Position numbers and translations under genes: made by a program. A DNA stretch of 64,000 nt, taken from positions 5,550,071-5,614,070 of the forward strand of contig MU053810.1 in NCBI GenBank assembly GCA_013239625.1. The letters run 5' to 3'. The notes under the pieces are model-generated. The model searched no databases. It saw nothing but the letters and a program-made list of their open reading frames with translations, and was not told the origin of the DNA. Of this stretch, positions 1-64,000 are shown in pieces. Source of the stretch: Lama guanicoe. Lineage: Eukaryota. The first letter of the stretch is position 1. Each line of letters starts with the position of its first letter.

Positions 1-60
1 TCCTCCAAAAATAAATAAATAAGTAAACCTAATTACCTCCCCCAACCAGGAAAAAATAAA
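1..60 (+). mobile_element. 3' part of a Vic-1-like SINE, truncated by the window edge
   Basis: CCTCC-AAAAATAAATAAATAAGTAAACCTAATTACCTCCCC matches the tails of the copies at 1858-1990 and 62412-62553. Confidence 0.75.
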
Positions 61-779
61 AGAGTTGAGGAGGTTTTTGTTGTGTTCATTTAATGTTGTT
101 GAGACTGTTTTGTGGGTAAGTTTGATGTTGTTTTTGGACTAACAGAAATTAGAATAAATTGTAAAGTAATGTTAAGGATAGTATTGAGAAAAGAGGGTTT
201 GGGAGTAAGGATCCAGATTTATGGAACACAGCTTTTCCAAGAGCAATTTTTACTTTTTGTGAGGACCGTTAGGTACATAATACAAATCCTTATTGTGGAA
301 TCTCCGTGTATTTTTGGATCATAAAAAAAAACTCTTCCAAAAGTTTGGTTCTGGGGACATGGCCATGTGACCATTTGTTCATGAAAGCTGTGTGGACCCC
401 TTAAGGCTGTCGATCTGACGTTATGCCAGACTGACTGACTTTGTTGGAAAATCACTTTGCCTGGGAAATATAAAAATGACAGGTCCCACTTAGGATCCCA
501 TCGCTATGCAAACTCCCTGTTCTTTTATTCCTCGTATCTGAAATCAATCATACCGAACCTTCTGGTCTTCCAAATCGGTGGTCCTGTATAGACTAATTAC
601 TATTTGTGGATAGTACATTTTATTAGCTGCTTTTCCATTTTTTATTATGTGCCATAAGAAACAAATAAAATTTATTTAAGAAAATAAAGGGAGGCTATAA
701 AAAAAAAGGAATTACAGTCATATAACCCAGTGCTTGAGATTAAATAAGAACTCAGAACTTTGAGGTCTGCTTTCTGTTT

Positions 780-866
780 ACTTTTAATGGAGGTACTGGG
801 GATGGAACCCAGGACCCCGTGCATGCTAAGCATGTGTTCTACCGCTTAGCTGTATCCCCCCACCCC
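780..866 (-). mobile_element. Vic-1-like tRNA-derived SINE
   Basis: Antisense tRNA-Ala-like head. TSD-like CTGCTTTCT(G/A)TTT at 767-779 and 867-879. Confidence 0.85.
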
Positions 867-1857
867 CTGCTTTCTATTTCTTGATACAGATGCTTCTAGC
901 AAATGCATTATGTGCATGTTATTCTATTATAAAATGGATGTTACTAGAAATTGGCTAAAAGACTAACATGAAAATTGAGCACACTACACATAGGATGGAA
1001 CCCTGACTCCTTTCTGAAGTGAGAGACATGTCCTCCAGGGAAGGAATCCGTCACATGCCCTTGGTCACTTGACTCCGGAGACCTTTCGTCTTATTTCCAT
1101 GTCAGTGTCTGTCTCAAACTGTCAAGAATCACTATTCTTCTCATTTTTTTTAAACTCTCCAATCGCTGTAGATATATGCATCTGTTGTGATGAGTTTAAA
1201 GCCGATGGCATACAGTTATGACTCTGTTAGGGATTCGCCTCTTGTTGGTTGCACTTCATTTGATATGTATGTTTCATGGCAGCCTCTTGATTGCTGGTCT
1301 TTCAGACAATAGCAGTTTCTGAAAATATCCAAAATATCCAATTTTCTTTTCTATGCTCTAAACATATACCAGTGTCATCAGAAATACTATTTCCCTCCTG
1401 TTTTCTCCCCTTCTCTCTCCTTGTGAGGATACATCAGGGGGTTTACTAAACTTATTTCCAACACATGTGCAAGTTTTAATTTTTTCAATGTCACTCACAA
1501 TCGACAGGCAATCAATCAGGGTGTCTGATGGTTCAGATAAATTATCTACTTTTGCTCACAGCTCCTAAGATTCTTTCAGAAATTCACACCTGAGGACCAT
1601 TTTTTTCTTCTCCTAATAAATATTTTTTCCACTCAATAAGTGGACTTCTATAGCTAGGCTTGGAAACCTGAGAGATTCCACCAGATGGCTCTAGTAAATA
1701 TGGATGGTGTGATGCTTTATATAGTGAGCCATAAAGCATTAAAAATATGTACTTGTATGAAGCCTGCCATTATTGTTTTTTAACATTAAAATGTGGACAC
1801 TTTAAAAATAACTGTAGTTCTAACTTAGAGGGTACTCATACATTTTAGCAGTTTACT

Positions 1858-1990
1858 TCTTTTTATTTTTTAGTGGGGGAGGTAATTAGGTTTGTTTGTT
1901 TTATTTATTTTTGGAGGAGGTACTGGTGATCAAACCCCGGACTTTGTGTATGCTAAGCATGTGCTCTGCCACCTGAGCTAGTCCCTCCTA
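1858..1990 (-). mobile_element. Vic-1-like SINE, long-tail form
   Basis: Antisense head GAGGTACTGG...ATGCTAAGCATGTGCTCT...TGAGCTA plus the GGGGAGGTAATTAGGTTT tail. Confidence 0.85.
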
Positions 1991-2139
1991 CTGAGGGTCC
2001 TCACACATTTAAAAGGGAGCGAATCATGATTCCTTATCTCTAAACTTTTCCCTGCTTTCCTGCTTTGCATTTCTGTTCCAGATGACTTTATTCTCTCATG
2101 CACCAAAATTTGAAGCAATGTTGACAGTGTTTTTATAAC

Positions 2140-2330
2140 AAGGAAAATACGGACTTCAGAGGCAGATTCTGAGTTTAAATTCTGGTTCTTCAACTAGCTA
2201 CGAGAACTTGGACAAGTTACTAACCTCTGAGGCTTAGTTTATTCATCTGTAAAATGAGGATAATATAACTTTTCCTATAGGAGTATTTTTTTAATGTGTA
2301 TGAAGTGCTAATCATAGTGCTAGTACTCAC
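2140..2330 (+). mobile_element. MIR SINE
   Basis: MIR core TTGGACAAGTTACTAACCTCTGAGGCTTAGTTTATTCATCTGTAAAATGAGGATAATA. Confidence 0.8.
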
Positions 2331-2342
2331 AAATAATGTGTG

Positions 2343-2742
2343 TTTTTTTAATTCTTTATTGAAGTGTAGTTGATTTACAATGTTAGTTTCAGGTGTACAG
2401 CAAAGTGATTCTGTTATACATATACATATATATGTTTTCTTTTCAGATTCTTTTCCATTATATGTTATTACAAGAAATTGAATATAGTGCCCTGTGCTCT
2501 ACAGTAGGTCCTTGTTGTTTATCTATTTTATGTGTAGTAACATTTGTCTGTTAATCCCCAACCCCTAATTTATCCCTGCCCGCCCTTTCCCCTTTGGTAA
2601 CTATAGTTTGTTTTCTTTGTCCATGAATCTGTTTTTGGCTTATAAATAGAATTTATATCTTTTTTTTTAGATTACACCTAAAAGTGATATCATATGATAT
2701 TTGTCTTTCTCTTTCTGACTTCACTTACTATGATAATCTCAA
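2343..2742 (-). mobile_element. 5'-truncated L1 (3'UTR and ORF2 end)
   Basis: Antisense L1 3' end TTGAAGTGTAGTTGATTTACAATGTT...TCTGACTTCACTTACTATGATAATCTC, homologous to other L1 tails in the window. Confidence 0.85.
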
Positions 2743-3010
2743 GTAATCTGTTAAATTCCAATCCACTTCCTTTGTCCTTTCCTTTCCAATCCCACTGCTG
2801 TTACACTTACTCAGACATTTCTTGTATCTACCAGACTCGGTAGCAGCCTCCAGATTGAGTGCTAACTTCCAAACTTGCCTGCTCCAATCCTTCCAAACAC
2901 TTCCCCTATTCAGTAAGTTTCCCTTAAGCCCAGATTTTCATCAGTTCCCTGGTAGAGCAAATCCTTTACAGATTCCTCCCTGTCCATAGATTAAGGTAAA
3001 TTAAACATTT

Positions 3011-3070
3011 CAGGACCTCATGCATGCTAAGCATACCTGAGCTACCACTGAGCTATACCTGCCCCCCCCC
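3011..3070 (-). mobile_element. Truncated Vic-1-like SINE
   Basis: CAGGACCTCATGCATGCTAAGCAT...CCACTGAGCTATACC is the antisense 5' half of the SINE. Confidence 0.75.
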
Positions 3071-4734
3071 CATAATTGGTTCTTCTTGAGCTAATGTCTG
3101 AGAGTGAGGGAGAGGCTCTTCTCCGTTTGGGGTGCACTATCATTGCAGGCAGGGGTGCACCCTGGGCTACAAACATTTCTTTCCCCTTGGGGCTAGCATC
3201 TCTTCTTGCGTATTCCTAAGTCTAAAGATTGTGACTGAAGGCCAATGGATATGGGTAAGGAAGGGTAAGGAAAATCAAATAATTATCCGCAAGTCACTAA
3301 CTAGTTTGCTGAAATCTTACCTTTTTCTATCTGAGTGAAGGTTAAAAAAGAGAGTGTGTATGCTCAAGCAGGTGCATGAAGAATATTACTGAAAAATTGA
3401 AACTTGAGAACACTATATCCAGGCTAAACAAGAAATGTGATGTTTCAGGGAGAAGGTATTAATCTATAGCATAGTTCACCTTAGGTGCCACATCTGAGGT
3501 TTTTTAGGGCCCAGGAATAAGAGGGCCAGTTGTGAATTGTTTCCTAAAATCAAGAGGTGATATAATTTGTGATGGATTACAAAATCCCAATCTGTTTAAA
3601 GAGATATGAGTCTGTGCCCAGTTGGGAGATTTTGTTCTGACAACCTTGGCCTTCATGCCAGCTGGCTGTGGGCGACAGTCTTTGTGAGCAGTAGCTGCCT
3701 TGGTCAGCAAGCCTTTCAGGGCAAACATGCCAAACTCCTGCAATCCCACTGCTTTGTGTGAATGGCAAGTGTGGCGGCCCTCCTTATGTAAGGGTGGAAG
3801 GTAAGCAGAGGTGTTAAGGATGGGGTGGTTGCTTCTTCACCGAGACAACTACAGTGTGGGATGGGGATGGGGGACCTTTGAGCAATTAGATGGAGTCAAG
3901 TTCAGGGATGCTACCTTTGGAGAAAAGGTGGTGAGACAGTTTTGTGAGCAATTTCAAATTAGGTTACTAAATAAATATTAACTCTGTTTCAATGATTCAT
4001 TCAAACTGGGGTGACCAGTAGTCCCGTCTTTGGCCCATTGCCCCACAATTATTAACAGTATCTTCTTTCATCCTCAAAAAGTGTTGTGGTTTGGACAATG
4101 AATGACATGGCCACTCTCATTGTTACAACAGAGAATGAATGAATGAGTCAAGTGAGGGAGTGAGGAAAAGGAGGACCAGGGAGACACAAGCTGTCCCCAG
4201 AAAAGGCTCAGCTGCTTATACTCTGAAGTTCAGTGGCAGAGGGAAGTGTGGACATGCCAGTGGACTCCCCTGGTGTTAGACAGGAAGACATCAGCACTGT
4301 GTCTTTGGGCACGTGAATTCATCTCTTCAAGGATCATTTTCTTTACCTGCAAAATGAGGTTTATTATTCTTACCTCGTGTGGTTGTGAGGATTCATCATA
4401 ATGCAAGGAATGTATATGGTGGGGACAAGCGATGTGCTAGGAAAGAACAATTAGGCAGCAGTCTTGCCTGCCATGCTACATGAAATTACCTCTGGTGCCA
4501 ATCTGGACTTCTTAGCCTGACCTTGAAGAATGTCAAGGCTAGTCCAGTCTCCATGTAAGTTTCTAGCCCAGTTCCCTGCCATTTACATAGATAGAACCTC
4601 TAAATTTTTTAGTACATGTGATGAGTTCACACCCCTGTGCCTCTGTCCTGCTGTGTTGACTCTCACACTCCTGAAATTTTATTGCTGCTACTTCTGAGCC
4701 AAGTTCAAATCTAAGTCTTGTCACACATGCAGCC

Positions 4735-5245
4735 TCATGTTCATAACAACACCGTTTACAACAGCCAAGACATGGAAAAAGCCCAAATGTCCATCGACAG
4801 TTGAATGGATAAAGAAGATGTGATATGTACACACACGCACTGGAATATTACTCAGCCATTAAAAAGAATGAAATAATGCCATTTGCAGCAATATACATGG
4901 ACCTAGAGATTATCATACTAAGTGAAGTAAATCAGAGAAAGACAAGTATCATATGACATCACTTATATGTGGAATCAAAAAAAAAAAGATACAAATTTTA
5001 CTTACAAGCCAGCAATAGACTCACAGACATAGAAAATAAACCATGGTTACCAAAGGGGAAAGAGGAGGAGGGGTAAATTAAGAGTTTGGGATTAACAGAT
5101 AAACAGTACTATATATAAAATAGGTAAACAGCAAGGACCTACTATATTCAATTTCTTGTTATAAACTATAATGGAGAATCACTTTGCTAAACACCTGAAA
5201 CTAACAATGTAAGTCAACTACACTTCAATAAAAAAAAAATTTTTT
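4735..5245 (+). mobile_element. 5'-truncated L1
   Basis: ATGTTCATA...CCAAGACATGGAA...AATGCCATTTGCAGCAA (ORF2 C-terminus), 3'UTR and A tail. Confidence 0.88.
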
Positions 5246-6354
5246 TAAACTGTCTTGTCAGCAAAGGTCATGTGATATAAAAGAGATCATTAGAATTACC
5301 CTCACTGCATATACGTGTAACCCTTTTGTAAAGTAGGATTGCATTTGTGTCATTGAAACTGACAAAACATACTGTCATAAATTTCAAAATTCTAGGTGTT
5401 TATTAGGTCTTTGATCATTAACACGTTTGAAATGTAATCAAAGTCTGTATTAGTTTTTATCATAAGCAGCAATGCGATGACTTCTGGAAAAAAAAAATGA
5501 ACAAGCTGTTCAGAATACTCTGGGGAGGAAGGAAAGATGGGATTTCTCCTAAGTATTAAGGCTAATCCAAGAAAATGAGACCATCAGTGACGAAAGGGCA
5601 CTGTTTCACTTTGCACTCCACCAAAAAAAATGAAGTGAGGTGGAGACTCTCATAATGCAGAGGAAGTCCCCACTCTTCCCTGAAAGGAGGCTCACATACT
5701 CAGGAGTGTGAACATCAGTATTCGCCTCACCAGGGAAGTTTGGTATTTTTATCTTGGCCCAGTTTGCTAGTTCCTAGCTCTTAAATTTATGGTTTAAATT
5801 AAAGTAATGTCTTAAATTTATTAACATCCCAAGTCTAATCAGGAGAGTGCAATGAGCTGACTTAGCTCTGCTTATGTGAAGGAAGGCACCCAAAGGTGGG
5901 TGACAGGGTTTGTCCATCTACCCCACTGGTTAAATAAGTCCCCACGGTGAATTTACCACAGCCTTCCCCTAGCACCCAGGGAGGGGATGAATATCTCATC
6001 TTTCCTGGGGCCAAGAAAAATCACCCAAGTGACTCATTCTCTTTAAATGAGCCTAGTATCAAGAAAGGCTGGGAGTAAAAATGGTACCAACCTCTCAAAG
6101 CAGAAGGAAGAAATAGCATGGTTGTAGATTTCGCAGAATTCCCAGCATCACGCATCCCAGCTGGACACAGGAGAAATCAAGATGGAATCACTTATCTGAG
6201 AGTAAAGTGTTGAACAGACTCTGAGATATTGTCACAGTGCTCCCCGGAACCATCATAACAGTGGTCTGAGTCATTTGCTAGGACTTCTGTTAACTGCGCT
6301 GATCTTCTTAGCTTCTTGCGGATGTGAACAGCAGCCACTGTGATGAAAGCACAT

Positions 6355-6568
6355 TTCTTTTTTAAATTGAAGTATAGTCGATTACAATGTTGTGTTAATT
6401 TCTGGTATACATACAGCATAGCAATTCGGTTATACATATATATATTCCTTTTCATATTCTTTTTCATTATGGGTTATTACAGGATATTGAATGTAGTTCC
6501 CTGTGTTATACAGTAGATCCTTGGTATTTATCTATTTTCTATATGGTAGTTTGTATCTGCCAATCCCA
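6355..6568 (-). mobile_element. Short L1 3' end
   Basis: Antisense L1 3'UTR. An AAGCAC.T.T.TTT-like repeat lies on both flanks. Confidence 0.82.
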
Positions 6569-7641
6569 AGCACGTATTTTTAAATGTGAGTGACAGTCAG
6601 GTGTGGGGTGTAGACTTTTCTAGACTCACAGGTGGATTGAAAGCTTGTACAAACTGACACAGTCTGCTCTTCATAAGCTGTCTTATAGGTCCATACCTGT
6701 AAACAGGTGTCCTTTCAACTCTGACACTTTCTGGGGTCTCCCTGAGGTCCTGAGAGCCAAGGCAGAACTCACAGTGGTGGAAGTCGAGGTACCACCTTGG
6801 TGGCCACTCATGTCACCTCCAGAGATAAAGGAATAGAGAGAGTTTATTTTTGTTTTTGTTTTCTCCTAATGGCTGTGCAGGGTGGGACAGATGGAAAAAG
6901 CAGGGGTGTGAGAAATGTTTGAGAGAAGGAGGAAAAAAATAAAGAAGTCACCCATCTCAGTGCCACGTGTCTCATGACACACTTGCTTGTCTCTGTCAGC
7001 TTTAGAAGCTGTTGACAGTTCACATGAGTGTCTTCATTTTCTGCTACTTTCTCAATAATCTTAGAAAAATACTCTGTCAGAGTATTGCCTCTTGAGACAG
7101 GCTGTCCATTTGGGTCTGCATCCCAACTTTGCCCTTAACCATTTGGGGCACCAGTTATTCATCTCCAGTTAAGGGAAGTGAACTGAAGACAGTTTTGTAG
7201 TCCAGTCAGTTGGGCAGTGGCATCTGTCCTATTCACCTCGAATGGTGAAAAGCCAAATGATCTCTGTGAGAGAGTCTTAACTCTTTAAAACACTCTAAGC
7301 GCATTCTTATTTTATTAAAATTAATTTGAAATGTTTTCGCTTTGGAGAAGAACCACCAGTGTTTTTAAACACGGAACTGCAAGTCATGGTGACTGTGGAA
7401 AGCATATTTCTGAACAGACAATAGGCAAGTGTATTCCCTCCAATGAGGACATGAACTCCATTCACCATCCAGAAAGTGGATGTCACAAAAGCTAATACAT
7501 GTGTGTGTTTCAAGTCCTGAGTTGAAGATTGCTTGTTTCCCCAGATTTCCAGGTGAAGGATAAGCCTGTGCTCGTTTTCACTACATTTTTTTTTCATGTA
7601 ACCTAAACCTGTTAATATCTATATTCAGCCAAGCTGCCATG

Positions 7642-7654
7642 GTTGCCTGGCAAC
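7642..7654. promoter_or_regulatory. Candidate RFX X-box
   Basis: Palindromic GTTGCC-T-GGCAAC in non-repeat sequence. This is a motif match only. Confidence 0.4.
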
Positions 7655-9345
7655 CAGGCTTAGTGGGCTAACAAGGCACTAGAGGAAGAAATCAAATGCA
7701 GCTAACGAAACCTTGATTTATGCTTCGGTTGGATGGAAAAATTCATTCTCCACTTGTTCTGCATGGATTTTTGTTTTCAAAACATGAGTAAATCTTTCAA
7801 GATGTAAGCCCAATGCTATTAGGAGTTTTGAAATTACGGTATATTAGGTAACATTTCAATGTAGTCGAAAAAGTACAAAGGAAAAAATATCTCTCTGCTC
7901 TTCCTTAATGAAAACAGGGGTAGTTCTCTTCCTTGTAGGTCATGTTGTACTTTTCACTCTGACTTTTTATTTCCCCTGCAGCAAAATATATACGTTATTC
8001 TTGGAATAAAATGTAATGGAAATTGAAGCGTCAACATCAGGAAATAGATGTTTAGGATTAATTACTGCCAAACGTTTATTTCTGAAGCTTATACAAGGGA
8101 GTAAATTGGAGAATGAACTAAAATGACTTTTCTTATGCAGATTTTTCTACCTTTCCACTTTATATACTTTCTTTTCTTATATTCTTCCCCATGGCAACTT
8201 TATTGTCTCTAAAACTAAGACTAAGGAAAACCTTTGGATTATATATCATCTACTTCATGGACTATATAGACTATGTGATTGGAAAAGAATTTTGAATTTA
8301 AACCTTATATGAGCTATTGTTTTATTATCTGACTTGTTTCATAGTGCAGATGTTATTAAGTAAATTTGATATTCTGGGGAAAAGTAAACTAAAGGACTCT
8401 GAATCAAATCCTTCTTGGAATAAGATTGGAGAATAAGATAATGCAAATAACTGGGACTATTGAAGTGAAGAATGTGAAAATGTCTGACAAAGATGAGAAC
8501 AGAACACTGATAGAATGAACTTATAATATCAGTGGGAATCAGCATAAATCCTCAAAATCTACAGTGAACATCTTTCGGTTCCCACATGATGGAGGAAGCC
8601 AGTCTTTCATTATTACTTAGCTGTTCAACAGTCCTCACATCTACTTGACATTCTTCTTTCTTTGATCCTTACTTCATCATTGGTATGAATTATGGTTCAT
8701 CAAGATCAAACTGAAACTCCAGATTTTATGTAAAATCTCCTAATCTGTTGGTGTTGACATCAGTAAAAACTAACAACCCCAACACGTGAAGCCAGAATAT
8801 GCTCTTGTTTGCCATTCACAACCCCCGATAAAAGTCAGGGAGGGAAGCGGGTTGACGGGGGAATCCTGAGGAACTCTCACATGTAAAGAGGCTGGAGCTA
8901 TTAAGGGGATGGGACAAAAAACAGCATCCTGCTTGACACCATGGTAACTAGGGATGGAGAGTTTTCAGGAGAAAGAGAAGGGGCACCCACGGGGACAGAA
9001 ATGGCTTTTGTGAAAGGGCCTTCGTGATCATTGGTGGTCTTAGAAGAGGAATTTCAAGGGCTTGGTGACAGTCCAGCACAAATGCAATGAGTTACAAAGA
9101 AGGTGTGGAGGATGAAGGGTGGACATAAGCCAAATGTAGGCTACATTTTCCAGAAGGAGGAAGTAAATTGAAGGAAGATGTGGGCATATTTGTAGACAGA
9201 GAATAAATTTCTGAAGCAAATAGGAGAAGTTAAGACCAAATACAGTGGTCTAGGGTTACCCTTTGAAAGAAGTAAGTTTGAAGGGCAGCTGAACACACAG
9301 ATGAGTATGTGAAGTTTGTGTGTGTGTGTGGTTAGTGCCATGAAT

Positions 9346-9724
9346 TTTTTTTTAATTGAAGTATAGTCAGTTCCAATGTGTCAATTTCTGTCAATTTCTA
9401 TATGTTTCAGTCATGCATATATACATACTTACATTCATTTTCATATTCTTTTTCATTATAGGTTACCACAAGATATTGAATTTAGTTCCCTGTATTATAC
9501 AGAAGAAATTTGTTATTGCAATCTATTTTATATATAGTATTTAATATTTGCAAATCTCAAACTTCCAATTTATCCCTTCCCACCCCCTTTCCCTCCAGTA
9601 ACCATAAGTTTGTTTACTGTGTCTGTGAATCTGTTTTGTAGATGAGTTCATTAGTGTCTTCTTTTTTATTTTCTTTTTTGGATTCCAAATATGAGTGCTA
9701 TCAAATGGTATTTTTCTTTCTCTT
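9346..9724 (-). mobile_element. L1 3' fragment inserted in older L2-like sequence
   Basis: Antisense L1 3'UTR with CCATGAATTTT repeated on both flanks (~9338 and ~9732). Confidence 0.85.
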
Positions 9725-10264
9725 GCTAATACCATGAATTTTGAGTTGACATTTTAATTGATGTGTCTTATTTGGAGTAGAGATGAGGTCCTTGGATAAC
9801 AAGGAGAGGAGGGTGAGATGGGAAGAAAAATGTGAAACAAACATCTGTTATGAAGTAATTGCATGCATTATGGAGCATCATGGCAAAACTGGATGAGGTG
9901 ATATGTTTGAAAATATCCAGCAATTCATAGTGACCCTGGAGAAAATGACTGAAACTTTCTTTAACACTACTAGGTAGAAGCTGAAAGATAGGTAAGGAGT
10001 AAGGGGTTCTGGGTGACTAAAGACTGTATTGCTGAGATGTTGGACCTTGGAAAGTCAGGGGGAGAAACAAGTGATTCCAGGAGGAGGCTAGTAGACCGAA
10101 GATACTGCAGAGATATTAAAGGACTCAACGTCATGGGAAAACTAAGTGTAAGTTTATGGTAAGAGAAGAGCAGACAAGGTGAAAATAAAAATGGTCATCA
10201 TCAGACAGAGTTTCAGGCTTTGAGGTCCCTTAGTTAAAACAATTTGGAATAAGATCAAGAAGAA

Positions 10265-10715
10265 GTATTTACTCAGTCTTCAAAAAAGAATGAAATTCTG
10301 CAAATTCCTTTGCAGCTCTGTGGATGGACCTAGAGAATACTATGCTTTGTGAAATTAGTCAGAGAGTGATAGACAAGGACTGTATCATTGCACTTGTGTG
10401 TGTGTGGAGTCTAAAGAATAAAACAAATGCATGTACTTAACTAAACAGAAAGATTCACTGATACACGAAACAAACTTGTGGTTACCAATGGAGGGAAGAG
10501 AGGGTGGGGGCAAGATTGGGGTACAGGATTAAGAGGTGCAAACTACTATGTGTAAAGTAGATAAGCAACAAGGATATATTGTGTTACACAGGGAAATAGA
10601 GCCATTATCCTGTGATACTTTTAATGGAGTAAAATCTATAAAAACACTGAATCACTATGCTGTACACCTGAGGCTAATATATTGTAAATCAACTCAACTT
10701 CTGTGTTTAAAAGAA
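10265..10715 (+). mobile_element. L1 3' fragment
   Basis: GGATGGACCTAGAGAATACTATGCT...CTTGTGGTTACC...ATTGTAAATCAACT. Confidence 0.82.
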
Positions 10716-12703
10716 AAGGAAGAGGTAAGAGTTATGCAAGTGGGTTCCAGGTGAGAAAGTGAGTCTTTTTAACGGAGGAGAGCCAGGGACCTAAGGGTAA
10801 GGACAGAGTTTTGCACATGACCTCCTCCAAATGACTGATTTGATGGTTACACAAGCTTTGTAGTGTCTGGTAAGGGTATGGATGGCTGAGAACATAGTGG
10901 AGAGAAGAAGCTGAGCCAGGTTAAAAAAAAAGTGTTTGGAAAACTGGAGGAATGCCTCAAAATTCAGTAAATGGACACTGGGCTTTTACTTCATGGCGCT
11001 TGTCATAATTTGCAGTGATGTACCAACTGTTTGTTTTTGATAATCCTTCTTCTCTACTAAATTGAAGATTTAGATGATATTTTATCTATTTTGTTCACCA
11101 CTGAATAGAATACCTGGTTCTCAGCAGTGACGGCTCACAGCAGACATGGCCAATGAGTACACGTTTACACAAATTAAAAGGCAGCAATAGGGGTGGGAAG
11201 AGGGGGTCACATAATTTGATGGACTTAAAAAGATGGGACTATAAAGACTATAAAGAATGGGAAATGTTGTAGAAGTGGCAACCGAGAGCTTTCTCCTTTA
11301 TAAAATCATAAAAGAGAAAAAAAATCCAAATCAGTGCTAATAAAAGAAATGTGATGAATTTACATGATACACAAAAATTTGAGATTTTCACCCTTCTTGA
11401 AAGATCATTATGAAATGGGAACTGTATGTTTAAATTGTTCTTTTGTAAAAGCAGTCACAGGGATTCCTTGGGTGACCGAACAGTTTTGCCACAAGGTCAC
11501 TTTCGACAGTTCATGGGATCTGGCTGTTGGGGTCATAATGAAGAGTGAGTTAGAAATACATCAGCCTGCCAAAAACTACCCTCCGTGTGCCAAGTGTGGG
11601 ATCCAGCAAAGCTACGGAAGGCATGCGGTATGCTTGACACTTTTGGCTTCTGGCAAAATGAGTCAAGGGTATGACTTGACAACTTTTTGGGGTGAACAAG
11701 TTGTCCCTTTTGTATGAAATGTCACCAGCTCACTGATGTGTTTTTGCTGATGTCAGCCACAAAATGAGGTGCTTTCAAAAATGTCATTTTAAAACAAGAG
11801 GAATATTTAAACATGAACTTAGTCTGATTCTCATTTTGGTTTGGAAGCATCACAGAATTGCCTTTCTTCTTCCTTTTTTTTTTTTTTTAAGTTTATGCCC
11901 TGTGAGCAATACAACTGTATCTCTCTTCCTTCATCATTGCCACTTTTTTCCCTAAAACTAGCACTTCATGACTGAAGTCAAGTAAAACTTGTCTGCTATG
12001 GTCCTCAAATTTTACAGTTTTGAATGATAACTTGCTGGACTAAGCAGATTGTCTTATGCTTTGTATGTGTAAAAGGGAGAAATGAGAGACAGTCCTGGTT
12101 TTTCTAAAAAGAGGGAAAAGTAGAAGCATCTTCAGAAATAGAGAGATAGGTAGAGTCAAAACATCTCCAGCAGTTACATTAATACCAGGCTGCCAAGAAT
12201 TTTTAATATTGAAAATGGAACTTGATGAGCAAGGAAGAGTTCCCCTAGAATGGGAAGAAAGAGCCTCTGTGTCAGAGCCACATGGGGATGTCATCACCCA
12301 TCCCAAGCCTTGAACGTGTAGACCCTTAGAAAGCCACTGATTATATTTGACCCAGGAATTTCTATTTGTTTCAGAATGGATGTCCTCGTAAACAGCCCAC
12401 TGAGAATGAGACAGGCATCCGTTTTTAAACATGCCTGTACTAGGTGACTTATTGATTAGACTATTAGAATTGAGATAGAAAAGTAATCTAGAATGAACAC
12501 GCAATTTTGCCAGTTTGAAATAAATAAAACAGAAAGGTATCTCTGAGACCAATTGTTATATAAGGAAGTGTTATGAGAATATTTATTTTGTCCATCCAGC
12601 TAATAAGTATTGAGTCCCTTCCATGGGTCCTGGGGAATCGGTGACAACGTCTTGTCTCTCAAGGAGCTTACATTCTTTTGGGGATGGTGGCGGGGTCTGG
12701 GAA

Positions 12704-12705
<2 letters not shown>

Positions 12706-12764
<59 letters not shown>
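12706..12764. repeat. (CA)n microsatellite, ~29 units
   Basis: Uninterrupted CA run read directly. Confidence 0.98.
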
Positions 12765-12767
<3 letters not shown>

Positions 12768-13229
12768 TGTTCCAGGAGGCTAGAATTTGTAGTGAGATTC
12801 TGATAACATTCCAAATTGATGGCAGTGTGACTAATTCCAAGCCTGTCTGAAGGTACTCAGTTATAAGTTTCTAACATTTGTTTTAATTTCAAGTAGTTTA
12901 CTCTGAACCTTGAGTAGTACAGCTTTTTCTTTTGTAGTTTCAGAAATGTTTTAAAGCTCAGTCTTGGAAATTCTAGAATTTTCCAATTGTGGTTGGATTT
13001 TGTAGTTCCTAAATGACATTTTTTATTCTCTCTAAGATGAAGATGACTTTGATGGTAATGATTAGGTTTAGTCTGTTTGTAAGCCAAGAAAAACATGCAA
13101 TAGAAAAAAATTTTTTCAATTTTTTAAGTTAGATATATAAACTATGTAAGTTGTTTATTCAGGAATCCCTTTCTGAAAGTTTTTGTCTCTCAACTTTTTC
13201 TGTTCTTGTGCTGTATATTTTTTTCTTGT

Positions 13230-14760
13230 CTGTTTTTTAATTTTGGCCACAATGCACACAAAGGGGGAAAAATATCCAAATAGAACAAAGCATATGAAAT
13301 GAAAAGTAAATGTCTCCCTTCAGCCCACAATCCCTCCCTCGATTTCACTCCTTAGGGAAAACCACTGTTAAGAGCGCTTATAAATTTTAATTCATATGGT
13401 AATGACTAATATGCAATTAAATATTATAGTTTATCCCTCATTTAGTAATTTACTAACTTCAGACACTTTGAAAGGTGAGGAGTTTGAAACATACTTCCTC
13501 CTACATCTCATAACTCCTAGTCTTTGTTAGTAATTTTATTATCATTTTATAATATCAGTTATATTCTGTTTTGAAACTGGAATTAAGCTTTTAGCTTCAT
13601 TCTATCATATGATTTTTACATTGAAAACTAATATACAACATTTACAATATCATGATTATGAAAATATCATTTACATATGGGATCCATGGAGAAGGAAATG
13701 TAATCTAATGTCATTAAAAGCTGTCTATCTTCCAGCCAGATTCTCTTTTATTTTCTTTTGAGTTTTCTCTACTTCCTCTTAGTCCCATTCAGCTGATAAT
13801 GTGGTTGAGATCCCATTAAATCCCTGTTCTTGTATTCTTTTTTATTTTGCTGGGAAATCTTTAATAATTAAATGTGTTTATATTTATACATAAATATATA
13901 TAAACTATATATGTTAATTAAATATATAGAGTGTATGTATGTGTACTTTCAAAATTTTCTTCTTTTTGATCTTACACTTAATAATTTACCTTGGTATGGA
14001 ATTCTAATTTCAAAATATATTTTTCCTGCAGAATTTTTTTCATTATCTTTCTTCAGTCATGCAAAGGTTGCTGATAAGAAACCCGTTATCAACCTGATTC
14101 TTTTTTTGTAAATAATTTGTTTGATTCTTTGTTTTTTTGTCCTCAGGAGCTTTTCGTATTTTCTCTTTATCCTTGATTTGCACATTTTCATCAGGACAAG
14201 TCTAGACATGAGCCTTATTATCAGGCATCCTGTTTAGCATTGGGTAGAAGTTTCAATCTAAATGCATCTATGTTTCTTACATTTTCTGCATCTCTTGTAA
14301 GATAAATGTTGAAACATCAGGAGCTATCCATATTTCTTAACCTCTTTCATATTTTCTATCATTTTTTGTTATGGTTTTACATGCTTCCACTCTGATCTTT
14401 AAATACATCCATTTCATTAATTTTCCTGGCCACTAAATTTTTGTATGCTAGCTAGCATAATTTAATTTCCAAGGACACTCTTATTGCCTCATTGGTACTT
14501 TTTCATAGCTTCTTGTTCTTGTCTTATAAATGTAGTAATCTCTTGACTCTGCAGATACTAATTTGGATTTTTTGCTTGGTTTAAATTTGCTTATTTTTTT
14601 GCTCTATTTCTGTTTCCTTGAGGGTCAGGTTTTCTGTTCATTTACTTTGGATCTTCTCTTTTAGACTGTTTTTCTCTTTATCTTTGAAACATCTGGTTTT
14701 CTTATACATTCATTTGTATTTTGCGTGATTGCCTACATTGGTTCCTTTAGGCAGGTGGCA
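13230..14760 (-). mobile_element. Old, degenerate L1 (L1M-type) fragments
   Basis: T-rich antisense L1-like sequence. Boundaries are approximate. Confidence 0.55.
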
Positions 14761-14774
14761 TGGGGTCCTCTGTA

Positions 14775-15232
14775 CAGGCATACCTTGTTTTATTGGACTT
14801 CAGTTTATTGGACTTCATGGATAATACATTTTTTATAAGTTGAAGATTTGTGATAACCTGGGGTCAAGTCTCTCAGTGCCATTTTTCCAACAACATTTGC
14901 TCTCTTTGTGTCCTGGTGTGACATTTTGGTGATTCTTGCAGTACTTCAAACTTTATTATTATTATTATTATTACTATTACTATTATTATTATATTTGTTA
15001 GGGTGATCTGTGATCAGTGATCTTTGCTATTACTATTGTAACTGGTTTTTTGTTTGGGTTTTTTTTTTCATTTAGTGCATTTTTTTTTTTAGACATAATG
15101 CTGTTGCACAGTTGACAGACTACAGTATAGGATACACATAACTTTTCTATGTCCTGAGAAACAAAAAATATTTGGGACTTACTTTATCACAGTGGTCTGG
15201 AAGCAATCTGCAGTATCTCAGAGGCATTCCTG
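14775..15232 (+). mobile_element. Internally deleted Tigger1-type DNA transposon
   Basis: TA|CAGGCATACCT...GAGGCATTCCTG|TA gives terminal inverted repeats with a TA TSD. The internal sequence matches recalled Tigger1 ends. Confidence 0.88.
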
Positions 15233-15626
15233 TAATATTCAAGTTTCGTTCTCCCAGGAGGCTCACCATCTCTGAATGGTAGGGTGAGCAGGGGTTCTGC
15301 CTGGATGGATAGGAGTGTGTGGCAGTCATACTTCCCTCCAGGTGTGTAATCAGGGAACCATCAGGCAGGAACCCCACAGTCACTCAAGTTAGGAACGCTT
15401 TAACTCTTGGGGATGGAGCACTTTGGTTTACTTCACTACTGGAAAGACCTGTGTTTTCTTCCCCCACAGTAGAGCCCTTCCATGCTTCAGTTTTTACCTT
15501 GAACTCTGTCAGTCCCAGTGCCTTTTAAAACATATTTATATATTTAATACCCTTGTCTTTCTTAAGCATGTAAGTTGTCCACCACAAACTTTCCAAGAAA
15601 ATCATATGAAATCAATCAAAATTATG

Positions 15627-15858
15627 TAAATTGGGAACTTGGGATTAACATATATACACTCTACTGTATATAAAATAGATAAACAACAAGGACCTACTTA
15701 CTCTTTAGCACAGGGAACTATATTCCATCTCTTGTAATAACTTATAATGGAAAAGAATCTGAAAAAGAATATATATATATATATATGTATAACTGAATCA
15801 TTCGCTATACACTTGAAACATTGTAAATTAACTGTACTTCAAATTTTTTTAAAAATTT
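15627..15858 (+). mobile_element. Short L1 3' end
   Basis: L1 3'UTR with AATCAAAATTATG on both flanks (~15614 and ~15859). Confidence 0.85.
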
Positions 15859-16974
15859 AATCAAAATTATGAATATGGTGAAATTTAAAATCCTAAGTAT
15901 TCCATGTATAAACAACAAGTTTTCCACTCAAAATCCCAGATCTAAACCATTTATTCAGTTGTATATTTTAAACTGGAATTAAAGGACTCATCTCTTTGCA
16001 CTGGACCAAATTCTCTTTAACTTTGAAAAGATATAAAATATGAAATATGCACAGCCTCCTTTGCATAAAAATATTAATTGTATTTATTTAGTCAGTGAAA
16101 AAATTCTCATTTTAATTCTAAATTCTTCTAGGCTTACCCACCAAGAAGATAATTTTTATCATCCTGTCTCGACCAGCTAAGATTATATAATGACCAGAAA
16201 TACTGGTCCAGACTAAATGAATCCTTGCCAACAATTACAATAAGATATCCTTAGCCTTCTTAAGGTCATTTTATTAATATCCCTTAAATGTATGTGCTTG
16301 GGGGGATAAGGGTGTGGGATGGGGCGGGAATGTGTTCTCAGAACCTGTGTTACCCAAATCCTTCATCTGCTCCTTGGTCTGCCGCCTGTAGGCACTGGAC
16401 TGGATTTTTGCCTTTCCGTAGCTTTTAAGATTTGTGTATGCCTTTCCATCTGACTCTAAATACCTTTGATAAAACCTACCTCTTTTTCATGCACTTTCCA
16501 ATACTTAGGACTACACAGCTCTTGGAGGGTGTTCAAGTGATATCCAACTGAGTTCTATAGAACTCTCTTAACATTGACTTTCCTGTCACCATGGTCAAGG
16601 TCACACTACTGACAATCACTGACAGAGACAGATCAAGTGACTGCTGACCTCTAGAGGATACTTAATGCAATGAGTGATTTTTTTTCTGTACTAATATCAA
16701 CCTGGACATCATATGGTTTTAATGAATTTGAGTCAAGATAAGTAAAGTGCTCAGTGCAGTGTGTATCACGTACTTACTAAGGACTTGGTGACTGTTCTCA
16801 TTTATGGCTGCATTAAATGGTAAAGTTCCATCAATAAAATTATTCATATTTAGATTTGAGAGAAGCTTTTAAGCATATATTTAGATGACTGGTGTTTTAT
16901 ATCTCTCATATCTTCCCCTTTGTTTTGAGCATATTTTATTAACGTATCATTACAACAACAATTGAGATTTAGAA

Positions 16975-17195
16975 CAGAGTTTCTCAACTTTAGCACTGTT
17001 GACATTTGGGGCTAGATAATTCTTTGTCATGAGGGGCTGTCCCGTGGGCATCATAGAAGGTTTAGCAGCATCGCTGGTTCCTACCCACTAGACCTCAGTA
17101 ACAACCTCTCTCCAGTTGTGACAACCCAAAATGTCTCCAGACCTTGCCAAATGTCTCCTAGGAAGGGCAGAACCACCCCTGCTTGGGAACCACTG
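16975..17195 (-). mobile_element. MER20 (hAT-Charlie MITE)
   Basis: CAGAGTTTCTCAAC...GACATTTGGGGC...GTTGTGACAACCCAAAATGTCTCCAGAC...GGGAACCACTG, with TIRs visible. Confidence 0.85.
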
Positions 17196-18451
17196 TTTCA
17201 TAGTGATACCGATTTGTGTCCTTAAAAAAAAAAAGTATTTTCCTTTTTGCTTCCCTGAACTCAGTTTCTATTTTTGGAGCTCTCTATCTTTTACCCTAAA
17301 AGCCACATAGAATTTGTCATCACTTCCTTTTTCTCCCAAGCTCATGATCTAAAGGTGAGAGTGTGATTGAGATTAAATTCAAAGCTTTCTTTAAATTAAT
17401 AATCAACCTGTGGTGGGGGAGGGGAATGTTTTCCCGTAACCCATCAGAGAGCACTCCTCCTTGTCAGTCTGACTGCTTCTTCAGCCAGTTGCTGGTGAAG
17501 AGAACTTCAGAGTGTGTTCCATTGAGGAAAGTGGTATGTTCCCACACTAATGCAAAACATCATATCCTTCTAGTTAAGCATTTCAAAGAGCTGTTTCTAA
17601 TTATGGTTACTAGAAAAATAATGGCTTGCCAGCCATCTATTTATGATACAGTTAATTCCTCTTTATTGAAATATTGTAGGTTTTTGGTGAAAGGAATCAA
17701 TTTCCTAGAGGCTTCCGGACAACCATTGAATATTTTAATTTGAAGTGTAAAACATCATATGATTATGTGGTAACCTTAGACTGCTATTAGCATTTTATGA
17801 TCAGTAAATATTGAATAATGAGTGAATGGATGAATGAACATAAGTATATGTTGGATTTTATCACATGGAAACTCTGTATTTATTGTTACCAAAAAATCAT
17901 CCCAATAGTGTAGTTAATTGCTTTCTAGAAAAGGGAGTTGTTATAAGGGCATTATGTATCACTGTTAAAAGTTGGGATTTGGGGAAAGAAAGAATGATTT
18001 AATTGATCAACCTATCATGAAATAATCCTAAGGAATATTTCTCTTGTTAGTGATTTGAATATCAGTTCAGTTGTTCATTTTAGATAAGACTGCAAAATTG
18101 GAGTATGTTATTCAGTGAACTGTTACATCGGTTAAATCAGGTTTGTGGGGGAGATTTTGTGTCTGTCCTCTGTGTTCAGGTCTAGAAAATTGCTTGCCAA
18201 GAGGGGAGAACATATTTAGACAATTGAAATTCCACAGTTCATCTTCCCACATTCTTGGGGAAAAAATGTGAGTGCTCAACATTCATCCAAAATAACCAAA
18301 CCAATCTATTACCTTTGGTCCTAGTTACCTCTCAAGGACTTTTTACCACAGAGTAACACATTTATCAATACCCATAAACCCTACAGTACCTTCTACAATG
18401 AATACTATCAAAAAATTACTATATGATAAAAAGCTTTTTCTATATTGAAAA

Positions 18452-18878
18452 TGTGGTACACCAGGAAATGTTTAACATGAAGCAATCAAAAAAAGAAATT
18501 CTGATTTGTAGCATTTGCCAGTTTCCCTGATGTAAATACTCCCGCTGTGGCCACTGTCAAGCTACACCTGTGACTTCCCTGCATTAGATCCAGAGTTCTC
18601 ACTAACACACATTATACCTAATAATATGAAGAAGGTAGTATTGCCATCCTACAGCTAGAAGAGACATAAATAACCTTAAGAGTATAGATAGTAGCAAAAT
18701 GTATTAAAATAATTATGAAAATTATGAGTTTTGAGTGTTTATTACTTTTGTTTTTATTTATTTTACTTGGTTATAAGTTTTATCATTGAATGTTCACTCA
18801 CGGCTGTATTTGACAATTGGCTCTCAAAATTCCTGAAATTTTAGCAATCAGCCAGACCAGCTCCAGGAACACACCGCT
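18452..18878 (-). mobile_element. MER63-type hAT-Blackjack element
   Basis: GATTTGTAGCATTTGCCAGTTTCC...GTAAATACTCCC...AAAATTCCTGAAATTTT...CCAGCTCCAG matches recalled MER63 in antisense. Confidence 0.72.
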
Positions 18879-19084
18879 AAGATTTTTTCAATTGTATGTA
18901 AGTTTTCAAAAGGTCAGTAGGTATTTGAAACATGTGTTTCTTGAGTATTTTATAGCAATTTCCTTGCAGTATTAGTGTATGTTGGTTTGCTTCTGTAGGT
19001 CTAGTGCCTAAAACAAGAGCTGGCATATACCAAGTTCTCAATAAACATTGAGTAATTGACTGATCTTAAGAACATAAAAAATGC

Positions 19085-19176
19085 AGGAGGAGGGTATAGC
19101 TCAGTGGTAGAGCACATGCTTAGCATTTGTGAGGTTCTGGGTTCAATCCCCAGTACCTCCATTAAAGAAAAAAAAA
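19085..19176 (+). mobile_element. Vic-1-like SINE
   Basis: GGAGGGTATAGCTCAGTGGTAGAG (A box), GGGTTCAATCCC (B box) and an A tail. Confidence 0.88.
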
Positions 19177-19769
19177 TGTGAGAAATAGACCTGGTAAATC
19201 ACAGGAAAGTTGTTGATATTACCTCAAACTATCTCTGAATTAAAAACCTGTATCATTGGATAGAGGTGGTCTTAACCTGCATATGGATCCCATAATAATA
19301 AGTAAAAGGTTCCTTCCTAGACAGTCTGCACATTTTCTTCCTAGCATCACGAAGAGTCTAAAGGGACCCTTGGCCCCAGCAAACCCTCCCAACTTATTTC
19401 ATTGTTAGGTGTTATCTTTTTTGACAATTACCTCCTCCAAGGAGGCCATGTTTCTTAAGAGTGTGAAGAAAAAAAAAGGTAAACTCCCTGTACAGGGACA
19501 AATGCTCCTCTTCACTTCTGCCACCTCCTCAATACAGTAAGCTTGGGAGGAAACATCCTTACCTTCCAAGCGCTCTTCAACAATGTCCACAGCAATGTGC
19601 TTTTTGTTCTCCGTCTACACTATAGCCTACTTTACCAAAACTGTCCTCTCAAAGGTCTCCAAGCCCCTTCTCCTTGCTTCATCTAATGACCTCTTTCAGC
19701 CTACATCCTATCGAATTTCATCCTAGCACTTGGCCCTAATGAACACCCATTCTTTCTTGAACATTTCCT

Positions 19770-20175
19770 ACTTGTAATCATTCACTCATTCCACAAATAC
19801 TTACTGCGTTTTCTAGAGTCAGACGTCACTCTGGACATTGGAGAATCAGCCACGAATAAGGCAGACAAGGTCTTTGTCTCTCAGAGGGTCTGGTTTAATG
19901 GAGAAAGACAACAAATAAGTGAAGCAAATAAATCAACAAGTTTTTTAATAAAGTGAAAGCTTCTCTAAGGAGGTGACTTGGAGCTAAGACTTAGACAAGG
20001 TAAAGCCACTCAGTGATCTCAGGTGTAAAGTGTTGCAGGTAGAACCAAGTGCAAAGGCCCTAAGGAGGACTGAGCTTGGTCAAATTCAGGAACAGAAAGG
20101 CCAGAGTAGCTAGTGTAGAAGGCCAGTGGCAGACCACATGCCCCATGAGGTCAGACAGGCAGGCAGGTCAGATTC
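19770..20175 (-). mobile_element. L2 3' fragment
   Basis: CATTCACTCATTCCACAAATACTTACTG...AAGTGCAAAGGCCCTAAGG is a typical antisense L2 3' end. Confidence 0.65.
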
Positions 20176-20679
20176 GTGGTTCTCCTATAGCTCTGCCCTT
20201 CGGTCTCCTCCAGGGGCACTTTCTGCTAAGTGTCATCCCCTTTCAGCAGCCCCTGGTCCTTCTCTTTATGCTCTCCCCCCAGGACCCTGCCAGTAGCTCG
20301 CAGATTGATTACTCAGCAGTTAGAATCAGTTTCTTCCTTTTTGGTTCTCTCTGTTGACCTTTTTATACCCAGACCTCATATACTCTTCAATTTTTCAATC
20401 ATTCTGGAAGCTTCTTAAGTATGGAGAGTTCGTCTTATTTATTTTCAGCAAAGACCAAGACTTTCCTGTTGTTTTTCTTTGGGTTTTGGTTCTTTGCTAT
20501 GTAAGTACAAAATAAATGTCATTTTGTTTGTTTAATTGAATAAGTGGATGTTTAAAGAATGTTACCCTTACAAAATATGAAAAAAAATATGCTTCAAACA
20601 TAGCTTACAAATTTAAGCCCTAGCAAAAAAAAAAAAAGGACATGTTGATGAGAAACAGTCAAATATAATGTTTGAGAGC

Positions 20680-20860
20680 AAAAGTCTGAGTCTAGACTTC
20701 TGGGGAAAAAATCCCAGCCCTGCTGCTTACTAACTGTGACCTTGCACAAGTTGCTTAACTTCTCATGCGTTTGCTTTCTCATCTGTAAAATGGGGATATA
20801 TGCATCCCATGGGGTTATTTTTTTAGGTTGAATGAATGAAGGCATATGAAGTCCTAGAAA
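20680..20860 (+). mobile_element. MIR SINE
   Basis: MIR core ACTGTGACCTTGCACAAGTTGCTTAACTTCTC...TTTCTCATCTGTAAAATGGGGAT. Confidence 0.8.
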
Positions 20861-21470
20861 AGAACACAGAACTCCATAATTATTGGCTATTTATTTACTG
20901 ATGAGCTGAAAAACTTCGCAGTACACTTTGGTCGATTATGAATGGAGTGGACTTGATTTTCAGTTATGTGTCCAGCAACCCTTGTTTCATTTTTAGCAAG
21001 TTTTGGAGTGCCCCCAAAAGTCATCTCATTACGAGTAAAATCACCATAGCCAAGAAACTAAGGGTTTGACTAAAAGAATCATCGCCTGACTTAACTTACT
21101 TGATTTGTGGTTAGAACTCCTGTTGACGGCACTGCAGGGCAACAGAAAGTTCACGTTTTTCCTTCTAAGGAGACTGTTAGTAAACTTCACTCGACATACC
21201 GCAAACTGCAGTAATTCCTAAAGAGCAAGCCAGGAGGAAAATGTGTCGCTTAGAAACAGAGGGAACTGGGAAGGCAAGACTGGCCCTTGTTTGAAAGCTG
21301 AGGAGTTCTGATGCATCCAGGCAGGTCTTGAGACATTTTCTCAGGGAAGTGAGAAGTTGCTACTGAGCCTCTACATACTTTCAGCAACCAGCCCCTTTCC
21401 CATCCCCCCCACTCCGCCCCCTCCCATCACATTCATCATTAGATCAAATTGTGATTTAAATACAATGATG

Positions 21471-21613
21471 TGAGGGAGGGTATAGCTCAGTGGTAGGGTG
21501 CTTGCCTAGCATGCATGAAGTCCTGGGTTCAATCCCCAGTACCTCCATTTTAAAATAAATAAATAGATTAGATTATAGCATGATGTCCTTAAAAAAATAA
21601 AATAAAAATATAT
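21471..21613 (+). mobile_element. Vic-1-like SINE
   Basis: A and B boxes and an A-rich tail. TSD ATACAATGATG at 21460-21470 and 21614-21624. Confidence 0.9.
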
Positions 21614-22499
21614 ATACAATGATGAAACCAGATTTGAGGAAATTGTCTTAGCATGTGTTTGGGCTCTCTTCATGTGTTTAGGAATATCACAGTACCTTGA
21701 GAAGTTAATTAATTTCTTCCACTAGCTGCTAGGGAGATAGCAAATCAGCGGCTGAGAAGGCAGTTGTTTTTCCATGTTTTAGTCACCTCAGTTGTCCAGA
21801 TATGTGACAACCACCGGCACCACGACTGCATATGAGTGTTGGTCTGATTAACAAAGCACTTTTGTCTCTCTGCCCCCGCCTTTTAAACTTTTTAGGGAGT
21901 TAAGGTTGTCAATAGTGAGAGAGAATTAAGCTTTGATTTTGAAGAGAGCAGAGCTAATGGCAGGAATTGTTAAAATGAGCTGAATAACACCCGGGAAAAA
22001 ATGTGACTCATCTTTCGTGGATGAAACCTCATGATTTATAATGAGCAGACAGTGGGCTGACATTTTGTGGGTAGAATTTTTTGGTTATTAAGGTTCTTTG
22101 CTGTTCACTGGCTCAATCCATTTTCCGTTTGTTTATTTGTAACTTTTGTTTGTTTGTTTTACAAAGCATCCTGCGTTTCTGTAATTTTACAAAATGACCT
22201 TGGGTGAGATGGAGTAATCAGATTAGAAACAGTGATTTGAGGACTGTAAAAAATCCCTAGCTACTACTACTGATTTTATTTCTTCTAAAGAAAATGGACT
22301 AGTATATTATGTTAATTATATTAATCTCTGATTTCAAAAATGAATCAAGAAAGAAATAACGACTCTATTTGTGAGCCTTAAGCCTAAGCAGATGCTGCAT
22401 TGTTGAAACATGACATTAAAGGAATACATTCTTTAAATTTCTTATTTTTGCTTTAAAGACCACAGCTGGCTAAGTTATTGAGATTAATACACTTTTAAT

Positions 22500-22990
22500 G
22501 TTTTTTATATGCACAGCAGTCATAAATTTATTAAATATAACTTCCACCTAACCCCTCCCCTTTAAAAAGGGTACAAAATAGACCATTTCCCAGCAGCCCT
22601 TAGGAACACTCCTTCACCTCCTTGTCTTTCTTAATCACTAGAAGACCCCCACTGCCAAGAGGTCATCCCTATCCTGACTTTTATGGATAAAAGTCTTCAC
22701 TTGTTTGTCCTTTTATCCCTCCTGTACACAGACAGCCCTACGCATGATAGAGTCACCGTGCCCATTTTTGCGATTTTTATGTGAATGAAATCACACTCTG
22801 AGTTTATATGCTTTGGAGACTCGCTCTTTTTCCCACTAAGTATTGCATTTCCAAGGTTGGTCTATGATGTTTGTTTACAAGATATTCCATTGTAGAACCT
22901 GTATGACAGTATGTGTATCCACTACTGTTAATGGACATTTGAGCCATTTCTAGTTTCTAAGCACTAATAGAATCACAGCGCAATAATGAA
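22500..22990 (-). mobile_element. Old L1ME-like 3' fragment
   Basis: Degenerate ATTCCATTGTA...ATCCACTACTGTTAATGGACATTTG...TTTCTAGTTT antisense L1 motifs. Confidence 0.55.
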
Positions 22991-25960
22991 TGCTTATAAT
23001 TATGAATCTGAGCCATCAAGAAAAGGTACACTTGGTGTCCATATCTTTGATAGAAGAATATATGGAATTGGGGGTTATTTACATTAGAATGCATCTAAAC
23101 ATGATCTCTTTGAGCACATGGAGTGCCTTTTAATATCAGAAAATTCACTTATTAGAATGTCCTAATAAAAAGATGTAATTACATTCAGTTAACTACACTG
23201 AACTGGGAAGCAGACCACTAGGAAGCTCCATGTGGTGAACAGATTTTCCCATCCTTCCATTTTTCTCTCCAGAAGATAACAGTAGTGAGTTTCTTCCATG
23301 CACATTTTAAGGAGTCGCAATGCTTGCATAGTTCTTTGAACACATCAAAATGAGACAACATAAATCCAGTATCACAATCATAAAGTCATGCAGAAAATGA
23401 CACATTAGTCTGCCGATACACAACAGATAAGAATTTTATGTGCAATGGTACGATGTCGGGAAATATACAATATACTATATACAAGGGTAGGAAAAATAAT
23501 ATTTTAAACATCTGAGCATGTGAGTGAATGTAATAGCCAGGGAGGTGAATGAATCTTGGATAATGCTCTAGCCTACAAGGAACAGACCATTCATTTATTC
23601 ATTCATCATGGATTTCTTAGGCACCAGCTAGGTGTTAGACCACAGTGATACTAATGCCAGTGGACAGAGTTTCTCCTCATGACATGCTGCGGACTTCTGG
23701 GGAAGGGAGGTATATTAGATAACTATTTGCAAATACTGAGTGATTGGTGCTACCACAGAGGAATATGCAATGGATAACAAAAAGACGTTCTCTCTCTGAG
23801 AAGATCAGAGATCTTATAAAAGGAAGAAAAGTTTGAATTGGGTCCTAAAATGTAGGTTGGCATCAGCCCTGGGTGCCCAAAGGGGAGGTCCTTCCCACTG
23901 TGCAGAAGTTTGGCTGTCATTAGCATCACAAATACTCATTGAATGAACAGATGGTCATGAAAAAGGAATATTCTAGGAAAAATAAGTAAGCCAATTGGAG
24001 AGAAGCATACAGAGCAACAGGAATAACATTCTTTAAATAGTTAATGTTTATCAGGAACTTATGTGCCAGACAGTGTGTTTAGCATTTTACATATGATAGC
24101 TCCCGTATTCCTCACACTGGCCCCGTGAAAGATGTCTATTGGTGCCTCCAGACATATGATCTGTGTCTGTTTAGAAAGGTCCTACCTTTGGGTTGATACT
24201 CTGTTAGTGCTTCCTTGAAATTCTTTATACTATTGAACAAAAGGTACTACATTTTCATTTGGCACTGTGCCCAACAAGTTATGTGGCCAACCCAGAGTGT
24301 CCCCATGTTTAGCTGCAGAAACTGGGACCCCTAGAGGGAAGTGACTGGTCCTAGGCCACTCGATTGTTAAGCAGAAGAACTAAGAGTCCAGCCTAGTTCC
24401 AGCATCCATCCTGTGATGCTGACTCCTGCTGTCTTAACTCCTGTGCTAGTTTTTTTTTTTTCTGCTCTCCATTTTCAAGATAAATTAACAACAGAAGATA
24501 GGAGAAACTATCATTAATCCGAGCTAGGACACTGAAATGGAAAGAAAAAAAAATCAGTGGAGAAAAGAAAAAATGAATTGAATGGTTCATTTAGGAATGA
24601 ATGAAACATGATTATCATCAATGCTACCTTGAGTTAAATGTGGAAATCCGAAATAAATAGTAAATGCCAAGCTTTCCCTCAAAGTAAGCAGAGCTCTGAA
24701 ATCAAAATCTTCTTCCAGAGTGGCTTTGCTCAGCCTTGGTTATCCAAAGTGCAATTTGATGTTGACCCAGCTCTGCTCCTTCTCAGTAATTTGTACAAGA
24801 AAAGGCAAGAGCAGAAGGTCTGCGGTGTTATCATCCAGGGAGAAGAGCAGATGGGACTCCCATCAGGACGGGTGTGCCCTCTGACTGCATTAGATTACAT
24901 ACTGCGAGTAAACCAGATCTATTCGGATGCTGAATAAGCTCAGCTCACTTGAAGGGAGTTCTACCTTAAGATAGCCCCATCTTCCTTTGGACTGTGGTAC
25001 CTTACTCCTCTAACCACTGCATACACTTCAGTGTTTTATTTATAGTTCTTCACATTAGCTCAGTGAGTACGAAATACTGATTTTTAGAAAGCATTTCCCT
25101 AGGCCACCCTTCCTTGAAGACTAATGAGTCAAATTTCCATGATATGAAAAAATGATATTCTAGAACATTCCTGATTTGTTCATTCCGTTTGGGATCGGGC
25201 CTTAAAATGTGTTTTTATGTTATTCCAAAGCACCTGTGGATTTCAGAGTCCCCATCAAGTGACCACAAAAGAGCATGCCTGTTCTAGAAAGAGCATGTAT
25301 TTTTCATAAGGATGTCCATTGCATGTTCATAATGAAAACAAGCCAGTTCTCTTTAGATTCATTTCTTCAGTCTCCAAAATATCAGATGGACTTCAAGGCT
25401 ATCTTGGGGAAGTATGCGCATCTGGAAATATTAAATTGCCCCAGCAGTGTTTTTAATGACCACATTCATGCCTGGCTCTACGGAGGGCAGAAGGTTAAAA
25501 GTCCCCCTGAACGACTTCCTCTCTGAATCAGCAGCATTCCGCCTGCTGGGGCCTCTGGAATCAGGACTGAGTGGGGACTGGCAGGGCTGGTCGTAGACTT
25601 TGGGGCACAGGAAACTTGTGGCAAAGATGCAAGTGAAGGCAGAATGGGAATTGAAGACAGATCCAAAGTGCCGTAGGTTGGAGGCAGAGAGGTAAGATGC
25701 AACAGGAAGAAGAAGAGCTTCTGGTGGGGAGCTGGTGAGATTCTGCAGCCAGTTCTGAAAAGAGAGCCTAAACAGATCCAAGACACCTGGAGACAGGGTA
25801 TGTCATGGCAGCCTCCAGCCAACAGTCTCAGGGTGTTAAAAGACATCAAATGCTAGATTTCATGGTATAAGTTCAAGGACTACAAGAATTCAAGGTTCAA
25901 AGGCTGAATGATGAACCAGCAAAGTGGTAGAGAAAACAGGAGATTCATGTGGCCCTAAAG

Positions 25961-26127
25961 CAGTAGTTTCCTATCTTGGCTGCACATTAGCATCACCAGG
26001 GGAGCTCTTCAAACTCCACATGCCCAAGCTGCATCCCAGACCAAATAAGCCAGAACCTCAGGGGGTGGAATTCAGGCACCTAAAGGTCCCCAGTGATTCC
26101 ACTTTGGGGCAAAGCTGAGAACCTCTG
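25961..26127. mobile_element. MER5A-type hAT-Charlie MITE
   Basis: CAGTAGTTTCC...TGGCTGCACATTAGCATCACCAGGGGAGCT...GCTGAGAACCTCTG. Confidence 0.75.
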
Positions 26128-26359
26128 GTGTCAGGCAAGTGGGAGTGTTTACCTGGGTGTTTTTGGACTGGTTTACCTGCTTCTGTACCCTGTGCATCCT
26201 AAGTCACAGGTCCATCACAATTACACTTCAGAATACTTAAATTTAAGTTATGCAGTTTGTCCGTACATACAGTTAGGCAGTTCTACTAACCAAGTCTCAA
26301 CACATATCATCGAAGACTGGGGCTTCTATAACCAACAGCTCATTCTGTCACCCTAATTT

Positions 26360-26990
26360 AAAAGGGATATATATCTTGCAAAAACCAAAACTCCAATTCA
26401 AAAAGATGCATGCACCCCAGTGTTCATAGCAGCACTAGTTATAATAGCCAAGACATGGAAACAACCCAAGTGCCCATCAACAGATGATTGCTTTAAGAAG
26501 ATGTTATATATATGTATATATACATACATACATACATACATACATACATACTGTGGAATATTACTTAGCCATAAAAAAGAATGAAATATTGCCATTTGCA
26601 GCAATATGGGTGGACCTAGAGAATATTTAGTGAAGTAAGACAAAGACAAACACTGCATGACATCATTTATATGTGGAGTCTGAAAAGTAATACAAATAGA
26701 TCTATATATAAAACAGAAACAAACTCAGACATACAAAACCAATTTATGTTACCAAAGGAGAGGGGCAAGGAGGACAGATTAGGGGAATAGGATTAACAGA
26801 TACAAACTACTATACATAAAATAGGTAAGCAACAAGGATTTACCATATAGCACAGGGAATTATATTCAATATTTTATAATAATATATAATTTTAATAGAA
26901 TATAATCGGAAAAAATAACTGAATCATTATGCAGTATACCTGAAGTTAACATAATATTGTAAATCAACTATACTTCAATTAAAAAAAAAG
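26360..26990 (+). mobile_element. 5'-truncated L1 with internal (TACA)n
   Basis: ORF2 end (ATGCACCCCAGTGTTCATAGCAGCAC...), 3'UTR and A tail. Confidence 0.88.
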
Positions 26991-28149
26991 CCCAGTGTGA
27001 AATACAAAGACATTTATCCTTAAGAGACAGACTCCTTACACTGAAGTAGACATAGATCTGGGATCAGTAAAACACGTCACTCTTTTATCTGGGGTTAGAC
27101 AGACTGCAGGGCTCCTGACCTATTTGTGTGGACCAAACCCTAGGTTGGAGATTTGTAGTATATGATCTCATTTGATATTCAGAGGATAAGGAAACAAAAT
27201 CCCTCACATGTCCCATATACTTATTTTTACAGTATCCCCAGTTTTTCATCTGGTACTTGGAGAAGAGTTTTGACTTCACAGACCTTCTGAGATGGTCTCA
27301 GGGTCCTCACGCCCCACTTTGAGAACCACCGACCTGGGAAATGTGCATCCTGAAGGAAGTCACAGATAGAAATCTTTTCCAGTTTTCACTTGTGGTCGAG
27401 CTATACGCTCTATCTTTTGCTTGCGCTTACAAGGACTTTGTTTTTGCTTTTAATTGCCTCCCTAATCCTTTCTTCACTCAGCTGTGATACAGGATAGATT
27501 CAGATTAAATGTGTGTACCCTGGCCCTTGGAGGGATAAATACTACTGATGTGGATACACAGCTGTATTACAAAAAAGAATGAGAAACAGGAAAAAAAAAA
27601 AAACTTCATCTAAATCAAGTGCTAAGCAATGTGTTTCATCACATTTTAAAATGTGAAGGGTTCTGCTTGTAATATATCCCAGAGTTCCACAAACAAAACA
27701 AATAGTCTCAAGTTATTCTTCTCAAAAAAGCAAATCATGACTCATGGCTATAGTGTTTTTAAAATGTGGTTGGAATATTTTTTTTTCTTAGAGTTAGTAC
27801 TCCTAAGTCACCTCTTACTATAAAAATCGTGGAGTGGGGGAGATACCTGCTTAAAACATGTTTGTGTTTGTTGTCAAAGTCAGGGGGTAAGCAATTACAT
27901 TTTCGTGATTTACATAAATTTACATCTAGGAAGTAGGATTCATTTTACTGCTTCACTGGAGAATTAGTAAAATGAAATTATGGTAAGAACCACTACATTT
28001 TAGCACCTGATCTTATTTTTAACAATCCTATATATTCTCTTTTGTAATACCTTTATCCCCAATTCATGTCTTCCCCCAGATCTATATTCTTTATCTCTTT
28101 ATTTTCTTCTACTGTATTGAATTTATAAATTCATGCTTTTAAAACTTAA

Positions 28150-29190
28150 GAGGTTCATCAGAGAATAGTATTGGTTGCCAGGGGCAGTGGACAGGGGGTG
28201 GGGGGGTAGAATAGGGAGAGGTTGATAAAAGGGTACAAACTTTGAGCTGTGACATGAATAAAGTCTAGGATCTAACATAAAACATGGTGACTGCAGTTGA
28301 TAACACTGTATTGTATAACTGAAATTTCCTGAGAATAGAATTCAAATGTCCTCACCACCCCCACTTCACCCCCCAAAAAAGAGGTAAATATGAGAGACAA
28401 TAGATATATTAATTATATACTTGGTGGAGAGAACCCTTTCACAATGTGTGTGTGTGTGTGTGTGTATCATATATATGTATATATATATATCACAATATGT
28501 GTGTGTGTGTGTATATATATCAGCTACTGTAAATAATGCTGCAGTGAACATTGGTGTGCAGCCTAAGTGTCCATCAATAGACAAATGGATAAAGAAGATG
28601 TGGTATACATACAACCGAATATTACTCAGCCATAAAAAGCAAAAAATGAAATCTTGCCATTTGTGACATGATAGGTGGATCTAGAAGGTATTATACTAAG
28701 TGAAATAAGTCAGGCAGAGAAAGACAAATGCTGTAGAATCTCATTTATATGTGGATTCTAAAAAACAGAACAAACAAAACAAAACAAAACAAACACAGAC
28801 TCATAGATACAGAGAACAAGCTGGTTGTTGCCAGAAGGGTGGGAGTGGGCAGGGAGGAAATAGGTGAAGGGGATTAAGAGGTATAAACCTCCAGTTCTAA
28901 AATAAATAAGCCACTAGGATATAAAATACAGCATAAGGAATATGGCCAATAATAGTGTCATAACTTTGTATGGGGACAGATAGTTACTAGACTTACTGTA
29001 GTGATCATTTCACAATGAACGCAAATGTCAGATCACTGTGTCGTATACCGGACACTAACATAATATTGTATGTCAGTTATATTTCAATTAAAAATGTATA
29101 TGTATATCAAATCACCAAGATGTACACTGTAAATATCTTACAATTTTATATGTCAGTCATACGTCAGTAAAGCTGGAATTTTAACAAAAA
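28150..29190 (+). mobile_element. Older L1 3' end (28150-28445 and 29095-29190) interrupted by a younger 5'-inverted L1 (~28521-29093)
   Basis: The host motif CCCTTTCACAATGT...TATATCAAATCACC is split. The insert has a ~40-bp antisense L1 segment followed by sense L1. Confidence 0.8.
28444..28520. repeat. Compound (TG)n/(TA)n microsatellite
   Basis: Read directly. Confidence 0.9.
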
Positions 29191-29899
29191 GAATCAGAGA
29201 TTCTTTTTAATGATAATGCAAGTAAATCATTAAAATAATCTTCATTACTTAATACTTGAAATGTTTGGCAGATTCCGTTATGTGTAGATATTGCATAATC
29301 AAATGAAAAGGCAGTTAGATATCAAGTCATTCCTTCCAGGACTCATTATGTCAACGGCTTTAGGTTTAAATAAAAATTAGGTGAAAGTTCAGGTAACTAA
29401 GCAAGTATCAGTTATTCTGACTGATTTTTTTAACCTAAATTAACTGTGAATGTCCTAGAGATTATAGTTGGTAGTTCTGAGAGCATTGCATAAAGTCTTT
29501 TTCATCGAACATGTTTAGTAGAATAACATTGTAGACCGATTAGTGGTGGGACCAAGTACTTAACCTCTCTCTTGAGTGATGAGTTGAACAATCTCTATTG
29601 ACATTGGAGGACTTTGAGGCTTAGGCATATGAAGTAACTTAACCAGCTAGTTAATGGAAGCAAAGCTGAGACTAACTCAATTCTCCTGACTGTGCATCTA
29701 GTGTAGTCTCTCCACTTTACCAAGTGGACTTCCTGATTTTACTGGACTGTGGGCCGATCATGACTCTAACAGCAATGGAGGTGATGTTAAAGCTGAAATT
29801 GGTAAGGTCGACAAGCTGTACGTTCTCCCCTTTCTCTAATGCAAAGGCAAGCATAGTGGAAAAAATCAGTTGATAAGGTGCCTTCAACTCTAGGCTCTA

Positions 29900-30480
29900 A
29901 GGAAAATCAAATAGGGTAACGTGATGGAGAGTGGCTCCCTCTTGGTCTGGGAGGTCAGGGCTTCTTCAAGGAGATGAATTTTGAAGTGAGACCTGAATGT
30001 GTGAAAGGGAGGTAGCCAGGCTTGTGTCAACAGGGAGAACATTCCTGGAGGATGGCAGAGCAAGTGCAGAGTCCCAACACAGGCACGTGCTCTGCATGGT
30101 CTGCAGACAGAAGGGAGGCCAGTGTGAGCAGTGCCAGGGCAGAGGGAGGGCAGATGAGGTCAGGGATGTGGCCGGGAGCCAGTTCTCCCTGGGTCCTGCA
30201 CACGAGGGTTTTATCAGGTGCAGTGAGAAGCTCTTAAGAGATATTAAGCAGCAGAGTGATGGGAGCAAATTCATGCTTTTTAAAAAAAGATCACTTCAGC
30301 TGCTCTATGGAGATCGGATAGCAGCCCTGCAATGAGTTCAGGGCTCTTGCAAAGGAGATGAGAGAGGTGACACAAGCTGGCTGTTCATGGATGGGACTTG
30401 CTGATGAGTTTTTGGGCTGCAGTAGGAAATAATTGTTCCTTCAACACAAGTGAGAAGTGGAAAATTCAGGAGGAAAATCA
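29900..30480 (-). mobile_element. L2 fragment
   Basis: Purine-rich degenerate L2 motifs (GAGACCTGAATG, GGGAGGCCAGTGTG, AAAGATCACT). Confidence 0.6.
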
Positions 30481-32659
30481 TTAAGATGGCAGAATAAAGA
30501 AGAGCTAGAAGAAGAGGATTGAAAAATGGGACCAGAGTGGATATCTCAAAAACAGTGAACAACAGCAACACAGTGTGAACCTTTCTAATCTCCCCGCCAC
30601 ACCTAACAGTGAATAACTCATTGGCAGTTGTCTTAAGGGGAGACGCTGAAACTTTAAGCATGGTGTCTTGACTTCCATAAATCCACTCAACTACTACAGA
30701 AAGTAACAGTTTTTCTTTTAAACCTAATGCTAGAAAGACATTTAATGATATGGAAAGAGTTTTACTATGTTAAATGCAGGTTGCAAGTACCAAAAAAAAT
30801 TACAAACTACACCTTTCAGGATCAAATTTACAATGGGACAGATCCATGGTGGGGATAACAAAGTCAAAGGGCCTCCTCTCCCCCAAAAAACACTCCTTCT
30901 ACCATTATTCCTAGAATTGTTCAAGGTGGCAGCTTGGATGTAGATAACATTACTGCGGCTCTTCATTAATAACAATACTCAAGTCTGTTTTCAATTATAT
31001 TTTATCCAATAATGGAGGAAGGAGGGGGCGGTGCAGGAGAGGGTCCCTTTCGGTTCTTGTTGATTGGTTGTGATGTTTGAAATTAACAGGTCTCAAAAAG
31101 GAAGTTGTTTAGCCAATGTAAATTCTGAGCTAATGATAAAGCACGTAATATGTAAAAAAGACAGCTATTTTATCAAGGAGAGAAGGGGGCAAAAAGCCAA
31201 CTGAGTTCTCCTTGCTGCTAAATTTTTTATGAAACAAAAAGAGAGGACCTTTATTTGGGTGGCTCTGATTTAAATGAAGATTCTCTCGTCATCTTCATCT
31301 AAATGAACTCAGGGCAGGGTTGATAATGGGTAATTTAGGAAAATAAAATCTGAAGAAGGAAATTCAATTGTACAGCTCTTTGGGTTAAATGGCATAGCTT
31401 TGGGACAAAATTGCTTTGCTTTTGTTTATATTCTCAGTCCATAAGCAATCGCTCTGTTGGAATTGTCACATGAAGTAAAAAAAAATTAAATTTATTAGTG
31501 CTTACATCTTGGAAAGAAAACTCAGTTGTGGATGTGACTGTTTTCATTTCATTTTTTGTTTGGGGTTTTTGTTTTGTTTTGTTTTGTTTTTTTACTGTGA
31601 CATTTGAAATTGTTTCCTATTTTTACTGCTTGAGCAAACAATGTGTTTGGCTGTTATTTACCAAAAACACATGTGAGACTTAAGAGTGTACACACACACT
31701 AGAGATTTGTTTTGCTGTTGTGATTCACTGTCTGGTTAATGCATGCCATAATTATCCATATTTGTACCCACATCATGGCCTTTTGTAATCAAAGACAACA
31801 CTATTGATGGCATCAGCTCTAAACTGGGGTGTGATCAAGGGAATTTTTTTCAAAATCCTTGCTGGTTAGGTAAACAGTCTGGACTTTGAAGTCTGGAGTG
31901 GCCATTTGAAATATGTGACCTCCAAAATTCTGCGTTTTTTTTTTTTTTTGTCTCCTGGCAACAAAACATATCTAAACTTTGGCCACCACCTCCTCGTCCA
32001 GAAAGGTCTGCTGCTGTTTTAAAGTTTAAAACAACACATGGGAAAGTTGTCTCAGATTGAGGATTTGGGATCCCCGAAGCTGTCTTCCCTGCCTTTTTTG
32101 TTTACATAGACAGACAATAACAATTCTGACTACAAATACAATAATAAAAAGAACTCCTCTCTTGGCAGATTAGCGAGCATGCATCTTTGGTTATAAAGAT
32201 AGCACTGGAAGGGTCGTCTCATTATAATGTCACTTTCATTAAACATTTTTCACAATTTAGCAAACACTTGGCGGTCAAGTTGGAGGCGAGGTAGAAGGCG
32301 ATTGGAAACAAGTTTAAGGAAAAGTATTAGGGATATGCGTGCCAGTAAGGACTGCAGAAACCTCAGGTCCTTCCATCTGAAATCTGACACTGAGCTACTC
32401 CAATGGTCTCTGTGGGCTCCTCCTGTAGAAAATCACAGAATAACCAGGCACGTGGCCAGAGTCCAGGGGCTGCTTCAGAGATGCTGCAAAGTCACAGTGG
32501 ACTGCTTCTCCTGTACCCACCCCCCACTTTGCCTCTCCAGCCCCCTCTCCCACTTCAACCTGAAGTGGATCCTGGTAGGATTGGAATTTCATGCTGTGTC
32601 ATCTTGGGTTAAAATGTACAGTACTTCACATGGATGGCATTGGCACAAAGGGCACCTTC

Positions 32660-32872
32660 AAGTTATGCAAATTCAGCATTATTGCACTTGAGCTGGATGG
32701 TTCTTTGCTGTGGGGGGTGACCCGTGCGTTGTAGGGTGCTGAGCAGCATTCTGGGCTTCTGCCCACCAGATGCCAGTAATCACCCACCCCTCCCCATGTG
32801 CCAGTCAAAAATATGTCCCTTGACATTGCTAAAGTTCCCTAGGAGTGCAGTCCCCTCCAGTTGAGAACTATT
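32660..32872 (-). mobile_element. MER20-type MITE
   Basis: Alignable by eye to 16975-17195 (TTCTTTG..GGGG..CCCGTG..AGCAGCAT..CCCAC..AAAA.ATGTC..GACATTGC..TTGAGAAC). Confidence 0.75.
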
Positions 32873-33626
32873 TGAGTTATAGCAAGGAAAATTAATATTT
32901 ATTTGGCATCTCAGATGTGCCAGATATAGACTAGGTGTTTTATGTCATCCTGATATCTTTTGAAGTCTTATCTCCTTTCTATAGATTGGGAACCCAAGGG
33001 AAGACAAGGATATAGTGTTGTTGTTATTTTTTGTTTTTTGGTTTTTTTTGGGGGGGGGTTCCTTCTTTATTTTCCAGTACTTGACAATGAAAATGCATTA
33101 TAACCGGAGAACTTATTCTCAGTTAGTTCCATTAATTTATACCTCAGTTATCTCCATGGCTGTTTTTCTTTCTCAATAGTCTGTCACTGATGCCTGCACC
33201 TCACTCTTAATCTCTCTTCATCTTTTCTTTTCCTGCTCTCCCCAGAGGCCTCAAGAAAATATCCCTCAGTCCCATTTGAAGGCAAGAAAATATCCTAGTT
33301 AATGTGTGAAAAGAATGATACCGGTAACAAGGAAATACCTTTGTTTAGTATTAGAGAGTTTATAGGTGCTTGGAAAGGCACTGAGATCTGTGTATGTTCC
33401 ATTCAGAATTTCCACCCTTATCCTCTTCTTGTTCAAACCCCAGGTGTTTTTTTGTTTTTTGGTTTTTGGGGGTTTTTTTTGTTGTTGGGTTTTTTTGGTT
33501 TTTTGTTGTTTTTTTTTTGCGTGCCTGAAATCAGTATTAGTTAAACATTTTTCCATTGTAGTGGCATTTTAGTGACATTTTAAGTTCACATGGGGCTAGA
33601 CTTGGTTTACTTACTTACTTATTTTT

Positions 33627-34725
33627 TTGAGGGGGAGAACATCTGTTTATTTGAGGCACCAAAGCAGCAGGGGGTTCAGTGGGGTGGGGACTGCAGCTGG
33701 ATTTGGGGGTGGGAGCAGATTCCTGGGTCAGCAGCCTAGACGTGGGACCAGTGGAAGCTCTGTGCCCTAAAAGGCTGCCCTTGGAGTAATGAAATAAGGG
33801 GTGCAGAGATGCCAGGGGAAAGGGGCTTGGGGATTCCAATGCCTACCCCCACCCCCCTCTCCCAAACCCGGGGCCCATAGGGCCCCACACACACATGCTG
33901 GGCAGGGCACACTGACCACACACCTGTCCACACAGCACATCTTCCGTACCTGGGTGTGGACAGGGCCTGGACAGGGCAGGCCTGGGGCTTAGGTGCCCCT
34001 CCCAGTGTGTCCCCGGGACCCTCAGGCTCCGTTACCAGATTCCCCCAGGAAGGCTGACCTGGAAGTAAGGGCAGCTGGCTGACCTGCCTGTGAGGACCCA
34101 GAGCCAGGCAGAGGGGGTGACAGGCAGGGTGAGAAGTCAGAGGAGGAGGCTTCGAGATCCCCGAGAGTCCAGGAGGGGCTGCGCTTTCCTTCCTTCCTGA
34201 GCTTCGGGGGTCTGGGCTGGGCACGGGGTCCCGACGATCAGGGGCCAAGCCGCAGCACGGAGGACAGCAGGCTGAGCAGGAGCCCGAGGCCCAGCACGCG
34301 GGTGCTGGCCCGCAACCCGCCATCGGCCGCACTGACCCTGCACGGGAAGCTCTGGCAGCAGCGGGTACCCACCGACGCTACTCCAAGAGTGACGCTCGGG
34401 CCGGGGCAGGTCGGGGAGCAGCCCTTGCTCGGGGTGCAGCCAAAGTCCGACGCGTTCCCGATGCCAGCGGATGCAGATACGGTCACGCAGCAGTTGTCGG
34501 AGTCAGAGCAGACGGTGGGCTTCAGGCAGTACCAACTGCTTATTCTTGCAAGAGAAGCACACCAGGGAGCGGGCTCGCTCCACACCCAGGAGGGCAGCCA
34601 GCAGCACCGACAGGAAGACCTTGATTCTGGAGCGGACAGGCGTCTGGGGCCTCACGAAGCCGAAGAAGTCAGCCCTGCTCGCGGGCGGACGCATGTGTCC
34701 GGCCTGGCCGCGCTGCTCAGCCTGT

Positions 34726-34756
<31 letters not shown>

Positions 34757-34772
34757 GAAGCCCACATCCAGC
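33627..34772 (-). pseudogene. LY6E: Processed (intronless) LY6E pseudogene containing 5'UTR, disrupted CDS (34625-34238) and 3'UTR
   Basis: The minus-strand translation gives IKVFLSVLLAALLGVERARSLVCFSC..., then after a frameshift WYCLKPTVCSDSDNCCVTVSASAGIGN...CCQSF..SAADGGLRAS..LGLGLLLSLL...LRLGP*. This matches the LY6E signal peptide, LU domain and GPI signal with no introns. The start ATG is now ATC (34623-34625) and the frameshift is near 34540. AATAAA lies at 33646-33651 (-). A 15-bp TSD TACTTACTTATTTTT lies at 33612-33626 and 34773-34787. Confidence 0.93.
34727..34756. repeat. (CCCGAG)5 hexamer repeat in the retrocopy 5'UTR
   Basis: CCCGAGCCCGAGCCCGAGCCCGAGCCCGAG read directly. Confidence 0.92.
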
Positions 34773-35355
34773 TACTTACTTATTTTTAGAGGAAGCACTG
34801 GGGAGCCCAGGACCTTGTGCATGCTAAACCCGCACTCTACCGCTTGAGCTATACCCTCCCGCTATGTGGGGCTAGACTTGGAATGCTAGCCACCATATAT
34901 GCCATTGTCAGAAAAGAAACTATGTTTCAAATTGAAAACTGGTGTCCAAGTATAAGTTTTTCAATCATTTCAGAATGTTTCTCTCAAATAGAAAATGAAT
35001 ATGTGCTTAAAAAAATTCTTTTTTAATTCATGGAAGGAACCAGCATGATGGTAAAGCCTGTTTAAAAGATTATGGGGAGAGAGAGAAGTATTTATAGCCA
35101 TTGAAAGAAAGAATACTGGACTAAGATTTTTAAATTCGATACAGAACTGGTTAATGCTCTATGGGGCAATAAAAAGGTAATCTGTGCGCTTATCTTTTAT
35201 ACAAGGCAGAAATCATTAGCACTTGTTAGACAAATTTGTTTTTGCTGGACAAAATCATTTGCATTTCTATCAGTTTTCTACAAGTGAATATCTACCCTCA
35301 CAGAGGAGTAAAATATCCTAATCCATAGGAATTACTGAGTTAAACAAAGGTTTCT

Positions 35356-35459
35356 TTTTTCTTTCTTTCTTTCTTTTTTTTTTTTTTGAAAGGAAAGATT
35401 TCTTTATTCAGGAGGCCAGCAACCCATGGAGGTGGTCTCATGTCCAAAACCAGCTCCCC
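35356..35459 (-). mobile_element. Short polyadenylated retroposed fragment, LTR R-region-like
   Basis: The TSD AACAAAGGTTTCT lies at 35343-35355 and 35460-35472. The A-rich tail (T-rich on +) spans 35356-35387, with AATAAA at 35403-35408 (-). The body resembles an ERV1-class LTR 3' region (recalled). Confidence 0.75.
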
Positions 35460-36120
35460 AACAAAGGTTTCTAATTTCCCTAGAAAGTTAGGTAATCCTT
35501 GGCTGCCTGTTAGATACTTAAGAAAAAAAATTTTTTGAGGTTGAAAACGTAATATAAACCTATTGTAGAAAGTTTTAAAAATACTAAATTTTTTAAAAGG
35601 ACAGAATATAACCATGCTCAAAACCACTATCCAGATGCAAGCAGTATAAATAGAATTCATATGTTTCCTTACAACATTTTTTCTAAATATTTTTAACAGT
35701 GGAGTGAGTATTGTGGGAAAAAAGCTGGCAGGCTACTTTTCTTCTTTTCCTTACTCTCAAAGATTGTATCATATATCTATCATTTTAATGTCTATATTAT
35801 TGATTTGGCATTTTTTGTATCATGATTCTTTTTCACTATTTTTCCTAATTCACTTATTATGAACTTTTTTCAAAATATAAAATAGCATAGACAACAATAT
35901 AATGACCCATGGTATAGATACAACCTAGTTTAAGAAATAAAATATCATTCATAGAGTTACCCCTTCTTCCCACTAACCTTCCACATGGTCTCAAATCTGG
36001 ATGGAACCACTTTTCTATATTTGGTACTTGTTTTCATATTTATCTTTATACTTGTACTGCCTACATAAAGTATATGGTATTTTTGCTTATTTTCAAACTT
36101 TATTCAAATTGTATCATAAG

Positions 36121-36328
36121 TTCTTTTTTTAATTAAAGTATAGTCAGTTACAATGTATCAATTTCTAGTATATAGCATAGTGTTTCAGTCATACACATAC
36201 ATACATATTTTCATATTCTTTTTCATTATAGGTTACTGCAAGATACTGAATATAGTTCCCTGTGCTATACAGCAGAAACTTGTTTATCTATTTTATATAT
36301 GGCAGTTAATGTTTGTGAATCTTGATTC
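36121..36328 (-). mobile_element. Young L1 3' end nested in the old L1
   Basis: Highly similar to the 9346-9724 fragment. Confidence 0.82.
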
Positions 36329-36706
36329 TTAATGTATTAAGTTTCTGCAACTTGCTTTTTTTTCTATCAGCCTGATGTTTGTGAAGATTTATCTATGTTG
36401 TTACTTGAAATTCATTCACTTTTTGTGCTAAATAGTGTCTCCAGCTTTGTGTATCCACTTTTCCTGTTGATATACATTGAGGTTGGTTTCCACTTTTTAC
36501 TGTAACTCCCATGTTGCTAGGGACATTCTGTACATATATCTCCCTGTGTACTCATGTGAGGGTTTCTCTGGGTACCTAGTGAGTGATGGGATACCAACCA
36601 ATGGAGCATTCACATCTTCAACCTCATTGCATTCTGCTAAGCCTCTACATGACTATACCAATTTATACTCCCACCAACAGTGCATGGAAGTTTGGTTGTT
36701 CTTCAT

Positions 36707-37047
36707 GAGAAGTCAGCAAACCTTCTCTGTGAAGGACCAAACAGGAAAGATTTAAGCCTTGGTGAGCTATGTGGTCTCTGTCACAACTGCTCAACTCTGC
36801 CATTGTAGCGCAAAACCCCTCCATGGACAATTCATAAATGAATGAGTATGACTATGTTCTAATAAACCTTTATTTAAGGCCACTGAAATCTGAACTCCAT
36901 GTAATTTTCATGTCACACAATACAATTCTTCTTTTGTTCTTTTTTTCCAACCATTTAAAAATATAAAACACATTCTTAGCTTGCGGGTTATACAAAACAG
37001 ATGGCTGGATAGATTTGGCACCTGAGCATAGAGTTTGCCAACCCCCG
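36707..37047 (+). mobile_element. MER58(B)-type hAT-Charlie element
   Basis: TIRs GTCAGCAAAC...GTTTGCCAACCCC, with internal GGTCTCTGTCACAACTGCTCAACTCTGCCATTGTAGC. Confidence 0.8.
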
Positions 37048-38624
37048 CTTAACATCCTCTCCAAGATGTGGGGTTTTCAGATATCCTAAATGTTTCCACT
37101 GCACTGGGTGTGAAATGGTAAATTGTGAATTTAATTTGTACTCCTGATTAGTAGTGAAGTGTCAAGCATTTTATCATGTTTATTGGCCACCAGGATTCTC
37201 TCTTCAGTGATTTATCTCTTTGTGGATTTTTCCCCCTTGGTCTGTCTTTTTCTGTTTTGTTTTGTTTTGTTTTTTCTCTTTTTTTAGATTGTGGGTCTTT
37301 TATTTATTGACTTACAGGAGTTCTTGCTGTTTTCTGGCTAGTAATCCTTTGTTGTGTGCTTTGCAAATGTCCTCAGAGTACTGTGGTTACCATTTCACTT
37401 TTTCAAGGTATCTTTTGATGAATAAAGTTTTTGAATTAAAACTAGACGTGTCCAAGTGATGCTTATTTGACTGTATGAACGAAAGTTTATAGTTTTATAT
37501 GTACGCATTGTTTTTTATATACACATTGAGACCGGGAAAGGAAACCACGAAAGGAAGATATCACTTTCTTGGGTGAGGAGGGGAAATATTTCGTCACTGG
37601 TTGGAAGTCGAAGAAGGTTCTCGCTTTTATTCCAGACTCTTTTTCAGGCCAGTCGTTTCCTTGCAGGCTAACATTTGTGCACCCTGTCATTCTGCAGTGA
37701 AGACAGTGTCTTTAAGCACAGCCTTGGCTGGGGCTGCCGGAAGGCGGGCATCTGATATTAATGAAATGTTACTTTCTTTGCTTTCACAAGTTTGCAGGCT
37801 TCTCTCTTCCAAGCCAGCTGACGTAATTCAGAGTAGAAAAAAGACCCTCCCACTTTGTGTTTGCTCATTGACTTTGATGGGCTCCTCTGCCTGCCTGAGA
37901 GGTTCTGGAACAGAGTGAACCGGTTGTAATCTGCAGAACTTCGGAAAGTCACACTGGCTAAGGCCGCACACCCCCAAGCCAGCAAGGAAAAGGACAGGAG
38001 TGGAGATGCTGGTCAGCACAAGACTTGGCTGACTTGAGTTCTGTTTCTGAGTTCTGGCTCCCCCTGCGAAGGCTGATCCCTCTGGAAAGCTGGACCCACT
38101 TGGAACCGGGCTGTTATGTTTGACAGACGCCTCATGTCTCCTCAGACTAAGTGCCTTCTTCCTGGGGTAAGCGTGTGGGCAGGGAGGTAGGCCAGATGCA
38201 CGGTGTGGTTTAGGGAAAACAGGCATGGGCTGAATTGTTGATGAACTCGAGCTAAAATCGCATTAGTTGCTTCGCTTTTGTAACACTTTTCTTATCTTGC
38301 CGGAAATGTTGTCCACACACAGTGTTAATTCATAACTGCAGGTAGTCTAAGCAAAGAAAACCGTAGCTTTGGTTTTAAACTGTGTCTTACTGAGATCAAT
38401 GTAAAGTAGCTGCGGGGAGAGACAGGGAGGCAGAGAAACTTGGGAGAAAATGAAAATGCTCTTTTCCAGCTGCAGGCCGTCACTTGTCACATCGTGGACA
38501 GCCTGGTCACGGAGCTTTTTTGTTTCTGAGGCCTTTTCTGTGTAACCCAGAATGAAGTGACTTCCTGTGTTGCCGCAATTAAGATGTAATTGCTGTTTGT
38601 CACGTTAAAGGTTTATTTTTTTTA

Positions 38625-38945
38625 AAAGACACAAGAACTTATTTACAAAACAGAAATAGACTCACAGACATAGAAAACAAACTTATGGTTACCAGTGGGG
38701 AAGTAGGGGAAGGGATAAATTGGGAGTTTGAGATTTGCAGCTACTAACTACTATATATAGAATAGATAAACAACAACTTTCTACTGTTATAGCACAAGGA
38801 ACTAAATTCAATATCTTATAGTAACTTATCATGAAAAAGAATATGAAAAGAAATATATGTATGTGTATGTATGACTGAAGCACGCTGTACATGAGAAACT
38901 GACACATTGTAACTGACTGCACTTCAATTTTTTTTAAAAAAATTT
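38625..38945 (+). mobile_element. L1 3' fragment
   Basis: ACAAAACAGAAATAGACTCACAGACATAGAAAACAAACTTATGGTTACC... followed by a tail. Confidence 0.87.
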
Positions 38946-40199
38946 TTTAATTTAATGAAATACAAAAATGAGAGTCCAAGGTTTAAAATACTTAAGCAGA
39001 GAGTTTTACCACACAAAGATTGGATGTTTGGATGTTTGGATTTGGTTTAGAACCTTTAAAGAAAAGATCGTATCATTATTGGTGACCTTCTGGGGAAGGA
39101 TTTAGAAAGAAAGTAAATAATTCTAGAACCAAATGTCAGTCATAGCCTATAAAAATCATAAGGTTACAGGTATCTGAGCTAACAGGACATGAAAATATCA
39201 TTTTAGAATCAAGAAAGTACAACTTGTCTAAAAATCCTTTCTAGGTTACCGCTTTTATTTCCATTTGTGGCAACCTACACTAAATTTAGTTGAACAGAGA
39301 AAAAAAAATGCTTGCAAAGAAATACATGTAGTGTGGCAATCATTTGTTCTGTGTTGTATCATCAACAGTAGAGCACAGTCAGTAAGCAGTGAGCTCTACT
39401 TTGTTTAATTTATGTGATTTCAAAGCTCTTTTATTCTATTTCATTTAAAATTTTCCAAAGATACAGCTTTTCTTGCTGTGGTGTTCCCCACTAGATTTTA
39501 ACTACTTCAGTTATATTTCTTTAGGCTCCAACGTGTCTGCTAATGTCTACACTAATTATAAAGGATTTCTGGGTGTTAGATACTTCACAGGTTTCGGAGC
39601 TTTTCCAGTGCCACTCACATTTAATTCGGAAATTGGTCAATACATGTTTGTTTTGAAGGGCATCTGGAATCATCACTTCCCATACACTTGCCTGCTTTCC
39701 AAGAATATTATCAGACACTAAATAGCTGCTTTAGTAGTTTCTACAGAGGAATTCTGTTATGAATTAGAAAAATGTTTAATCCACAACCCAAACTGCCAAG
39801 TATCCAAATTGCCAGATACTTTCCACTGATCATTTTGACTATTTTCAGCCATGAAGTTGGGCACAAAAATGTCACAGTTTTTTAATTGGAATGCCAATTA
39901 AAAAAAAAACTGGCATTCTGGACTAGTGATTCTGGTCTATATGTTTTGATGTGATTCTAGACTAGTTACTTGAATAGTTTATCCTATAGTTAATTTCAGT
40001 TCTGTCTTGAAGTATCATGAAGAATCTGCACAAGAATGTTTACCCTTTTAAACATCCTCTGTCCCATCCTAGCTTTTTATTTCCTAAAGCTTAGTCACTC
40101 CTCTTCTTAACTAACGCTTGTGTTTGGATAGGGCTGATAAACACATGGACTTTTGTTTTAATGATTAAGTTTTAAAATAAATCTGTTTGAAGCCTTGTT

Positions 40200-40392
40200 C
40201 TAGAGGATTAAGAGGTATTAACTACCAGTTACAAAATAAATAAGCCACAGGGATGTAATATACAGCATAGGGAATACAGTCAATATTTTATAATAACTTT
40301 GTATAGTATGTAACCTGTAAAAATATTGACTCAGTATGTTGTACTCCTGAAACTAATGTCATATTGTAAGTCAGCTATACTCCAATAACAAA
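40200..40392 (+). mobile_element. Short L1 3' end
   Basis: GGATTAAGAGGTA...AAATAAGCCACAGGGATGTAATATACAGCATAGGGAATA, similar to 28870-29090. Confidence 0.8.
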
Positions 40393-43083
40393 GACTATTG
40401 CATCCCCACCTAACACTTTTATCTAGTCATTCTCAAAGTTCCCCAGTGGCAGAGCTTTCCTTTCAATTTGGACAGTAATGTAAATGGGGAGAATTTTTAA
40501 GAATACGTGTATCTATATTTAGGTGTGTGCGTATACGTGTTGTGGAATAACTTTTTGAGGACGCCGAGTAAACTATGCGGTCTTTATTTTTGTTCCAATC
40601 GAGTATGTTTTTATTAGCACTTGTGCTTTCTGAAGACACTCCAAACCCCAAATGCATAACAGCACGTTTGGAAATTGTACATTTAATTCTCATCTTGCAT
40701 TAAAATCAAATGAATACACCAGTGGAATCTGGTATAGGTGATTACTTTGTCCTTGCCAAGGGCAAAAAAAAAAAATGCCTCTGGCTGGTATGCAGTATAC
40801 TCGCTATCTCTTTATGGATTCTGGTATAGTTGCATGGTAAGTTTCTCCAACATAACGTCCTTAATGTCTGCAGCTCGTGCCACTATTCTCAGACCCAGAT
40901 GGCCTCTCCCTTCATCACCTTTCTTTCCTTCATCCCAACAAAAATTATCTCTCAGATTTGTGCAGGTTTTTCCACTTATTTAGTCATGTTACCTATAATT
41001 TCAGCTTATTCTGACTGTGGTTAAGAGCAAGTGTTGGGGTACAGTGAGACTTGACTTTGAATACACCACCATTCCCTGATAACTCTGAGACTTGCTGAGT
41101 TTTATCTTCTCTGAGCCTCTGTGTTATCATCTGTAAAATTAGGAATAGTAGTACATAGTAGACATAGATATGTCTCCAGGTGTTTGTGAGCATTAAAAAA
41201 AAAAATCCCAGGGCATATAGACTTCTTAGCATCAGACCTACAGTTATTAAGGGAATGCACGTACCTACCTACATATTTTGTAATGGCTAATGATGACAGA
41301 ATTCAGATCTGAGATCCCAAACTCTGATATCTAGAAGAGGCAGCAGAGGAAAGTTGTGAGGTGTCTCTTGTTCGCATATTGGAAGAAAGATACAAAGATT
41401 AAAAGTAAGTAACAACCCTGTGAAGTGGGACTCGGAACTGGCTAAGTGTGGATCCAGTATCAGAGAGCTGGGAGGGGAGGGCAAGTATAAACCCTCGGAA
41501 GCTATATGCAGATATTTGCATCTATGTATATATGAACATCTTCTAACCCCGGCAGGTTCTCAAGGTGGCCCTCAACTCCCAAATGGTAAAGACCCGCAGC
41601 TCCTAAAACGGGAGTAAGCCCGAGAGAACAAAAGATATGACAGAGGTTAAATATTCTAAGAAGTCTCATAATTTAAAAAATTTTACTTTCTTTCTCTTTT
41701 CCTTTGTATTGTTACGCAGTTTAGGGGAGAAAAAAAAAGATATTGACTGGAGCCTCTGTATTCCTGTATATTATAAAACAAAATGGTCATGTAAGGCTAC
41801 AGATTTCTGCACCATTTTTTAGGTATAGTTTGTATTTCAGTGGATGTATAACATTAGAAAGGCTTGAAGGCTTGAAGGATTCTCTGAAGGATGAAGAACG
41901 GATGAATGCTTTGTCACCTGGGGATGCCAGACTGTTTGATTTCACCTTGTCCCCATAAAACAATCATTTTATGGTAATAAAAATTTTCTGCCATCCCCAA
42001 GAGATTTGCCAACTTATTTGTATCATTAAAATCGAAAAAAAAACTTAAAAGAGAGCTTTACTCATCAAAGAAATTAATTGAAAGTTATTAGTATTAAAAA
42101 TAGAAACAATATTTAAGGAAATGTGTGTCAGAACGCTCCAGAATCTCACGGCTTTTGGTCAAATATTTTTATTCTGGCAAAATTACATCCCATTTCTTTT
42201 CCACAAGCATGCATATTTTTATAGTTGTAACTATAGGGCACAGGCTATTCAGGTTTCTGCCTTTTCCCTTCAACTGTATTTTTTTTAAAAATCACTTTTT
42301 AATCCCAGAGTGATAGAGCATTGTGTGGATTTAACATAGTTTTTTCCAAATAAAGTGGTCATTTATTGTTGAACTTTTAGTTACTTCCATAACTTTGTTT
42401 TTATAGATAAATAAATCTGTCATAACAATTTTGAGCATATGGCTTTATGCTCTGTTAAATAACTTCTTTGAGATAAATTCTCAGATGTGGAATTGTCTGC
42501 AATTGCCTTAACACTTAAATAATTACACAGCGTCCCTTTAATTTCTATTTAGCAGATTACTGGCAAAATTTATCTGAAATGTGTATACTCTTTGTATCTC
42601 TGTGTAAATTACTTTATTCGATTTCTTGTGTTTAGATTCCAACAAATTAATTTCATTTGTTAGATAGTAAGCGTGGCTGTTTATGGAATAAACTCTTAGT
42701 TTTCTCTATCAAAATAGTCCCAGTCTCACCTATCAAAATATTCTCTTTTCTAAAAACGAATCTGGTATTTATATCACAACACCCTACTGACATCACTGGA
42801 GGGTACATGAGTGTGAGACAACAGAGTCTTCGTTTGATTAGAAATTGACACTAGTGAAAAGATTAAGCCTTCACTTTGGGAAGCAGGACACAAGAACTTT
42901 CGGCTTTATTCAGATACCTGACTGACTTTCTGCAGAGAGCTAATAACTATTACACAAAGAAGACCACATGTGACTCAAGCTGTCGTTAATGTGAAAAGTG
43001 TATTCTGTCTCGCCTTTAGTTTCATAGATTTTGCATTGTTAAGAACAGCAGGATCAAATAGCTCGTCAAGTGGTTGCTGATTC

Positions 43084-43558
43084 TGTTGGCTTACTGAGAA
43101 ACATACAATGTGGGCAACAGTTGTGGGTTTAAGTTTCGTTCAGGGACTTACTGAGGACTGTGGCCTGGGAGACAGCCTCTCAGTGGTGCTGAGGAAACTG
43201 CTGGCGGAGGTAGAGGAGAAGTCAGTTTTCATACGATTTTTGGCTCAGGGATGCATGCAGTTAAGCTTACACCTTGGCAAAAGATTACTGCCAGCCACTC
43301 AGAAGAGACAAATCCTAAGTAAGTGATTTCAATGCTTTTCTAGGTGTGGGGAGATGCAAGAATCTGGGTTCATTAAAACTCTTTCTGAAATATACATCTG
43401 ACTAGCTAAGGGGCCTGTTTTCCCAAAGCACATGGTGCGTCATCCTGTTTTTCATTCTGAATTCTTTGTGGTACACTGTCGATCAGTGACTGCAGTGGCT
43501 AACCACTGAGTCCTCCGGAGCTGGGTGGTCAGCCACGCTCTTTGGTTCCTTTGTTTAC
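43084..43558 (-). mobile_element. Probable solo LTR (ERV1 class)
   Basis: A ~470-bp block beginning TGTAAACAAAGG on the minus strand. CTTACTGAGGACTGTGGCCTGGGAGACAGCCTCTCAG...GAGGAAACTGCT resembles recalled ERV1-type LTRs. Ends are approximate. Confidence 0.55.
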
Positions 43559-43856
43559 ACATCAGGGCTGGCGGGACACAGCACCCTTACAGCTTCTGGT
43601 GGGAATCCCCCTCCCAGTGGTCCTTCATAGTCTGTCCTTCCTTCTCCCCTGTGGTTAAAGAACTGGGATTTTCTCCACTCTTTCTTGGTCAGGGACCTGC
43701 CATCATTCTGACCTTAATATAACATGTCCTTTGTGAGCCTAACAAGCATTACTTACCTGCCTTTAAGTCTTGGTCCAACCATATAGCAGTTGGGTTACCT
43801 GTTAGTGGCATTTTTGGCATCAGAAAAGAGAAAAAGCTGACCCCCGTCATCATATC

Positions 43857-46278
43857 TAAGATCCTTATCACACAACCAGCATGTAAAATAGATCTGCCAC
43901 CGTCCAGAAGTTTCCCCATCCTCTGATACCAGTAGGCCCTTTACTATTTTGTACCGTCCTGGACCTCCTAATCTTAGTTACTCACAGACAGAAAATGCCT
44001 TTGATTTGAGAACATGACAGGAGGGATGGAGCTCATGGCACTGAAAGGAGAACAAGATTTTATTCTTGATTGTAGCTCTGGTTTCTTTGTTTGGGAGCAG
44101 TTGATTAACATCTCAAGGCTTGCTTTATCACCTGCATAATGAAAGTAATCATTCTTATCTCTCCTTTGCTCCATCTGGGAGCCTCTGAAGGCCCAAGAGG
44201 GGTGATACAAAATTCTTAAAGTTTCTCCAAACAGCTATTTATAGTTTGGTCTTGTGTTTGAAGCCCGAGCAATCGCTTGAAGAATATATTTTCAACATCA
44301 GTATGTGTTCAATGAAGTATGTTAACCTCGAGTCTTTTTTTTTTCTTTGCATTTTTCTTTCCTTTCTTTTTCTTTTTGGGCCTCTCCTGTCTTGGCATCA
44401 ACACAGGTGTTTCTGCAGCATGAAACCTGATGAGCTCAAGATCCTTCCTTTTGGGTCCAGACTTACGACCATTTTCATGACTTCATTGAATAGAGTTTAA
44501 TGGTCACTAAAAACGCAGACATGCTTGCAGTCTTTCAGGGCCCAGTTCCACATGAGCGGGCTCTGTGTAGCTTTCACTGTTCAGCTTCCAGAGCTTTTAC
44601 AATGGGCTTTCACAGGAGGCAGTGAATAATGAAGTCTCATTCGATATTTGGGTGTTTTTTAAAAGAAGTTTGCGTGTGCACTCAAATATAGTGGCATGAA
44701 AAAGAAAAAACTTCATGATATTGACAAAGATACTAATCACCTACACACGATACGCACTGAGTACTAACCAGGTGAACTTAAATGTGGGCTCTCTTGTGGG
44801 GGAAATGATTATGTATTCAGACAACACAAGATAAAACACATATATGCCACTGTGCAAATATGGAGGAATAAAGAAACGGAGCTCTTTATATTACGGGCAG
44901 CATGAATGTTTAGAGAATTCTCAGGGTTAAGGATTGGTTGAAAATTCAGAAGTTATGGAATTTAGTTCATTTTAACAACAAAGAATAAGTTTGCCAACTG
45001 ACTCTTTAGTATGATTTAGTTATTTTACATACGTTTTTTCCACTGTAGCTAGAATGTGGAGATCCAAGGTGATTGCGTGGCTGAATTCAAGCTCAGTAGA
45101 AGTTTGTATTTCGAAGAGCTCTCCAACCTGTCCCCTCTTCTTTGTATTTCATATGAAGGGTAGGAATTCCTGGCCATTGTAGAAAGTGTGATAGGATTTA
45201 GAATTCCCGTGGGAGCCATCACTTGAGTGCTTCTACGTAACTTTCAAGAGATGCGATACTTTAGCTGGAACAACTACTTGGTGGAGATGTTGAAAGTTAT
45301 TTGTTTAAAGAGACCCCAAAAGAACGGCTGTCACTGAGCTCCATGTGCGTCAGAGATAATAAGAGATAGTTTGTGTGAATAAGAAAAGGCCCCACTGGTG
45401 ATGCAGTATCTGCTTTGGGGTTGAGAAAATGTGTATTTATTTAATTTCTACAGCTGAGTAAGAGGACCTGACTTCTCTGGGACTATTTTTCAACCTAGCA
45501 GCATACATTTATCACTCATGATGCCATTTAGGTTGAAGACATTATGCTGTGTAAAATCAACCAGTCACAAAAGGGCAAATACTGTTTGCTCTCATTTATA
45601 TGAGGTACCTGGAAGTGTCGAACTCCTAGAGACAGAAAGTATAACTTTGACTGGGGAGGGGGAAGTGAGGAGTTAAGTGTTTAGTGGGGGCAGAGTTTCC
45701 ATTTGGGATAATGAAGAAGTTCTGGAGATGGCTGGTGGTGATGGTTGCATAACAGTGTGAATGTACTTCATGCCACTGAGCTCTACACTTGAAAACAGCT
45801 CCATTGGCAGATTTTATGTTGTGTCTGTTGTATGACAGTTTAAAAAAATGCAATGGAAAGAAATTCTTTAGTGCGCATGTAGGTTGCACGAGGCCACCAG
45901 AAAAAGATAGGTATTATCTTCTGTAATCCTAGCAGCAACCTAGTGAAGTAGACACATCATTAACTCTATTTCACAGTTGAAGAATCTGAGCACAGCCAAG
46001 AACGTCACAAGTCTAGGTCCACGTGGGGGACAGTGGCGTAAACAGGGATTGCAGCCCAGTGATGAGCCCTTTAGGCACATGGATGCCTGTCTGTGCATAG
46101 CTTCATTCCCCCCCCCCACCTTTGATAACTGTGTTCTTATTGCTCAGGCTGATACCACCACTGCAGCCTTCCTTTAGGAAAGAGACTGGGATTCATGGGG
46201 CTCCTCCTTGACGTTTGAGCCCTGAGTGTCATAGAGAGGGGTGGGTGAGGCTGCCCCTCAACTCTCCAGCAGTCACCC
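43857..46278 (+). repeat. Tandem duplication, copy 1 (~2.42 kb)
   Basis: The sequence recurs essentially verbatim at an offset of 2421-2423. Four identical ORF translations recur at +2421. Confidence 0.97.
45520..45850 (+). mobile_element. L1MB/MC-type 3' fragment, duplicated at ~47941-48271
   Basis: CATTATGCTGTGTAAAAT..CCAGTCACAAAAGGGCAAATACTGT...GTTCTGGAGATGG..GGTGGTGATGGTTGCA. Confidence 0.8.
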
Positions 46279-46279
46279 A

Positions 46280-48699
46280 TAAGATCCTTATCACACAACC
46301 AGCATGTAAAATAGATCTGCCACCGTCCAGAAGTTTCCCCATCCTCTGATACCAGTAGGCCCTTTACTAGGTTGACCTCCTGGACCTCCTAATCTTAGTT
46401 ACTCACAGACAGAAAATGCCTTTGATTTGAGAACATGACAGGAGGGATGGAGCTCATGGCACTGAAAGGAGAACAAGATTTTATTCTTGATTGTAGCTCT
46501 GGTTTCTTTGTTTGGGAGCAGTTGATTAACATCTCAAGGCTTGCTTTATCACCTGCATAATGAAAGTAATCATTCTTATCTCTCCTTTGCTCCATCTGGG
46601 AGCCTCTGAAGGCCCAAGAGGGGTGATACAAAATTCTTAAAGTTTCTCCAAACAGCTATTTATAGTTTGGTCTTGTGTTTGAAGCCCGAGCAATCGCTTG
46701 AAGAATATATTTTCAACATCAGTATGTGTTCAATGAAGTATGTTAACCTCGAGTCTTTTTTTTTTCTTTGCATTTTTCTTTCCTTTCTTTTTCTTTTTGG
46801 GCCTCTCCTGTCTTGGCATCAACACAGGTGTTTCTGCAGCATGAAACCTGATGAGCTCAAGATCCTTCCTTTTGGGTCCAGACTTACGACCATTTTCATG
46901 ACTTCATTGAATAGAGTTTAATGGTCACTAAAAACGCAGACATGCTTGCAGTCTTTCAGGGCCCAGTTCCACATGAGCGGGCTCTGTGTAGCTTTCACTG
47001 TTCAGCTTCCAGAGCTTTTACAATGGGCTTTCACAGGAGGCAGTGAATAATGAAGTCTCATTCGATATTTGGGTGTTTTTTAAAAGAAGTTTGCGTGTGC
47101 ACTCAAATATAGTGGCATGAAAAAGAAAAAACTTCATGATATTGACAAAGATACTAATCACCTACACACGATACGCACTGAGTACTAACCAGGTGAACTT
47201 AAATGTGGGCTCTCTTGTGGGGGAAATGATTATGTATTCAGACAACACAAGATAAAACACATATATGCCACTGTGCAAATATGGAGGAATAAAGAAACGG
47301 AGCTCTTTATATTACGGGCAGCATGAATGTTTAGAGAATTCTCAGGGTTAAGGATTGGTTGAAAATTCAGAAGTTATGGAATTTAGTTCATTTTAACAAC
47401 AAAGAATAAGTTTGCCAACTGACTCTTTAGTATGATTTAGTTATTTTACATACGTTTTTTCCACTGTAGCTAGAATGTGGAGATCCAAGGTCATTGCGTG
47501 GCTGAATTCAAGCTCAGTAGAAGTTTGTATTTCGAAGAGCTCTCCAACCTGTCCCCTCTTCTTTGTATTTCATATGAAGGGTAGGAATTCCTGGCCATTG
47601 TAGAAAGTGTGATAGGATTTAGAATTCCCGTGGGAGCCATCACTTGAGTGCTTCTACGTAACTTTCAAGAGATGCGATACTTTAGCTGGAACAACTACTT
47701 GGTGGAGATGTTGAAAGTTATTTGTTTAAAGAGACCCCAAAAGAACGGCTGTCACTGAGCTCCATGTGCGTCAGAGATAATAAGAGATAGTTTGTGTGAA
47801 TAAGAAAAGGCCCCACTGGTGATGCAGTATCTGCTTTGGGGTTGAGAAAATGTGTATTTATTTAATTTCTACAGCTGAGTAAGAGGACCTGACTTCTCTG
47901 GGACTATTTTTCAACCTAGCAGCATACATTTATCACTCATGATGCCATTTAGGTTGAAGACATTATGCTGTGTAAAATCAACCAGTCACAAAAGGGCAAA
48001 TACTGTTTGCTCTCATTTATATGAGGTACCTGGAAGTGTCGAACTCCTAGAGACAGAAAGTATAACTTTGACTGGGGAGGGGGAAGTGAGGAGTTAAGTG
48101 TTTAGTGGGGGCAGAGTTTCCATTTGGGATAATGAAGAAGTTCTGGAGATGGCTGGTGGTGATGGTTGCATAACAGTGTGAATGTACTTCATGCCACTGA
48201 GCTCTACACTTGAAAACAGCTCCATTGGCAGATTTTATGTTGTGTCTGTTGTATGACAGTTTAAAAAAATGCAATGGAAAGAAATTCTTTAGTGCGCATG
48301 TAGGTTGCACGAGGCCACCAGAAAAAGATAGGTATTATCTTCTGTAATCCTAGCAGCAACCTAGTGAAGTAGACACATCATTAACTCTATTTCACAGTTG
48401 AAGAATCTGAGCACAGCCAAGAACGTCACAAGTCTAGGTCCACGTGGGGGACAGTGGCGTAAACAGGGATTGCAGCCCAGTGATGAGCCCTTTAGGCACA
48501 TGGATGCCTGTCTGTGCATAGCTTCATTCCCCCCCCCCACCTTTGATAACTGTGTTCTTATTGCTCAGGCTGATACCACCACTGCAGCCTTCCTTTAGGA
48601 AAGAGACTGGGATTCATGGGGCTCCTCCTTGACGTTTGAGCCCTGAGTGTCATAGAGAGGGGTGGGTGAGGCTGCCCCTCAACTCTCCAGCAGTCACCC
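46280..48699 (+). repeat. Tandem duplication, copy 2
   Basis: Starts TAAGATCCTTATCACACAACC and ends CAGCAGTCACCC, as copy 1 does. A single A at 46279 separates the copies. Confidence 0.97.
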
Positions 48700-48913
48700 G
48701 GGTCCTGCAGGGCTTTCCAGCTACAGACCCCAAAGCCAGCTATGTCCTAGCTTCTTAGGTAGAATCCATGAAAATCACCCACCAGGCTTGCCACCAAGAT
48801 CACCTCAAAATTAACTTGTGCTTTAAAAATCATTGTAACCCTCTTCAAACAAGCCATTTTTAATGAAATTTTTTTCATCTTCTAGAATGTTCCATGAGAA
48901 ATTTTAAAAATGA

Positions 48914-49006
48914 AGGAATGGTAATAGCTCAGTGGTAGAGCGTGTGTTTAACAAGCACGAGGTCCTGGGTTCAATCCCTAGTCCCGCCTTCAAAAGAAAA
49001 ATCACA
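48914..49006 (+). mobile_element. tRNA-derived SINE (Vic-1-like, divergent)
   Basis: TAGCTCAGTGGTAGAGCG...GGGTTCAATCCC with an A tail and imperfect AGAAA.TTTT.AAATGA flanking repeats. Confidence 0.8.
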
Positions 49007-52000
49007 AGAAAATTTTTAAATGAGCTTTTTTTTTTTTCTGTATCATTATGTTCCAGCTACTTTTCTGGAAAAAAACAAGAGAGCAGACTCAGTCCCCTAA
49101 GGAAATGTATGTAAAAGCCAAGCAAGGATATTTTTGTAAAGAATACATATATACCATTTCTTTCCCTTTATTTTTTCATTGCTGAAATCTATGTTTCTAG
49201 CCAAATTTTCACATAAGGGTGTTTTGGTTTTGGTTTTGGTTCATTTTTGTTTTTATTTTGTTTTGATATGTTTGTTTTGCAATGACTGGCTTTGGACCAA
49301 GTATATTCTATATCCCATCATCCTGATGAGTCTCAGATTAGGGGACAATTTGGTGATAAAACCAGTTTTATAAAATGGCTTCAGGGAATTGGACTGAGTC
49401 AGTTTGATTCTGCTGATTCTGATTCTGCTACCTATGGAATGTTGCCTCTTTACATTTCTCTACTTATATTTTTTAATTGGGCAAAATGGTGAACTTGAAG
49501 GCTACATCCAAAAATTTCAGCATCTTTCAAAATCTTGCAGTGAACACATGCTATTTCATTGTTCCCATTTTCTACCTTTTTCATTCTACCATGGAAAACC
49601 AGATGGTCTGCACCAGCTGAGAGAAATCATCTCCAGGCCAGCATATTTGCATAATTTTCCTCTCTGCCCTTAATCTGGAGCAAAGGAAATAAAATAAGGA
49701 GCCAGGATAATGAATTAAATCAAGTTCTTAATTACAGAGTTAGGAAACTTTTTAACATAATTGAAGATTCCGTGCTCATGTTACTTTCAAAAATTCAGAG
49801 ATTCCCTTGTAAATTGGGATTTCTAGTCCAGGCTTTTTCCTGATGAGTTCGTCAGTCCAGCAAGTCAGAATGCTGACAGTTTCTACAAACCCGAGAAAAA
49901 TAATTATGACATTTAAAATGCAAAGATAGACACACAGAATTGCGAATCCTCTGCCCTCGCAATGCTTTCTCGAGGCCAGTTTCTCCTAATAAGGCATTTG
50001 ACATGCTTGCCAGGCCCTGATGTTTTTACAGATCTGTTCTTCCACTGTATTCAGTGCAGCACCCAAGCTGACCGGGCTAGATCGGCCTTATTCACCAAAG
50101 GGGAACTCAGCCTAAAAGGACATTTTAGCACCCAAGTCAGTCTCATTATACTTCATTCTCACCCTTAGGAAAGATAATGCCTCTTTATTTGGTATTCATG
50201 TTTTCTTTCCGATTGTGTGAATTGAGATGACTTTAATACATCATGTCCTGTTACAAGGCTTCTCTGTGAAGCAGGGAAAGACATGGCATCTGGTGCAGTT
50301 AATTCTTACAACACTGGGAGGACATAATTGCTTTATCACACAGGGCTGTGTTGATAGGACATGTCACCACTGCAAGAATGCTCTCACGTTATGGAATGTG
50401 GTCAGTGGCTAACGTTATCATGGACGTGCCCTGAAATAGAGGATTGATAAATTGTGTAAGAGGAGCCAGTAACAGTCAGCAAATGATAAGCAAGGACATG
50501 GCTTAAAAGCATTTCAGGAGTTTCATTTACAGGAACTCTTACTTGTTTTGCTCCCTGTTTATTGCTTTGGAAGAGTTTCTCTTAATTATACTTGTCATTT
50601 CTTTTTAAGTATATACTTGTTTTGAGAGATGAGAATACATAGGTTTCATTGCAGGCCTGTGTTTCTAAGTCATACTGAAAGGAATTGTTTCTTCACAGCG
50701 TTTCATAGCTGCTTTTAAGGGAGCATGTTTTACATGTAAGATTTAACACAATTTGAAGTGATGGGCTGGTCTGTTGGATTCTCTCATCCTCTGACAAACG
50801 AAGGAACATATACATTTGTATCAATAAAATCCGTGAATGGAACATGGGGGCATATTTTGAATCTATCAAACATACGACATTATCTAAAGTTGTAAATTAT
50901 AGTAATATTTTAATAAGATTCTTTTTCTTATTCATGAAATGTTATAAGATATTGGGTAGCAGGAAAAGGTAATCTGTTCAGTAAAAAAAAAGAAAAAGAA
51001 AATAATGAAAGAGAAAACTCTCGTAATTTTTTTAGAGAAATACAGTTTCTAAACAATAATAGGGCTTAAATTTTAATTCTGAGTGATCTTATGTTTTCCA
51101 ATTAGAATTGGACTTTAAACATTTTATGATTCTGTAGGAAATCTCTATATTTATGTCCTTAGAAAAAATCTTCTTTAAGGGCAAAACTCTTCTCAACTGT
51201 TTTTAGCTCAGTAATTTTATGATGTGAATGTATAAGCATTTCTTTTCTTTACAGTTGACCAACCTGTGTTGATTCAGTATAAGGTACACATCAAAGGAAA
51301 ATGAACCACAAGAGATCCAAAAGTAATTGAAGGGGAAAAGGAAAGCAAATTCTTGGTGTCAGAGAATGTCATACTCCAGGGATTATAAACTATTGACATA
51401 TCTTATTCATTGGAATTTAGATTGAGAGTATGAATTTAGATTTCCACTCTAGTTCTTTAAAAAAAAGAAATCCCCTTATTCCATTCTCTGGGAGTTGAGT
51501 GCTTTATATTAATCATATTTATCCTAGAATGTCTGTTTAGTCTGTTAACTCTGACAACAGCCTTTATCTCTTTCTTCACCCAAAGGCATTATAATGAAAT
51601 ATTACAAGCATATCTTTATTTCTGGTAAACAATAAATCTTTCTGGGCATTGCTCAAACTCTAGGCATACTGGTCAATATTTTGCAAACTCCTGATATTTA
51701 TTAATACCAGCAAGTGACTGGTAGCTTGATGAGGACTTTATTAGGACTACAATGGCATGTATGTTTCTTTTAAAAAAAAAAACAGAATAAGCCTTAATTA
51801 GATGAGTGATGTAGGACACACTACCCAGATCTCTGAGAGTCAGTTGTCTTATCTTTGCAATTGAAGGAATAATGAATAATATGAGCCCTCTTGACCGCAA
51901 GGATCAAATATAATATACATGAAAAATTTGAAAACTAAGGAAGTACCAACTTCCTGCCCGGAAATCTGACCTCTTTTGGAAATAGTTCCCACGTTAAGGT

Positions 52001-55000
52001 CCCATGAGAACTTCCATCATGCCTGGACCCAATCCCCAGTTAACCCTCCACCCCTTCTCTCCCTCCACCACTTCGCTCTGCCCTTGAAAAGGCCCAAAGG
52101 TCATTAAAAGAATCCTAAAGAGAGAAAAGTGGTGGCCACGCCAAGACGGTCGTAATGGGACCTGAAGGGTCATCAATTGCATTGGGTGCAGTTGAGGCCA
52201 TGGAGGATAAAGGCTGAAAAGGAAGCCAGAGTCATTGTGTTTATTTGTATTTTGTTGATCTTGTTAATGTTTACTCATTTGTTTTGCAATTAGGGCCATG
52301 GGCAGGAGGGTGCCATCTTTAGAACTGTCTCAAGACACAGTGGGGCCAAAGGTCCAAGAGCAGAGGAGTGGGGTACTTCTGTGAAGTAAGAGCAAACAGT
52401 AGGAGCCTCTTTGAATCTGAAAATAGGTTGATTATCTACATAGTCTACACATGGATTGGCAGGATTCAGAGAACTAAAATATAACACAACCGTTAGAATC
52501 ACGTGTAGTTTCTTCCAAAGTCACTTCTGAAGGGAAGATATTACAGTGTTTCACGGAGCTTAACATAATGCTTCTGAAACCTCGTGTTCTTTGAGCTTTC
52601 TCAATTTTGGGATCCTGGATACAGAGCTTACCTTTTGTGAATCTTACTTGTAGCTGTTCATTTCTAGTCATGAATCTACTTTAAAAAGTCATTCTTCCAA
52701 AAAAAAAAAAAGAACGAAAGAAAAGGCTTTAAAATCTGGAGTTTCCATATGTAACTCACCATATGGTGTTCATTTTACATATGATTTGTCCGCGGGATGG
52801 TAAGTCATATCACACAGATGATTAGAACACTTGAATAAATGTAGCCTTTATTTTATTTCTTTTTGTGCTACGGCAGAGGGATCCACACCAGTGGTGTTGC
52901 TCGTATAACTCCCTAACTTTGTGCACTGGCGCCCCAGGAACCATGGGTGTCATCGCAGTCTGGACCTTGGCCCAGCTTGTTTCTGCCACATTGATACCTG
53001 ATTCATCCACGTATCCTCAGCCAGTCCAAATACCACCCTGTTGGATCCTGCTCATTCTGGGTACCACCAGGAAGCCCATCACCTGCAGCATCATGTCCCC
53101 TCTGACTCACTGAACTTCATCATCATTGATTTTTTTTCCCAATTCCTCCAACAAGCCAAGTCCTAACCATCCTCCCTGCCTTTGCACTTGCTGTTTTTTT
53201 TCCCCCTTGGGATGTTATTCCTGCCCTTTCCTCTTGTCCTTTGGATCTCAGTTAAACTACAATTTCTTAGAAAGGTTTTTCCCCTGCCGTCTTTGGGGAA
53301 AGTGGCTTCCCTCCAGTAGTCTCTATCACAGAACCCAGTTTATTTGCTTCTTGCAAATGGAATTATTTGGCTTACGTGTGGTCTTGATTAGTGGCTCACA
53401 TTTCTCACAAACTCAAGTTTCCTTGACAAGGATTTAAGCATCCTTCTTTCCCCATCCTCAAGTGAAAGTCCTCGTCAGTGCAAATAATGGACAAAAAATT
53501 GGTAAAACCTTGAAAAGGCATTATTGCTTTTATTTTGAAGTAGCCTGGTTTTCAATTGGTGATTGTGCAGACAGGACCCTGCTGGACCACGTGAGAAAGT
53601 AGCCACATGCCTGCCCCTGGACCTCAGCAGCGTGGGTGGGGCAGCGATAAACGCGCATTAACAGAGGTGGCTGTGAGGCACAGCCGTTTGGTTCCAGGAG
53701 ACCATGGTTAACAGTTCTTGGTAAAAGTTCCCAACAAAGGCCAGTCTTCCATTGATTTACACAGTGCTTTCATTTGTTTAAAAAAAAAATTCAGTATATT
53801 TGGCAACTATACAAAAAAAGCTTTGTGCCTGTATGCACAATAGAGTCTAGGTTCGGGTCCTTTTGTAAACAGATTTCTCACCTCCATGAACTCCAGCAGG
53901 GCAGTCAAGGTCATGAGGGGTGTATACCATTGCATTGTTACCTGGGACTGTTGGGCCCAATGTAGGACTTTATATCCCTGGCCACTGCCCACAAATGGAC
54001 TCTAATGTCCCTCAGTTGTTGAGACAGCCAAAAATGCTGCAACAGATTTCCGGAACAGACTTTTTGGAATGACCCATCTGGAGGATAAACACAGAGTGCA
54101 GGCACCATGTTTGCCAGATCTACTATAGAAGCCTAGACAGCCAGCAAATTACCTGTAGGGGGTGCTGTGTGGCAGATGTTTAAGGAATGACCTGATGAGT
54201 AAAAGGGAATACAAGGAAACAGGGAGACGCATTCATCCATTCAACTCATAAATGTTGACTAAGCAGCTCTTGTATGTGCCAGTGCTGTTTTAGAACCTAG
54301 GAATACAGCAGTTTATGAGACAAATTTCCAGCTCTAAAGGGCGTCCTCTTTCTCCCTGTATGGAACTACTTCGTGATGTAAGTGCCATGGAGAGTTCCTA
54401 TGTAAGATGACCATAATTTTGGTGCGTCACATTTTCTTTAATTCAGAGCACTTAGTCTATGTAGTTAAATCAATTGATTCCAAGGAAAGAAAGCTGGGTA
54501 GGGAGTAAAAAGCAGTAGAAGGAAGGCAGGTTGGTGACAAAGATGTGTGAATTGTGCTTGAGAAACAAACAACAGAATGAAATGAGAGCCTGAAAATAAC
54601 TTAGTTTTTTACAGTTTCCTTGTCTACACGGTATCAAGGACCAAAACATTTACATCCAAATCATTTTGTTGTTTCACTTATGTGACAATAACAGAAATGC
54701 ATTCGGTGGCTATTTTCCCCTTTTACGTAGTAGGTGTGCTAGACACAGTGTACATGCCTCCTTGAAATGAGGGTAAGCTGTAAACCTGAGTGTTAAGATG
54801 CATCCATTTGAGCATATATTTATTTTCATATTTATATAGTATTTGCTTTGACTCACCCCATCCTCAGTTGTAGCAGTCAGTCAACAGGTGGCCATTAGTC
54901 AGGAAGGCAAAAGGGACTGAGGGAACTTGGCAATAGCTGAATGTGACCATCGGGAGTTGAATGTTCTCGCTTGCAGTTCTGGAAATTTCAGTGGGAGAGG

Positions 55001-55442
55001 TTAGGTCAGCTTTAATGTATGTCCTAATGGAACTGGGGTAAAAATGGTCGACTGAAAAGAAACATTTTGGGGTCTTAAAAACCTGTTGAAACTCTGGCTG
55101 CCATTTCCTCTTTTTCACTTCCAAATTACTGGGGTACCTGTTTTGCTGGCACAACCTAAGGCTAAAATTACTAATACCCTTTCAGAAGCCCGCCTCCCGT
55201 GCTGAAAAGTAGGTGTTGCTTCAAATGATGTGTGGAATTTACAAGTGATGTCCTTCTGAAATGGGCATGTTTATTGGCTACAACTCTTGAATTAGAAATA
55301 TTATTGTCAGAATTGTTCTGATGTTAAGATTGACTTTTAGGCTCTCTACTCTTGTGAGCAGTACTGAAGAGCCCATGGTTGTAAATTTGAGTGTCCAGCA
55401 CAAACAGCAAACTAAATTCTTCTGTATTCAAAGTAAGCCATA

Positions 55443-56347
55443 TCAATAAGCACATGAAAAGAAAATGCTCAATATCACTAATTATCAGAGAAATGCAAAT
55501 CAAAACTACAATGAGGTATCACCTCACACCAGTCAGAATGGCCATCACTCAGAAGTCCACAAATGACAAACGCTGGAGAGGCTGTGGAGAAAGGGGAACC
55601 CTCCTACACTGCTAGTGGGAATGCAGTTTGTTGCAGCCACTGTGGAAAACAGTATGGAGATTCCTCAAAAGACTAGGAATAGATTTACTATATGACTCAG
55701 TAATCCTGCTCCTGGGCATATATCCAGAAGGAACCCTACTGCAAAAAGACACCTGCACCAACCACAATGTTCATAGCAGCACTATTTACAATAGCCAAGA
55801 CATGGAAACAGCCTAAATGTCCACCAACAGATGACTGGATAAAGAAGATGTGGTATATTTATACAATGGAATACTATTCAGCCATAAAAACCAACAACAT
55901 AATGCCATTTGCAGCAACATGGATGTTCCTGGAGAATGTCGTTTTAAGTGAAGTAAGCCAGAAAGAGAAAGAAAAATATCATATGAGATCACTCATATGT
56001 GGAACCTAAAAAAAAAAAAAAGAACATAAATACAAATCAGAAACAGACTCATAGACATAGAATACAAACTTGTAGTTGCCAAGAGGGCAGTGGGTGGGAA
56101 GGGACAGACTGGGATTTCAAAATGCAGAACAGATAAACAAGGCTATACTGTATAGCACAGGGAAATATATACAAGATCTTGTGGTAACTCACAGCAAAAA
56201 AAAAAGTGTGACAATGAATATATGTATGTTTATGTATAACTGAAAAATTGTGCTCTAAACTGGAATTTGACACAACATTGTAAAATGACTGTAACTCAAT
56301 AAAAAAAATTTTTTTAAAGAGCAAACATTCCTATTAAAAAAAAAAAA
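55443..56347 (+). mobile_element. Young 5'-truncated L1 with frameshifted ORF2 C-terminus, 3'UTR and tail
   Basis: ORF pieces [33 protein letters not shown] and [19 protein letters not shown]...WIKKMWYIYTMEYYSA are L1 ORF2. TSD AAAG(T/C)AAGCCATA at 55430-55442 and 56345-56357. Confidence 0.95.
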
Positions 56348-57439
56348 GCAAGCCATAAATTCTGGAACATGATCTTGTCCTGGGGGTTAACAACATTGCA
56401 GGAACATGGACTGGTGCTATGTATTGCAGAATGGACACTCAGGAAAGACGTACTATGTTAATACAGTGATGATGAGTCAACACTGTAAGAATAAAGGAAT
56501 GAAAATCAAAAGTTCTTTGACATTAGTTCTCCAAACAACCAAAAATGGGTGGTATTTTTTTTCTGTTGTACAGAGAAGGAAACTGAGGCTCAAAGAGTTT
56601 GGTTTTGTAAACTAACATTTACCGTGTGCTTATAATAACTCATTTAGCCCTTATGAGAGTCATGGGAAATAGGTCTGTATTTCCATTTTACAGATAAGGA
56701 AACTGATGTGCAGAACTTGTAAGTGATGGCTTTGGTACAGAGCTAGGATATTGTGGAGCAGGGCGTGGCTGAAGGAAGCACACTTCAGAGCTTGTCCCCT
56801 TAAACCACTAGGCTACACTACATCTCAGGTGTCAGGTCAGTGACCTACCGGATACACAGCTGACAAGAAACAGAACAAAGTTGTCTGGTTTCAAAATCCA
56901 TGCCCTTTCCACAATCCTTTACTGCAAACCCAGTGAATTCTCTATTCATTGTAGGAAGGGGACATGAATGTCTTCTGATTATCAAAGCCAAGGGTTGTTG
57001 TCCACGCCTCTTACTCTTTCTTTTCAGTCCATAACTCATTCTCCTTCATCATGTTCTGTTTTTCATTGCCTCCAACTTCTCTGAACACGACTTCCCATTC
57101 TTGGCTGGCTTCCCCTCCCACCCCTACTAAATGTGAGTGTTCCCAAGTTTTATCTTAAACTCTTATTTTATCTATTGTGAGAACCTGTCTCTTGGAGTTC
57201 TCATCTACTCACTGGATTCAACCATCACCTTTATGTAGCCATCCTTAAATAGAACTTTAAAAAATCCTGTCGTATAAGTGCAATTGCCTGTTATACATTT
57301 CTCCGTGGATGTTTCACCAATGGATTCATGTTTGGGGTCAAATTCTTAATCGTTTTTTGCCAATAAGCTCCACCGAGTGCAGGAAACATACACTCAGGAA
57401 CCATCCCAAACCACCTCCATCTCTAACTTCCATATTCTT

Positions 57440-57545
57440 GTTTTTTGTTTTTGTTTTTGTTTTTTAATGGAGGGACTGGGGATTGAACCCAGGATCTCAT
57501 TCATACTAGGCATGAGCTCTACCACTGAGCTCTACCCCCACCCCT
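57440..57545 (-). mobile_element. Vic-1-like SINE
   Basis: Antisense GGGGATTGAACCCAGG...CTCTACCACTGAGCT with a (TTTTTG)n tail. Confidence 0.85.
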
Positions 57546-58034
57546 TAGCCTCTGTATTATTACTACTACATATTTACCCAAATCTAGGTCAGTTTCTTTA
57601 ACAATTAATGATCAGTTTATCTGATGGTGTTTCACGTAATGATTTAATCTTTGAAGTGCTATTTCTGTATACATCCAGGCATCATGTTCTCTTTAGGCAT
57701 CTTTTTGACTTTTAAGGACTTACACGTGTTTGTTTAAAAACTTTTTTTCAACTTAATTTCTATTTCAGAAAAGTAATGATCAAATTAGCACTGTGGATAT
57801 TTTTATTTTGAATAACTACTTAAAAGTTGTTTATCTGAAGACTTTTGCTTCCAAATGTTTTGTTAGTAGCAATAAATACTTGCAAAATTCATAGAAATTT
57901 TACTAGTTTTATCTAATTATTCCTTTATATTGTGTGATTTCTATTTCCTCTTTTTTCCCCCTGATTATATGAAAACTCTATTTTAGCCATTTTAGAGACT
58001 TAACACAGAAGTAGCCTTAAATGACTTAAAACTC

Positions 58035-58400
58035 TTTTTTTTTGAGATATAATTGATGTATAACATTATATGAGTTTCGGCTGTGCAACATAACAGTTAT
58101 GATGTATATATTGTGAAATGCCTACCACAGTAAGTCACCACACATAGTTAACAATTTATTTTCTTATGATGAGAACTTTTAAGACCTCCTCTCTCAGTAA
58201 ATGGGTGAAGACATGGGTGAAGTGGTCAAAAGGTACAAACTCCCAGTTATAAAATGTCTAAGTCCTGGGAATGCCATGTACGGCATGGTGACTGTAGTTA
58301 ATAATACTGTCTTATCTGTTTGAAAATCGCTAAGAGAATAGATCTTAAAATTCTTTACATAAAAAACATAGCAAAAATATAATAACCTGTGAAGTAACAG
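58035..58400. mobile_element. Divergently oriented L1 3' fragments (minus 58035-58200; plus 58200-58400)
   Basis: A T-tract and antisense L1 3' end are followed directly by sense L1 3'UTR (CAAAAGGTACAAACT...CATGGTGACTGTAGTTAATAATACTGT). Confidence 0.75.
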
Positions 58401-61030
58401 ACTTTAAAGTCTGTAAGAAATAAAGCCTGTTAAAAATATTGCTGTAGAGTAGTATTGCTAAATGTTGTTAAAAATATTGCCAATGAGAGTAGAGTCTTAA
58501 GTAAACTCTTCATTGAGTGAGTTCACAAACTATGTGCTGATTGGTTTTGCCAGTGAGTAAAAGGCTGCTTGTCTGGGTTGATGATCTTCAGTCCAGCCAT
58601 CCCTTTCTTGTCCACATTCATGCATTATTTTCTTCCTGATCTGGTCTTTTCACACATCTCAGAGTCTCCTCCCAGGCCTTTCTGCATCATAGGCCATTCT
58701 TCCTGAAAACAGCACAATAGATTTCCTAAGTCAGACTCTCAATATCTCAGTCCCTCTGTTTCAAAATCTTGAGTGGCTCATTATTTACAGGATGAATTTC
58801 AAGCTTAGCCTGGCATTCCAGGCTCTCACCAGGATGGGTGGCTCATGCTTGGCCTTTTTAGATGTAATACCTGTGGTCCCCATACAAACTTTGATGACTG
58901 GTTGATTCATTGATTGATTACTACGTGGCAGGTCTACTCACTGAAGAATATCTTGGATTGAGGACTCCAGCGTTCTTCCGAGGCCTGGCTCAAATCCTGT
59001 TCCTTCTTGGGTCTTCTCTGTTCCCCAGGGAAACCAATCCTCTGATGCTAGGTTCTGTTTCCTGTCTGTCTTACCAGTTATTTGTGGACACGTTTCCATC
59101 TCAGGTTGTCAAAGACTGTATCTTGTTTGAAGGCTTGGTATGAGCCCATGAATATTACTAGTACTAGTAAGTAGTAGTCATGCAGTATTTAATAGCATCC
59201 TTTTTTGAAAAAAAAAAGATATAACTAGACAGGCAGCATGCTATGGTTGCAAAAAGCAATTATTTGAGCTCAAAAGTCTGAATGCACATCCTTACTTTAG
59301 GTCCTCCTGGTACCTGAGCAACTTTGGCTGTGGTACCTCAAGTCTCTATCTATTCCTTCTTTTTTTACATATAAAATAACAAGAATAGTAGTACCAATTG
59401 AATACCTTTGGTTTAAGAACAAGTAAATAATTATGGGGATGGGGGGAGTGCATTCTCCACCATAAGCTGCTTTAAAATTTAATCCTGGGAGTATTTTTGT
59501 GAATGCTGTTTTCAATAAAGTGGTCTTCAGTGCAATTTATTCTTCTAGTCTCCTCTTTCTTTCAAAATCCGCAGCCTAATCTTTCCTCTCCTGCCTGTTC
59601 TGTATTGTCTTTCCTACGACCTACATCTTTCTCCCTGGTGTGTCAGCCTCCTTTCCTCTCCTTCCTTTCTCTCTCTTCTCAAGTTTCCTCTTTCTGTCCA
59701 ATCCCATTTCCCACGCAGTGTTTCTTTTTCCTTCTTCTTCTTTAATTTTCTTTCTGGTTACGTATTTAAAACCGACAGAAGATGAAAGAATTTCTGTAAA
59801 ATCCAGAAGTCTATACAATTTGTATTTTTTTTTATGGTAGCATTTCAGGCAAGGGCTGTTTTATTTGTATGCACAGAATTTTGGAAGGTTACAGGGAGCT
59901 GGAGGGGTACAAATTCAAATCCTATCTATTTGGTTTAAAGATGAAAGCAAATGTCCAGACAGTTAAGGGACTGGCCCTGGATCTCAAAGTTAAGGACTGA
60001 TTGAGTTGATAGTTAGAAGACTGTTTCCGGAGTTCGTCCACTCTTGTTTCTTTTCAATTTTGCTAGCCACTGTATTGTGTTTCCTAGAGTTTAGTTAAGG
60101 ACATTGACTGGGGGTTAGTTTATTCCCAGCAAACAATCTAGCTGATTGGCTTTGGGTAAGCTATTTAACCTCTCTGGCCTTGGAAGTCTCATCCACAAAT
60201 GAAAGGACCAGCTGCTTTTCAAGGCATCTTTATCATTCTCAAACTTTATCATATTTAACAACTTTCTGATGGCCAAGTACAAGGTGAGTTGGATTCTCAC
60301 TCTTGTTTCTTTCCAAATGCCACCCAGGGTTGAACTTTTCTTGCGACATTCCTATATTTCAACCTGTACCACCAATTAAGCTTGTCTAGTAGTTGGCTAA
60401 ATTATTTCTGATTAAAACATGACAGCTTCCTTGGCGGAAATCCTGTCTTTGGGCTACAAGGATGTTTGGCAAGTTTTTTGTTATCATGTTTTTTAAAGGC
60501 TGTAGGGAAATGAAATATTTTGTTGAAATATTTTCTTTGGATCATAATGTTAAGTGAGAACAATGTGACATTCGTATTATACCTGAAAGCTGATAAAGGA
60601 ACCCCATCATCCTTCACTGAAGGACCAGGGTAGGGTTAATTATTCATGGATTTGTTTGTCTACCTTCCCACACAAGTGCAGATGAAGAAAGAAAAGAAAT
60701 GTGTAGAAGTATCTTTGCTGAGATAAGAATGCTAAGACGACGTTAGATAATTTGGCTTGTGCGGGATACAAAATCTAGTAAGTTACTGAGTCCCTTAATT
60801 TTGCATAAACTAACACTCAAATTTCCTTTAAATTCCTAGAAAATCTTTCTACTTCTTTAAATAAATGGAAAATTAATCTTGTTTAGTACATTCTTCCCCT
60901 AATATTTTATAATTATTATAATGTTTGCTAGCCCTGCACTGAAAGCCGGGAGCCTTATAAGTGTCTGTGACTGGGCCATGTGATTAAGCCACTGAGAGAA
61001 ATATGAATGAGTGTCCCCTGGCCCAGCCCT

Positions 61031-61032
<2 letters not shown>

Positions 61033-61072
<40 letters not shown>
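61033..61072. repeat. Poly-T tract (40 nt)
   Basis: Read directly. Confidence 0.97.
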
Positions 61073-61075
<3 letters not shown>

Positions 61076-62411
61076 GAATCAATGGATATATTACATCAAA
61101 AACTGGGTTTTGTTTGTGGAATTTGCACTCAGCTTGCCAGACCATCATTTCCTGAAATACTTGCAAACAGTCATTTTCTATCTTTTGGTGTCCAAGAGCC
61201 TATTTGAAGAGCATTGCCAAGCGTGGGAAACTAATAGCCCTCTATTCCGGCTGTGGATACAGTATCACTGTGGCCGTAGCTTGCTATAAAAGGGCTTCTT
61301 TGTGGCTACACTGAGTCTAGTTCAAGGTGTGAGTGAAACAGGTACCGCAATGACAGTGAGCATTTTGAAGTGTAAGAAACTTTTTCAGCTCATCAACATC
61401 TAGCGTTTTTCATTGTTTTTTTTTAATTGTTTCAAAATTTCTTGTTAAACGTTCCTCCCAAGTGCTTGGCGTCACTAACAGTAAGACCAAACAAATAACT
61501 TATTTCTGGGGGACGAGCACAAATGTTGAAATACTTCAGAACAAAGTTTGAAATGAACAAACATATTTTTTAATTTTACTATTTGTTGTGTTTGAGCTTA
61601 TTTTTTGTACTTGAACTTGGATTTGAAATACTTATCAGTATCTTACCACATCTTTTGAAAAGATTTTTCTCAAAAGTCCTTGTAAGGCAACTTAGATTCT
61701 TTAAGAAAAAAATCATGATTCCCTGGTGAAATTATATCTGTTAAACATATTGCAAATAATTGAACTGAGAATTTTTGTAGGTGATAAAGCTTTCTTTGGA
61801 TCATTTGTAAAGAGTAAACTGTTAGTAAAATTCACTCTAAGAAATGCTTTTCTTAAACACTGAAATATGTATTTAAGAATAGATATGCACATATCTATAA
61901 AAATTAGGGTATCACATTGTTCTCAATCCATGAAATATGTAAAAACTCACATTGATCCATACACAGTGGACATAAGGAACAGTAAATGTTTCTTAGATGC
62001 AAATGAAAGGTGAAGCTAACTTTAAGAGTTATAGACACCTTTTTATTTTTACAATATAAAAAGGTATTTTAAACCACATATGTCTTGGAAATATTTTTTC
62101 ATTTGACTCCAATTCAGTCATTACAGTTCTGATTCTGTACTGTCTTGATGGAATAGAAATGATAATTTGATCTAATTTTAGAAAGATGTATAAGCTGAAA
62201 GTTAATAATACCACAGTTTAACTGTCAAGAAAGAACCCTGTATGAAAGAATGAATTTTGGTTTCTGATCATATTGCACTGAAAACCAAATTCCCTTTTTA
62301 GGTGTGTATAGGGGCATAAAGGAGTGAGATGAGTTCATTTCTTACCATATAGCCAGGAGGAAAGAAACGTCCCAAAACGTACCTGAACTCTACTTTAAAC
62401 ACAACAAGTTG

Positions 62412-62553
62412 GGGGAGAGGGCATAGCTCAAGTGGTAGAGTGCATGTTTAGCATGCATAAGATCCTGGGTTCAATCCCCAGTACCTCCTCAATAAGTAAA
62501 CTTCATTACCTTCCCCGCAAAGTAAAATATTTTTTAAAAATTAAAAGAAAAAT
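62412..62553 (+). mobile_element. Vic-1-like SINE
   Basis: A and B boxes. TSD AAACAC(A/T)ACAAGTTG at 62397-62411 and 62554-62568. Confidence 0.9.
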
Positions 62554-62797
62554 AAACACTACAAGTTGAAATCACAGAGTTTCCTATTTAATGTGATTTC
62601 TCCATTGCATCCATAGGGATAAGATTCTTACAATAGATACCATTCCAGAATGAGGGTTGAAGATTTTTGTTATAAATTTCAAAATGATCTGATATGGCCA
62701 TTATTTTTTTAATAATAAATAATTATACCAAATAATAAATTACAAATTATACTAAATAATGAACATTTTATTTCTGTCTCTTGTTCTTTGCTCTCAG

Positions 62798-62885
62798 GTC
62801 CCTGTCACAATAAGCAAAAATATTTTACAGAGTAGGCTATGACCTCATTCGAACGTTCCCAGGAATTTAAAGTGGTTGCAAGATT
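62798..62885 (+). other. Candidate 88-nt exon
   Basis: A long polypyrimidine tract ends TTGCTCTCAG| and the donor is ATT|GTAAGT. An ATG at 62839 is open to the exon end. Confidence 0.35.
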
Positions 62886-64000
62886 GTAAGTTTTCAGAAT
62901 GATACACAGAAAACTCCTACTAAATAAATAAGGCAGAGCTGCATCCAGTGTTGAAGTCTTAACTTTCTATTGTTACTGTACCCATTGCATGGGGCTCAGG
63001 AAGAATTTTTCAAACTAAGAGCTGTCCTCAAGCAAATGCTGCAAACAGGGAAAAAAAACTATTTTTGAGGGATGATGTTAACATTTTAAAGAAAGCATTC
63101 CTGAAACTGAGTTCCAGGTTTTTGTCATTTTTTTAAAAAGAGTATAAATGAATGCAGAAATTTTTTCCTAGAATACACCCCAAAGAGCATTTTAGGACTA
63201 CAAACATTAATAACCCCCCATGTGTTTAAAATGCACACCTGTTGTATATGATTATGCACAAAAGCCGGTTTTTTTCATGAATAATTTATATCATTTCTTA
63301 CATAATTTAAGAATCCATATGCTCTATAATGAAGTTAAAATATGCAGTATTTAAAGTATGCAGTCATGTTAAACAGTTACAGCATGAGTCACTATATATA
63401 TATTTTTTTTAAATGCAGCTCTAAGTGTGACAACAGGAATTTAAAGGATGTGATGTTCATTTGAAGTGTGCTATTAATTTAAAGTCACTGTAAATTCATT
63501 TAGGTCATTTTGGTTATTGAGACCAAATGTGGAACATTTCTCATGTTACGTATTGAAATGTTTTTTAAAAATCTGAAAACTAGATCAGAATATTCATTGA
63601 GTATTTCAATTTGAGTGTGTTGATTCTGTAAAATAAGAAAGATCTGTTGATTTTAAGGAATTGACCCTAGTAATTTGTCTAGGTTTTATAATTTGCTGAA
63701 ACTGGTTACTTTTACTGAAGTCACAAAAAAACAGTTACATGCATTTAAAAAAAATTGTTTTCCTTTTTAATTCCAAAGTCCTTCTGTTTTTCTCCCTGTG
63801 AATCAAATACTCTTTGCCACTAATTTTTTTTTGCACATGAGCCACTATTATTAAATATTTGAAATGTCCTGTACTTTGCTATTGTACAGGTAGCAGAAGT
63901 CTAAACTTAGGTATTTTTAATGCATCCCCCATCAGAATTTTTATTTTTGTGAGAAAGTAAAACTGTCATTTCCCTTTAAGAGCATTGATGTGGTTTTATT

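What the first reader, a model, noticed from the sequence alone, without database searches (positions are those of the whole stretch)
33591..34881. LY6E retrocopy inserted into the tail of a SINE, with two nested TSD pairs
Seen in sequence: the outer 15-bp TSD TGGGGCTAGACTTGG (33591-33605 / 34867-34881) brackets the SINE and the retrocopy together. The inner 15-bp TSD AAAAATAAGTAAGTA (minus strand; 33612-33626 / 34773-34787) brackets only the LY6E cDNA and is itself SINE tail sequence. Inference: the SINE inserted first, then L1 machinery nicked its A-rich tail and inserted an apparently full-length LY6E mRNA in the same orientation. This dates the retrocopy after the lineage-specific SINE and implies germline or early-embryo expression of this interferon-stimulated gene, a known modulator of viral entry including coronaviruses. 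The inner TSD favours nesting over a single template-switch chimera.
Basis: partly seen in the sequence, partly recalled or inferred. Interest (0 to 1): 0.7.

Follow-up and report, generated by a model that had tools for sequence, protein, structure and literature searches.

The report
Dead LY6E retrocopy nested in SINE
A broken, intron-less copy of the immune gene LY6E was pasted into the A-rich stretch of an older camelid short repeat, a well-known kind of event, but the copy has since drifted towards G/C and kept its CpGs instead of decaying, which hints that it became a recombination hotspot.

Summary
Both 15-bp repeats are exact, occur only twice in the window and exceed chance. The insert is a camelid LY6E processed pseudogene on the minus strand: all exon junctions closed, 3' UTR and AATAAA present, ATG lost, 5-nt frameshift, 19 residue changes. 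It cannot encode LY6E, so the antiviral angle is moot. Nesting is well supported by anatomy: the inner repeat starts at an L1 endonuclease-type site (TTTTT/AG), homology to the parent stops there, and beyond the copy the SINE resumes with its own linker motif (TAAGTAAACC), also seen in other SINE copies of the window. Sense-strand insertion into a SINE's A-rich linker is a documented hotspot in Alu. No empty or SINE-only allele could be examined. This fits GC-biased gene conversion at an unmethylated island brought in by the retrocopy; it is inferred from protein comparisons only. Verdict: new member of a known kind, modest interest.

The parts
34867..34881 (-). Outer target-site duplication, 5' copy (exact 15 nt; may extend to 34864 through one decayed CpG)
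34788..34863 (-). tRNA-like head and body of a camelid SINE (vic-1-like); A box present, B box broken by a 4-nt deletion
   Evidence: name vic-1 inferred from PMC3531059 passages, consensus not compared
34773..34787 (-). Inner target-site duplication, 5' copy = start of the SINE's A-rich linker; begins at a TTTTT/AG endonuclease-type site on the + strand
34626..34772 (-). LY6E 5' UTR (exon 1 and start of exon 2, junction closed); CpG o/e 0.84; hexamer repeat 34726-34756 longer by two units than in alpaca isoform X1
34238..34625 (-). Disabled LY6E coding region: ATG reads ATC, 5-nt deletion at codon 30 (about 34540), 19 changed residues of 129 compared, stop codon at 34238-34240
34298..34537 (-). 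Tract (codons 32-111) holding all 14 A/T-to-G/C amino-acid-changing substitutions; candidate GC-biased gene conversion footprint
34238..34772 (.). CpG-island-like block: 535 bp, GC 0.68, 46 CpG, o/e 0.74, against GC 0.38 and o/e 0.21 in the rest of the window
33629..34237 (-). LY6E 3' UTR with AATAAA at 33646-33651, 17 nt before the A run; homology to LY6E 3' UTR shown to 34124 through a whale read-through protein
33627..33628 (-). Residual poly(A): 2 A beyond the inner repeat (7 A run in all)
   Evidence: sequence
33612..33626 (-). Inner target-site duplication, 3' copy
33604..33611 (-). Remainder of the SINE linker, resuming after the retrocopy; the motif ending TAAGTAAACC is also in the SINE copy at window 1-45 and nearly so at 62494; last two bases overlap the outer repeat
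33591..33605 (-). Outer target-site duplication, 3' copy (may extend to 33588)

Best explanation
Two successive L1-mediated insertions, then pseudogene drift under a GC-favouring force. Step 1 (inferred): a camelid tRNA-derived SINE, ending in its A-rich linker, inserted with the outer duplication. Step 2 (inferred, strongly supported by anatomy): L1 endonuclease nicked the T-rich strand of that linker at TTTTT/AG, the T run primed on the poly(A) of a spliced LY6E mRNA, and repair duplicated 15 nt of linker, leaving the SINE split around a same-sense cDNA. Step 3 (shown at protein level): the copy lost its start codon and frame, so it is a dead processed pseudogene. Step 4 (pattern shown, cause inferred, about 0.5 on its own): the imported CpG-rich 5' half stayed unmethylated in the germ line and was subject to GC-biased gene conversion, which explains the A/T-to-G/C excess and the surviving CpGs.
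For: Two exact, unique 15-mers, beyond chance. Inner repeat starts at TTATTTTT/AGAG on the nicked strand, the same TTTT|AG site described for sense insertions into the Alu linker (PMC2836564, passages); 14-16 bp is the modal L1 TSD length (PMC2912911, passages). Parent homology ends at the inner repeat: 2 of 27 residues identical upstream against 83% over the 77 aligned positions downstream. After the copy the sequence resumes with the SINE linker motif found in other copies. Three junctions inferred from isoform divergence (5' UTR, residue 19, residue 58) are all contiguous. Camel-type residues at 5 of 7 diagnostic sites, the other two derivable from the camel residue by one change. Substitutions: 14 W>S vs 4 S>W, P 1.8e-7, 6e-4 and 7e-3 under three nulls with recalled rates; transitions at 13 of 105 A/T sites vs 1 of 118 G/C sites, 0 of 25 CpG positions, Fisher P 4e-4; both strands contribute, A>G 8 of 41, T>C 5 of 64.
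Against: No empty or SINE-only allele was seen, so the order rests on anatomy alone. The poly(A) tail is almost absent (2 A beyond the repeat). The outer repeat does not begin at a canonical EN site. The GC bias was noticed post hoc, rests on 18 classified non-synonymous changes, with no nucleotide alignment to the parent; the SINE head shows no clear bias (5 W>S vs 4 S>W, against 20 vs 29 in seven other copies); of other LY6E-like proteins only the baleen-whale cluster shows it, not the dolphin (4 vs 6) or pig (6 vs 9, frameshift-confounded) entries. Camelids are not among the species found in the supplements of PMC11161765.
Confidence: 0.8

Rival explanations
1. Single-event template-switch chimera: L1 RT copied LY6E mRNA, then switched to a SINE RNA; only the outer repeat is a TSD, and the 3' (TAAG)n arose from decay of the poly(A) tail.
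For: Layout (small Pol III RNA 5' of an mRNA copy, same sense, one outer TSD pair) matches U6-type chimeras (PMC4476161, passages). No SINE-only allele was seen.
Against: The 3' end is not plain poly(A): it repeats 15 nt of the SINE linker exactly and goes on into the linker's own TAAGTAAACC motif; (TAAG)2 or longer occurs at only 2 other places in 64 kb; the inner repeat starts at an EN-type site, the outer does not. PMC1687206 (passages) uses the same logic, one TSD per element, to prefer successive events.
Confidence: 0.06
2. The SINE-LY6E composite was formed at another locus and re-retroposed here as one unit (the caveat raised in PMC1687206).
For: Would also give two nested repeats; a diverged donor could inflate the distance to the parent (21 minimal steps over 284 non-synonymous sites).
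Against: No poly(A) tail at the outer 3' end; a TTTT at 33769-33772 on the sense strand would end a Pol III transcript before the 3' end; no second copy in the window. The rest of the genome could not be searched.
Confidence: 0.05
3. Reverse order: LY6E copy first (outer repeat is its TSD), SINE added later at its 5' junction.
For: None beyond adjacency.
Against: The SINE has no repeat pair of its own around it in this reading, and the SINE linker at the 3' end of the copy is left unexplained.
Confidence: 0.02
4. For the substitution pattern only: no gBGC. The block is merely unmethylated and the A/T-to-G/C excess is a chance cluster, or was imported in one step by gene conversion from (or retroposition of) another diverged LY6E copy, or by RNA editing of the template.
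For: Small numbers, post hoc; the changes are clustered in 240 bp (P 0.007), as a conversion tract would be; three or four derived residues are shared with a baleen-whale LY6E-like protein; no bias in the SINE head. About 15% of 104 human retrocopy-like intronic CGIs are unmethylated (PMC4122923, passages).
Against: The excess remains under an unmethylated null (P 6e-4) and a no-bias null (P 7e-3). T>C changes on the mRNA strand (5) are not expected from A-to-I editing. The whale protein carries whale residues at diagnostic sites, the overlap is not significant (P 0.08), and H90R is absent from the bowhead entry, so the sharing looks convergent. A diverged donor only moves the question elsewhere.
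Confidence: 0.35
5. Functional or regulatory retrogene (protein, or RNA acting on LY6E or on viral entry).
For: Keeps a CpG island; retrocopy promoters often lie in CpG islands (PMC4772013, passages).
Against: ATG lost, frameshift at codon 30, two extra cysteines and two Leu-to-Pro changes in the three-finger domain; SINE B box broken.
Confidence: 0.04

Closest known systems
L1-mediated processed pseudogenes (mRNA retrocopies with 14-16 bp TSD at TTTT/AA-type sites; PMC2912911, passages)
   Same: Spliced mRNA copy, poly(A) signal, 15-bp TSD at an EN-type site, disabling mutations.
   Different: Poly(A) almost gone; target is a SINE linker; substitutions run towards G/C instead of the usual CpG decay (the usual direction is recalled knowledge).
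Sense-strand insertions into the A-rich linker or tail of existing Alus (PMC2836564: 15,759 sense Alu-in-Alu insertions, nick at TTTT|AG; PMC3783187: 20 of 961 in same-strand tail regions, explained by EN 6-mer preference; passages)
   Same: Same target type, same nick motif, same orientation, host element resumes on the far side.
   Different: Host is a camelid tRNA-derived SINE and the passenger is an mRNA rather than a SINE; the whole 15 nt is recognisable because the linker carries G.
snoRNA retroposons nested in or next to other retroposons, each with its own TSD (Weber 2006, PMC1687206, passages)
   Same: Nested TSD pairs used to infer successive events; same caveat about a pre-formed composite.
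   Different: There the order was checked against other genomes; here it could not be.
U6/L1 and U6/processed-pseudogene template-switch chimeras (PMC4476161, passages)
   Same: Pol III RNA sequence 5' of an mRNA copy, same sense.
   Different: Chimeras have one TSD pair and end in the 3' partner's poly(A); this has two pairs and ends in SINE linker.
gBGC at germline-unmethylated CpG islands / PRDM9-independent hotspots (PMC4350167 in dog; PMC11161765 in 52 mammals; PMC11170920 on orphan CGIs; passages)
   Same: CpG island, suppressed CpG decay, W>S excess, clustered changes.
   Different: Island was imported by retroposition into AT-rich DNA; methylation and recombination not measured; camelids not found in the PMC11161765 supplements.

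Membership tests
L1-mediated processed pseudogene | Introns of the parent removed | tested here: met
   Residues 1-130 align without intron-sized gaps; three junction positions inferred from isoform divergence are contiguous. Parent gene DNA itself not seen.
L1-mediated processed pseudogene | Flanking TSD of about 15 bp at an EN-type site | tested here: met
   Exact 15-mer, TTTTT/AG
L1-mediated processed pseudogene | Poly(A) signal followed by poly(A) tail | tested here: inconclusive
   AATAAA 17 nt upstream; only 2 A beyond the TSD, 7 in all
L1-mediated processed pseudogene | Homology to the parent stops at the insertion boundary | tested here: met
   2 of 27 residues identical to alpaca isoform X1 upstream of the boundary
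L1-mediated processed pseudogene | Disabling mutations | tested here: met
   ATG>ATC, 5-nt deletion
vic-1 camelid SINE | tRNA-derived head with A-rich 3' part, dispersed copies | tested here: met
   Aligns with seven other copies in the window, six of which Rfam scores as tRNA; this copy itself is not called by ARAGORN or Rfam
vic-1 camelid SINE | Identity to the published vic-1 consensus | not testable with these tools
   SINEBase supplements not readable; name rests on the passage naming vic-1 as the simple SINE of camels and on recall
Nested insertion into a SINE linker | Each element has its own TSD and the host resumes beyond the passenger | tested here: met
Nested insertion into a SINE linker | Orthologous SINE-only or empty allele | not testable with these tools
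   No genome held; no reads laid; metagenome scan empty and uninformative
Template-switch chimera | One TSD pair; 3' end is the poly(A) of the 3' partner | tested here: not met
   Two pairs; 3' end is SINE linker
Functional retrogene | Intact start codon and reading frame | tested here: not met
Functional retrogene | Copy-specific transcripts | not tested
gBGC tract at an unmethylated CpG island | CpG-island composition | tested here: met
   535 bp, GC 0.68, o/e 0.74; only such block in the window
gBGC tract at an unmethylated CpG island | W>S excess on both strands and suppressed CpG decay | tested here: met
   14 vs 4; 0 of 25 CpG positions; A>G 8, T>C 5; non-synonymous sites only
gBGC tract at an unmethylated CpG island | Bias extends to neighbouring neutral DNA | tested here: inconclusive
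   SINE head 5 vs 4, other copies 20 vs 29; UTRs and flanks could not be polarised
gBGC tract at an unmethylated CpG island | Germline hypomethylation, elevated recombination, GC alleles at higher frequency | not testable with these tools
   No methylome, map or genotype data available here

The most novel reading that the evidence does not exclude
By importing LY6E's CpG island into AT-rich DNA, the retrocopy created a new, long-lived PRDM9-independent recombination hotspot, whose GC-biased conversion then protected and enlarged the island (a self-reinforcing loop), and an independent LY6E-like copy in baleen whales did the same with convergent changes. Retrocopies would then be dated natural experiments showing that sequence alone can seed a default hotspot.
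Probability: 0.3. Interest if true: 0.62.

Novelty: new member of a known kind. Interest (0 to 1): 0.33.

Why it matters
The nesting itself is a tidy teaching example and a usable phylogenetic marker, not new biology: A-rich SINE linkers are known L1 targets. The copy cannot make LY6E, so it says nothing about camelid antiviral defence. What could matter is the substitution pattern: because the parent protein is nearly invariant in camelids (1-2 differences among three proteins), the ancestral state of the copy is known, and a dead CpG-rich insert that gains G/C in 38% GC surroundings makes it testable whether an inserted CpG island is enough to attract recombination.

Tried and rejected
No whole genome is held, so parent locus and other copies could not be searched. 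Laying reads on the locus gave no result; this leaves open the empty / SINE-only allele test, the nucleotide alignment to the parent mRNA, and expression. An exact scan of metagenome contigs with a flank motif found 0 matches, but a control with a SINE-linker motif also found 0, so the collection seems to hold no such host DNA and the blank means nothing. Pfam scan of 121 stop-to-stop frames of 70 aa or more outside the insert gave one sub-threshold hit only: the host context (intron or intergenic) is unresolved. Orthology with the whale LY6E-like protein was considered because of shared derived residues and rejected (lineage-diagnostic residues). A parental origin of the SINE (SINE inside the LY6E transcript) was rejected. 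A cap-derived G at the 5' junction is possible (alpaca codon is Pro, the copy reads Ala) but cannot be told from a one-base loss in an extended TSD. SINEBase supplements were unreadable and may hold the vic-1 consensus. PMC10487017 passages had no bearing. Literature: none of the 20 listed of 392 papers mentions LY6E, and one search found 0 papers with all six terms; one search listed 3 papers, none on retrocopies as gBGC targets by their abstracts or the passages read. These searches cover an open-access library only. Look-ups of earlier findings near this place, by LY6E sequence and in relatives were empty.

Full report
Observation. The outer 15-mer lies at 33591-33605 and 34867-34881, the inner at 33612-33626 and 34773-34787. 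Each occurs only twice on either strand of the window, and 0 of 19,012 random pairs of 40-nt windows 1.0-1.5 kb apart share 15 nt or more (longest 14, in 3 pairs). On the minus strand the order is: outer repeat, SINE head, inner repeat, insert, two extra A, inner repeat, six more linker bases, outer repeat. The outer repeat's true ends are soft. Three more bases match if one CpG became CA in one copy and TG in the other, and its first two bases may be SINE linker.

The insert is LY6E. The frame 34241-34540 found 62 proteins among 103 candidates, best Camelus bactrianus LY6E (E 7e-47). tblastn of nine parent-type proteins against the window aligned residues 1-29 (90%) and 31-130 (84%) in two frames, with a 5-nt deletion at codon 30 and ATC in place of the start codon. 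Isoform pairs from pig and cat diverge at a 5' UTR point, residue 19 and residue 58, which I read as splice junctions; the window is contiguous across all three. A whale read-through protein extends the match into the 3' UTR as far as 34124. AATAAA lies 17 nt before the A run, which has only 2 A beyond the repeat. The N-terminal extension of alpaca isoform X1, a translated 5' UTR, matches from 34769 on (83% over 77 positions including residues 1-29). Upstream of that only 2 of 27 residues match, so the SINE is not part of the parent transcript. That model reaches 27 codons further upstream, so 'full-length' is unproven. At seven lineage-diagnostic residues the copy has the camel state at five, and one-step derivatives of it at two. 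It is a camelid-lineage, dead processed pseudogene.

The host SINE. The 79-nt head aligns with seven other copies in the window, six of which Rfam scores as tRNA. SINEBase names vic-1 as the simple SINE of camels (PMC3531059, passages); its consensus could not be read, so the name is inferred. Copies at window 1-45, 1893 and 62494 continue from the A-rich linker into a C-rich terminal segment. The copy at 1-45 has the same TAAGTAAACC motif that follows the LY6E insert. So the bases after the retrocopy are the SINE's linker resuming, not a decayed poly(A). This SINE stops there, and its B box is broken by a 4-nt deletion (the box pattern is recalled and also fails in 2 of the 7 other copies).

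Mechanism of the nest. The inner repeat begins at TTATTTTT/AGAG on the plus strand. PMC2836564 (passages) describes 15,759 sense Alu-in-Alu insertions with a hotspot at the A-rich linker, a first nick at TTTT|AG, and the T run pairing with the incoming poly(A). PMC3783187 (passages) found 20 of 961 polymorphic Alus in same-strand tail regions, as predicted from endonuclease 6-mer preference. PMC2912911 (passages) gives 14-16 bp as the modal TSD. PMC1687206 (passages) uses one TSD per element to prefer successive events over template switching, and notes that a composite could be pre-formed. A template-switch chimera (PMC4476161, passages) predicts one repeat pair and a plain poly(A) end, which is not what is seen. 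A re-retroposed composite lacks an outer tail and would cross a TTTT terminator at 33769-33772. Against my reading: the outer repeat does not start at a canonical site, the poly(A) is nearly absent, and no SINE-only allele was seen.

Distribution and age. No genome is held. Of 24 runs listed for 33522-35345, 14 hold 0.83-0.91 of 194 sampled words; they fall under four organism labels and six studies. The insert with its SINE is 69% of that stretch, so these runs must hold it in nearly identical form. One may be the source sample, and none was laid, so contiguity is not shown (one search gave no result). The list shows best holders only and says nothing about empty alleles. In the translated 5' UTR the copy differs from alpaca at 6 of 44 positions, and pig sides with the copy at three of them, so the parent has also changed since the copy was made: it is not young. 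I give no date.

An unexpected substitution pattern. The three camelid LY6E proteins differ by 1-2 residues, while the copy differs at 19 of 129 codons (at least 21 base changes over 284 non-synonymous sites). Classified changes are 14 A/T>G/C, 4 G/C>A/T and 1 G>C; two further steps were ambiguous and left out. The expected W>S share is 0.20 under a methylated null, 0.38 unmethylated and 0.47 with no bias (rates recalled), giving P 1.8e-7, 6e-4 and 7e-3. Transitions hit 13 of 105 A/T sites, 1 of 118 G/C sites, and 0 of the 25 CpG positions among the latter (Fisher P 4e-4). Six of the 14 create a CpG. Both strands contribute (A>G 8 of 41, T>C 5 of 64, P 0.13), which argues against RNA editing alone, and all 14 lie in codons 32-111 (P 0.007, post hoc). 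The block 34238-34772 has GC 0.68 and CpG o/e 0.74 against 0.38 and 0.21 elsewhere, and is the only island-like stretch in the window. This is the signature reported for gBGC at unmethylated CpG islands in dog (PMC4350167, passages) and at PRDM9-independent hotspots in most of 52 mammals, though not some cetaceans (PMC11161765, passages; no camelid name in four supplementary files). PMC11170920 (passages) names gBGC and insertions as sources of orphan islands. Retrocopy-borne islands are known, about 15% of 104 unmethylated (PMC4122923, passages; see also PMC4772013, passages). Limits: small numbers, non-synonymous sites only, no parent DNA, and no clear bias in the SINE head (5 vs 4; 20 vs 29 in seven other copies). 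Among other LY6E-like proteins, the baleen-whale cluster shows 8-10 W>S vs 2-4 S>W in five full-length entries (one shared history, not five tests; the partial bowhead entry 4 vs 3), while dolphin (4 vs 6), porpoise (1 vs 1) and pig (6 vs 9, confounded by a frameshift) do not. I did not see DNA for any of these. Three unchecked earlier notes of this scan describe the same pattern in ARHGDIA, POP7 and SRSF2 retrocopies of other genomes; I had stated the idea before reading them, and they are leads, not support.

Biological weight. LY6E is described as ubiquitously expressed and required for mouse placental development (PMC6127192, passages), and as a coronavirus entry inhibitor (PMC7459569, search listing). 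A heritable retrocopy therefore needs no special explanation, and LY6E-like extra copies are annotated in whales, dolphins and pig. This copy cannot make the protein. My searches found no paper on a LY6E retrocopy, within an open-access library.

Verdict. Real feature, correctly described, most likely a two-step L1 nest (about 0.85 for the order on its own). It is a new member of a known kind. The GC-ward drift is the part worth a follow-up; its cause is inferred (about 0.5 for gBGC, 0.3 for the stronger claim that the insert seeded a lasting hotspot). Interest 0.33.

Noticed in passing
window 1-45 (+, linker and end only), 778-861 (-), 1901-1988 (-), 19089-19166 (+), 21474-21565 (+), 48924-48982 (+), 57467-57540 (-), 62417-62499 (+): Eight further copies of the same tRNA-derived SINE; ARAGORN calls four of them tRNA genes and Rfam six. 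Three keep a C-rich terminal segment after the A-rich linker.
   Followed up: partly
proteins P0021, P0081-P0087 (baleen whales): A whale LY6E-like cluster with an open frame shows the same A/T-to-G/C drift and shares H90R, L96P and I99V with the camelid copy, apparently by convergence; the minke entry reads through the stop. Whether it is a retrocopy was not checked.
   Followed up: partly
window 34772: First base of the insert is G where the alpaca codon implies C: possible reverse-transcribed cap, or a one-base loss in a longer TSD.
   Followed up: partly
window 34726-34756: Perfect hexamer repeat (5.2 units) in the 5' UTR, two units longer than in alpaca isoform X1; adds CpGs.
   Followed up: no
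   Followed up: no
window 33588-33590 and 34864-34866: Bases next to the outer repeat read TG and CA, as if one ancestral CpG decayed in opposite directions in the two copies, while CpGs inside the insert survived.
   Followed up: no
window 12706-12764, 33445-33519, 61033-61072: (CA)29.5 microsatellite, a 75-bp T/G low-complexity tract just left of the insertion, and a T40 run.
   Followed up: no
window 1-64000: No Pfam domain above cut-off in 121 frames of 70 aa or more outside the insert; host gene context unknown.
   Followed up: partly
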